Source of the DNA: Escherichia coli
GTDB taxonomy: Bacteria > Pseudomonadota > Gammaproteobacteria > Enterobacterales > Enterobacteriaceae
NCBI RefSeq assembly: GCF_003334255.1
Contig: NZ_QOWU01000081.1
DNA: 12,747 bases
Reading direction: 5' to 3' (one strand)
The notes beneath the pieces are model-generated. The model searched no databases and had not been told where the DNA came from. It was given only the letters and a program-made list of their open reading frames with translations. Shown here piece after piece: positions 1-12,747 of this stretch. The position numbers and the translations under genes were made by a program. Positions within the stretch are counted from its first letter, which is position 1, and the number at the start of each line of letters is the position of its first letter.

Positions 1-6441: not shown

Positions 6442-7404
6442 TCACCCCCTGAATCCCGGCGGTATTTCAGTGTCCGGTTCAGAAATGTGATTCACGCAAC
6501 GCTGCGCAGGCGAACGCCCCAGGCGGATAACCAGTTCATCCCATTTTTCCCGGAGTTTTGCCGGACTCATGATGTTTTTTACCCAGAACGAATCCCGCTG
6601 GAGACGCCCAAACATTTCACAAATTTGTCTGTGAGTTCTGCCATCCAGCATCCGCATTGTGCGAACGTCATTGGCCCATGCTGTCCAGTTGGGTTCTTTC
6701 GGTCTAGTGATCTCGCCATCATAGCTGGCCGCCTGCTCGTAAAGACTCACGATTCGTCCCCAGATCCACTGTGCGCACACCAAATCTTCCTGACTTCCCC
6801 ACTGGCGTTTTTTCGCACTGAACACAACCGCGTCAGGGTGTCGGGTTAAAAAATCCTGTTCAGCCGTCTGCGGGTCCGGTTGCGAAGCGTCCGGACAAGA
6901 AGATCTTTTATCTGACGGATCAGGTTTTAATACTGACGGATCGGGGTCAATCATCGGCCCCCTAATCGGCAGTTTTTTATCAACAGTTGATCCATCAAAA
7001 TTTGACGGGTCAACCGTTGAGGGGTCAATATTTGACGGGTCAACTGTTAACGGGTCATTTTTTGCCGGGCTAATTTTTCTTTTCGGTTTATATGACTCAC
7101 GCGCCGCCGCCGCAGCTGCTTCGAGTTTTTCCACATTAAGCCGATAGATATTGCTTACATTACGCCCACCGACCTTACGCTCTTCCTTCGTCAGCCAGCC
7201 CTCTTTCGCCAGTTCTGCAATAGCCGATTTCACTGTGGATTCACTTCTTGCACCGATCTGACGCCGGATAGTTTCAATGGCAGGCCATGACACGCCCTCG
7301 TCATTGCTGTAGTCTGCAAGACGGGCCATAACCGCCACCCTGGATAAGATCATGCCGGTGAAGGCGCACCCTTCCCAGACAAGACCATGAAGCTTGCTGC
7401 TCAT
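6442..7404 (-). CDS. Phage replication initiation protein (lambda O-like organisation: N-terminal wHTH, repeat-containing linker encoding the origin iterons, C-terminal domain)
   Basis: The ORF track starts at GTG 7419; the ATG at 7402-7404 preceded by GGGGG is more likely. Peptide repeats DPSNIDPSTVDPSNFDGSTVD are encoded by the DNA iterons at 7000-7059. Confidence 0.8.
   Translation of the reverse strand: MSSKLHGLVWEGCAFTGMILSRVAVMARLADYSNDEGVSWPAIETIRRQIGARSESTVKSAIAELAKEGWLTKEERKVGGRNVSNIYRLNVEKLEAAAAAARESYKPKRKISPAKNDPLTVDPSNIDPSTVDPSNFDGSTVDKKLPIRGPMIDPDPSVLKPDPSDKRSSCPDASQPDPQTAEQDFLTRHPDAVVFSAKKRQWGSQEDLVCAQWIWGRIVSLYEQAASYDGEITRPKEPNWTAWANDVRTMRMLDGRTHRQICEMFGRLQRDSFWVKNIMSPAKLREKWDELVIRLGRSPAQRCVNHISEPDTEIPPGFRG
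7000..7059. repeat. Iteron array (putative prophage replication origin) inside the O-like gene
   Basis: GGGTCAA recurs at 7007, 7022, 7037 and 7052 (15-bp phasing). Two 30-bp direct repeats, 7000-7029 and 7030-7059, match at 26 of 30 positions. A related palindrome TCAACAGTTGA sits at 6980-6990 and an A/T-rich stretch at 7058-7090. Confidence 0.6.
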
Positions 7405-7426
7405 AAAACCCCCGAACACCGTGCTT

Positions 7427-7852
7427 TTAGTGCATCACCACAGCATTCCCTGCCGGGCCGCCGCGATTCATCTGGTCATACAAAACAACCGCTGACGCAA
7501 CAAAATCATCGACATCCTTCACCAGCCGATCCCTCCGTTCGACGATCTCACGGTAATATTCAGAACTGTGGCTGCGCATACGGGCCACCAGCAAAGGCGG
7601 CATCGCCTTTTCGATCGCCGGTAACAGAGCCTGCATTTTTTCAACAGCATCAGGGGTGTCTTTATCCAGCCAACGGAAAATTTTCTGGGTATTACGGGCC
7701 AGGGCTTCCGGATGGCTGTCGTCGTACAGTTCCGGGAACGTCATCCCCAGTTCGAAATAAGTCCGGGCTATTTCAGCTGCAGGAACTTTCTCACCATCAG
7801 GATATGCCCAGGCATTCATCGCCATGCGGATGTGCTCATGTTTGATTTTCAT
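7427..7852 (-). CDS. YdaT-like protein (Rac prophage ydaT family, proposed CII-like regulator), 141 aa
   Basis: Position immediately downstream of and overlapping the Cro-like gene; length and N-terminus (MKIKHEHI...) are consistent with YdaT as I recall it. ATG 7850-7852. Confidence 0.6.
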   Translation of the reverse strand: MKIKHEHIRMAMNAWAYPDGEKVPAAEIARTYFELGMTFPELYDDSHPEALARNTQKIFRWLDKDTPDAVEKMQALLPAIEKAMPPLLVARMRSHSSEYYREIVERRDRLVKDVDDFVASAVVLYDQMNRGGPAGNAVVMH

Positions 7853-8159
7853 GAATCATTTGCCTCTTGATGCTTCGGGTATGATCGTTTTCGTCATTTG
7901 GTTGCTTCATCGACATATTCTGCGAATAACATGACGAGCGTCGTAAGTATGTCCAATCAACATCAGGACGAAGTTCTTCACACAGGACACCACCTTTTGT
8001 TGCTCGTTCAATCGCAGGACATCTCTCAGCAGGCAACTGACGTACCCCTTTGATCCATTGATTTACGCTTGGAGGAGATACACCTAAAAGCCTAGCCATT
8101 GCTGATTGCCCACCGACAACAGCACAAGCTCGTTTGAATGAATAGTTATCTTTTTTCAT
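7836..8159 (-). CDS. Cro-like HTH regulator (YdaS family), 107 aa
   Basis: HTH GGQSAMARLLGVSPPSVNQWIKG. The ATG at 8157-8159 is preceded by GGAG at 8-nt spacing (the track ORF begins 7 codons upstream). Divergent from the repressor gene across the operator region. Confidence 0.75.
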   Translation of the reverse strand: MKKDNYSFKRACAVVGGQSAMARLLGVSPPSVNQWIKGVRQLPAERCPAIERATKGGVLCEELRPDVDWTYLRRSSCYSQNMSMKQPNDENDHTRSIKRQMIHENQT

Positions 8160-8180
8160 CGAATGAACTCCAAAAAACAC

Positions 8181-8255
8181 ACAATAATATTAGGCTTAGC
8201 CTAATATTATTGTCAATAGGCTATGCCTAATACATCGAGAGTAGGGATTGCCTAA
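8181..8255. promoter_or_regulatory. OR-like operator/promoter region: three operator sites of type TTAGGC-N3-GCCTAA, with a leftward PR-like promoter and a candidate rightward repressor promoter
   Basis: Perfect 33-bp palindrome 8181-8213 (ACAATAATATTAGGCT T AGCCTAATATTATTGT); second site 8216-8230; third, weaker site 8241-8255. Minus-strand -35 TTGACA at 8211-8216 with a -10-like TAATAT at about 8187-8192. Confidence 0.6.
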
Positions 8256-8283
8256 CGCGATGCGCATAGGAGACTATTAAGCA

Positions 8284-8760
8284 ATGCTTAGTGGTAAAGA
8301 CTTAGGCCGAGCGATAGAGCAGGCCATTAACAAAAAAATTGCATCAGGAGCCGTCAAATCAAAGGCGGAAATCGCACGTCATTTCAAAGTCCAACCACCA
8401 TCAATCCATGACTGGATTAAGAAAGGTTCGATAAGTAAAGACAAACTTCCAGAACTATGGCGTTTCTTTTCTGATGTGGTTGGTCCAGAGCATTGGGGGC
8501 TTAACGAATACCCCATACCAACCCCATCCACTTCAGATACAAAAAGTGAACTTTTAGACATAAACAGCCTTTATCAAGCCGCCTCTGATGAAAAAAGAGC
8601 AATTGTGACTTTCCTCTTATCTGGAAATGCTACGGAGCCTGGTTGGGTTGATCATGACGTTCGCGCCTACATTGCCGCAATGGAAATGAAGGTAGCTAAC
8701 TATCTGAAAAATCAAGAATCAAAACGGAAAAGCCAGAACATCACCAAGACAGGAACTTAA
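8284..8760 (+). CDS. Prophage repressor, 158 aa (RacR-like by position and length); no LexA-type S24 autocleavage domain apparent
   Basis: N-terminal HTH-like region (KAEIARHFKVQPPSIHDWIKKG); divergent from the Cro-like gene; flanked on both sides by operator triplets. AGGAG lies 11 nt upstream of the ATG. Confidence 0.75.
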   Translation: MLSGKDLGRAIEQAINKKIASGAVKSKAEIARHFKVQPPSIHDWIKKGSISKDKLPELWRFFSDVVGPEHWGLNEYPIPTPSTSDTKSELLDINSLYQAASDEKRAIVTFLLSGNATEPGWVDHDVRAYIAAMEMKVANYLKNQESKRKSQNITKTGT

Positions 8761-8835
8761 ACTTATATGGTCCGACGGGAAATTCCTAGTTCCCGTTAGT
8801 TAACTCCTACTACCTCTCCCACAAACCATCACCTA

Positions 8836-8897
8836 TTAGGTTGCACCTAAATCATTAGGCATAGCCTATTGACAAACAATTAGGCATTACCTATAGT
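8836..8897 (+). promoter_or_regulatory. OL/PL-like region: three operator sites and a strong rightward sigma70 promoter for the early-left (dicB-type) operon
   Basis: Sites TTAGGT-TGC-ACCTAA (8836-8850), TTAGGC-ATA-GCCTAT (8855-8869, the exact reverse complement of the OR site at 8216-8230) and TTAGGC-ATT-ACCTAT (8880-8894). -35 TTGACA 8869-8874, 17-bp spacer, -10 TATAGT 8892-8897. Confidence 0.6.
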
Positions 8898-9075
8898 TTT
8901 CCCATACCAACCCATCCCATCCCACACAATACAGGGCAATACCTAGAGTTACCCGGCAGTGGTCAGGGATTAAGTAGCCAGCCCGAGGCGTAAGAACATG
9001 ACGGCAGGGTTCAACTTTAACTATGCAGCAGGTTTTTGTTCCGCTCCCCCGGCGTTAAGGGGAAATGAGGTCAGC

Positions 9076-9228
9076 ATGGATACTATCGAGCTTGGCAACA
9101 GCGAATCTCTGGTATGTGGAGTATTCCCCAACCTGGACGGCACGTTTACCGCGATGACGTATACCAGAAGCAAAACGTTTAAAACGGAAGCTGGCGCGCG
9201 TCGCTGGTTAGCAAGAAACTCTGACTGA
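9076..9228 (+). CDS. Small early-left protein, 50 aa (YdaF/YdfA-like by position); the ORF could start at 8998 (76 aa)
   Basis: ATG 9076 preceded by GAGG at 5-nt spacing. Product MDTIELGNSESLVCGVFPNLDGTFTAMTYTRSKTFKTEAGARRWLARNSD. Confidence 0.5.
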   Translation: MDTIELGNSESLVCGVFPNLDGTFTAMTYTRSKTFKTEAGARRWLARNSD

Positions 9229-9302
9229 TGAAGGTTAGTAATTAAAGAGTTCTCCACAGGCGAAGTGGAATACGTTCGCCGGACACGGGTAAGCATTCGG
9301 CA

Positions 9303-9342
9303 TGCTCTTTAACAATCTGGGTATTCCTAACCACAAAGGAAT
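9303..9342 (+). promoter_or_regulatory. rrn-type boxA (TGCTCTTTAACAA) followed by a stem-loop: candidate nut-like or Nus-factor-dependent antitermination site in the early-left transcript
   Basis: Exact 13-nt match to the rrn boxA consensus as I recall it, at 9303-9315; hairpin ATTCC-(10 nt)-GGAAT at 9323-9342, 7 nt downstream; about 400 nt downstream of the PL-like promoter. No N-like protein identified. Confidence 0.4.
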
Positions 9343-9773
9343 CGCATCAATTTGGATTTTGCAGACAGTTTCTCTTGTTGTTCTACGGAGATTCCTATTT
9401 TGATCTGGGTTTTTAAGATTGCGATATCTTTAAGCGACGACCAAATATTATCATCTGTTTTTTCCAGGAGCTTTAACTGCATTTTCAATTCCGAATCGGA
9501 ATATTTTTCTGCATCATCATAAAACTGCAGATATTCTGCGGATTTTCTCATTGCGTTACCTGACTTTTGTCCGAATCCGTAAATCGTTTGAACGGTTGCT
9601 ATCACAACAATGAGAACTCCAGAAACTTCAGGAATAAATCCACCAATGACAGATGAACCGAGGATAATACTCACCACTGAGAAAAGTTTATCGAGACGAC
9701 CAGTCGCTACAGAGAATAGTTGTTCAAGAAAATAACCATATAAAACCCTGTCAAGAATATCATCCCGGTCCAT
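9327..9773 (-). CDS. Two-transmembrane-helix membrane protein, 148 aa, putative superinfection-exclusion protein (SieB-like by position and topology)
   Basis: ATG 9771-9773 preceded by AGGTGA. Hydrophobic segments LFSVVSIILGSSVIGGFIP and VSGVLIVVIATVQTIYGF followed by a helical charged domain. Transcribed opposite to the early-left operon, as sieB is in Rac. The gene looks AT-rich relative to its neighbours. Confidence 0.5.
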   Translation of the reverse strand: MDRDDILDRVLYGYFLEQLFSVATGRLDKLFSVVSIILGSSVIGGFIPEVSGVLIVVIATVQTIYGFGQKSGNAMRKSAEYLQFYDDAEKYSDSELKMQLKLLEKTDDNIWSSLKDIAILKTQIKIGISVEQQEKLSAKSKLMRFLCG

Positions 9774-9832
9774 ATATCATCACCTGCTTGTTTGATTGTT
9801 GCTGTTCCCCCTCTCCTCTGAAGGAGCTGGAG

Positions 9833-10021
9833 ATGGTTTTGGTCGAATGTTTTTCTCAGGTATATGTTTCCTGGTATTCGGAATGTCCGCCCTGTCCGCA
9901 GGCTTACCAGTACCTGAACAATTCTTTTGAACCACCATATAAAACACCTTCCTGTTGTTGGGGATATCCAGATTATACAGATTTCCTGTTATTGGGGAAT
10001 GACGGAAACCACCTCGCCTGA
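9833..10021 (+). CDS. Small Cys-rich protein, 62 aa (5 Cys; Kil/YdfC-position gene); the ORF may start at 9788 (77 aa)
   Basis: ATG 9833 preceded by AAGGAG at 6-nt spacing. Product MVLVECFSQVYVSWYSECPPCPQAYQYLNNSFEPPYKTPSCCWGYPDYTDFLLLGNDGNHLA. Could be spurious. Confidence 0.4.
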   Translation: MVLVECFSQVYVSWYSECPPCPQAYQYLNNSFEPPYKTPSCCWGYPDYTDFLLLGNDGNHLA

Positions 10022-10236
10022 CGTGGTTAAAAGCAGGCACACAACACGAAAGCGCACGGCGAGATTCCTTTGCATATAAGGCTTGTCGTTAAATTTCTTC
10101 GACCGTGCACTTCCGGTTGTGGCAGTCCGCGAAATGGCGCGGCGGTAAGTATGGCTGGGGCTTCCTCCATTGCTCCAGAAAATGCACCGGGTCGTCAGGT
10201 TGACCATACGCTTAAGTGACAGCCCCGCCACAATAC

Positions 10237-10294
10237 CCATGTGTAGTATTTGGTGGCATCAGTTCTACTCCGTGACTGCTCTGCCACCCTTTTT
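10237..10294 (+). ncRNA. dicF: DicF-like small RNA (cell-division inhibitory sRNA of the dicB operon)
   Basis: TTTGGTGGCATCAGTTCTACTCCGTGACTGCTCTGCCACCC followed by TTTTT matches my recollection of E. coli DicF (TTTGGCGGTATCAGTTTTACTCCGTGACTGCTCTGCCGCCC) with 4 substitutions, two of them compensatory in the terminator stem (GGTGGCA/TGCCACC at 10252-10258 and 10282-10288). The 5'-most ~12 nt differ. Immediately upstream of dicB. Confidence 0.8.
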
Positions 10295-10297
10295 AAA

Positions 10298-10459
10298 GTG
10301 AATTTTGTGATGCGGTGAATGCGGCTATGCGCACGCGGAACAGTTAAAACCGTAAAGTGGTCTTTTACGGGGCGTAACGGGCATCCTTCTGTATTCCGGC
10401 GTTAATTGTTAACTGGTTAACGTCACCTGGAGGCACCAGGCACCGCATCACAAAATTCA
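10298..10459 (+). repeat. 19-bp perfect inverted repeat (10298-10316 and 10441-10459) enclosing 124 bp between dicF and dicB; likely a long-range RNA stem serving as a processing site
   Basis: TGAATTTTGTGATGCGGTG ... CACCGCATCACAAAATTCA. An internal hairpin CCGTAAA-GTGGTCT-TTTACGG lies at about 10350-10370. Confidence 0.7.
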
Positions 10460-10476
10460 TTGTTGAGGACGCGATA

Positions 10477-10665
10477 ATGGAAACGTTATTACCAAACGTT
10501 AATACGTCTGAAGGTTGTTTTGATATTGGTGTTCTGCTCAGTAACCGGGAGTTTACGGAAGATGCCATTAAGATGAGAAAATATGAACCTTATCTTCTCA
10601 ATGATAATTCCATACTTTCCAGAATTGCCCTTCTTGAACTTGGTATTATCGGAGAACAGCAGTGA
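10477..10665 (+). CDS. dicB: DicB-like cell-division inhibitor (MinC-activating), 62 aa
   Basis: N-terminus METLLPNVNTSEGCFDIGVLLSNREFTEDAI matches my recollection of Qin DicB (MKTLLPNVNTSEGCFEIGV...FTEDAI). GAGGA ribosome-binding site at 7-nt spacing. Follows dicF. Confidence 0.85.
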   Translation: METLLPNVNTSEGCFDIGVLLSNREFTEDAIKMRKYEPYLLNDNSILSRIALLELGIIGEQQ

Positions 10666-10850
10666 CTTCAGCATTTGCACTGGTGATGACCGTTTTTCTT
10701 ATAACGGGTGAGCCACAAAATGTGATTACCGGAATTTATGACAGTAAGTCATCCTGCATTCAGGTAAGGGACGAACAAAAAATCCCCGGTGAATGCCTCC
10801 CGTTAAAAAAAGTATCGCTGAACCTGAATAACGAAATACCGGCTGGATAA
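10662..10850 (+). CDS. ydfD: YdfD-like small membrane protein (Qin ydfD family, reported lysis protein), 62 aa
   Basis: GTG start overlapping the dicB stop (GTGA), preceded by GGAG; N-terminal hydrophobic helix TSAFALVMTVFLITG; position downstream of dicB as in Qin. Confidence 0.55.
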   Translation: MTSAFALVMTVFLITGEPQNVITGIYDSKSSCIQVRDEQKIPGECLPLKKVSLNLNNEIPAG

Positions 10851-10945
10851 CCCGCCAGCCATATTAACGCCATACCAACGGATTAAAAATGCCAGCAATG
10901 GCAGGGATTCGTTCACCCTGAAATCTGTAATGAGGTTAAAACAAA

Positions 10946-12747: not shown

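What the first reader, a model, noticed from the sequence alone, without database searches (positions are those of the whole stretch)
6972..7090. Replication origin iterons inside the O-like initiator gene, with matching peptide repeats
Four GGGTCAA-type iterons at 15-bp phasing (7007, 7022, 7037, 7052), organised as two 30-bp direct repeats, lie in the middle of the initiator gene next to an A/T-rich stretch (7058-7090). They encode the peptide repeats DPSNIDPSTVDPSNFDGSTVD in the protein linker. This is the lambda arrangement of ori within the O gene, but with a different iteron sequence, implying a distinct initiator specificity.
Basis: partly seen in the sequence, partly recalled or inferred. 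Interest (0 to 1): 0.4.

Follow-up and report, generated by a model that had tools for sequence, protein, structure and literature searches.

The report
Phage replication origin inside initiator gene
The repeats are real and are almost certainly the replication origin of a Rac-like lambdoid prophage of E. coli, written into the part of its initiator gene that codes for a floppy linker, which is the textbook phage-lambda layout with a different initiator DNA-binding domain and repeat sequence.

Summary
A 15-bp-period array (6972-7058) lies at nt 336-425 of a 963-nt initiator gene (6442-7404, minus strand). It has three exact TTGACCCnTCAA units, two degenerate units and a vestige. It is the strongest short-period signal in the window (52-53 of 75 matches; shuffles 36 ± 1.3).

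The gene encodes a winged-helix N-domain (Pfam HTH_36), a disordered linker (aa 107-172), a C-domain homologous to lambda O (35% identity, E 5e-26) and a DnaT-like tail. A DnaC-like loader gene follows.

Nearly all of 64 homologues across Enterobacterales carry a 15-bp array at the same place. Its sequence tracks the N-domain clade, not the C-terminal type. In the linker, amino-acid identity is low (0.52) but synonymous codons are conserved (0.83, against 0.41 in the folded N-domain). Selection therefore acts on the DNA, and the peptide repeats are a by-product.

It is real but not conserved. The family-wide A/T-rich element lies on the other side (6901-6942): two GATCCGTCAG + A/T-tail repeats, in the position where lambda has its unwinding region.

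No experiment exists for this origin type. It is a new member of a known kind, of modest interest.

The parts
6442..7404 (-). O-like replication initiator gene (320 aa; WP_000095675.1, annotated only as 'helix-turn-helix domain-containing protein')
   Evidence: The ORF is seen. PHROG 391 'replication initiation O-like' matches at E 4e-115, and Pfam HTH_36 matches aa 25-71. The C-domain, aa 153-300, is 35% identical to lambda O (E 5e-26).
7093..7404 (-). Coding region of the N-terminal winged-helix DNA-binding domain (aa 1-104)
   Evidence: The AlphaFold2 model shows H-H-H-H-beta-beta-H with pLDDT 74-88. The best Foldseek matches are PadR/ArsR/MarR-type dimeric winged-helix regulators, E about 5e-3.
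6874..7098 (.). Whole proposed origin: the DNA-constrained stretch that codes for the disordered linker (aa 103-177)
   Evidence: pLDDT is 30-41 for aa 107-172. Amino-acid identity is 0.52, but identical codons given identical residues reach 0.83, against 0.71 and 0.41 in the N-domain.
6972..7058 (-). Iteron array: units of TTGACCCnTCAA+3 at exact 15-bp spacing (3 exact, 2 degenerate, 1 vestigial). It can equally be read as alternating TTGAC / GTCAA half-sites 7 and 8 bp apart.
   Evidence: E. coli variants differ by a 15-bp (one-unit) indel, and homologue lengths run 305/310/315/320 aa. The Ser codon in the units is TCA in 86%, against 15% elsewhere.
7059..7099 (.). It is a possible but unconserved unwinding region and codes for the basic KPKRKISPAKN segment.
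   Evidence: It contains the least stable 30-mer of the gene, dG -33.2 against a mean of -41.8. It is not A/T-rich in group B homologues; the family mean A+T at this offset is 0.46-0.55.
6943..6962 (.). Isolated iteron-related site: a degenerate form of the 19-bp palindrome GGGGTCAAnnnTTGACCCC found here in close relatives
   Evidence: The window has GGGGGCCGATGATTGACCCC on the coding strand. L091, L094, L096 and L144 carry the perfect palindrome at the same place. Group B carries its own version, CCCGTCAGAaTCTGGCGGG.
6901..6942 (-). Two 21-bp repeats GATCCGTCAG + A/T-rich tail, with three GATC sites (6902, 6918, 6939). This is the favoured candidate for the DNA-unwinding element.
   Evidence: The stretch is invariant among E. 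coli variants of 87-97% overall identity. 60 of 64 homologues, in all iteron groups, have 2-4 copies, usually 24 bp apart. GATC density is 4.4 per 100 nt, against 0.31 in the rest of the gene. It is the only A/T-rich segment conserved across the family (0.63-0.70). The Asp codon GAT is invariant at D155 and D162.
6874..6896 (.). Short inverted repeat GTCCGG-N11-CCGGAC at the distal edge of the constrained stretch (10-bp arms in group B). It is also the point where similarity to phages with other N-domains begins.
   Evidence: Read from the sequence. Group B has GTCCGGTTGC-TGC-GCAACCCGAC. Synonymous identity is 0.77. The megablast match to mEp460 and HannyBb ends at window 6909.
6445..6507 (-). 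C-terminal tail of the initiator (aa 300-320, ...EPDTEIPPGFRG), DnaT-like; inferred docking motif for the DnaC-type loader
   Evidence: phmmer against PDB sequences finds DnaT C-termini (2ru8, 6aep, 9zbt), E 0.01-0.03. It is the only part shared with K-12 YdaU. The GFRG/GFRS tail recurs in many homologues.
5689..6435 (-). DnaC-like helicase-loader gene (YdaV-like ATPase) immediately downstream
   Evidence: PHROG 50 'DnaC-like helicase loader' matches at E 8e-82. RefSeq calls it 'ATP-binding protein'. The paper on the Sakai prophages states that Sp12 has a DnaC-type loader (PMC2669165).
8187..8216 (-). pR-like promoter whose transcript runs through cro-like (7836-8159), ydaT/cII-like (7427-7852), initiator and loader genes, and so through the origin
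   Evidence: Promoter scan: TTGACA-18-TAATAT, 10 of 12 matches. The role in activating the origin is inferred from lambda.

Best explanation
The array is the initiator-binding part of the vegetative replication origin of a Rac-like lambdoid prophage. The origin sits inside the phage's own initiator gene, as in lambda.

Shown here:
- The gene encodes a winged-helix N-domain, a disordered linker, a lambda-O-type C-domain and a DnaT-like tail.
- The linker-coding DNA (about 6874-7098) is under DNA-level selection. In transcription order it holds a 15-bp-phased array of dyad-symmetric sites (7058-6972), an isolated iteron-related site (6962-6943), two GATC-bearing A/T-rich repeats (6942-6901) and a short inverted repeat (6896-6874).
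- The array sequence co-varies with the N-domain across the family.

Inferred by analogy with lambda O/ori-lambda:
- Dimers of the N-domain occupy the alternating TTGAC/GTCAA half-sites and build an O-some-like complex.
- That complex strains and opens an adjacent A/T-rich segment, most likely the conserved GATC/A-T repeats distal to the array. The unconserved A-rich stretch at 7059-7099 is less likely.
- The C-domain and DnaT-like tail bring in host DnaB through the phage's DnaC-like loader (5689-6435).
- Transcription from the pR-like promoter (8216-8187) passes through the origin and may activate it.

The pentapeptide repeats (DPSNI/DPSTV...) are what these DNA sites happen to encode in a tolerant linker. 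A 15-bp unit is 5 codons, so units can be gained or lost without breaking the frame.
For: 1. The repeat is real and far beyond chance.

2. The gene context is a lambdoid early-right operon: racR, cro-like, ydaT/cII-like, O-like, DnaC-like.

3. The C-domain is homologous to lambda O, and also to phi80 gene 15 and phage 21 O. Lambda's annotated iterons lie at gene nt 349-433 and this array at nt 336-425. phi80 gene 15 has a 21-bp x 3.5 array at the same place.

4. 64 non-identical full-length homologues were drawn from one genome per species. All but two or three showed a 15-bp-period array starting near nt 295-360 (weakest in the small group C).

5. Co-variation: N-domain clade A has TTGA-type units in 35 of 42, and clade B has CTGA-type units in 149 of 203. 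The Providencia genes of clade B and the separate Proteus/Providencia clade C have further variants. Each clade carries many different C-terminal tails.

6. Natural swap: mEp460 has a 91% identical C-domain but an unrelated N-domain. It carries GGTCAAAATGA-type repeats at about 24-bp spacing instead. Nucleotide similarity to the window stops at 6909, the edge of the proposed origin.

7. DNA-level selection: in the linker, amino-acid identity is 0.52 and identical codon given identical residue is 0.83. In the N-domain the values are 0.71 and 0.41. The contrast holds for between-clade pairs, 0.80 against 0.37. Ser in the units is TCA in 115 of 134 distinct units, against 15% elsewhere, Fisher p about 1e-61.

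8. The linker is predicted disordered, pLDDT 30-41, so it can tolerate what the DNA dictates.

9. Copy number varies by whole 15-bp units. This matches the Stx-phage origins, where extra iterons add residues to O (PMC7466680).

10. The literature states that lambda, P22 and L initiators each bind different iterons inside their own coding regions (PMC8022706).
Against: - There is no experimental evidence for this origin type. The Sakai prophage Sp12 carries the gene at 99.2% identity. It did not circularise or replicate, though its integrase and repressor are defective, so the result is uninformative (PMC2669165).
- The A/T-rich segments are only 70-77% A+T, weaker than lambda's 83%. Which side opens is not known.
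- A 15-bp spacing (about 1.4 helical turns) puts neighbouring sites on nearly opposite faces. That differs from lambda and from iteron plasmids, so an O-some-like wrapped complex is an assumption.
- The array region also folds into a stable hairpin as a single strand (z -6.4; family median about -4), so a role for secondary structure cannot be excluded.
- Synonymous-site counts use related sequences and an alignment that is ambiguous inside the repeats.
Confidence: 0.8

Rival explanations
1. The sites do bind the initiator, but their job is control rather than initiation. They would act in autoregulation of the operon, titration or 'handcuffing' of initiator, or exclusion of related phages. 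The true origin would lie elsewhere.
For: Iterons in plasmids do both jobs (my own knowledge of F, P1 and R6K). Ectopic ori-lambda copies inhibit lambda (PMC4488673 and PMC3349717, listed). The co-variation data show a link to the N-domain, not what binding achieves.
Against: No other repeat array or copy of the motif exists in the 12.7-kb window. The layout of array, then A/T-rich repeats, then inverted repeat, at the lambda position inside the gene, matches an origin and not an operator. Initiator and loader genes are adjacent. In lambda the same sites are the origin.
Confidence: 0.08
2. The repeats are selected at the protein level only. They would form a pentapeptide-repeat linker (DPSxx) needed for spacing or flexibility, with no function as DNA.
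For: The repeats are in frame and lie in a linker. D-x-S recurs in most homologues.
Against: Residues vary while codons do not: linker amino-acid identity is 0.52, against synonymous identity 0.83. Ser is almost always TCA out of six possible codons. Units are dyad-symmetric as DNA, and some are flipped (CCC to GGG), which changes the peptide (P to G) but keeps the DNA site. mEp460, with the same C-domain, has unrelated repeats.
Confidence: 0.04
3. The conserved linker DNA is kept as a shared 'linker sequence' that promotes homologous recombination between modules (mosaic junction), not as an origin.
For: Similarity to phages with other N-domains begins right at the edge of the region, window 6909. 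Lambda's record marks hybrid junctions at 39157 and 39165, just after its iterons. The GATC/A-T repeats are shared across iteron groups.
Against: A recombination linker would not need exact 15-bp phasing or dyad symmetry. It would also not co-vary with the N-domain clade. Junctions at origin edges are expected anyway, because N-domain and origin must travel together.
Confidence: 0.04
4. The selected feature is a hairpin in the mRNA or in single-stranded DNA, for example to pause translation, protect the message or prime synthesis.
For: The stretch 6970-7075 (minus strand) folds at -32.9 kcal/mol, z -6.4. Array regions of homologues have a median z of about -4.
Against: Any array of dyad-symmetric sites folds well, so this is expected as a by-product. 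The long hairpin of the window depends on one flipped unit and is not a fixed structure across the family, where z ranges from -0.7 to -7.3. There is no Rfam family match: the best is a chance miRNA hit at 21 bits against a gathering score of 58.
Confidence: 0.03

Closest known systems
Phage lambda O protein and ori-lambda (also the Stx-phage O/ori variants)
   Same: The origin lies inside the initiator gene in the linker-coding part, at the same distance from the start codon. The repeats are dyad-symmetric. An A/T-rich segment and then an inverted repeat lie distal to them. The C-terminal domain is homologous. The operon context is the same (cro, cII-like, O, loader). Extra repeats lengthen the protein (PMC7466680).
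   Different: The N-terminal DNA-binding domain is not detectably related: Pfam finds HTH_36 and BLAST finds no N-terminal match. Units are about 12 bp at strict 15-bp phasing, rather than 19-bp iterons at 20-24 bp. The A/T-rich element is made of GATC-bearing repeats. The partner is a DnaC-type loader, not lambda P. The protein has an extra DnaT-like tail.
Other lambdoid initiators with their own in-gene iterons: phi80 gene 15, P22 gene 18, phage L gene 18, mEp460
   Same: The same principle applies: each initiator type carries its own repeats in its own coding region (PMC8022706; phi80 21-bp x 3.5; mEp460 repeats). mEp460 shares the C-domain at 91%.
   Different: The N-domain families, repeat sequences and periods differ (21-24 bp, or 11-bp repeats in L).
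Shigella phages SfII and SfIV, and Stx2e phage phiP27 (closest sequenced phages for the N-domain)
   Same: N-domain identity is 66% (SfII, SfIV) and 51% (phiP27). SfII and SfIV match at the identity level of clade B, whose genomic representatives carry TCTGACGCnTCAAAA arrays.
   Different: The iteron subtype differs. I did not read the arrays of these phage records themselves, and I found no paper describing their origins.
K-12 Rac prophage replication module (ydaU-ydaV, oriJ)
   Same: The prophage type and gene order are the same: racR, ydaS, ydaT, initiator, DnaC-like ydaV. The initiators share the C-terminal tail IPPGFRG.
   Different: YdaU is a DUF1376 protein with no other similarity. No comparable tandem array was found in ydaU. 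The window's origin is therefore not oriJ of K-12.
Iteron plasmids (F RepE, R6K pi, pSC101 RepA, P1 RepA) and oriC
   Same: Winged-helix initiators bind tandem repeats next to an A/T-rich unwinding region. GATC clusters occur in the unwinding region, as in the oriC 13-mers and the P1 origin (my own knowledge; P1's need for methylated DNA is cited as ref. 34 of PMC2865523).
   Different: There is no Rep_3-type fold or Pfam match. The phasing is 15 bp rather than about 22 bp. The origin lies inside the coding region. DnaA-box-like matches are not above chance.

Membership tests
Lambda-type origin embedded in an O-type initiator gene | The initiator has the lambda O C-terminal domain | tested here: met
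   BLASTP aligns window aa 153-300 with lambda O aa 145-277 at 35% identity, E 5e-26. tblastn also finds phi80 gene 15, phage 21 O and HK225.
Lambda-type origin embedded in an O-type initiator gene | The N-terminal origin-binding domain belongs to the lambda O family | tested here: not met
   There is no N-terminal BLAST alignment to lambda O. Pfam reports only HTH_36, plus a weak DnaD_N match. The protein works like O but is not an O-family DNA-binding domain.
Lambda-type origin embedded in an O-type initiator gene | Three or more tandem, dyad-symmetric repeats in the mid-gene linker-coding region | tested here: met
   The position is nt 336-425, against lambda's 349-433. The linker is predicted disordered.
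Lambda-type origin embedded in an O-type initiator gene | An A/T-rich unwinding region next to the repeats, on the distal side | tested here: inconclusive
   The stretch 6901-6942 is 70% A+T. It is the only A/T-rich segment conserved across the family. It is weaker than lambda's 83%, and a second A-rich stretch lies on the other side. Unwinding itself was not tested.
Lambda-type origin embedded in an O-type initiator gene | The repeats co-vary with the initiator's DNA-binding domain | tested here: met
   See (clades A, B and C) and the mEp460 swap.
Lambda-type origin embedded in an O-type initiator gene | The initiator binds the repeats, and the fragment replicates in an initiator-dependent way | not testable with these tools
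   This needs EMSA or footprinting and a replication assay. Sakai Sp12 data are uninformative (PMC2669165).
Lambda-type origin embedded in an O-type initiator gene | A lambda P-type helicase loader as partner | tested here: not met
   The downstream gene matches PHROG 50 'DnaC-like helicase loader', E 8e-82. PMC2669165 classes Sp12 as DnaC-type.
Iteron plasmid replicons (Rep_3 / RepA-pi-RepE type) | Rep_3-family initiator with tandem winged-helix domains | tested here: not met
   There is no Rep_3 match in Pfam. The model shows a single winged-helix domain.
Iteron plasmid replicons (Rep_3 / RepA-pi-RepE type) | Iterons of about 17-22 bp phased at about two helical turns, with DnaA boxes in the origin | tested here: not met
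   The period is 15 bp. DnaA-box-like matches number 6, against 3.2 expected, which is not significant.
Rac prophage oriJ / YdaU module of E. coli K-12 | The initiator is homologous to YdaU (DUF1376) | tested here: not met
   Only the last 19 residues align. Tandem Repeats Finder found no comparable array in ydaU.

The most novel reading that the evidence does not exclude
The GATC-bearing A/T-rich repeats (GATCC-R-TCAG + A/T tail, 2-4 copies, usually 24 bp apart; window 6901-6942) are shared unchanged by initiator clades with different iterons. They may be a distinct, undescribed origin module: an unwinding element whose opening or re-use is gated by host Dam methylation and SeqA, as at the oriC 13-mers and the P1 origin. 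That would tie firing of a very common class of enterobacterial prophage origins to the host methylation cycle. It would also make the element a portable 'host interface' separable from the initiator-specific iterons.
Probability: 0.2. Interest if true: 0.5.

Novelty: new member of a known kind. Interest (0 to 1): 0.3.

Why it matters
This initiator-and-origin module is very common. Its N-terminal half and array occur in 1521 of 5426 complete E. coli genomes, including O157 Sakai prophage Sp12, and relatives occur in many Enterobacterales genera. RefSeq nonetheless labels the gene only 'helix-turn-helix domain-containing protein', and no origin is annotated.

Knowing the origin and its specificity groups would help in three ways:
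- annotating prophage replication modules;
- predicting which co-resident prophages can cross-activate or interfere with each other;
- designing lambda-dv-like vectors with new incompatibility types.

The family is also a clean natural example of DNA-level selection overriding protein-level selection inside a coding region. None of this would surprise a phage replication specialist.

Tried and rejected
- Rfam scan of 6000-8400: only a chance miRNA match at 21 bits, against a gathering score of 58. No RNA family is present.
- DnaA boxes: 6 one-mismatch matches in the window against 3.2 expected, so no DnaA role can be claimed. TTTTCCACA at 7127-7135 is not conserved in clade A relatives.
- K-12 Rac ydaU as the same origin (oriJ): rejected. 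It has a different N-domain family and no comparable array.
- Literature searches for oriJ/Rac, ydaU/ydaV, SfII/SfIV origins and prophage iterons with DnaC: no description of this iteron type in the held library. The older subscription literature (Grosschedl & Hobom 1979; Weigel & Seitz 2006) is not searchable here, so 'not described' is not proven.
- Sakai Sp12 as an experimental test: the paper reports no circularisation or replication. Sp12 has defective integrase and repressor, so this says nothing about the origin.
- Plasmid records as evidence of autonomous replication: one 15,977-bp circular record consists only of this early-right segment. Its initiator gene is frameshifted and the assembly may be unreliable, so I did not use it as evidence.
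- First protein search with the 104-aa N-domain returned only short fragments. These served only to seed the genome scan.
- Foldseek of the full model gave only generic winged-helix regulators at E about 5e-3, with no specific initiator fold match.
- Hairpin potential was tested across the family and judged a by-product of dyad sites.
Full report
**1. What is there**

The finding lies in a minus-strand ORF, 6442-7404 (320 aa from the ATG at 7404). On the coding strand the region reads ATGACCCGTTAAcag TTGACCCGTCAAata TTGACCCCTCAAcgg TTGACCCGTCAAatt TTGATGGATCAActg TTGATAAAAAAC. That is three exact TTGACCCnTCAA units (7043-7032, 7028-7017, 7013-7002), one degenerate unit on each side, and a vestige. 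All sit at exactly 15-bp spacing.

Tandem Repeats Finder reports period 15 (5.2 copies) and period 30 (2.3-2.5 copies, 82-84% matches, score up to 101). The repeat finder gives five copies at 15, 15, 15, 15.

Self-matches at lag 15/30 are 52-53 of 75. In 200 shuffles of the whole window the mean is 36.0, sd 1.3, maximum 42. This is the strongest periodic signal in the window for lags 9-40. The exact motif occurs nowhere else in the 12.7 kb.

The peptide DPLTV-DPSNI-DPSTV-DPSNF-DGSTV-D is as stated.

**2. Context**

The window is the early region of a Rac-like lambdoid prophage of E. coli. Near-identical records annotate these genes:

- racR (8284-8760, +);
- a cro-like gene (7836-8159, -);
- a YdaT/cII-like gene (7427-7852, -);
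- this gene (WP_000095675.1, 'helix-turn-helix domain-containing protein');
- an 'ATP-binding protein' (5689-6435, -).

PHROGs calls the last two 'replication initiation O-like' (E 4e-115) and 'DnaC-like helicase loader' (E 8e-82). A pR-like promoter lies at 8216-8187.

The 520 bases that include the array and N-domain occur in 1521 of 5426 complete E. coli genomes, 1371 of them at 99% identity or more. They include O157 Sakai prophage Sp12 at 99.2%.

K-12's own Rac prophage has a different initiator at this position. YdaU is a DUF1376 protein that shares only the last 19 residues (...IPPGFRG), and Tandem Repeats Finder found no comparable array in it.

**3. The protein**

- Pfam finds only HTH_36 (aa 25-71).
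- AlphaFold2 with a 40-sequence alignment gives four parts:
  - a winged-helix domain, aa 1-104, pLDDT 74-88;
  - a disordered segment, aa 107-172, pLDDT 30-41;
  - a confident helical domain, aa 178-297;
  - a disordered tail.
- Foldseek matches the N-domain to dimeric PadR/ArsR/MarR-type winged-helix regulators at weak E-values (about 5e-3).
- The C-domain (aa 153-300) is 35% identical to lambda O aa 145-277, E 5e-26. It also matches phi80 gene 15, phage 21 O and others.
- The N-domain does not align with lambda O.
- The last 21 residues resemble the C-terminus of DnaT (PDB 2ru8, 6aep, 9zbt; E 0.01-0.03).

**4. Position relative to lambda**

Lambda's record annotates its four iterons at 39034-39118, which is nt 349-433 of gene O. 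The array here is at nt 336-425. phi80 gene 15 has a 21-bp x 3.5 array at the equivalent place.

**5. Comparative evidence**

A scan of one genome per species with an N-domain alignment returned 71 loci from many Enterobacterales genera, with N-domain identity of 52-100%. A few are contigs of MAGs or isolates labelled as other taxa. Of the 71, 64 are full-length and non-identical.

In Tandem Repeats Finder, all but two or three showed a 15-bp-period array starting at about nt 295-360. The arrays of the small clade C are short.

The unit sequence follows the N-domain clade:

- Clade A (MSSKLHGLVWEG..., includes the window) has TTGA(C/G)3-4TCAA. TTGA-type units are 35 of 42.
- Clade B (MSTKLTGYVWDA / MSVKLSSYVWDG) has TCTGACGCnTCAAAA. 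CTGA-type units are 149 of 203.
- The Providencia genes of clade B, and the separate Proteus/Providencia clade C, have further variants.

Within each clade the C-terminal tails are many and different: GFRG, GFRS, WNSPEAWENTL...GEAAA and others. The array therefore travels with the DNA-binding domain, not with the rest of the protein.

Phage mEp460 is a natural swap. Its C-domain is 91% identical, its N-domain is unrelated, and its mid-gene region carries GGTCAAAATGA-type repeats about 24 bp apart, followed by an A/T-rich run. Nucleotide similarity between mEp460 and the window stops at window 6909, the distal edge of the region described below.

**6. Selection acts on the DNA**

I aligned the 64 proteins and threaded the codons back onto the alignment.

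| Region | Amino-acid identity | Identical codon given identical residue |
|---|---|---|
| N-domain, residues 1-98 | 0.71 | 0.41 |
| Linker, residues 103-177 | 0.52 | 0.83 |
| Start of C-domain | 0.39 | 0.51 |

For pairs taken only between clades A and B, the codon values are 0.37 (N-domain) and 0.80 (linker).

Units were picked by peptide pattern alone ([DE]xS), so that synonymous sites were not pre-selected. In them Ser is TCA in 115 of 134 distinct units (86%), against 15% elsewhere in the same genes, Fisher p about 1e-61. Asp is GAC in 64%, against 40% elsewhere.

Some units have the centre flipped (CCCC to GGGG). This changes Pro to Gly but keeps the TTGA...TCAA frame.

E. coli variants differ by a clean 15-bp indel, and homologue lengths step by five residues: 305, 310, 315, 320.

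These counts use related sequences, and the alignment is ambiguous within the repeats. The contrast is nevertheless large and consistent. The peptide repeats are best seen as a by-product of DNA sites placed in a tolerant, disordered linker.

**7. The rest of the origin, and a correction**

The DNA-constrained stretch runs from about 7098 to 6874. Distal to the array, in the direction of transcription, lie three further elements.

(a) An isolated iteron-related site, 6962-6943. In close relatives it is a perfect 19-bp palindrome, GGGGTCAAnnnTTGACCCC. Clade B has its own version, CCCGTCAGAaTCTGGCGGG.

(b) Two 21-bp repeats, GATCCGTCAGTATTAAAACCT and GATCCGTCAGATAAAAGATCT (6942-6901).
- They are invariant among E. 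coli variants that are otherwise 87-97% identical.
- 60 of 64 homologues, in all iteron clades, have 2-4 copies, usually 24 bp apart.
- GATC density is 4.4 per 100 nt, against 0.31 in the rest of the gene.
- Their three GATC sites form the densest GATC cluster in the whole window.
- The Asp codons D155 and D162 are GAT in all aligned sequences that have Asp there.
- This is the only segment that is A/T-rich across the family, 0.63-0.70, flanked by G/C-rich DNA.

(c) A short inverted repeat, 6896-6874, which has 10-bp arms in clade B.

Iterons, then an A/T-rich region, then an inverted repeat: this is the order in ori-lambda (for the lambda sequence; PMC7466680).

It overlaps the least stable 30-mer of the gene. 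However, it lies on the promoter-proximal side of the array and is not A/T-rich in clade B. I therefore favour 6901-6942 as the unwinding element, without being able to exclude the other side.

**8. Mechanism**

Shown:
- the domain architecture;
- the anatomy of the DNA;
- DNA-level constraint;
- co-variation of the array with the N-domain;
- homology of the C-domain to lambda O;
- the adjacent DnaC-like loader.

Inferred from lambda and related systems:
- N-domain dimers bind the alternating TTGAC/GTCAA half-sites.
- The complex opens the neighbouring A/T-rich DNA.
- The C-domain and DnaT-like tail recruit DnaB through the DnaC-like protein.
- Transcription from the pR-like promoter crosses and may activate the origin.

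The bound register is unresolved. It could be TTGAC-N2-GTCAA or GTCAA-N3-TTGAC. The isolated palindromes of both clades resemble the second.

The 15-bp phasing (about 1.4 turns) differs from lambda and from iteron plasmids. The geometry of the complex may therefore differ.

**9. Rivals**

- *Control sites rather than origin.* This cannot be excluded without an assay. No other array exists in the window, and the layout is that of an origin.
- *Protein-only repeats.* The codon data argue strongly against this.
- *Recombination linker.* This does not explain the phasing, the dyad symmetry or the co-variation.
- *Hairpin.* The region folds well (z -6.4; family median about -4), as any array of dyad sites would. 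There is no Rfam match.

**10. Known or new**

It is textbook knowledge that lambdoid initiators carry their own iterons inside their coding regions. PMC8022706 states it for lambda, P22 and L, and PMC7466680 for lambda and Stx phages.

I found no description of this particular initiator and iteron type in the searchable library. The one experimental paper touching it reports that Sp12 does not replicate, but Sp12's integrase and repressor are defective (PMC2669165). Older subscription literature could not be searched.

I rate it a new member of a known kind. It works like lambda O/ori-lambda. It is not a member of the lambda O N-domain family, and it uses a DnaC-type loader rather than a P-type loader.

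**Verdict.** Confidence that this is the origin's initiator-binding array is about 0.8. Interest is 0.3.

Noticed in passing
window 6445-6507 (aa 300-320 of the initiator): The C-terminal tail ...EPDTEIPPGFRG resembles the C-terminus of the host primosomal protein DnaT (PDB 2ru8, 6aep, 9zbt; E 0.01-0.03). It is the only part shared with the otherwise unrelated K-12 YdaU. Both genes are followed by a DnaC-like gene, as dnaT is followed by dnaC (own knowledge). The tail may be a portable docking motif for DnaC-type loaders.
   Followed up: partly
window 8181-8216: A 33-bp near-perfect palindrome, ACAATAATATTAGGCTAAGCCTAATATTATTGT, overlaps the pR-like promoter between racR and the cro-like gene. 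It is probably the immunity operator.
   Followed up: no
L163 (NZ_CP148542.1, whole record, 15,977 bp): This circular 'plasmid' of an E. coli dog isolate consists only of the early-right segment of such a prophage (repressor, cro, initiator, DnaC-like, nin region, Q, lysis), and PLSDB lists no replicon type for it. It could be a lambda-dv-like derivative driven by this origin. It could also be an assembly artefact: the initiator and ydaT ORFs are broken by frameshifts.
   Followed up: partly
L160 860-885 (lambda 39159-39184) versus L098-L148 at about gene nt 400-430: The inverted repeat to the right of lambda's A/T-rich region (TCGTCAGAGAATTCTGGCGA) resembles the clade B palindrome CCGTCAGAATCTGGCGG, which sits between the array and the GATC repeats. 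This is either a remnant of common ancestry of the origins or coincidence.
   Followed up: partly
L089, L090, L101, L122: Contigs labelled as Collinsella and Lachnospiraceae MAGs (98-100% identical to the E. coli gene), Martelella alba and Chryseobacterium sp. carry this enterobacterial prophage gene. The likely cause is binning or culture contamination rather than host range.
   Followed up: no
window 7127-7135 and 6977-6985: There are two one-mismatch DnaA-box-like sequences, TTTTCCACA and TTATCAACA, one on each side of the array. The count in the window is not above chance, and the first is not conserved in clade A relatives.
   Followed up: partly
window 3616-4281 and 3223-3378: The prophage carries a QueH-like epoxyqueuosine reductase gene and a hokD toxin gene among its nin-region genes.
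   Followed up: no
window 12498-12559 and 1768-1810: Two other tandem arrays are present: 21 bp x 3.0 (ACGAGCCAAAAAGCGAAACAAA, 74% matches, inside the exonuclease gene) and 20 bp x 2.1. I did not examine them.
   Followed up: no

What the first reader, a model, noticed from the sequence alone, without database searches (positions are those of the whole stretch)
8181..8897. Mirror-image operator triplets flanking a repressor that lacks a LexA-type cleavage domain
The half-site TTAGGC-N3-GCCTAA recurs three times on each side of the repressor gene, including a perfect 33-bp palindrome at 8181-8213. The site at 8855-8869 is the exact reverse complement of the site at 8216-8230. Promoters are interleaved with the sites on both sides (PR-like and PL-like). 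The 158-aa repressor shows no S24 Ser-Lys peptidase domain, so induction probably needs an antirepressor or a separate protease; the COG2856 peptidase at 1323-2426 is one candidate.
Basis: partly seen in the sequence, partly recalled or inferred. Interest (0 to 1): 0.4.

Follow-up and report, generated by a model that had tools for sequence, protein, structure and literature searches.

The report
RacR prophage repressor and its operators
This is the already-studied lysogeny switch of a Rac-like E. coli prophage (repressor RacR flanked by its binding sites at two outward-facing early promoters); the only part I could not find described is the second, downstream site cluster, and the suggested protease is instead part of an unrelated anti-phage toxin-antitoxin system.

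Summary
Six matches to TTAGGC-N3-GCCTAA (2 mismatches or fewer) lie in two clusters flanking the 158-aa gene. None occur elsewhere in the ~60-kb prophage (0 of 200 shuffles reach six).

The gene is racR, 91% identical to K-12 RacR. It lies divergent to ydaS (Cro-like) and ydaT (CII-like).

The upstream cluster is already published as the RacR operator set: EMSA and ChIP in 2017, DNaseI footprint and the same consensus in 2022. RacR's lack of a self-cleaving domain is also published.

I did not find the downstream cluster described in the papers I could search. It has the same architecture as the ydaS promoter: one operator abuts the -35 TTGACA and one overlaps the -10. That architecture recurs downstream of RacR-type repressors in Klebsiella, Mixta, Morganella, Proteus, Erwinia, Burkholderia, Zoogloea and Lysobacter. 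Published RNA-seq shows the genes downstream of it are derepressed when RacR falls.

The same N-terminal domain and operators are joined to a Peptidase_S24 C-terminal domain in some relatives, so the induction module is interchangeable.

The proposed protease (1323-2429) is RmrA of the RosmerTA defence system. It also sits in prophages with S24 repressors, so it is a poor candidate. The induction trigger remains unknown.

Verdict: ordinary, essentially already known.

The parts
8284..8760 (+). racR, 158-aa prophage repressor: N-terminal cI/XRE-like HTH, flexible linker, three-helix C-terminal domain, no S24 domain
   Evidence: 100% DNA match annotated racR; 91% aa identity to K-12 RacR; Pfam shows no S24; AlphaFold model has helices 4-71 and 86-153, with the linker below pLDDT 50
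8190..8204 (.). OR1, perfect operator TTAGGCTTAGCCTAA; overlaps the spacer and the first 3 nt of the -10 of the ydaS promoter
   Evidence: corresponds to O1 of the K-12 footprint (PMC9638921)
8216..8230 (.). OR2, ATAGGCTATGCCTAA; shares one T with the -35 TTGACA of the ydaS promoter; exact inverted copy of OL2
   Evidence: (I2)
8241..8255 (.). OR3, GTAGGGATTGCCTAA; positional and sequence counterpart of the single -35-abutting operator in other genera
8277..8291 (.). Autoregulatory operator TTAAGCAATGCTTAG, with the racR ATG in its 3-nt spacer region; a lone half-site TTAGGC follows at 8302-8307
   Evidence: conserved at this position in every relative examined; published as O3 (PMC9638921)
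8187..8216 (-). PR-like promoter PydaST: -35 TTGACA (8216-8211), 18-nt spacer, -10 TAATAT (8192-8187)
   Evidence: identical hexamers and spacing were mapped by primer extension and -10 mutagenesis in K-12 (PMC9638921, PMC11879457)
8181..8213 (.). 33-bp perfect palindrome centred on OR1; the extension beyond the operator core is lineage-specific
   Evidence: I3; not conserved in K-12 or L010; lies upstream of the predicted ydaS start site, so the terminator-like hit is not a terminator of ydaS
8836..8850 (.). OL3, weak site TTAGGTTGCACCTAA, 19 bp start-to-start from OL2; seen only in the E. coli-type loci
8855..8869 (.). OL2, TTAGGCATAGCCTAT; shares its last T with the -35 of the PL-like promoter
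   Evidence: conserved position in 13 loci from at least 9 genera
8880..8894 (.). OL1, TTAGGCATTACCTAT; overlaps the spacer and the first 3 nt of the -10 of the PL-like promoter
8869..8897 (+). PL-like early-left promoter: TTGACA, 17 nt, TATAGT (11 of 12); predicted, not mapped
   Evidence: same arrangement in K-12 and other genera; the downstream genes ydaF/ydaG/kilR/xis/int are derepressed when RacR is depleted (PMC6765115, PMC11014345)
7836..8159 (-). ydaS, Cro-like HTH protein, first gene of the PR-like operon
7427..7852 (-). ydaT, CII-like regulator
   Evidence: PMC11879457
9076..9228 (+). ydaF-like DUF1391 gene, first ORF downstream of the PL-like promoter

Best explanation
The region is the immunity switch of a Rac-like lambdoid prophage.

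RacR dimers bind 15-bp operators of the form (T/A)TAGGC-N3-GCCTA(T/A). The two early promoters face away from racR, and at each one operator overlaps the -10 (OR1, OL1) and a second abuts the -35 (OR2, OL2), about 25 bp centre to centre. Occupancy therefore excludes RNA polymerase. This silences the rightward operon (ydaS/ydaT, replication genes) and the leftward operon (ydaF, dicB, recE-like exonuclease, xis, int).

Further sites between OR2 and the racR start codon, including one with the ATG in its spacer, give negative autoregulation.

Shown by others for the K-12 allele: binding and footprint at the upstream cluster, the ydaS promoter, octamer formation, and derepression of both arms when RacR falls.

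Inferred here: the downstream cluster is the true OL/PL, by architecture and conservation.

RacR has no self-cleavage domain. Derepression therefore needs something else. In my order of likelihood: an antirepressor (possibly supplied in trans by another prophage), spontaneous YdaS-driven switching or dilution, and only remotely cleavage by the RosmerTA peptidase.
For: - Identity: 100% match to loci annotated racR / HTH (ydaS) / YdaT; 91% aa identity to K-12 RacR.
- Site statistics: six sites against an expected 0.40, 0 of 200 shuffles; none in the other 45 kb of the prophage.
- Promoters sit on the clusters.
- K-12 Rac has the same downstream arrangement.
- Conservation: the OL2|TTGACA|N|OL1|-10 unit occurs downstream of RacR-type repressors in Klebsiella phage KpF5, Mixta, Morganella, Proteus, Erwinia, Burkholderia, Zoogloea, Lysobacter and CP135917. 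It lies 61 to 1945 bp past the stop codon, staying with the next promoter even when cargo genes and a terminator are inserted.
- Pairs of sites spaced 24-26 bp were never seen in 300 shuffles of any of 10 loci.
- Literature: EMSA and ChIP-qPCR (PMC5700373); DNaseI footprint, consensus and PydaST mapping (PMC9638921); RacR octamer, CI-like N-terminal domain, unrelated C-terminal domain, xis/int up about 100-fold on RacR depletion (PMC11014345); ydaF/ydaG about 40-fold and kilR above 70-fold (PMC6765115).
Against: - No binding or start-site data for the downstream cluster were found. The PL promoter is a consensus match only.
- The third downstream site is weak and not conserved outside E. coli.
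- No inducer was identified. There is no intergenic LexA box in the whole prophage, and the only antirepressor-like gene is a 26-codon remnant of rem.
- The reference copy has a frameshifted portal gene and a lysozyme gene with an internal stop, so this prophage may never complete induction.
Confidence: 0.85

Rival explanations
1. The HTH-Peptidase_M78 protein (1323-2429) is the dedicated inducer of this prophage. Like ImmA on ImmR, it cleaves RacR after a damage signal.
For: The protein has HTH_3 plus Peptidase_M78 domains. RacR lacks S24. The M78 part resembles CapP (E 1.6e-14), a protease family known from outside knowledge to cleave an HTH repressor after DNA damage.
Against: - It matches RmrA over its full length (E 6e-105), and its overlapping upstream partner matches RmrT (E 5e-25). 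That is the RosmerTA defence toxin-antitoxin, in which the Zn-peptidase protein is the antitoxin (bioRxiv 10.1101/2022.05.11.491447).
- It is 6 kb from racR, not adjacent as immA is to immR.
- It is found in 237 E. coli genomes against 1086 for the racR module, and K-12 Rac lacks it.
- The same pair sits in prophages with LexA-family/S24 repressors and with a 153-aa HTH protein annotated only as helix-turn-helix.
Confidence: 0.04
2. RacR is inactivated by a small antirepressor made under LexA control, as for the Gifsy repressors or Rem on DicA. The antirepressor is encoded elsewhere in the genome (another prophage) or in a form I did not recognise.
For: Lemire et al. group RacR and DicA with the short non-cleavable Gifsy repressors and show trans-acting antirepressors (PMC3121763). 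Rem derepresses DicA (PMC10448788). A rem remnant lies at 1091-1168, in the same hokD-to-DUF968 interval that holds rem in Qin.
Against: No intergenic LexA box in the ~60-kb prophage. The rem copy keeps only 26 codons. Rem is shown for DicA, not RacR. No antirepressor for RacR is reported in the papers I read.
Confidence: 0.3
3. The downstream cluster does not control a promoter. It is an auxiliary anchor for a RacR-mediated DNA loop, or a non-functional copy produced by duplication of the upstream operator.
For: A 22-nt perfect inverted copy is shared between the two sides. RacR is an octamer in solution (PMC11014345).
Against: In every genus the two downstream sites bracket a TTGACA with a 16-18-nt spacer to a TA-rich -10, placed after the terminator of the repressor operon and ahead of the early-left genes. 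Genes downstream rise 40- to 100-fold when RacR falls. Looping and promoter occlusion are not mutually exclusive.
Confidence: 0.05
4. The 22-nt perfect inverted repeats flanking racR are the ends of a small mobile cassette carrying the repressor gene.
For: Perfect inverted repeats 8210-8231 / 8854-8875 enclose a single gene.
Against: - There is no transposase between them.
- The repeat is fully accounted for by operator plus -35.
- In K-12 the two arms differ in the operator spacer.
- In other genera the distance between them ranges from about 0.6 to 2.5 kb, with other genes inside.
Confidence: 0.01

Closest known systems
[quoted passage not shown]
   Same: Same gene order and orientation. RacR is 91% identical. 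Same operator consensus and positions, same PydaST hexamers and spacing, and the same downstream OL2/-35/OL1/-10 unit.
   Different: The module is 86.6% identical at the DNA level. OR1 here sits in a 33-bp perfect palindrome and OL3 is closer to consensus. The prophage is integrated next to ompW, is near full length, and carries other cargo such as RosmerTA, QueH and dicB.
Phage lambda CI / OR-OL switch
   Same: A repressor gene lies between two multi-site operators that overlap divergent early promoters. Adjacent sites are about 25 bp centre to centre, against 23-24 bp in lambda (that figure is from my own knowledge). Negative autoregulation uses the site nearest the repressor gene. The repressor forms octamers (PMC11014345). 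Cro- and CII-like partners are present.
   Different: No detectable sequence relation outside the HTH fold. The C-terminal domain is a three-helix domain, not S24, so there is no RecA-stimulated self-cleavage. The OR-OL distance is about 0.65 kb instead of 2.3 kb. racR has several promoters, including a leaderless one (PMC9638921).
Gifsy-1/-2/-3 repressors (GfoR, GtgR, GfhR) and DicA of Qin: short non-cleavable lambdoid repressors induced by antirepressors
   Same: Repressors of about 135-160 aa without an S24 domain in lambdoid prophages. Lemire et al. name RacR explicitly as a member of this group (PMC3121763).
   Different: No cognate antirepressor or LexA-controlled locus was found in this prophage. 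The rem-like gene is truncated.
ImmR/ImmA (ICEBs1, phi105) and CapH/CapP repressor-protease pairs
   Same: An HTH repressor without self-cleavage, with an M78/COG2856 metallopeptidase encoded in the same element.
   Different: The peptidase gene is not next to the repressor gene. It carries its own HTH, is paired with a toxin gene (RmrT), and is distributed independently of racR.

Membership tests
RacR-type prophage repressor / Rac immunity region | Close sequence identity to K-12 RacR (NP_415874) | tested here: met
   91% aa identity over 158 aa; PGAP names identical copies racR
RacR-type prophage repressor / Rac immunity region | Divergent ydaS (Cro-like) and ydaT (CII-like) operon next to the repressor gene | tested here: met
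   Annotation of the identical locus; PHROG and Pfam matches
RacR-type prophage repressor / Rac immunity region | Operators (T/A)TAGGC-n3-GCCTA(T/A) in the racR-ydaS intergenic region, one with the racR ATG in its spacer | tested here: met
   consensus from PMC9638921
RacR-type prophage repressor / Rac immunity region | Direct binding of the protein to these sites | not testable with these tools
   Published for the K-12 allele only (EMSA, ChIP-qPCR, footprint). No data for the downstream cluster.
Self-cleaving LexA/CI (Peptidase_S24) repressors | C-terminal S24 domain with a Ser-Lys dyad and an Ala-Gly cleavage site | tested here: not met
   No S24 hit in Pfam, while the relative L009 gives S24 at 3e-13. 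The predicted C-terminal domain is three helices with no strands. There is no GxSM motif in the sequence. No S24 structure appears among the fold matches.
Lambda-like OR/OL operator architecture | Multiple repressor sites overlapping the -10 and -35 of two early promoters on either side of the repressor gene | tested here: met
   conserved in other genera. The PL promoter is predicted, not mapped.
Lambda-like OR/OL operator architecture | Cooperative binding and OL-OR looping by a repressor octamer | not testable with these tools
   An octamer in solution is published (PMC11014345). Looping has not been examined.
ImmR/ImmA-type repressor plus COG2856 protease induction module | Protease gene adjacent to, and co-inherited with, the repressor gene | tested here: not met
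   The two are 6 kb apart. The protease is in 237 genomes against 1086 for racR. The protease pair is also found with S24-type repressors.
ImmR/ImmA-type repressor plus COG2856 protease induction module | Site-specific cleavage of the repressor by the protease | not testable with these tools
   Needs biochemistry.
RosmerTA (RmrT/RmrA) defence toxin-antitoxin (for ORFs 1323-3057) | HTH plus Zn-peptidase antitoxin matching RmrA profiles, with an adjacent RmrT gene | tested here: met
   RmrA E 6e-105 over positions 2-342 of the 370-position profile. RmrT E 4.6e-25. The genes overlap by 23 nt.
RosmerTA (RmrT/RmrA) defence toxin-antitoxin (for ORFs 1323-3057) | Toxicity of RmrT neutralised by RmrA, and protection against phage | not testable with these tools
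   Reported for the type system (bioRxiv 10.1101/2022.05.11.491447).
Gifsy/DicA-type antirepressor-controlled repressors | A LexA-controlled or otherwise regulated antirepressor gene in the prophage | tested here: inconclusive
   No intergenic LexA box in about 60 kb. Only a 26-codon rem remnant is present. A trans-acting or unrecognised antirepressor cannot be excluded.

The most novel reading that the evidence does not exclude
The downstream cluster is a genuine, so far undescribed OL. The published RacR octamer is then not four dimers lined up on the upstream sites. Instead it would be a lambda-style bridge between OR1-OR2 and OL1-OL2, enclosing racR in a loop of about 0.65 kb.

In addition, this N-terminal-domain/operator module would be an ancient cassette shared across Gamma- and Betaproteobacteria, whose induction module (S24 self-cleavage or a non-cleaving helical domain) has been swapped repeatedly while immunity specificity stayed fixed.
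Probability: 0.35. Interest if true: 0.35.

Novelty: already known. Interest (0 to 1): 0.18.

Why it matters
RacR is one of the few essential transcription factors of E. coli K-12, because it silences toxic prophage genes. About one in five complete E. coli genomes carries this module (1086 of 5426).

Locating the early-left operator/promoter would give a direct explanation for the published derepression of kilR, xis and int when RacR falls. It would also offer a simple test of a lambda-like loop.

Natural chimeras with the same DNA-binding domain and operators but an S24 domain could be used to ask what a non-cleavable repressor gains for a prophage. None of this changes the picture of how such switches work.

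Tried and rejected
- **LexA boxes.** CTGT-N8-ACAG gave one exact hit inside the rmrA coding sequence (1864-1879) and one outside the prophage. This is no more than chance.
- **Antirepressor candidates.** The 90-aa ORF at 660-932 showed no match to Rem in a tblastn of Rem against the window. The only Rem similarity is a 26-codon remnant at 1091-1168.
- **Intrinsic terminator after racR.** The hairpin at 8774-8797 has no U-tract, and the fold has a z-score of only -1.6.
- **Terminator-like hit on the 33-bp palindrome**. Rejected because it lies upstream of the predicted ydaS start site.
- **Structural neighbours of the RacR C-terminal domain.** There is no PDB match with E below 0.001. All weak hits are XRE/cI-type HTH domains. 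A profile search of PDB sequences found nothing.
- **PHROGs and PADLOC** gave no match for RacR itself.
- **Older Rac literature.** Conter et al. 1996 on kil is not held in the library. I therefore cannot exclude that the downstream operators were noted there.
- **Pseudomonas phage D14H.** Only the ATG-overlapping site matches at 2 mismatches or fewer, so operator conservation at that distance is unclear.

Full report
**1. What is in the sequence**

The motif TTAGGC-N3-GCCTAA, allowing 2 mismatches, occurs six times in the 12.7-kb window. All six hits fall in two clusters. The first is 8190-8204, 8216-8230 and 8241-8255. The second is 8836-8850, 8855-8869 and 8880-8894. Dinucleotide-preserving shuffles give 0.40 on average, and none of 200 reaches six.

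The remaining 45 kb of the same prophage, fetched from an identical genome, has no such site. The 33-bp palindrome at 8181-8213 is perfect. The claimed reverse-complement relation holds and extends to 22 nt (8210-8231 / 8854-8875), because it also covers a TTGACA hexamer.

At 3 mismatches two more elements appear. One is a site with the ATG of the 158-aa gene in its spacer region (8277-8291). The other is a half-site at 8302-8307.

**2. What it is**

The segment 7800-9300 is 100% identical to many E. coli chromosomes. There it is annotated racR, an HTH protein (ydaS), a YdaT-family protein and a DUF1391 protein. The protein is 91% identical to K-12 RacR.

The window is the early region of a lambdoid prophage integrated beside ompW. 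On the minus strand lie ydaS, ydaT, O-like and DnaC-like replication genes, nin-region cargo and DUF968. On the plus strand, after racR, lie ydaF-like, dicB, a DUF1482 gene and a recE-like exonuclease. In the identical genome this arm continues into xis and int beyond the end of the window.

The 781-bp module OR-racR-OL is present in 1086 of 5426 complete E. coli genomes.

**3. What is already known**

- Krishnamurthi et al. 2017 (PMC5700373) described three palindromic repeats in the racR-ydaS intergenic region. They showed RacR binding by EMSA and ChIP-qPCR.
- The 2022 NAR paper (PMC9638921) footprinted RacR on that region. It derived the consensus (T/A)TAGGC-n3-GCCTA(T/A). It placed O1 on the ydaS promoter and O3 over the racR ATG. 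It also mapped PydaST as TTGACA / TAATAT.
- The 2023 NAR paper (PMC11014345) showed that RacR is an octamer with a CI-like N-terminal domain and an unrelated C-terminal domain. It also showed that xisR and intR rise about 100-fold when RacR falls.
- RNA-seq in PMC6765115 showed ydaF and ydaG up about 40-fold, and kilR, ydaC and ralA up more than 70-fold.
- Lemire et al. 2011 (PMC3121763) listed RacR with the short non-cleavable Gifsy repressors, as a candidate for antirepressor control.

The upstream cluster, the repressor's identity and its lack of a cleavage domain are therefore all published.

**4. The downstream cluster**

None of the papers I could search mentions sites or a promoter downstream of racR. 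The older kil paper is not held.

The scan places the best promoter-like site of the region exactly there: TTGACA-17-TATAGT at 8869-8897, matching 11 of 12 positions. Its layout mirrors PydaST. OL2 shares its last T with the -35. OL1 covers the spacer and the first three bases of the -10. On the other side OR2 and OR1 do the same. K-12 Rac has the same unit.

I then fetched relatives: two phage records, 12 loci from a scan of one genome per species, and one locus through a protein hit. The unit OL2|TGACA|~5 nt|OL1|TAT recurs downstream of RacR-type repressors in these sources:

- Klebsiella phage KpF5
- Mixta
- Morganella
- Proteus
- Erwinia
- Burkholderia
- Zoogloea
- Lysobacter
- the chromosome record CP135917 (organism not shown)

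Its distance from the stop codon ranges from 61 to 1945 bp. In KpF5 a DUF450 gene and a strong intrinsic terminator lie between the repressor gene and the unit, much as rexAB lies between cI and OL in lambda. The unit therefore belongs to the next promoter, not to the 3' end of racR.

Pairs of sites 24-26 bp apart never arose in 300 shuffles of any of ten loci. Together with the published derepression of the downstream genes, I take this as the early-left operator/promoter. My confidence is about 0.85.

**5.

- The 'triplet' on the left side is really four sites plus a half-site.
- On the right side it is two strong sites plus one weak site, at 19-bp spacing and seen only in the E. coli-type loci.
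- In other genera a single operator (ATAGGAATTGCCTAA) abuts the -35 of the cro-side promoter. In E. coli its counterpart is 8241-8255, which has no -35 beside it.
- The site that now carries the -35 (8210-8231) is a perfect inverted copy of OL2 plus the -35. This looks like copying or conversion between the two promoter-operator units, which is my inference.
- The extension of OR1 into a 33-bp palindrome is not conserved in K-12 or in a 99%-identical allele. I give it no separate function.

**6. The repressor**

Pfam finds no S24 domain. The AlphaFold model has mean pLDDT 78.7. It shows a five-helix N-terminal domain, a disordered linker (residues 80-87 below pLDDT 50) and three C-terminal helices, with no strands. 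Foldseek against the PDB returns only weak XRE/cI-type HTH matches.

The same N-terminal domain is fused to Peptidase_S24 in several relatives, as follows.

| Relative | N-terminal identity to RacR | Length | S24 evidence |
|---|---|---|---|
| Pseudomonas phage D14H | 52.6% over residues 1-75 | 283 aa | Pfam S24, 3e-13 |
| P0101 | 86% | 235 aa | precomputed PF00717 |
| P0102 (Pectobacterium) | 71% | 235 aa | precomputed PF00717 |
| Zoogloea | 44% | 240 aa | GxSM motif only (my reading) |
| Azoarcus | 56% | 270 aa | GxSM motif only (my reading) |
| Lysobacter | 53% | 222 aa | GxSM motif only (my reading) |

The Zoogloea, Azoarcus and Lysobacter repressors were not profiled. The P0101, Zoogloea and Lysobacter loci keep the same operators on both sides, whereas the Azoarcus locus showed only the upstream sites in the sequence captured. 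The DNA-binding/operator module is thus conserved while the induction module is interchangeable.

**7. The proposed protease**

ORF 1323-2429 has HTH_3 and Peptidase_M78 domains. It also matches PADLOC RmrA over its whole length (E 6e-105). The overlapping upstream ORF 2407-3057 matches RmrT (E 4.6e-25). RosmerTA is a defence toxin-antitoxin whose antitoxin carries a Zn-peptidase.

The pair is found in 237 E. coli genomes. K-12 Rac lacks it. It also sits in prophages whose repressor is a LexA-family protein, or a 153-aa HTH protein annotated only as helix-turn-helix. It is independent cargo, not a partner of RacR. Cross-cleavage cannot be excluded without an experiment, and I rate it at about 0.04.

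**8. Induction**

I found no intergenic LexA box in about 60 kb. The hokD-to-DUF968 interval holds rem in Qin, and Rem is the DicA antirepressor (PMC10448788). Here that interval contains only the first 26 codons of a rem homologue.

The reference prophage also has a frameshifted portal gene and a lysozyme gene with an internal stop. The trigger for RacR inactivation therefore stays open. A trans-acting antirepressor, or YdaS-driven spontaneous switching, are the most plausible routes.

**9. Verdict**

But this is the known RacR switch, and the protease suggestion is not supported. The small additions are these:

- the apparently undescribed OL/PL unit and its deep conservation
- the natural S24 chimeras that share the same operators
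- the possibility that the published octamer reflects OR-OL bridging

Noticed in passing
window 1323-3057 (-): A RosmerTA anti-phage toxin-antitoxin pair. rmrT is 2407-3057 and rmrA (HTH plus M78 peptidase) is 1323-2429, overlapping by 23 nt. It is carried as cargo between hokD and DUF968. The same pair occurs in prophages with quite different repressors.
   Followed up: yes
window 1091-1168 (-), with upstream DNA to 1318: Remnant of rem, the Qin antirepressor of DicA. The first 26 codons are 73% identical to Rem, and the DNA at 1098-1318 is 90% identical to the rem 5' end and its upstream region. The rest of the gene is missing.
   Followed up: partly
window 1864-1879: An exact CTGT-N8-ACAG LexA-box-like sequence (CTGTTATTGTGAACAG) inside the rmrA coding sequence. 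It is the only one inside the ~60-kb prophage. The count is compatible with chance.
   Followed up: partly
window 8898-8960 (+): The predicted PL leader is C-rich and G-poor (24 C to 8 G). It contains CCCATACCAACCC, a 13-mer repeated exactly inside racR at 8512-8524. This is rut-like, and Rho-dependent silencing of the Rac kil region is published (PMC4150792).
   Followed up: partly
window 8210-8255, compared with L007 and L012-L016: E. coli Rac-type loci have one more upstream operator than other genera. The extra -35-bearing unit (8210-8231) is a perfect inverted copy of OL2 plus the -35 (8854-8875). This suggests copying or conversion between the two promoter-operator units.
   Followed up: partly
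L022 4001-4708; L018, L020, L021, L009; proteins P0101, P0102, P0114: Natural chimeras in which the RacR-type N-terminal domain (up to 86% identical) is fused to a Peptidase_S24 C-terminal domain. L022, L018 and L021 keep the same operator motif upstream and downstream.
   Followed up: yes
window 3616-4281 (-), 3223-3378 (-), 10477-10665 (+), 9327-9773 (-): Other prophage cargo: an epoxyqueuosine reductase QueH homologue, hokD, a dicB homologue in the early-left operon, and an unannotated 148-aa gene on the opposite strand (phrog_6315). The last sits where K-12 Rac has sieB.
   Followed up: no
L006 23871-26455 and 33949-34482 (same prophage, outside the window): In the identical reference genome the portal gene is frameshifted and the lysozyme gene has an internal stop. 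The prophage is therefore probably defective.
   Followed up: no
L007 3649-4853 (Klebsiella phage KpF5): A DUF450 gene and a strong intrinsic terminator lie between the RacR homologue and its OL/PL unit. This is the position rexAB occupies in lambda.
   Followed up: partly

What the first reader, a model, noticed from the sequence alone, without database searches (positions are those of the whole stretch)
9303..9342. rrn-type boxA plus hairpin in the early-left transcript with no N-like protein in view
TGCTCTTTAACAA at 9303-9315 matches the ribosomal-operon boxA consensus as I recall it, followed after 7 nt by a stem-loop (ATTCC, 10-nt loop, GGAAT). This resembles a nut-site layout about 400 nt downstream of the PL-like promoter. 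No N-like antiterminator is apparent in the window, so host Nus factors may be recruited directly as in rrn antitermination, or the N-type gene is diverged or elsewhere. The hairpin overlaps the 3' end of the opposite-strand sieB-like gene.
Basis: partly seen in the sequence, partly recalled or inferred. Interest (0 to 1): 0.45.

Follow-up and report, generated by a model that had tools for sequence, protein, structure and literature searches.

The report
rRNA-type BoxA module in prophage
A perfect copy of the ribosomal-operon BoxA signal lies in the early-left transcript of an E. coli prophage, not as a lambda-style N/nut site but as part of a conserved rRNA-like module (hairpin, BoxA, long-range stem) that brackets a backwards-facing accessory gene and probably lets host Nus factors carry transcription through it.

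Summary
The 13-mer TGCTCTTTAACAA is at 9303-9315 on the strand transcribed from the PL-like promoter. About 0.0005 exact copies are expected by chance. The window is a RacR-immunity lambdoid prophage next to ompW, and its PL operon is a dicBF operon.

There is also no N-like ORF and no second, rightward nut site. A lambda-type nut site is therefore not supported.

BoxA is instead one part of a conserved module:
- A stem-loop ends 1 nt before BoxA and is paired in all 13 variants.
- BoxA itself is predicted unpaired.
- AATCTGG(G/A)TAT.CC follows BoxA and is the 5' arm of a 19-22 bp inverted repeat. The 3' arm lies at 9953-9974.

The two arms bracket an antisense accessory gene (9327-9773). BoxA and this cassette always occur together. 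The layout copies the E. coli rrn 16S-23S spacer, where BoxA is followed by the 23S leader-trailer helix; 19 of 20 bases are identical.

Best reading: this is N-independent, Nus-factor (rrn-type) antitermination through an untranslated antisense stretch, coupled to a long-range RNA helix. No experiment supports this yet. The element is unannotated in at least 408 of 5426 complete E. coli genomes, including O157:H7.

The parts
8869..8897 (+). PL-like sigma-70 promoter (TTGACA-17-TATAGT) among ATTAGGC-type operator repeats, downstream of racR (8284-8760)
   Evidence: 11 of 12 matches; annotation.
8998..9228 (+). First PL ORF (ydaG/ydaF-like, DUF1391; RefSeq annotates 9076-9228). It is not N-like.
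   Evidence: phrog_751 and phrog_37620, unknown function.
9253..9269 (+). Hairpin 1 (UCCAC-7 nt-GUGGA). It is also present in dicBF operons that lack the cassette.
   Evidence: 74% of cells paired.
9278..9301 (+). Hairpin 2, boxB-like by position: GCCGGA-12 nt loop-UUCGGC, ending 1 nt before BoxA. It has the same 6-bp stem and 12-nt loop as the rrnB leader hairpin.
   Evidence: 100% of cells paired in 13 distinct sequences, two G-C to G-U changes, variable loop.
9303..9315 (+). BoxA, TGCTCTTTAACAA, identical to the rrn leader BoxA and predicted unpaired in the 806-nt fold
9314..9335 (+). 5' arm of the long-range inverted repeat (AATCTGGGTATTCCTAACCACA)
9323..9342 (+). It overlaps the 5' arm and is not conserved, so it is probably incidental.
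9327..9773 (-). Antisense accessory gene: 148 aa, two hydrophobic segments that look like transmembrane helices, phrog_6315. It sits where lambda and Rac carry sieB.
9953..9974 (+). 3' arm of the long-range inverted repeat (TGTTGTTGGGGATATCCAGATT)
9303..10027 (.). Cassette present here but absent from K-12 Qin-type dicBF operons: BoxA, 5' arm, antisense gene with its upstream region, 3' arm and about 50 nt more
10039..10123 (+). Homolog of the local hairpin that RNase III cuts in K-12 to make the 190-nt DicF precursor
10238..10289 (+). DicF sRNA. dicB (10477-10665), DUF1482 and an exonuclease gene that runs off the window's end follow it; in the identical genome stretch (L001) excisionase and integrase genes come next, outside the window. 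All are downstream beneficiaries of read-through.
   Evidence: 62 bits against a gathering score of 48.

Best explanation
The 13-mer is a genuine rrn-type BoxA on the PL (dicBF-operon) transcript of an N-less lambdoid prophage. It is the centre of a conserved cis-module that mimics the rRNA operon spacer. The module consists of a stem-loop, a single-stranded BoxA, and directly after BoxA the 5' strand of a 19-22 bp long-range helix. The 3' strand of that helix lies about 620 nt downstream. The module brackets an accessory gene that faces against PL transcription.

Proposed mechanism, all inferred:
1. When the RacR repressor is relieved, RNA polymerase transcribes BoxA.
2. NusB-S10 bind BoxA and, with NusA, NusG and SuhB, convert the polymerase into an rrn-like, Rho-resistant complex.
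3. That complex crosses about 1.2 kb of untranslated RNA (9229-10476), most of it antisense to the accessory gene.
4. Polymerase thereby reaches dicF, dicB, the exonuclease gene, xis and int.
5. As proposed for rRNA, BoxA held on the polymerase keeps the 5' arm close until the 3' arm emerges. The helix then closes, loops out the antisense RNA and offers an RNase III-type substrate.

Shown here: sequence identity to rrn BoxA, orientation, conservation, strict co-occurrence with the cassette, the inverted repeat and its predicted pairing, and the absence of N, boxB and nutR. Inferred: Nus binding, Rho resistance, helix formation in vivo and cleavage.
For: - The BoxA is an exact match to rrn BoxA, is unique in the window and is far beyond chance.
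- It lies in sense orientation 400 nt after the PL-like promoter, in untranslated RNA.
- In 13 diverged relatives BoxA varies only at the two degenerate positions of the experimentally derived consensus GYTCTTTAANA (PMC5725501), while the whole alignment averages 74% column identity.
- In dicBF-type loci, 24 of 24 distinct BoxA-positive loci carry an antisense ORF beginning 27-48 nt after the hairpin. None of 44 BoxA-negative loci has the cassette.
- A search by the 3' arm alone found BoxA, or a one-mismatch BoxA, directly abutting the 5' arm in about 75 of 77 new loci.
- The same order occurs in phages with unrelated LexA-type repressors and with two unrelated antisense gene families, phrog_6315 and phrog_1244: repressor, PL, hairpin, BoxA, arm, antisense gene, arm.
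- The helix has 19 pairs with 91% of cells paired in 19 distinct sequences. There is one compensatory change, and seven pairs change on one side only, to G-U on the + strand.
- Duplex energy is -32.6 kcal/mol for + strand RNA against -27.3 for - strand RNA.
- Both the MFE and the centroid fold of the 806-nt RNA contain hairpin 2, an unpaired BoxA and the long-range helix.
- The rrnB spacer reads TGCTCTTTAAAAATCTGGAT. The bases after its BoxA pair with the 23S trailer, which ends CAGAUU.
- Lytic K1E-like phages and another contig show BoxA followed by different arms with exact downstream complements, including an A-U to G-C compensatory change. Only 0.19% of control positions have a 12-nt or longer complement.
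- T7 carries CGCTCTTTAACAATCTGG in its host-transcribed early leader and has no N.
- From the literature: BoxA prevents Rho termination of long untranslated CRISPR transcripts (PMC7665894). kilR, at the equivalent place in the BoxA-less Rac prophage, is silenced through NusG/Rho (PMC5793797). RNase III processes dicBF RNA (PMC10448788). Leader-trailer helices and the rrn antitermination complex are described in PMC10250234.
Against: - There is no experimental evidence for this element: no Nus binding, Rho read-through or RNA-end data.
- The inverted repeat would also be kept by DNA-level constraints. Its arms are so conserved that true covariation is a single pair, and control (a) is not significant.
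- The excess of G-U over A-C is strong by cells (70 against 15) but weak by distinct event types (10 against 7).
- C-over-G skew of the untranslated stretch is only moderate, at 1.2-1.7.
- rrn-type complexes are poor at intrinsic terminators, and two weak terminator-like sites and the DicF terminator lie downstream.
- Cassette-less dicBF operons manage without BoxA.
- The outer helix I2 is not supported outside the window's own class.
Confidence: 0.6

Rival explanations
1. It is a lambda-type nutL. BoxA plus the downstream hairpin as boxB would be used by an N-like protein that is too diverged to recognise or is encoded elsewhere, for example on another prophage.
For: BoxA followed by a hairpin 7 nt later resembles the nut layout. 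The position in the PL operon is right. The same 18-mer does occur in genuine N-type nut sites.
Against: The hairpin is paired in only 50% of cells across relatives and is absent in O157-type copies that keep BoxA exactly. No ORF with an arginine-rich motif and no antiterminator family was found among PL-side ORFs. There is no second BoxA/nutR in the window or in 20 kb. N-type loci from the same search have boxB, an N ORF (NARERRRIKRENERK) and an opposite-strand BoxA 1 kb away.
Confidence: 0.06
2. The conserved sequences are DNA-level features of a mobile accessory-gene cassette. They would be terminal inverted repeats, a recombination joint, or paired binding sites for a dimeric protein on the GGATATCC palindrome. 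BoxA would be a hitch-hiking or rrn-derived boundary sequence with little function of its own.
For: The cassette is an indel relative to K-12-type operons, with sharp boundaries at 9302/9303 and about 10027. The same flanks enclose two unrelated gene families in two operon contexts. The arms contain an 8-bp palindrome. Covariation is minimal. The 3' arm overlaps a possible -10 element (TATAAT) of the antisense gene (read from the sequence).
Against: BoxA is kept to the functional consensus even where the arms and flanks vary. No target-site duplication is visible, and the gene has the same orientation in every one of the distinct loci examined. BoxA followed by a long-range complement recurs with unrelated arm sequences in lytic phages, with a compensatory change, and in rrn itself. 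Persistent mismatches in the repeat are G-U on the BoxA strand.
Confidence: 0.17
3. The element serves the antisense gene's own mRNA. The reverse complement of BoxA and the hairpins would form its 3' UTR and terminator, and the inverted repeat would pair the mRNA's 5' and 3' ends to stabilise it.
For: In class B loci, the hairpin abutting BoxA is a clear intrinsic terminator for the antisense gene when read on the - strand. The - strand RNA is also predicted to form the long-range helix.
Against: The exact rrn BoxA sequence has no known function in reverse complement, yet it is conserved in sense orientation in contexts with no antisense gene, such as T7, K1E-like phages and N-type nut sites. 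In the window, the two arm differences are A-C mismatches on the - strand. A likely -10 element places the mRNA start inside the arm. In the window's own class the hairpins have no U-tract and pre-exist in cassette-less operons.
Confidence: 0.1
4. BoxA acts negatively, as in suhB. Nus factors bound at BoxA would block translation of an adjacent ORF and promote Rho termination, attenuating the toxic dicBF genes.
For: BoxA-mediated repression exists for suhB (PMC5725501). An ATG at 9302 opens a 33-codon ORF across BoxA. dicB and dicF are toxic (PMC10448788).
Against: That ORF has no convincing ribosome-binding site. It is 9 codons long in O157-type copies and absent in class B. BoxA is tied to the insertion of extra untranslated RNA, which argues for compensation rather than attenuation.
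Confidence: 0.05

Closest known systems
E. coli rrn operon antitermination signals, especially the 16S-23S spacer BoxA with the 23S leader-trailer (RNase III) helix
   Same: The BoxA is identical to the leader BoxA in 13 of 13 bases. TGCTCTTTAACAATCTGGAT, the form of this element carried by related copies, matches the spacer TGCTCTTTAAAAATCTGGAT in 19 of 20 bases; the window's own copy has G instead of A at 9321 (TCTGGGT), so it matches 18 of 20. A stem-loop ends 1-3 nt upstream. The bases right after BoxA form the 5' strand of a long-range helix whose 3' strand ends CAGAUU. No phage protein is needed (PMC10250234).
   Different: The bracketed RNA is about 620 nt of antisense-to-mRNA sequence in a phage early operon, not an rRNA. 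No boxC (UGUGUGGG) was seen. The helix is 19-22 bp, against 27 bp or more in rrn. Function is untested.
Lambda-type nut sites with N protein (lambda, P22, phage 21, mEp021 Gp17)
   Same: BoxA lies on the PL transcript of a lambdoid phage, and Nus factors are expected to be involved. The antisense exclusion-gene slot sits where lambda carries sieB, tail-to-tail with N.
   Different: There is no conserved boxB, no N and no nutR. BoxA follows the first ORF rather than preceding N. The BoxA is the full rrn consensus, not lambda's weaker CGCTCTTA (the lambda sequence is from my own knowledge).
BoxA upstream of CRISPR arrays (Salmonella, Vibrio; PMC7665894)
   Same: A stand-alone BoxA at the entry to a long untranslated transcript protects it from premature Rho termination, without a dedicated protein.
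   Different: The element here is in a prophage operon, is coupled to an inverted repeat, and precedes RNA antisense to a protein-coding gene.
BoxA in host-transcribed early leaders of T7 and K1E/SP6-like lytic phages
   Same: These are N-independent phage BoxAs with the same AATCTGG extension. They are followed by RNase III-type helices, local in T7 and gene-bracketing in K1E-like phages.
   Different: Those helices bracket small genes in the sense orientation, in lytic phages. Here the bracketed gene is antisense, in a temperate phage PL operon. As far as I know the function of the T7 BoxA is not established.
[quoted passage not shown]
   Same: It matches the same consensus and shows Nus-factor use outside rRNA.
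   Different: There BoxA represses translation and promotes Rho termination. Here no adjacent translated ORF is conserved.

Membership tests
Lambda-type nut site (N-utilisation) | BoxA on the early transcript | tested here: met
Lambda-type nut site (N-utilisation) | A conserved boxB stem-loop a few nt 3' of BoxA | tested here: not met
It is absent in O157-type copies.
Lambda-type nut site (N-utilisation) | A cognate N-like protein with an arginine-rich motif encoded in the PL operon | tested here: not met
   ORF translations and PHROG scans found none. The positive control, locus L012, has such an ORF.
Lambda-type nut site (N-utilisation) | A partner nutR downstream of cro on the opposite strand | tested here: not met
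   No second GYTCTTTAANA in the window or in 20 kb. N-type loci have one about 1 kb away.
rrn-type (Nus-factor, N-independent) BoxA antitermination element | A match to the functional BoxA consensus GYTCTTTAANA | tested here: met
   13 of 13 bases identical to the rrnB leader. Variants in relatives stay within the consensus.
rrn-type (Nus-factor, N-independent) BoxA antitermination element | Lies in transcribed, untranslated RNA ahead of a long untranslated stretch | tested here: met
   BoxA is 75 nt after the stop at 9228. No annotated sense ORF follows until dicB at 10477. Transcription itself is inferred from the promoter.
rrn-type (Nus-factor, N-independent) BoxA antitermination element | A stem-loop (boxB position) just upstream of BoxA | tested here: met
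   Hairpin 9278-9301 is 100% paired in 13 sequences, with the same geometry as rrnB. Across contexts, 18 of 31 flank classes have a hairpin ending within 3 nt, against 28% of controls. boxB is dispensable in rrn (own knowledge), so this feature is supportive only.
rrn-type (Nus-factor, N-independent) BoxA antitermination element | A boxC (GU-rich) element downstream | tested here: not met
   No UGUGUGGG-like sequence lies in 9316-9400. The rrn spacer BoxA context, which this element resembles most, also lacks the leader-type boxC.
rrn-type (Nus-factor, N-independent) BoxA antitermination element | NusB-S10 binding, SuhB occupancy and BoxA-dependent resistance to Rho | not testable with these tools
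   This needs ChIP, reporter assays with bicyclomycin, and nus mutants.
Leader-trailer (RNase III) helix of the rrn type | Complementary sequences flanking the bracketed RNA, with the 5' strand adjacent to BoxA | tested here: met
   Arms 9314-9335 and 9953-9974. 91% of cells are paired over 19 pairs in 19 sequences. The helix is present in both the MFE and the centroid fold.
Leader-trailer (RNase III) helix of the rrn type | Covariation showing selection on pairing at the RNA level | tested here: inconclusive
   There is one compensatory pair and seven one-sided G-U changes, but the shuffle control is not significant. G-U against A-C is 70:15 by cells but 10:7 by event type. Clear compensation is seen only in the analogous K1E-like helices.
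Leader-trailer (RNase III) helix of the rrn type | Cleavage by RNase III in vivo | not testable with these tools
   RNase III is known to cut the dicBF transcript at a different, local hairpin in K-12 (PMC10448788).
SieB superinfection-exclusion protein (for the antisense gene) | Sequence homology to SieB of Rac, lambda or P22 | tested here: not met
   No BLASTP alignment to Rac SieB. No Pfam, PADLOC or NCBIfam hit. Only the position and orientation match.

The most novel reading that the evidence does not exclude
Temperate and lytic enterobacterial phages share an rRNA-mimicking RNA grammar: a stem-loop, a consensus BoxA, and immediately after it the 5' strand of a long-range helix. Under this reading, the host Nus complex loaded at BoxA both shields the transcript from Rho and chaperones closure of the helix, as proposed for pre-rRNA. 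In N-less lambdoid prophages this grammar has been built into a portable cassette. The cassette lets an exclusion or defence gene sit backwards inside the PL operon without polarity, and the antisense RNA is looped out and excised by RNase III.
Probability: 0.35. Interest if true: 0.8.

Novelty: new variant of a known kind. Interest (0 to 1): 0.62.

Why it matters
Lambdoid early antitermination is taught as needing N (or, in HK022, put RNA). Nus-factor BoxA antitermination without a phage protein is documented for rRNA and CRISPR arrays.

If this module works as proposed, a large group of N-less lambdoid prophages simply borrows the ribosomal system. The group is found in at least 7.5% of complete E. 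coli genomes, including the O157:H7 lineage.

Three consequences would follow:
- Accessory or defence genes could be inserted backwards into an essential operon without killing downstream expression of dicF, dicB, recombination and excision genes.
- It would provide a small, non-essential and genetically tractable model for the debated RNA-chaperone (loop-closing) role of the rrn antitermination complex.
- It would tie prophage induction to NusB, S10 and SuhB availability, and so to growth rate.

Tried and rejected
- **N-like protein.** I translated and scanned every + strand ORF of 30 aa or more between PL and dicB and found nothing N-like.
- **Second nut site.** Searches with up to 3 mismatches and with the consensus found none.
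- **SieB homology of the antisense protein.** Rejected.
- **BoxA in K-12 Qin and Rac.** Absent.
- **Rho-utilisation signal by C/G skew.** Only moderate and not diagnostic.
- **Outer helix I2 (9257-9268 with 10009-10020).** It appears in the window's fold, but duplex z-scores are weak (-1 to -3) in this class and about 0 in class B. I do not claim it.
- **G-U against A-C asymmetry as proof of the RNA strand.** Suggestive only.
- **Hairpin-pattern scan of viral contigs.** Many hits were chance matches and had to be filtered by context.
- **Five apparent cases of a cassette without BoxA.** These were spurious ORFs opposite dicB.
- **Transposon-like target duplications at the arms.** None was seen on inspection.
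- **Literature.** Searches for BoxA with dicB, prophage, moron or T7 found no description of this element.

Full report
**What the window is.** The stretch 8200-10400 of the window is 100% identical to prophages in several complete E. coli genomes. The annotated region of one of them, which the rest of the window follows in gene order, gives this layout:
- On the - strand is an early-right operon: a ydaS-like cro analogue, ydaT, replication genes, hokD and, further on, a Q-type antiterminator.
- racR lies at 8284-8760 on the + strand.
- A PL-like promoter, TTGACA-17-TATAGT, lies at 8869-8897.
- Then follow a DUF1391 (ydaF/ydfA-like) ORF ending at 9228 and an opposite-strand hypothetical gene at 9327-9773.
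- DicF lies at 10238-10289 (Rfam 62 bits).
- dicB, a DUF1482 gene and an exonuclease gene that runs off the window's end follow; in the annotated genome stretch (L001) excisionase, integrase and then ompW come next.

**The observation.** TGCTCTTTAACAA is at 9303-9315. It is the only exact copy and the only match to the functional consensus GYTCTTTAANA in the window and in 20 kb of the identical genome. Base composition predicts 0.00047 exact copies per window. In 1.2 Mb of viral contigs fetched independently of BoxA there were none. The 13-mer is identical to the rrnB leader BoxA.

**It is not a lambda-type nut site.** Thirteen distinct relatives of this locus were aligned.
- BoxA changes only at the two degenerate positions of GYTCTTTAANA (the consensus comes from PMC5725501).
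- O157:H7-type copies keep BoxA exactly but have a different downstream sequence.
- No + strand ORF between PL and dicB has an arginine-rich motif or hits an antiterminator family.
- No BoxA lies downstream of the cro analogue.

As a control, other phage contigs recovered with the same 18-mer are classical N systems. They have BoxA, 8 nt, then GCCGC-UGGAAGU-GCGGC, followed by a 96-aa ORF with NARERRRIKRENERK and an opposite-strand BoxA about 1 kb away.

**BoxA travels with an antisense cassette.**
- Homology between this window and ordinary dicBF operons (over 3000 E. coli genomes) stops at 9302, one base before BoxA. It resumes near 10028.
- K-12 Qin and Rac have no BoxA.
- Among distinct dicBF-type loci, 24 of 24 with BoxA carry an antisense ORF beginning 27-48 nt after the hairpin. 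None of 44 without BoxA carries the cassette. Five apparent exceptions were spurious ORFs opposite dicB.
- The antisense protein matches phrog_6315 (unknown function) and has two hydrophobic segments that look like transmembrane helices. It has no detectable similarity to SieB.
- It does sit where lambda and Rac carry sieB, antisense to PL.
- In other phages with LexA-type repressors the same order recurs: repressor, PL, hairpin, BoxA, antisense gene. There BoxA is about 100 nt from the predicted start.
- The gene in the slot belongs to either of two unrelated families, phrog_6315 or phrog_1244.

**The rRNA-like structure around BoxA.**
- Upstream, GCCGGA-12 nt-UUCGGC (9278-9301) ends one base before BoxA. 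It is paired in 100% of cells across the 13 variants, with a variable loop. The rrnB leader has GCCGCU-12 nt-AGCGGC two bases before its BoxA.
- Downstream, the sequence beginning with BoxA's last two bases (9314-9335) is the reverse complement of 9953-9974, with 22 nt at 82%.
- Across 19 distinct sequences from both operon contexts, 19 pairs are 91% paired. There is one compensatory change, and seven pairs change on one side only, to G-U on the + strand.
- The duplex is 5 kcal/mol better as + strand RNA than as - strand RNA.
- Both the MFE and the centroid structure of the 806-nt + strand RNA show hairpin 2, an unpaired BoxA and this long-range helix.
- A search by the 3' arm alone recovered 77 further usable loci. 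Of these, 48 had a consensus BoxA plus AATCTGG, 19 had a consensus BoxA with a variant arm, about 8 had a one-mismatch BoxA and 1-2 had neither.

**The rrn spacer is the closest match.** The rrnB 16S-23S spacer reads hairpin, TAT, then TTGCTCTTTAAAAATCTGGATCAAGCUGAAAAUU. The bases after BoxA pair with the 23S trailer AGAUUUUCAGCCUGAUACAGAUU, which is the base of the 23S leader-trailer helix (PMC10250234). The phage element TGCTCTTTAACAATCTGGAT, as carried by related copies (the window's own copy reads TCTGGGT at 9316-9322), is 19 of 20 identical to the spacer BoxA region and has the same architecture, including a 3' strand ending CAGAUU.

**The same grammar occurs elsewhere.**
- The 18-mer occurs in at least 120 IMG/VR contigs, in at least 20 unrelated flank contexts.
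- T7 has CGCTCTTTAACAATCTGG between promoter A3 and gene 0.3.
- K1E/SP6-like phages have 3-5 tandem BoxAs in their early region.
- In these phages, and in another contig, the bases after BoxA have exact complements of 12-17 nt some 190-330 nt downstream, bracketing a small gene.
- Only 0.19% of control positions have a complement of 12 nt or more.
- One arm pair shows an A-U to G-C compensatory change between relatives.
- A hairpin ending within 3 nt of BoxA is enriched: 18 of 31 flank classes against 28% of controls. The classes are not all independent.

**Mechanism (inferred).** BoxA alone recruits NusB-S10 and, with NusA, NusG and SuhB, gives Rho-resistant transcription of long untranslated RNAs such as rRNA and CRISPR arrays (PMC7665894, PMC4807359). 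In this window the PL transcript has no annotated sense ORF from 9229 to 10476. Most of that stretch is antisense to the accessory gene, with moderate C-over-G skew. In the BoxA-less Rac prophage, kilR occupies the equivalent position and is silenced through NusG/Rho (PMC5793797). I therefore propose that BoxA makes the cassette non-polar, so that dicF, dicB, the exonuclease gene, xis and int are expressed after derepression. I also propose that the tethered BoxA promotes closure of the bracket helix, which may be cut by RNase III. RNase III already processes dicBF RNA at a nearby local hairpin, whose homolog here lies at 10039-10123 (PMC10448788).

**Caveats.**
- Nothing here is experimental.
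- The inverted repeat could be a DNA-level feature, such as cassette ends or paired protein sites on the GGATATCC palindrome. Covariation within this family is too thin to exclude that.
- The helix could also serve the antisense mRNA.
- rrn-type complexes are weak against intrinsic terminators, and the DicF terminator lies ahead.

**Prevalence and novelty.**
- A 33-nt probe spanning the end of hairpin 2, BoxA and the arm hits 408 of 5426 complete E. coli genomes, including O157:H7 and O55:H7 lineages. No annotated feature underlies the match in the 30 records listed.
- Full-text searches found no description of it.
- It is a new variant of known BoxA/Nus antitermination: N-independent, in a lambdoid PL operon, and fused to an rrn-spacer-like bracket helix around an antisense accessory gene.

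Noticed in passing
window 3373-3548 (-) and 3223-3435 (-): A complete hok/sok-type toxin-antitoxin locus lies inside the prophage's early-right operon. The sok RNA scores 120.5 bits against a gathering score of 59, and hokD is annotated beside it.
   Followed up: no
window 10238-10289 (+): This DicF copy passes the Rfam threshold, but its 5' part (CAUGUGUAGUAUUUGG) differs from K-12 DicF (UUUCUGGUGACGUUUGG). It may therefore have a different target-pairing seed.
   Followed up: no
window 10039-10123 (+): This is the homolog of the local hairpin that RNase III cuts in K-12 to make the 190-nt DicF precursor. About 100 nt here is also conserved in Klebsiella phages, Shigella phage SfIV and class B loci.
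   Followed up: partly
window 9948-9963 and 9984-9999 (+): A direct repeat TTCCTGTTGTTGGGGA / TTCCTGTTATTGGGGA spans the 3' arm and the sequence just beyond it. The second copy could be an alternative pairing partner or a duplicated site.
   Followed up: no
window 8998-9228 (+): The 76-aa ORF matches both phrog_37620 (ydaG-like, aa 1-45) and phrog_751 (DUF1391, aa 9-76). RefSeq annotates only the 50-aa C-terminal part, so the gene may be longer than annotated.
   Followed up: partly
window 8181-8213: A perfect 15-bp-arm palindrome, ACAATAATATTAGGC-TAA-GCCTAATATTATTGT, lies between the ydaS-like gene and racR. It overlaps the PR-like promoter and is probably the main operator. The scan lists it as terminator-like.
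   Followed up: no
window 10287-10509 (+): A sub-threshold match to the sRNA family STnc100 (36.8 bits against 47) covers the dicF-dicB spacer.
   Followed up: no
L086 4300-6700; L334, L335 and L336 (K1E/SP6-like phages): These early regions carry 3-5 tandem consensus BoxAs. Each is followed by an AATCTGG-type arm whose complement lies after the next small gene. One arm pair shows a compensatory A-U to G-C change between relatives.
   Followed up: partly
L146 (IMG/VR 651053022_000007) about 2250-2700: A dicBF-type upstream region runs directly into the 3' end of 16S rRNA and an ITS with tRNA-Ile and tRNA-Ala. This is either an assembly chimera or a real prophage-rrn junction.
   Followed up: no
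window 3616-4302 (-): A QueH-like epoxyqueuosine reductase gene is carried in the prophage early-right region.
   Followed up: no
L044 8626-8655 and other class B loci: A short ORF (ATGAAGATGGGGATGATTCG..TAA, about 9 codons) lies between the PL-like promoter and the hairpin-BoxA. It may be a leader peptide or just conserved non-coding sequence.
   Followed up: no

What the first reader, a model, noticed from the sequence alone, without database searches (positions are those of the whole stretch)
9327..9773. Opposite-strand, AT-rich two-helix membrane protein in the early-left operon (SieB-like moron)
The gene is transcribed against the early-left operon with its own ribosome-binding site and looks distinctly AT-rich. 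The product has two N-terminal transmembrane helices and a charged helical tail. Position and topology match sieB of Rac or lambda; the architecture would also fit a small membrane effector of the abortive-infection type.
Basis: partly seen in the sequence, partly recalled or inferred. Interest (0 to 1): 0.35.

Follow-up and report, generated by a model that had tools for sequence, protein, structure and literature searches.

The report
Prophage SLATT membrane protein with proline-rich partner
The gene is real and sits exactly where the Rac prophage keeps its exclusion gene sieB, but it is not SieB: it is a stand-alone SLATT-fold membrane protein, a kind known as the killing part of anti-phage systems, and it is always preceded by a conserved, unannotated proline-rich mini-gene.

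Summary
Window 9327-9773 (-) is a conserved 148-aa ORF under purifying selection, with 38% GC, its own Shine-Dalgarno and a two-helix membrane hairpin. It lies antisense to the racR-DUF1391-DicF-dicB early-left operon of a Rac-like E. coli prophage.

The position is exactly the sieB slot of Rac K-12. The protein is not a SieB homologue: there is no Pfam SieB match and no BLASTP similarity. A pLDDT-90 AlphaFold model superposes at TM about 0.9 on AlphaFold-database proteins annotated as SLATT (SMODS/SLOG-associating 2TM effector). Curated SLATT HMMs match only below threshold, and no sensor gene (cyclase, RT, TIR) lies next to it.

Its stop codon lies inside the main gene's Shine-Dalgarno. This small ORF (motif H-x-P-x3-I-R/K-x-PPPP) occurs in every independent lineage I examined (E. 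coli, Salmonella, Providencia, Leclercia, Chromobacterium, Vreelandella). Its dN/dS is 0.07-0.66, and no database annotates it.

Most likely this is a lysogen-expressed two-gene exclusion or abortive-infection cassette. No function has been tested.

The parts
9327..9773 (-). Main gene: 148-aa SLATT-fold inner-membrane protein (RefSeq WP_021565033.1, 'hypothetical protein')
   Evidence: ORF. PHROG 6315 E=4e-23. Family of 83 representative clusters. AF2 pLDDT 90.5. Foldseek TM about 0.9 to annotated SLATT proteins. dN/dS 0.08-0.09.
9633..9689 (-). Transmembrane helix 1 (residues about 29-47)
   Evidence: Kyte-Doolittle 19-residue windows above 1.6. Part of helix 3-44 in the model.
9570..9623 (-). 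Transmembrane helix 2 (residues about 51-68)
   Evidence: Kyte-Doolittle windows up to 2.08. Helix 48-65 in the model.
9780..9785 (-). Shine-Dalgarno AGGTGA of the main gene; it contains the TGA stop (9782-9780) of the upstream ORF
   Evidence: Read from the sequence. In 8 of 10 diverse loci I read the stop as abutting or overlapping the SD, from the sequences printed.
9780..9938 (-). Upstream ORF: 52-aa hydrophilic proline-rich peptide MVVQKNCSGTGKPADRADIPNTRKHIPEKNIRPKPSPAPSEERGNSNNQTSR, not annotated
   Evidence: Frame and start conserved. An equivalent ORF ends 6-18 nt before the main ATG in all independent lineages. dN/dS 0.07-0.66. Absent from RefSeq annotation, from PHROGs and from the protein collection.
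9819..9866 (-). Conserved core of the peptide (HIPEKNIRPKPSPAPS); relatives have H-x-P-x3-I-[RK]-x(1-3)-PPPP(PP)
   Evidence: Peptide alignment. In the fusion model, peptide residues 23-42 have pLDDT 76-78 and the linker is below 50.
9945..9952 (-). Shine-Dalgarno GGAAGGTG of the upstream ORF, 6 nt before its ATG (9938-9936)
   Evidence: Read from the sequence. AAGGAG is aligned at the same place in L004, L005 and L006.
9972..9977 (-). TATAAT, candidate -10 of the cassette's own promoter (weak -35)
   Evidence: Read from the sequence and conserved in the E. coli alleles. The consensus scan did not report it because the -35 is poor. Inferred, not shown.
10007..10028 (-). Conserved hairpin AACCAC-N10-GTGGTT upstream of the candidate promoter; an equivalent hairpin lies upstream of sieB in Rac K-12
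   Evidence: DNA alignment A2. Function unknown.

Best explanation
This is a two-gene moron cassette in the sieB slot of a Rac-like prophage, probably transcribed from its own promoter against the repressed early-left operon. The first gene encodes a 52-aa hydrophilic proline-rich peptide. The second encodes a 148-aa SLATT-fold protein with both ends in the cytoplasm: an N-terminal helix, a two-helix membrane hairpin and a four-helix cytoplasmic domain. Its Shine-Dalgarno contains the first gene's stop codon. The two are probably made together by translational coupling, and the peptide probably binds the cytoplasmic part of the SLATT protein. By analogy with SLATT effectors of CBASS-like and reverse-transcriptase defence systems, the membrane protein most likely damages or permeabilises the inner membrane when triggered. 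That would give the lysogen exclusion or abortive infection against other phages, which is the role SieB plays in the same slot. Shown here: gene reality, selection, fold, genomic position, and conservation and coding constraint of the small ORF. Inferred: promoter use, coupling, peptide binding, membrane damage and the anti-phage role.
For: Same slot as sieB. Always on the strand opposite to its neighbours, in lambdoid and P2-like prophages of seven genera. SLATT fold: TM 0.9, probability 1.00 to dozens of annotated SLATT and DUF4231 proteins. Repeated sub-threshold SLATT_4 and SLATT_1 HMM matches over the hairpin region. UniRef names relatives in the same 90%-identity clusters 'SLATT domain-containing protein'. 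SLATT is a required effector of the DRT10 defence system and is described as a predicted pore-forming toxin (bioRxiv 10.64898/2026.04.29.721553). Upstream ORF conserved with dN/dS below 1. Stop-in-SD geometry. The peptide core gains pLDDT 76-78 and the SLATT C-terminal blocks rise from 79 to 82-89 in the fusion model.
Against: No experiment on any member of the family was found. PADLOC has no model that matches. No sensor gene is adjacent, unlike characterised SLATT systems. The window allele has lost the consecutive prolines (RPKPSPAPS). Eight IMG/VR E. coli loci carry a deletion of about 110 nt that removes most of the small ORF while the main ORF stays intact, so the peptide is not indispensable for carrying the gene. 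The fusion model gives no PAE or contact list, so docking is only implied by pLDDT. The promoter has a poor -35 and was not found by the scan.
Confidence: 0.55

Rival explanations
1. It is a divergent member of the SieB superinfection-exclusion family.
For: Identical genomic slot and orientation, similar size, and a membrane protein.
Against: No Pfam SieB match for the target or for any of 56 relatives, while Rac SieB scores 1.7e-31. No BLASTP alignment at E<=100. The fold matches SLATT proteins instead.
Confidence: 0.02
2. It is a toxin-antitoxin or addiction module: the proline-rich peptide is a labile antitoxin and the SLATT protein the toxin, and it stabilises the prophage rather than excluding phages.
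For: Small upstream gene coupled to a putative membrane toxin. Implied peptide docking. The same prophage carries hok/sok and Rosmer modules.
Against: Natural alleles without most of the small ORF keep an intact main ORF. In those alleles, however, the remnant small ORF runs out of frame over the main start and may silence it. Addiction and defence roles are not exclusive.
Confidence: 0.15
3. The upstream ORF is only a cis-acting leader. Ribosome pausing at its polyproline tract, relieved by EF-P, sets how much SLATT protein is made, and the peptide has no function of its own.
For: PPPP to PPPPPPPP runs in most relatives. The stop codon abuts the downstream SD. A conserved amino-acid context before the prolines is also typical of arrest peptides (my own knowledge of SecM and polyproline context effects).
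Against: The window allele has no consecutive prolines. The distance from the last proline codon to the main ATG varies from about 24 to 47 nt. No significant RNA structure occurs at the junction (z from -1.25 to +1.67). The fusion model places the conserved core with pLDDT 76-78, which points to a trans role.
Confidence: 0.15
4. It is an entry-blocking superinfection-exclusion protein that interferes with DNA injection at the inner membrane, as HK97 gp15 or P22 SieA do, without killing the cell.
For: A small inner-membrane protein expressed from a prophage moron position. No sensor partner is present. The comparison with gp15 and SieA rests on my own knowledge.
Against: The fold is that of a family used as a suicide effector. 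There is no similarity to known entry blockers in PHROGs or Pfam.
Confidence: 0.1

Closest known systems
[quoted passage not shown]
   Same: Two-helix membrane hairpin flanked by cytoplasmic helices. Full-length structural superposition at TM about 0.9 on annotated SLATT proteins. Sub-threshold SLATT_4 and SLATT_1 HMM matches. UniRef already names close relatives SLATT.
   Different: Scores are far below the curated cut-offs (13-24 bits against 41-55). The gene stands alone, with no cyclase, SLOG, TIR or reverse-transcriptase partner. Instead it is coupled to a conserved proline-rich micro-ORF, which I did not find described for any SLATT system.
SieB of Rac, lambda and P22 (Pfam PF14163)
   Same: Same slot between the DUF1391 gene and the sRNA/FtsZ-inhibitor genes, same opposite-strand orientation, partly alignable upstream region, small membrane protein.
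   Different: No sequence or profile similarity, and a different fold family.
DRT10 (UG17) reverse transcriptase-SLATT defence system
   Same: Uses a SLATT protein as a membrane effector that is required for defence; it is also found on prophages and satellites.
   Different: DRT10 needs a reverse transcriptase and an ncRNA. Neither is present here.
Translationally coupled small-peptide and membrane-toxin modules and polyproline leader peptides (hok/mok; mgtP and mgtL type leaders)
   Same: A short upstream ORF whose translation is positioned to control a downstream membrane protein, and a proline-rich sequence. This comparison rests on my own knowledge.
   Different: Here the peptide sequence is conserved across genera, there is no antisense RNA or conserved mRNA fold at the junction, and a structure model suggests that the peptide binds the protein.

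Membership tests
SieB (PF14163) | Match to the SieB profile or sequence similarity to Rac, lambda or P22 SieB | tested here: not met
   No SieB match for the target or its 56 relatives. The positive control, Rac SieB, scores 1.7e-31. BLASTP finds nothing.
SieB (PF14163) | Location between the early-left regulatory genes and the kil-type gene, transcribed against pL | tested here: met
   Compare the maps.
SieB (PF14163) | Aborts the lytic growth of superinfecting phages | not testable with these tools
   Needs phage challenge experiments.
SLATT superfamily | Two transmembrane helices forming a hairpin, flanked by conserved cytoplasmic helices | tested here: met
   Hydropathy. AF2 model at pLDDT 90.5.
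SLATT superfamily | Structural similarity to recognised SLATT proteins | tested here: met
   Foldseek against AFDB50: E 1e-7 to 1e-5, TM 0.86-0.95, over about 148 columns, to many proteins annotated SLATT or DUF4231. No solved structure exists for comparison.
SLATT superfamily | Score above the curated threshold of a SLATT HMM (NCBIfam or Pfam) | tested here: not met
   Window protein against SLATT_4: 13.4 bits, cut-off 55. Family consensus: 19.3 bits. Best relative: 24.1 bits, E=2.7e-5. Pfam: none at E<=0.001.
SLATT superfamily | Genomic association with a nucleotide-signal or nucleic-acid-generating partner (SMODS/CD-NTase, SLOG, TIR, reverse transcriptase) | tested here: not met
   No such gene lies next to it in the eight contexts examined (window and L002-L006, L008, L009). 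The only conserved neighbour is the proline-rich ORF.
SLATT superfamily | Membrane permeabilisation or cell killing on activation | not testable with these tools
   Needs expression and membrane-potential assays.
Polyproline arrest or leader peptide | Three or more consecutive proline codons in the upstream ORF | tested here: not met
   The window allele reads RPKPSPAPS. Most relatives have PPPP to PPPPPPPP.
Polyproline arrest or leader peptide | An mRNA structure or fixed spacing that links a stalled ribosome to the downstream start | tested here: inconclusive
   No significant fold at the junction. Spacing is variable. The stop-in-SD arrangement is conserved, which fits coupling but not specifically arrest.
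Known anti-phage defence systems (PADLOC-DB 2.0) | Match to any model of a described or candidate defence protein | tested here: not met
   No family matches the main protein or the peptide.

The most novel reading that the evidence does not exclude
The proline-rich micro-protein and the stand-alone SLATT protein form a self-contained two-gene abortive-infection system. The peptide is both the lock on the pore and the sensor. In most alleles its synthesis must pass a polyproline tract, so it depends on EF-P and on translation capacity. When an infecting phage shuts down or hijacks host translation the peptide runs out, and the SLATT protein then opens and kills the cell.
Probability: 0.12. Interest if true: 0.75.

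Novelty: new variant of a known kind. Interest (0 to 1): 0.5.

Why it matters
SLATT proteins are widespread predicted suicide effectors, and how they are activated is an open question. A minimal version with no enzyme partner, only a conserved peptide of about 40-50 aa, could be a simple system for studying how a SLATT pore is held shut and released. It also shows that the sieB slot of Rac-like prophages is an exchangeable cargo site. Finally, standard annotation (PGAP, PHROGs) misses a conserved small gene that occurs in prophages of at least seven genera.

Tried and rejected
- **Pfam.** Scans of the protein, of 56 relatives and of the family consensus gave no family at E<=0.001.
- **PADLOC.** Nothing matched.
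- **SieB homology.** Rejected.
- **Related loci.** The first viral-contig scan, with the broad alignment, failed for lack of a conserved stretch. It worked with the close subset.
- **SD-sequestering hairpin.** None was found at the junction of the two ORFs.
- **Fusions.** I looked for natural fusions of the peptide to the SLATT protein among relatives with N-terminal extensions and found none. P0051 and P0083 are TPR-repeat false positives.
- **Longer start.** The GTG-started 86-aa version of the upstream ORF (9780-10040) was rejected. It would cover the conserved -10 and hairpin, and relatives start at the aligned ATG with a strong SD.
- **Literature.** Searches for the accession, for stand-alone SLATT in prophages and for polyproline upstream ORFs with toxins found nothing specific. 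The original SLATT paper could not be opened under the PMC id I tried.

Full report
**Where the window comes from.** The window is a Rac-like lambdoid prophage of E. coli. Window 9000-10300, the 1.3 kb around the finding, is 100% identical to prophages in several complete genomes, for example NZ_CP145698, where the prophage ends next to ompW.
- Minus strand, RefSeq annotation: ydaS-like and ydaT-like genes, an O-like gene and a DnaC-like replication gene.
- Plus strand: racR (8284-8760), a DUF1391 gene (9076-9228), dicB (10477-10665), a DUF1482 gene, an exonuclease, xis and int.
- Rfam places DicF at 10238-10289 (+).
- The early-left operon therefore runs on the plus strand, and the finding at 9327-9773 is antisense to it.

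- The ORF encodes 148 aa from an ATG. AGGTGA lies six bases upstream.
- GC is 38.0% against 47.8% for the window.
- Hydropathy gives two membrane segments at about 29-47 and 51-68, joined by a three-residue loop.
- The tail, residues 70-148, is helical and carries 14 basic and 12 acidic residues.
- It is a real gene. PHROG 6315 (function unknown) matches at 4e-23, and 83 representative clusters match at E<1e-3.
- dN/dS is 0.08-0.09 in the pairs where dS is not saturated.
- It occurs in 89 of 5426 complete E. coli genomes, full-length in 68, and is always annotated 'hypothetical protein'.

**It is not SieB, but it sits in the SieB slot.**
- In Rac K-12 the order is racR, ydaG, ydaF (DUF1391), sieB on the opposite strand, kilS sRNA, kilR.
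- In the window the order is racR, DUF1391, the target on the opposite strand, DicF sRNA, dicB.
- Part of the region upstream of the cassette, including a hairpin and a -10-like element, can be aligned with the region upstream of Rac sieB.
- Rac SieB matches Pfam SieB at 1.7e-31. The target and 56 relatives do not match it, and BLASTP between the two proteins finds nothing.
- The slot therefore looks like an exchangeable cargo site with a partly conserved flank.

**What the protein is.** An alignment of 56 relatives (25-91% identity; R26, G39, Y81, L84, D107, A118 and G148 nearly invariant) gave an AlphaFold model with mean pLDDT 90.5.
- Foldseek against AFDB50 returns first the protein's own family. 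[quoted passage not shown]
- Curated SLATT HMMs match repeatedly over the hairpin region but below threshold. SLATT_4 gives 13.4 bits for the window protein, 19.3 for the family consensus and 24.1 (E=2.7e-5) for a distant relative. SLATT_1 gives E=0.014.
- UniRef already names members of the same 90%-identity clusters 'SLATT domain-containing protein'.
- No solved structure resembles it.
- I conclude that it is a stand-alone SLATT-fold protein of a subfamily that current SLATT models capture poorly.

Directly upstream on the same strand lies a 52-aa ORF (9938-9780).
- It has a good Shine-Dalgarno (GGAAGGTG, six bases before the ATG). Its TGA stop lies inside the AGGTGA Shine-Dalgarno of the main gene.
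- An equivalent hydrophilic, proline-rich ORF of 21-56 aa ends 6-18 nt before the main ATG in every independent lineage I examined:
  - E. coli alleles, a Salmonella prophage and an unnamed NCBI assembly (L004);
  - Providencia phage PSTNGR2lys, an IMG/VR group 42-47% identical to the query, and the phage deposited as Elizabethkingia EKP1;
  - Leclercia, Chromobacterium and a P2-like prophage of Vreelandella;
  - two unassigned metagenomic contigs whose main protein is only about 26% identical.
- The shared core is H-x-P-x3-I-[RK]-x(1-3)-PPPP(PP), followed by a short basic tail.
- Codon comparisons give dN/dS of 0.07-0.66 with pS of 0.3-0.7, so the amino-acid sequence is under selection.
- In 8 of 10 diverse loci the stop codon abuts or overlaps the downstream Shine-Dalgarno (TAAGGAG, TGAGGT). 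I read this from the sequences printed. It is the usual signature of translational coupling.
- The small ORF is absent from the RefSeq annotation and matches no PHROG. The window's version is not in the 15-billion-protein collection.

**What the peptide might do.**
- No significant RNA structure was found at the junction of the two ORFs (z from -1.25 to +1.67).
- The distance from the polyproline tract to the main start is variable.
- The window allele has lost the consecutive prolines (RPKPSPAPS). This weakens a pure ribosome-stalling leader model for this locus.
- I also modelled a fusion: SLATT, a 30-residue Gly-Ser linker, then the peptide. The input alignment held 16 paired and 51 unpaired sequences.
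  - The conserved core of the peptide (residues 23-42) reaches pLDDT 76-78. The linker stays below 50.
  - The last two blocks of the SLATT protein rise from 79 to 89 and 82.
  - This suggests docking on the cytoplasmic domain. No PAE or contact list was available, so it is a hint only.
- Eight IMG/VR E. coli loci carry a deletion of about 110 nt between CAGGTG repeats. It removes most of the small ORF and leaves the main ORF intact. The peptide is therefore not strictly needed for carriage of the gene. In those alleles, however, the remnant small ORF reads out of frame across the main start and may reduce its translation.

**Context and likely role.** In eight contexts examined (the window and L002-L006, L008 and L009) the pair lies on the strand opposite to its neighbours, at cargo positions of lambdoid or P2-like prophages. 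None has a cyclase, SLOG, TIR or reverse-transcriptase gene beside it.
- A perfect TATAAT at 9977-9972 (-), with a weak -35, would give a leader of about 26 nt. The consensus scan did not report it.
- SLATT proteins are described as predicted pore-forming effectors. One is genetically required for DRT10 defence, and how SLATT is activated is stated there to be unknown. Another RT-SLATT pair sits on a P4-like satellite.
- I found no paper on this protein or on a stand-alone SLATT with a proline-rich partner.

**Verdict.** The SieB homology is refuted, and the looser 'small membrane abortive-infection effector' reading is supported by fold and position.
- The most likely explanation is a lysogen-expressed two-gene exclusion or abortive-infection cassette: a SLATT membrane effector plus a co-translated proline-rich peptide. 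Confidence is 0.55.
- Rivals: an addiction module (0.15), a purely cis-acting leader (0.15), an entry blocker (0.10) and SieB membership (0.02).
- The protein is a new member of a known superfamily. The invariant proline-rich partner, in place of a sensor enzyme, makes the cassette a new variant of a known kind.

Noticed in passing
window 1323-3057 (-): Two overlapping genes match the Rosmer anti-phage system in PADLOC: RmrA (1323-2429, E=6e-105; HTH plus HExxH peptidase) and RmrT (2407-3057, E=5e-25). RefSeq calls them 'helix-turn-helix domain-containing protein' and 'hypothetical protein'.
   Followed up: partly
window 3223-3548 (-): A hokD/sok type I toxin-antitoxin locus. Rfam sok lies at 3373-3548 (120 bits), and RefSeq annotates hokD on the minus strand inside ORF 3223-3435.
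   Followed up: partly
window 3616-4302 (-): The prophage carries a gene annotated as epoxyqueuosine reductase QueH, an unusual metabolic cargo next to the replication genes.
   Followed up: no
window 10238-10289 (+) and 10477-10665 (+): DicF sRNA (Rfam, 62 bits) and dicB lie downstream in the early-left operon, so a Rac-type immunity region is combined here with a Qin-type DicF/DicB module. Parts of window 9000-10300, which includes DicF, match in 4348 of 5426 E. coli genomes.
   Followed up: partly
L035, L036, L037, L043-L046, L049 (IMG/VR E. coli loci), region upstream of the main gene: A deletion allele: about 110 nt between two CAGGTG repeats is lost, leaving a 12-codon remnant of the small ORF that reads out of frame over the main start codon. 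The 148-aa ORF stays intact.
   Followed up: partly
E. coli O145 genomes, e.g. NZ_CP028379 1107691-1107947: Only query bases 358-614 are present (the small ORF plus the first 30 or so codons of the main gene), at 99.6% identity and with no annotation. This looks like a truncated remnant of the cassette.
   Followed up: no
window 10007-10028 (-) and L011 about 7560-7600: A hairpin (AACCAC-N10-GTGGTT) and adjacent bases upstream of the cassette are conserved in E. coli, Salmonella and Leclercia loci, and upstream of sieB in Rac K-12. Its function is unknown; it could be a terminator, an insulator or part of a promoter.
   Followed up: partly
window 8869-8897 (+): A near-consensus sigma-70 promoter-like site (TTGACA-17-TATAGT, 11 of 12) lies between racR and the DUF1391 gene. 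It may be the early-left promoter whose transcripts would run antisense through the cassette.
   Followed up: no
L003 (OM284015.1, 'Elizabethkingia phage EKP1'): The record's gene content (an antitermination protein, DUF4222, Rz, and the SLATT pair) looks like that of an enterobacterial lambdoid phage, which seems odd for a Flavobacteriia host.
   Followed up: no
AFDB entry A0A3Z6KJW9: A 153-aa 'Fels-2 prophage protein' of Salmonella Typhimurium is a structural relative at 26% identity, so a relative exists in a prophage family of a genetically tractable species.
   Followed up: no

What the first reader, a model, noticed from the sequence alone, without database searches (positions are those of the whole stretch)
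10237..10294. DicF sRNA variant with a compensatory stem change and a divergent 5' region
Relative to the E. coli K-12 DicF sequence as I recall it, the terminator stem carries paired substitutions (GGCGG/CCGCC becomes GGTGG/CCACC) that keep base-pairing, while the first ~12 nt differ completely. That 5' region is reported to pair with some DicF targets, so this variant may have a shifted target set while the conserved portion is retained.
Basis: partly seen in the sequence, partly recalled or inferred. Interest (0 to 1): 0.5.

Follow-up and report, generated by a model that had tools for sequence, protein, structure and literature searches.

The report
DicF small RNA with RprA-like seed
This is a real natural variant of the prophage small RNA DicF: its hairpin is kept by a compensatory change, and its target-pairing 5' arm is replaced by a second conserved version almost identical to the seed of the host small RNA RprA, so it probably regulates a partly different set of genes.

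Summary
Window 10237-10294 is a full-length DicF (Rfam 62 bits, threshold 48). It lies upstream of dicB in a lambdoid prophage beside ompW.

Against the real K-12 sequence:
- The stem pair C18:G50 has become U:A. Population intermediates carry U:G.
- A second stem pair has changed from U·G to C:G, so the two hairpins fold equally well.
- One loop base differs.
- Only 2 of the first 12 bases match.

The 5' arm is not random. It is a second allele shared by two DicF types (B, as here, and C), found in roughly 5% of complete E. coli genomes. It matches the conserved single-stranded seed of processed RprA: 13 of 13 bases in the common B allele and 12 of 13 here. Type C shares an exact 20-mer with RprA.

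Predicted consequences, all computational:
- Pairing with xylR, the one validated target of the K-12 5' arm, is lost.
- Pairing with ftsZ, pykA and manX through the body is kept; ftsZ pairing is somewhat weaker.
- A perfect 9-bp match appears to the csgD leader site that RprA uses.

Expression, the true 5' end and any regulation are untested. I rate it a new variant of a known kind, of moderate interest.

The parts
10237..10294 (+). DicF small RNA, type B allele: nt 1-53 by alignment to K-12, plus the U5 tail. The true 5' end is unknown.
   Evidence: Rfam RF00039 at 62 bits against a threshold of 48; alignment to K-12 dicF; predicted fold.
10240..10252 (+). RprA-like box TGTGTAGTATTTG in the single-stranded 5' arm. 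It matches 12 of 13 bases of RprA nt 67-79; the commoner B allele matches 13 of 13. Bases 10240-10248 are the proposed seed. TTT at 10249-10251 is invariant or nearly so in all DicF types and is probably the internal U-rich Hfq element.
   Evidence: Real rprA sequence; alignment A3; variant tables.
10252..10288 (+). Terminator-type hairpin. The outer stem pairs 10252-10258 with 10282-10288; the inner stem pairs 10260-10263 with 10275-10278; the loop is 10264-10274. The compensatory pair is T10254:A10286. C10257:G10283 replaces the K-12 U·G pair. C10265 is the changed loop base.
   Evidence: Rfam structure line; pair counts; folds.
10114..10236 (+). Conserved leader, homologous to the K-12 ydfC 3' UTR upstream of dicF. 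It lacks the 14-nt element that in K-12 folds with the 5' arm into a small hairpin whose loop, AUUUUC, contains the annotated 5' end of mature DicF.
   Evidence: Alignment; precursor folds.
10298..10317 (+). 5' arm of a 20-bp long-range helix just after the DicF terminator. This is the likely site of the RNase III cut that makes the longer DicF species in K-12.
   Evidence: The sequence is a perfect inverted repeat of 10441-10460, visible in the alignment. It is conserved in K-12. RNase III processing is described in the review read.
10441..10460 (+). 3' arm of the same long-range helix, ending 16 nt before the dicB start codon.
10477..10665 (+). dicB, the cell-division inhibitor and next gene in the operon.
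   Evidence: RefSeq annotation of the identical E. coli G1/2 locus; phrog_1251 over its full length.
8869..8897 (+). Candidate operon promoter (TTGACA, 17-nt spacer, TATAGT; 11 of 12 consensus bases). It lies between the racR-type repressor gene and the ydfA-like gene.
   Evidence: Consensus scan only; gene positions.
9076..9228 (+). ydfA-like (DUF1391) first gene of the operon.
   Evidence: RefSeq annotation; phrog_751.

Best explanation
This is a working-looking natural allele of DicF, which I call type B. DicF is the Hfq-dependent small RNA cut out of the immunity-region operon (ydfA ... dicF - dicB) of lambdoid prophages.

The RNA has two modules.

1. The body: the hairpin, its loop and the U tail. 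It is conserved, with the stem kept by a compensatory C:G to U:A change. It carries the bases that in K-12 pair with ftsZ, pykA and manX. The RNA should therefore still repress these targets, ftsZ perhaps more weakly.

2. The single-stranded 5' arm. In K-12 this arm pairs with xylR. Here it is replaced by a different, conserved arm, UGUGUAGU(A/C)UUUG. That arm is homologous to the seed of the processed form of the core small RNA RprA. The arm would therefore lose xylR. It could instead pair with sites that the RprA 3' seed uses. The best candidate is site I of the csgD (curli/biofilm regulator) leader.

Shown here: identity as DicF, the fold, the compensatory change, the existence and spread of the alternative arm, and its sequence match to RprA.

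Inferred: that the arm is present in the mature RNA, that xylR control is lost, and that csgD or other RprA-type targets are controlled.
For: Identity and context:
- Rfam scores the region at 62 bits.
- The locus is 100% identical to a prophage beside ompW in E. coli G1/2. The gene order there is racR, ydfA-like, dicF, dicB, ydfD-like, exonuclease, xis, int.

Fold:
- The predicted structure and stability equal K-12.
- Pair 18:50 covaries, and U:G intermediates exist.

The arm is a conserved allele:
- 155 DicF copies fall into three types. Types B (35 copies) and C (30 copies) share the arm although their upstream leaders are unrelated.
- The core TGTGTAGT is invariant in all but one of these copies.
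- 312 of 5426 complete E. coli genomes match at least 80% of a 65-nt query that includes the arm; 23 records are identical to the window.

Match to RprA:
- Real K-12 RprA nt 60-79 is AUUGCUGUGUGUAGUCUUUG.
- One type C variant shares this exact 20-mer. The common B allele shares the 13-mer. The window matches 12 of 13.
- In both RNAs the box sits directly 5' of the terminator hairpin.
- Rfam's RprA model aligns end to end on a type C locus at 35.2 bits.

Function of that RprA segment in the literature:
- The last 47 nt of RprA are released by RNase E and are active.
- RprA60-105 alone lowers csgD. csgD -119..-84 pairs with RprA nt 60-97, proven by compensatory mutation at CAGC(-90..-87) (PMC3465796).

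Predicted binding energies:
- xylR: -16.2 kcal/mol for K-12 (0 of 300 shuffled arms as good) against -6.6 for the window (110 of 300).
- csgD site I: -4.5 for K-12 (background) against -11.8 for the window (0 of 300). The window forms a perfect 9-bp duplex, UGUGUAGUA with csgD -99..-91.
- The csgD leader is at least 95% identical in 5345 of 5426 E. coli genomes.
Against: - Nothing here shows that the RNA is made, or where its 5' end lies.
- The K-12 hairpin whose loop contains the annotated 5' end of DicF is absent here.
- The window's own A at arm position 12 creates GU|AUUU. From my recollection of the RNase E site preference, this could be a cleavage site, and a cut there would remove the seed.
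- The window keeps only 12 of 13 bases of the RprA box. It lacks the GCUG bases whose pairing with csgD was actually proven.
- A 9-bp complement occurs dozens of times per genome by chance. csgD was examined because of the RprA match, not found by an unbiased search.
- Pairing with dgcM (ydaM), the other target that uses this RprA region, is not better than shuffled arms for the window allele (37 of 300).
- Low diversity within type B means that conservation of the arm could be recent common descent.
- Predicted ftsZ hybrid energy falls from -27.9 to -21.3 kcal/mol, mostly because of G50A.
Confidence: 0.6

Rival explanations
1. Plain allelic divergence with no new function. The RNA works only through its conserved body (ftsZ, pykA, manX). 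In this lineage the 5' arm is a passenger, and its likeness to RprA is inherited sequence with no target role.
For: - Type B copies are nearly identical overall, so conservation of the arm says little.
- dgcM pairing is not significant.
- The proven csgD-pairing bases of RprA (GCUG) are absent from the window.
Against: - The same arm is kept in types B and C behind unrelated leaders and in front of different division-inhibitor genes (dicB and kilR).
- In K-12 the equivalent arm is a proven seed.
- The matching RprA segment is the most conserved and active part of RprA.
Confidence: 0.22
2. The mature RNA is processed differently and does not carry the arm. For example, RNase E might cut at GU|AUUU (10247|10248), leaving a DicF that consists only of the U-rich stretch, hairpin and tail.
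For: - The K-12 hairpin whose loop contains the annotated DicF 5' end is missing here.
- The A at position 12 is specific to the window allele. It gives a sequence that fits the RNase E preference as I recall it. The commoner allele has C there.
Against: - No data exist either way.
- RprA itself keeps GU-CUUUG uncut in its processed form.
- The arm is conserved in the population.
Confidence: 0.13
3. The shared box is a handling module rather than a seed. The sequence UGUGUAGUCUUUG next to a terminator hairpin would be kept in both RprA and DicF B/C because it serves Hfq binding or RNase E processing.
For: - UUUG(G) directly before the hairpin is invariant or nearly so in all DicF types.
- In type C the RprA-like stretch also includes the RprA cleavage-site context AACGA(C)AUUG.
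Against: - K-12 DicF functions with a different arm, so the box is not needed for DicF handling.
- In RprA the adjacent bases of this stretch pair with csgD and ydaM by genetic proof.
Confidence: 0.1
4. A decaying, silent remnant: no functional small RNA is made from this locus.
For: - A 148-codon open reading frame on the opposite strand (9327-9773) lies between the operon's first gene and dicF.
- K-12 Rac holds a truly degenerate DicF-like remnant that scores 39 bits.
Against: - The Rfam match is full length and above threshold.
- The stem is maintained by compensation.
- The U tail, the long-range helix and dicB are intact.
- The allele recurs in many genomes.
Confidence: 0.05

Closest known systems
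DicF of the K-12 Qin prophage (Rfam RF00039)
   Same: - Same family by covariance model.
- Same hairpin, loop core (ACUCCGUGACUG) and U tail.
- Same place in the operon upstream of dicB.
- Same downstream long-range helix.
   Different: - 10 of the first 12 bases differ, and the proven xylR-pairing bases are gone.
- C18:G50 has become U:A, U21·G47 has become C:G, and the loop carries U29C.
- The 14-nt upstream element is absent. In K-12 this element folds with the arm into a hairpin whose loop contains the annotated 5' end.
RprA, especially its processed 3' form (RprA60-105, the last 47 nt)
   Same: - The single-stranded arm directly before a terminator hairpin carries the same box. RprA has UGUGUAGUCUUUG; the window matches 12 of 13 bases.
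- Like processed RprA, the predicted RNA is a short arm plus a hairpin plus a U tail.
- It is complementary to csgD leader site I.
   Different: - It is not an RprA family member: no Rfam RprA hit in the window even at E up to 10.
- There is no rpoS-pairing region.
- The bases AUUGC upstream of the box are absent.
- The hairpin is the DicF hairpin.
- It is prophage-borne, and no Rcs-type promoter was looked for.
Type C DicF upstream of kilR in Rac-like prophages, and its degenerate remnant in K-12 Rac
   Same: They share the arm, and also C21 and C29 in the body, and the downstream structured leader.
   Different: - Type C keeps about 30 nt of RprA-like sequence (28 of 30 bases), including the RprA cleavage-site context.
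- It has the C:G pair at 18:50 and two other loop changes.
- It precedes kilR instead of dicB.
- The K-12 Rac copy has lost the loop core (39 bits, below threshold).
Multiple dicF copies in EHEC O157:H7 (Melson and Kendall 2019; known to me only through reviews)
   Same: One genome can hold several DicF genes on different prophages. In IMG/VR some genomes hold types A+B, A+C or B+B.
   Different: Every O157 genome that appeared among the listed search rows matched only from the hairpin onward, so their best copies are type A. I could not read the original paper to see how its four copies differ.

Membership tests
DicF (Rfam RF00039) | Covariance-model score at or above the curated gathering score | tested here: met
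   62 bits against 48, covering model positions 1-52 of 52.
DicF (Rfam RF00039) | Two-part hairpin followed by a U run (terminator-type 3' end) | tested here: met
   The predicted structure is identical to K-12, at -15.8 against -15.9 kcal/mol. 98.7% of cells are paired across 28 variants, and pair 18:50 changes on both sides. TTTTT lies at 10290-10294.
DicF (Rfam RF00039) | Location in the immunity-region operon of a lambdoid prophage, upstream of a division-inhibitor gene | tested here: met
   Gene order is racR, ydfA-like, dicF, dicB, ydfD-like, exonuclease, xis, int, next to ompW. dicB starts 183 nt after the RNA.
DicF (Rfam RF00039) | Body bases complementary to the ftsZ ribosome-binding region | tested here: inconclusive
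   The core CUCCG pairing with GGAG of the ftsZ ribosome-binding region is retained. Predicted hybrid energy is weaker, -21.3 against -27.9 kcal/mol, mainly because of G50A. No assay was possible.
DicF (Rfam RF00039) | 5' arm that pairs with xylR (K-12 property, proven by the DicF3/DicF11 mutants) | tested here: not met
   The 10-bp match GGUGACGUUU/AAACGUCACC is destroyed. Binding energy is -6.6 kcal/mol, equal to shuffled arms. This is a property of the K-12 allele, not of the Rfam family definition.
DicF (Rfam RF00039) | Released as an Hfq-bound RNA of about 53 nt by RNase E at the 5' end and termination or RNase III at the 3' end | not testable with these tools
   The downstream long-range helix is intact. 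The K-12 hairpin whose loop contains the annotated 5' end is absent.
RprA (Rfam RF00034) | Covariance-model score at or above the gathering score (70 bits) | tested here: not met
   No RprA hit in window 9900-10500 at E up to 10. Type C locus scores 35.2 bits. The Rac remnant scores 28.1 bits.
RprA (Rfam RF00034) | Conserved 3' box AUUGCUGUGUGUAGUCUUUG directly before the terminator | tested here: inconclusive
   The window holds 12 of the last 13 bases, and the first 7 are absent. The common B allele holds 13 of 13. One type C variant holds 20 of 20.
RprA (Rfam RF00034) | rpoS-leader pairing region and 5' stem-loops | tested here: not met
   The leader upstream of the window's arm is homologous to the K-12 dicF leader, not to RprA.

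The most novel reading that the evidence does not exclude
Prophage DicF types B and C carry a seed module shared with the core-genome small RNA RprA. If so, seeds can be exchanged as cassettes between host and phage small RNAs.

When the prophage immunity region is derepressed, this DicF would block cell division through its body. Through its arm it would act as a mimic of processed RprA and shut down csgD/curli and other RprA 3'-seed targets. Different DicF alleles in one genome would then control different host programmes: type A would act on xylose use, and types B and C on biofilm.
Probability: 0.25. Interest if true: 0.7.

Novelty: new variant of a known kind. Interest (0 to 1): 0.5.

Why it matters
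DicF is the textbook prophage small RNA, but almost all work uses the K-12 allele.
- If about one E. coli genome in twenty carries a DicF whose seed arm is swapped for an RprA-type seed, then results on DicF targets (xylR in particular) do not transfer to those strains.
- Prophage induction could then feed into the curli/biofilm switch.
- More generally, it would be a clear natural case of small-RNA evolution by exchange of a seed module on a constant scaffold, between a core-genome RNA and a mobile-element RNA.
- The idea is cheap to test with existing reporter fusions.

Tried and rejected
- Simple duplex folding of full-length DicF against targets gave over-long, unrealistic duplexes. I replaced it with dimer partition-function energies and shuffled-arm controls.
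- The scan of one genome per species with the DicF core found only two contigs, both from metagenome-assembled genomes (labelled Proteobacteria and Lachnospiraceae bacterium) and both type A. It said nothing about spread outside E. coli.
- The INPHARED phage collection holds no type B arm. All 22 matches begin at TTTGG.
- Similarity between RprA and type C upstream of the ~30-nt box is not significant: 99 of 2000 shuffles score as well. I therefore do not claim a whole-RprA homologue.
- dgcM (ydaM) pairing by the window allele is not better than chance.
- The window's bases 1-12 are complementary to manX +21..+33. I treat this as probably chance, because it needs the two 5'-most bases, whose presence in the RNA is doubtful.
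[quoted passage not shown] The 1994 paper may already describe some dicF-like variants.
- Literature searches for any link between RprA and DicF or prophages found nothing.
- A genome-wide target search was not possible, because no whole genome is available to the script tool.
- Counting variable columns per segment was spoiled for type C by one copy with an indel.

Full report
**What is there**

Rfam's DicF model matches window 10238-10289 on the plus strand over its whole length. The score is 62 bits against a gathering score of 48. The only other family above threshold in the window is sok, at 3373-3548 on the minus strand.

The region is 100% identical to a lambdoid prophage beside ompW in E. 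coli G1/2. RefSeq annotates the gene order there as racR-type repressor, DUF1391 (ydfA-like), dicB, DUF1482 (ydfD-like), exonuclease, excisionase and integrase. DicF sits 183 nt upstream of dicB, as in the K-12 Qin prophage. A strong promoter-like site lies at 8869-8897, between the repressor gene and the ydfA-like gene.

**Check of the observation**

I fetched the real K-12 dicF and aligned it, rather than relying on recall.
- K-12: UUUCUGGUGACGUUUGGCGGUAUCAGUUUUACUCCGUGACUGCUCUGCCGCCC.
- Window: CCAUGUGUAGUAUUUGGUGGCAUCAGUUCUACUCCGUGACUGCUCUGCCACCC.

The paired substitution is real: C18:G50 has become U18:A50. Of the first 12 bases only two are the same.

The two RNAs are predicted to fold identically and equally well, at -15.8 and -15.9 kcal/mol. 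Reverting one side of pair 18:50 gives -11.9 (C·A mismatch) or -15.4 (U·G).

**Population view**

Two pattern scans of IMG/VR, together with the window and reference loci, gave 155 DicF copies with enough flank to tabulate, in 29 distinct 58-nt forms. They fall into three types.
- Type A is K-12-like.
- Type B is the window's type: arm CCAUGUGUAGU(C/A)UUUGG and stem GGUGGC/GCCACC.
- Type C has the arm CUAUGUGUAGUCUUUGG, the stem GGCGGC/GCCGCC and two further loop changes.

On an alignment of 28 of the 29 forms (one with an indel was left out), 98.7% of cells form pairs. Pair 18:50 is C:G in 20, U:A in 4 and U:G in 2; the remaining 2 are mismatched. The wobble intermediate of the compensatory path therefore exists in nature.

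Types B and C share the arm, yet their upstream leaders are unrelated. B has the K-12-like leader. C has a different one. Type C precedes kilR in 29 of 30 cases, and types A and B mostly precede dicB.

In 5426 complete E. coli genomes:
- About 4000 have some DicF.
- 312 match at least 80% of a 65-nt query that includes the window arm.
- 23 records match it exactly.
- 104 genomes hold type C with its own leader.

No isolated phage in INPHARED has the B arm. Single genomes can hold A+B, A+C or B+B.

**The unexpected part**

The type C query also hit K-12 itself, in the Rac prophage between sieB and kilR. An Rfam scan of that stretch gave two hits below threshold: a DicF hit at 39.1 bits and an RprA hit at 28.1 bits. 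The aligned block of the RprA hit was ...AAAUAACGACAUUGCUGUGUGUAGUC.

The real K-12 rprA ends ...GAAACAACGAAUUGCUGUGUGUAGUCUUUG-CCCAUCUCCCACGAUGGGC-UUUUUUU. The matches to it are:
- One type C variant (L059, L155) shares the exact 20-mer AUUGCUGUGUGUAGUCUUUG with RprA.
- The main type C allele differs by one base.
- The common type B allele shares the 13-mer UGUGUAGUCUUUG.
- The window has one change in that 13-mer, C to A.

In RprA and in DicF B/C the box lies directly before the terminator hairpin. Rfam's RprA model aligns end to end on a type C locus at 35.2 bits, with the DicF hairpin taking the place of the RprA terminator. Significant similarity is limited to about 30 nt (RprA nt 50-79, 28 of 30 bases). 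Further upstream it is not better than shuffles. The window itself gives no RprA hit, so it is not an RprA gene. It shares a module with RprA.

**What that RprA segment does, from the literature**

- RNase E cuts RprA and releases its last 47 nt, which begin AAUUGCUG... This form coexists with full-length RprA and is active (PMC9262595; PMC6202311).
- Mika et al. (PMC3465796) call RprA60-105 the highly conserved region and show that it is sufficient to lower csgD mRNA and protein.
- They find csgD -119..-84 (site I) complementary to RprA nt 60-97. They prove the pairing by exchanging CAGC(-90..-87) and compensating in RprA. The same RprA bases pair with ydaM.
- From memory only: the abstract of Papenfort et al. 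2015 says RprA uses two separate seed domains for rpoS and ricI. I could not read that paper.

**What the DicF arm does in K-12**

Balasubramanian et al. showed by mutation and compensation that the 5' end pairs with xylR, and that the 3' part pairs with ftsZ and pykA. Azam and Vanderpool place manX pairing in the 3' end. Of these four validated K-12 targets, xylR is therefore the only one that depends on the arm.

**Predictions for the window allele**

These are dimer partition-function energies against 60-nt target segments, with the first 15 bases shuffled 300 times as the control.
- xylR: K-12 gives -16.2 kcal/mol (0 of 300 shuffles as good). The window gives -6.6 (110 of 300), so the pairing is lost.
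- csgD site I: K-12 gives -4.5 (background). The window gives -11.8 (0 of 300), the common B allele -10.2 and RprA60-105 -19.4.
- The window's bases 4-12, UGUGUAGUA (10240-10248), form a perfect 9-bp duplex with csgD -99..-91. That site lies directly next to the proven CAGC. The window-specific A at position 12 adds one pair compared with RprA and the other B allele.
- dgcM: not significant for the window (37 of 300).
- pykA and manX: binding is as good as for K-12.
- ftsZ: the core pairing at the ribosome-binding site is kept, but the hybrid-only energy falls from -27.9 to -21.3 kcal/mol, mostly because of G50A.
- The csgD leader is at least 95% identical in 5345 of 5426 E. coli genomes.

**Cautions**

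- A 9-bp complement is expected many times per genome by chance. The csgD site matters only because it is the site the homologous RprA segment is known to use.
- The window lacks the four RprA bases whose pairing was proven.
- The 5' end of this RNA is unknown. In K-12 the 14-nt upstream element and the arm fold into a small hairpin whose loop, AUUUUC, contains the annotated 5' end of DicF. That hairpin does not exist here.
- The window's A at position 12 creates GU|AUUU. As I recall the RNase E preference, this could be cut, and a cut there would remove the seed.
- Type B copies are so alike that conservation of the arm within B is weak evidence. The stronger argument is that B and C share the arm in different contexts.
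- No expression data were available.
- I found no paper linking RprA and DicF. However, four relevant papers, including the 1994 survey of dicF-like sequences, could not be read.

**Verdict**

The feature is a genuine DicF allele, not a new kind of element.

What lifts it above routine is that its divergent arm is a second conserved allele matching the RprA 3' seed. That gives a concrete prediction that can be proven wrong: xylR lost, csgD-type targets gained. It also suggests that seed modules are shared between host and prophage small RNAs.

I rate it a new variant of a known kind, with interest 0.5.

Noticed in passing
L174:4022-4077 (K-12 Rac prophage, between sieB and kilR): K-12 Rac holds a degenerate DicF-like hairpin (Rfam 39.1 bits, below the threshold of 48). 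It is preceded by an RprA-like box, and the same stretch gives a sub-threshold RprA hit (28.1 bits). No feature is annotated there in the RefSeq record I fetched.
   Followed up: partly
L059:2435-2576 (-), and other type C loci such as L006: Rfam's RprA model aligns over its full length on the type C DicF locus (35.2 bits, E 0.015), with the DicF hairpin in the place of the RprA terminator. About 30 nt (RprA nt 50-79) match at 28 of 30 bases, including the context of the RprA RNase E site. This raises the question of which RNA donated the module.
   Followed up: partly
window 10301-10454 (+): The structured spacer between DicF and dicB matches the Rfam family STnc100 (RF02076) below threshold, at 36.5 bits against 47. 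The equivalent spacer before kilR in L059 reaches 46.2 bits.
   Followed up: no
window 10298-10317 and 10441-10460: A perfect 20-bp long-range helix brackets the DicF-dicB spacer and ends 16 nt before the dicB start codon. K-12 has U·G and G·U at two positions where the window has C:G and G:C. It probably contains the RNase III site, and it may also control dicB translation.
   Followed up: partly
window 9327-9773 (-): A 148-codon gene on the opposite strand lies between the ydfA-like gene and dicF, in the position sieB occupies in Rac. It matches only phrog_6315, of unknown function. The operon transcript must read through it in antisense.
   Followed up: partly
window 10477-10665 (+): The DicB encoded here has a K-12-like N-terminal half but a different C-terminal half. 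Median identity to the DicB genes downstream of type A DicF copies is 67%.
   Followed up: no
window 10127-10227 (+): The feature annotated as the 'dicF-like region' of phage P1 and its relatives matches only the leader upstream of DicF (76-77% identity), not the small RNA itself. The leader is therefore a separately conserved element.
   Followed up: no
window 3223-3548 (-): A hokD/sok toxin-antitoxin pair: Rfam sok at 120.5 bits over 3373-3548, and hokD annotated in the identical G1/2 locus.
   Followed up: no
window 3616-4281 (-): The prophage carries a gene annotated as epoxyqueuosine reductase QueH, a tRNA-modification enzyme, among its early genes.
   Followed up: no
manX +21..+33 of K-12 (L173) against window 10237-10248: The first 12 bases of the window allele are complementary to manX AGGCACACAUGG, near the known SgrS site. 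This would need the two 5'-most bases, whose presence in the mature RNA is uncertain. It is probably chance.
   Followed up: partly
phage records MT713136.1 (Aeromonas phage AP1) and PP818812.1 (Actinobacillus phage vB_Apl-pPE4): The dicF region (type A in AP1, by where the match begins) appears in phage records assigned to non-enterobacterial hosts. AP1 is a 254-kb genome and matches DicF at 90%. This could be transfer or contamination.
   Followed up: no

Follow-up and report, generated by a model that had tools for sequence, protein, structure and literature searches.

The window, by which we mean the whole 12,747-nucleotide stretch of Escherichia coli DNA analysed here, contains a dicBF-type operon, in which the small RNA DicF is followed by dicB on one strand, within an early-left operon downstream of a repressor gene. 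The 501 bases around the inverted repeat described below are 100% identical to a locus of E. coli G1/2, a lambdoid prophage adjoining ompW with the gene order racR-like repressor, DUF1391 gene, reverse-strand ORF, dicF, dicB, DUF1482 gene, exonuclease, xis and int. Sequence related to this region is carried by 4,634 of the 5,426 complete E. coli genomes, with a median of two loci each. The features that bound the region of interest are:

10238-10289, + strand: DicF sRNA with its terminator hairpin (Rfam RF00039, 62 bits), followed by a U-run at 10290-10294 (TTTTT, read directly)
10465-10469, + strand: dicB Shine-Dalgarno sequence GAGGA (read from the sequence)
10477-10665, + strand: dicB coding sequence, 62 aa (ORF list; RefSeq dicB in the identical G1/2 locus; PHROG 1251, E = 2e-40)

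The DicF match covers model positions 1-52 and stands against a gathering score of 48; together with sok it is the only match in the window when Rfam is scanned at the gathering threshold. The sok antisense RNA of a hok/sok-type toxin-antitoxin pair lies at 3373-3548 on the minus strand (RF01794, 120.5 bits), with hokD alongside in the identical G1/2 locus. Between the DUF1391 gene and dicF, a 148-aa ORF (9327-9773, minus strand), hypothetical in G1/2, occupies the place where K-12 has ydfB and ydfC on the plus strand. DicF itself is of mixed resemblance: its 3' half is K-12-like, and at 10238-10260 the first ~14 nt (CAUGUGUAGUAUUU) are unlike K-12 DicF (UUUCUGGUGACGUU) and resemble the start of the Rac sRNA KilS (GUGUGUAGUCCU). 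The 5' region of the window DicF, and with it the pairing partners, may differ from those of K-12 DicF.

A long inverted repeat between dicF and dicB

The repeat finder and direct reading of the sequence place the left arm, TGAATTTTGTGATGCGGTG, at 10299-10317 and the right arm, CACCGCATCACAAAATTCA, at 10441-10459. The arms are 19 nt each, 100% complementary and separated by 123 nt, and G10298·U10460 could add a twentieth, G·U, pair. This 19-bp perfect repeat had been recognised in the earlier note, whose right arm, and whose distance of 17 nt (10460-10476) from the end of the stem to the dicB ATG at 10477, agree with ours; its left arm, placed at 10298-10316, was one base off, and the 124 bp that it gave for the enclosed segment should be 123. 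The repeat is the longest perfect one (loop up to 300 nt) across the 12.7-kb window, and in 200 dinucleotide-preserving shuffles the longest repeat was mostly of 10-11 nt and never exceeded 15, which rules out a chance origin.

In the transcript, the minimum-free-energy fold of 10230-10480, proposed in the earlier note as a check, retains the full stem (z = -4.15), as does that of 10299-10459 (z = -5.13). The stem lies directly 3' of DicF, as the same note had observed, beginning 4 nt past the U-run of the DicF terminator. At its other end it stops 5 nt short of the dicB Shine-Dalgarno sequence and leaves it uncovered; hence, any effect on dicB, which had been suggested as a control of translation, would have to act via the structure of the leader or the stability of the mRNA, and not by occlusion of the ribosome-binding site. 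The bases flanking the arms are AAAG upstream and TTGT downstream, with no flanking duplication. With 19 Watson-Crick pairs and G10298·U10460, the stem has the length of an RNase III substrate, i.e., largely uninterrupted double-stranded RNA of ~20 bp or about two helical turns.

The stem closes a conserved structured RNA

The interior of the repeat, in which the earlier note had seen a further internal hairpin, is instead predicted to form at least four helices. Comparison with homologues indicates that the stem forms helix P1 within a ~160-nt RNA of conserved structure, predicted here for the first time, with the following parts:

10299-10317, + strand: P1 5' arm (repeat finder, folds and covariation; G10298 a possible G·U partner)
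10320-10333, + strand: candidate P2 hairpin, UGCG, 6-nt loop, CGCA (4 of 4 pairs invariant in 80 distinct sequences, loop varying)
10337-10397, + strand: variable domain, closed by GGAA (10337-10340) with UUCC (10394-10397)
10341-10347, + strand: single-stranded CAGUUAA in the variable domain
10350-10370 and 10371-10397, + strand: variable hairpins of the window allele
10398-10424, + strand: P4 hairpin, 10-bp stem and nearly invariant loop GUUAACU (99.5% of cells paired; both-side changes in 7 of 10 pairs)
10426-10440, + strand: P5 hairpin CCUGG-AGGCA-CCAGG (99.8% of cells paired; aligns to the STnc100 consensus hairpin)
10441-10459, + strand: P1 3' arm (repeat finder, direct reading and covariation)

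The homologues came from phage genomes, a pattern scan of viral contigs and a pattern scan of one genome per species; the alignment holds 81 sequences, 80 of them distinct, and the structure scored on it was written from the window fold. Across the 80 distinct homologues, 95.6% of the cells of the whole structure are paired, as against 31-41% after displacement of the 3' partners by 1-3 columns, and both sides change in 26 of its 49 pairs; the observed pairing values are reached by 0 of 500 shuffles. For P1 alone, 94.6% of cells are paired and 13 of the 20 pairs change on both sides. Individual homologues illustrate how this comes about. K-12 Qin has the same 19-bp stem in the same place with two wobbles (C-G to U·G and G-C to G·U), which pair in plus-strand RNA and not in DNA or minus-strand RNA, and thus fit only the plus strand. 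The Klebsiella phage ST405-OXA48phi1.2 (L009:1484-1653) has a perfect 21-bp P1, AACAGACCTTGCAATGCAGTG with CACTGCATTGCAAGGTCTGTT, the outer half of which has no sequence similarity to the E. coli arms, and Citrobacter copies of P1 change G-C to A-U and A-U to G-C. The closing stem is kept in the minimum-free-energy fold of all the homologues that were folded (10 of 10), with a long helix in lambdoid and Klebsiella settings and a shorter one in phage D6 (8 bp) and Enterobacter (6 + 6 bp). Taken together, these substitutions show the predicted helix P1 to be selected as RNA on the plus strand.

The support for selection comes from the distant homologues, since polymorphism among close E. coli relatives is roughly neutral: there, single-base variants of P1 preserve and break pairs in roughly equal numbers, and A·C mismatches and a 1-nt bulge are as frequent as G·U pairs. 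At least one mismatch is present in 17 of 32 P1 haplotypes, and such natural variants imply that a perfect duplex is not strictly required. Folding energy did not yield a call of the strand, as the minus strand of the window allele folds about equally well (z = -6.3); the plus-strand assignment is derived from the G·U pairs in the homologues and in P4, and from the direction of the operon.

Within the interior, P4 has three conserved G·U or U·G pairs, with a fourth conserved G·U in the independent prediction by RNAalifold, and P5 changes U-A to G-C in seven sequences; RNAalifold also independently finds the inner 9 bp of P1 along with P4 and P5. The helix closing the variable domain changes on both sides in 3 of its 4 pairs, with only 76% of cells paired, and the sequence that it encloses differs in both length and sequence among alleles. 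P2, with invariant pairs and no covariation, is a weakly supported candidate helix, and RNAalifold places a slightly different small hairpin there.

Several further observations concern this interior. The single-stranded CAGUUAA (10341-10347) is complementary to UUAACUG of the P4 loop (10409-10415), both almost invariant, and a pseudoknot is possible; the two A-to-G changes seen in the loop (in POCJ13 and an Enterobacter copy) would form U·G pairs, not mismatches, in it. P5 contains an invariant Shine-Dalgarno-like GGAGG ~44 nt ahead of the dicB ATG, and no start codon is suitably spaced from it. On the minus strand, 10350-10370 forms a terminator-like hairpin followed by TTTTAAC, which falls within the variable part, is absent from K-12 and is probably incidental. 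Pairing of the variable region with the dicB ribosome-binding site seemed possible by eye in several alleles, at positions that are not conserved. A coding function was rejected: the element is crossed by a single ORF, a frame of 67 aa on the minus strand (10365-10568), and the idea is further disfavoured by the compensatory changes and by frame-breaking indels in the variable region.

One RNA ahead of different phage genes

The element was recovered ~130 times, always in one orientation and shortly before a small gene of a phage operon, at a distance of 17-35 nt. In most copies this gene is dicB. In Rac-type and Stx-type phages (Rac-SA53, POCJ13 and K-12 Rac) it is kilR/kil, and in the P1-like phages P7 (L006) and D6 (L005) it is the TerB-like tciA, the element lying in the ban operon between the tRNA genes and tciA; elsewhere a small membrane protein or further short ORFs follow. 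The corresponding PHROG families are DicB 1251, Kil 294 and tellurite resistance 632. The same predicted RNA is thus found ahead of dicB, kilR and the tciA of P1-like phages in different phages, an arrangement that is reported here for the first time. In the lambdoid contexts it is preceded by a DicF-like terminator, and in K-12 Rac the upstream RNA is the annotated sRNA KilS.

The length of helix P1 varies with these contexts. The lambdoid copies of E. coli and Citrobacter, together with one Klebsiella phage, have 19-21 bp, a second Klebsiella lineage ~17 bp with bulges, the P1-like phages only 8-9 bp and the Enterobacter copy 6 + 6 bp. The 17-21 bp of the lambdoid and Klebsiella copies, set against the 8-9 bp of the P1-like phages, exceed the length needed for closing the fold; conversely, the short or interrupted P1 of the P1-like phages and Enterobacter implies that the core RNA works without an RNase III-grade stem.

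Three contigs depart from the general organisation. The metagenome-assembled contig SFFP01000141.1 (L139), labelled Ruminococcus and almost certainly E. coli contamination, is a fold-back chimera whose junction coincides exactly with the inverted repeat, and in two viral contigs (L057 and L070) the left half of the element is swapped for unrelated sequence.

A divergent relative of STnc100

In a scan with an E-value threshold, 10301-10454 matches RF02076 (STnc100) with 36.5 bits and E ~1e-6 over model positions 21-154 of 206, a score that lies below the gathering threshold of 47 bits. The cmscan alignment brings three helices into register with STnc100, namely the closing stem, a hairpin resembling P4 and the hairpin GGAGGCACC, and these shared helices are the ones also backed by covariation in this subfamily. 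A Citrobacter braakii homologue (L134) from the same alignment and the same context scores 49.7 bits, above the threshold, over the full model. On this basis the element appears to be distantly related to STnc100, as a divergent member scoring below the cut-off, a relationship that is new here.

STnc100 is a multi-copy prophage sRNA of Salmonella and EHEC, related to PasD and overlapping EcOnc27; its copies are transcribed abundantly in EHEC (PMC5331693), it has no known function, and one copy is located 75 nt after stx2B (PMC12370729). The element shares with it a long-range closing stem ending GGUG...CACC, a P4-aligned hairpin and, directly ahead of the 3' arm, the hairpin CCNGGAGGCACCNGG, as well as a prophage-borne, intergenic location. 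It differs in the closing stem, which is of 8 bp in the Rfam consensus and 19-20 in the window, and in that the described copies of STnc100 lie in late regions, not after DicF. None of the STnc100 papers drawn on here mentions the dicF-dicB or kilR copies, and in the searchable literature we found no prior link of P1 to STnc100, no account of the dicB/kilR/tciA modularity and no proposal that the outer half of the stem is an addition. The sub-threshold match to STnc100 suggests that genome annotation misses this subfamily.

RNase III and the read-through transcript

An RNase III site that maps by size into the dicF-dicB repeat has been known from K-12 since 1990, and the window carries another allele of it. 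The main, 53-nt form of DicF acquires its 3' end by Rho-independent termination and its 5' end by RNase E. For the K-12 dicBF operon, two later papers citing the original study state that cutting by RNase III yields a 72-nt DicF, the RNase III-dependent 3' end of which lies 19 nt past that of the 53-nt form (Faubladier et al., 1990, cited in PMC5069750 and PMC9438474). From the 5' end of K-12 DicF, which has the annotated coordinates 1649382-1649434, a count of 72 nt leads to 1649453; this is L003:1054 in our K-12 sequence, the tenth nucleotide of the left arm (L003:1045-1063), and corresponds to window position 10308, a mapping that rests on reported sizes and may be off by 1-2 nt. RNase III cuts leave 2-nt 3' overhangs, and in vivo the two positions between them are paired and mostly contain one G-C pair or more (PMC6212723). 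The pairs between the two cuts predicted in the window, G10307-C10451 and U10308-A10450, fit this rule for a cut position that is itself inferred. The same position is the boundary between the lambdoid-specific outer 10 bp of P1 and the inner 9 bp shared with the P1-like phages, and the kil-type alleles have their 1-nt bulge of P1 there. In an independent survey, Gordon et al. (2017; Table S1) list a dicF-dicB site at 1649470, marked 'Known: Yes', with 26 reads in the rnc mutant and 0 reads in both wild-type replicates; with this low count, the site falls 8 nt inside the element and outside the arm.

The papers citing the 1990 study differ in their account of what was cut: one describes a 5' cut and a 190-nt form (PMC10448788), the others a 3' cut and the 72-nt form (PMC5069750, PMC9438474). 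In the former, a study of the operon from 2023, the 190-nt DicF precursor is RNase III-dependent with its 5' end upstream, and only this upstream site is stressed. The window has an irregular hairpin at ~10047-10115 on the plus strand, aligning with K-12 L003:781-851, a hairpin in whose right arm the 190-nt precursor of K-12 has its 5' end (PMC10448788). With this hairpin on one side and the stem on the other, DicF is flanked by two RNase III-type structures, and given suitable structures on either side both accounts may be right.

The best explanation of the stem, which we hold to be quite likely, is that helix P1 of the read-through transcript closes the ~160-nt RNA and is cut about half-way along by RNase III. 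More specifically, once transcription of the early-left (dicBF) operon has passed the DicF terminator, 10299-10317 would pair with 10441-10459, and P1, of 20 bp with G10298·U10460, would close the conserved structured RNA. RNase III would then cut P1 after 10308 (10308/10309) and after 10451 (10451/10452). The cut in the left arm would form the 3' end of the longer, ~72-nt DicF; that in the right arm would separate the dicB-ydfD message from the upstream RNA, so that it would start ~25 nt before the ATG, with a 25-nt leader bearing a 5' monophosphate. Between them, the two cuts would excise a ~143-nt core still closed by the inner 9 bp of P1. The interpretation offered in the earlier note, that of an RNase III substrate releasing DicF, is thus supported in its essentials by its agreement with the K-12 Qin experiments, and had already been described for K-12; the release would concern only the 72-nt read-through DicF and not the main 53-nt form.

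A different emphasis would make P1 mainly the closing helix of an STnc100-like RNA with a function of its own, either as a cis-acting leader tuning the translation or stability of a toxic gene or as a stable, Hfq-associated, trans-acting sRNA, with cutting by RNase III secondary or incidental. The RF02076 match sharing P1, P4 and P5, the Citrobacter homologue above the gathering score and the abundance of STnc100 copies in EHEC all speak in its favour, as do a core that is nearly invariant from lambdoid to P1-like phages, with covarying P4 and P5, its constant place 17-35 nt ahead of a small gene (dicB, kilR, tciA/TerB-like or membrane protein), and the retention of just 8-9 bp of P1 in P1-like phages. 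It leaves unexplained, however, the 17-21 bp duplex of the lambdoid and Klebsiella copies, which is maintained even where the sequence is unrelated; STnc100 offers no known function on which to build, and our computations indicate no ligand, protein partner or target. We consider it unlikely that this is the main role of the helix, and it is in any case compatible with, and not exclusive of, processing by RNase III.

Readings in which the stem acts on transcription or as DNA fare worse. A second terminator, an attenuator or a Rho barrier would be in keeping with a position directly after an intrinsic terminator, in an operon whose distal genes need read-through; yet the right arm is followed by UUGUUGAGGA, which has no U-run, the terminator scan has no plus-strand match here, and arms 123 nt apart do not have the geometry of a terminator, leaving such a role very improbable. 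A Rho-independent terminator in particular was rejected on the first two of these points, the terminator being the DicF hairpin upstream. Perfect 19-bp repeats around a 123-bp segment, with different neighbouring genes in different phages, could also recall the ends of a miniature transposable element, a site of cruciform formation or recombination, or a palindromic operator bound by protein, and the fold-back metagenome contig, the two contigs with a replaced left half and the comparable folding of the minus strand of the window allele might be read in the same way. Against this, G·U wobbles, which plus-strand RNA alone can pair, are common among the variants; P4 has three to four conserved G·U pairs; the interior changes in the compensatory manner typical of RNA; orientation and operon position, just upstream of a start codon, are constant; and the P1-like phages keep the interior without the outer arms. 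We regard a DNA-level element as extremely improbable, and a miniature inverted-repeat transposable element was rejected outright, given ~130 copies in one orientation, RNA-type variation of the arms and the lack of a flanking duplication.

Implications for the control of division inhibitors

DicF and DicB are both toxic and block cell division, and what determines the balance between them, as products of one operon, is a matter of current work (PMC10448788). Under the preferred account of RNase III cutting within P1, the stem is the point at which the sRNA and protein-coding parts of read-through transcripts are separated, as is established for K-12. A conserved, covarying fold that also lies ahead of kilR in Rac and of tciA in P1-like phages provides, in addition, a testable handle on the STnc100-type RNAs.

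We further propose, as a tentative reading that we hold to be possible rather than probable, that the repeat is a composite of a native inner closing helix and an outer RNase III add-on that excises the core from read-through transcripts. The inner part, 10309-10317 with 10441-10449 (9 bp), would close a universal STnc100-like core of ~143 nt, placed by lambdoid and P1-like phages directly ahead of genes for host takeover or division inhibition (dicB, kilR, tciA), and the outer part, 10299-10308 with 10450-10459 (10 bp), would belong to the lambdoid early-left operons and make the excision precise. The reported end of the 72-nt DicF falls exactly at the boundary of the two parts. If it is correct, the dicB, kilR and tciA contexts would share a previously unrecognised class of phage leader, or released RNA, gating toxic division inhibitors.

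Comparison with known systems

The closest counterpart is the dicBF region of K-12 Qin, which presents the same succession of DicF terminator, AAAG, 19-bp arm, ~110-123 nt, complementary arm and 17 nt to the dicB ATG. It differs from the window in having G·U pairs at two arm positions where the window stem is perfect, in the variable insert, which in the window is of other sequence and 13 nt longer, in the 5' end of DicF, and in DicB, the C-terminal half of which is divergent in the window. The KilS-kilR region of Rac follows a parallel plan, with the sRNA KilS (1418405-1418502) ending at a DicF-like terminator, then the element, then a division-inhibitor gene. In this case, the downstream gene is the FtsZ inhibitor kilR and not dicB, and the 3' arm, interrupted by a 1-nt bulge and including a U·G pair, ends 22 nt ahead of the start codon.

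Phage transcripts offer well-known precedents for the use of a duplex cut by the host RNase III to set the ends or fate of RNAs, as in the retroregulation of int by sib/tI of phage lambda and at the sites in the early mRNA of T7, the substrates in both being simple hairpins. The element resembles these in that its duplex would be formed only in read-through or polycistronic transcripts and would be cut by RNase III. It has no sequence relationship to them, and in place of a simple hairpin its arms stand 123 nt apart around a conserved multi-helix RNA.
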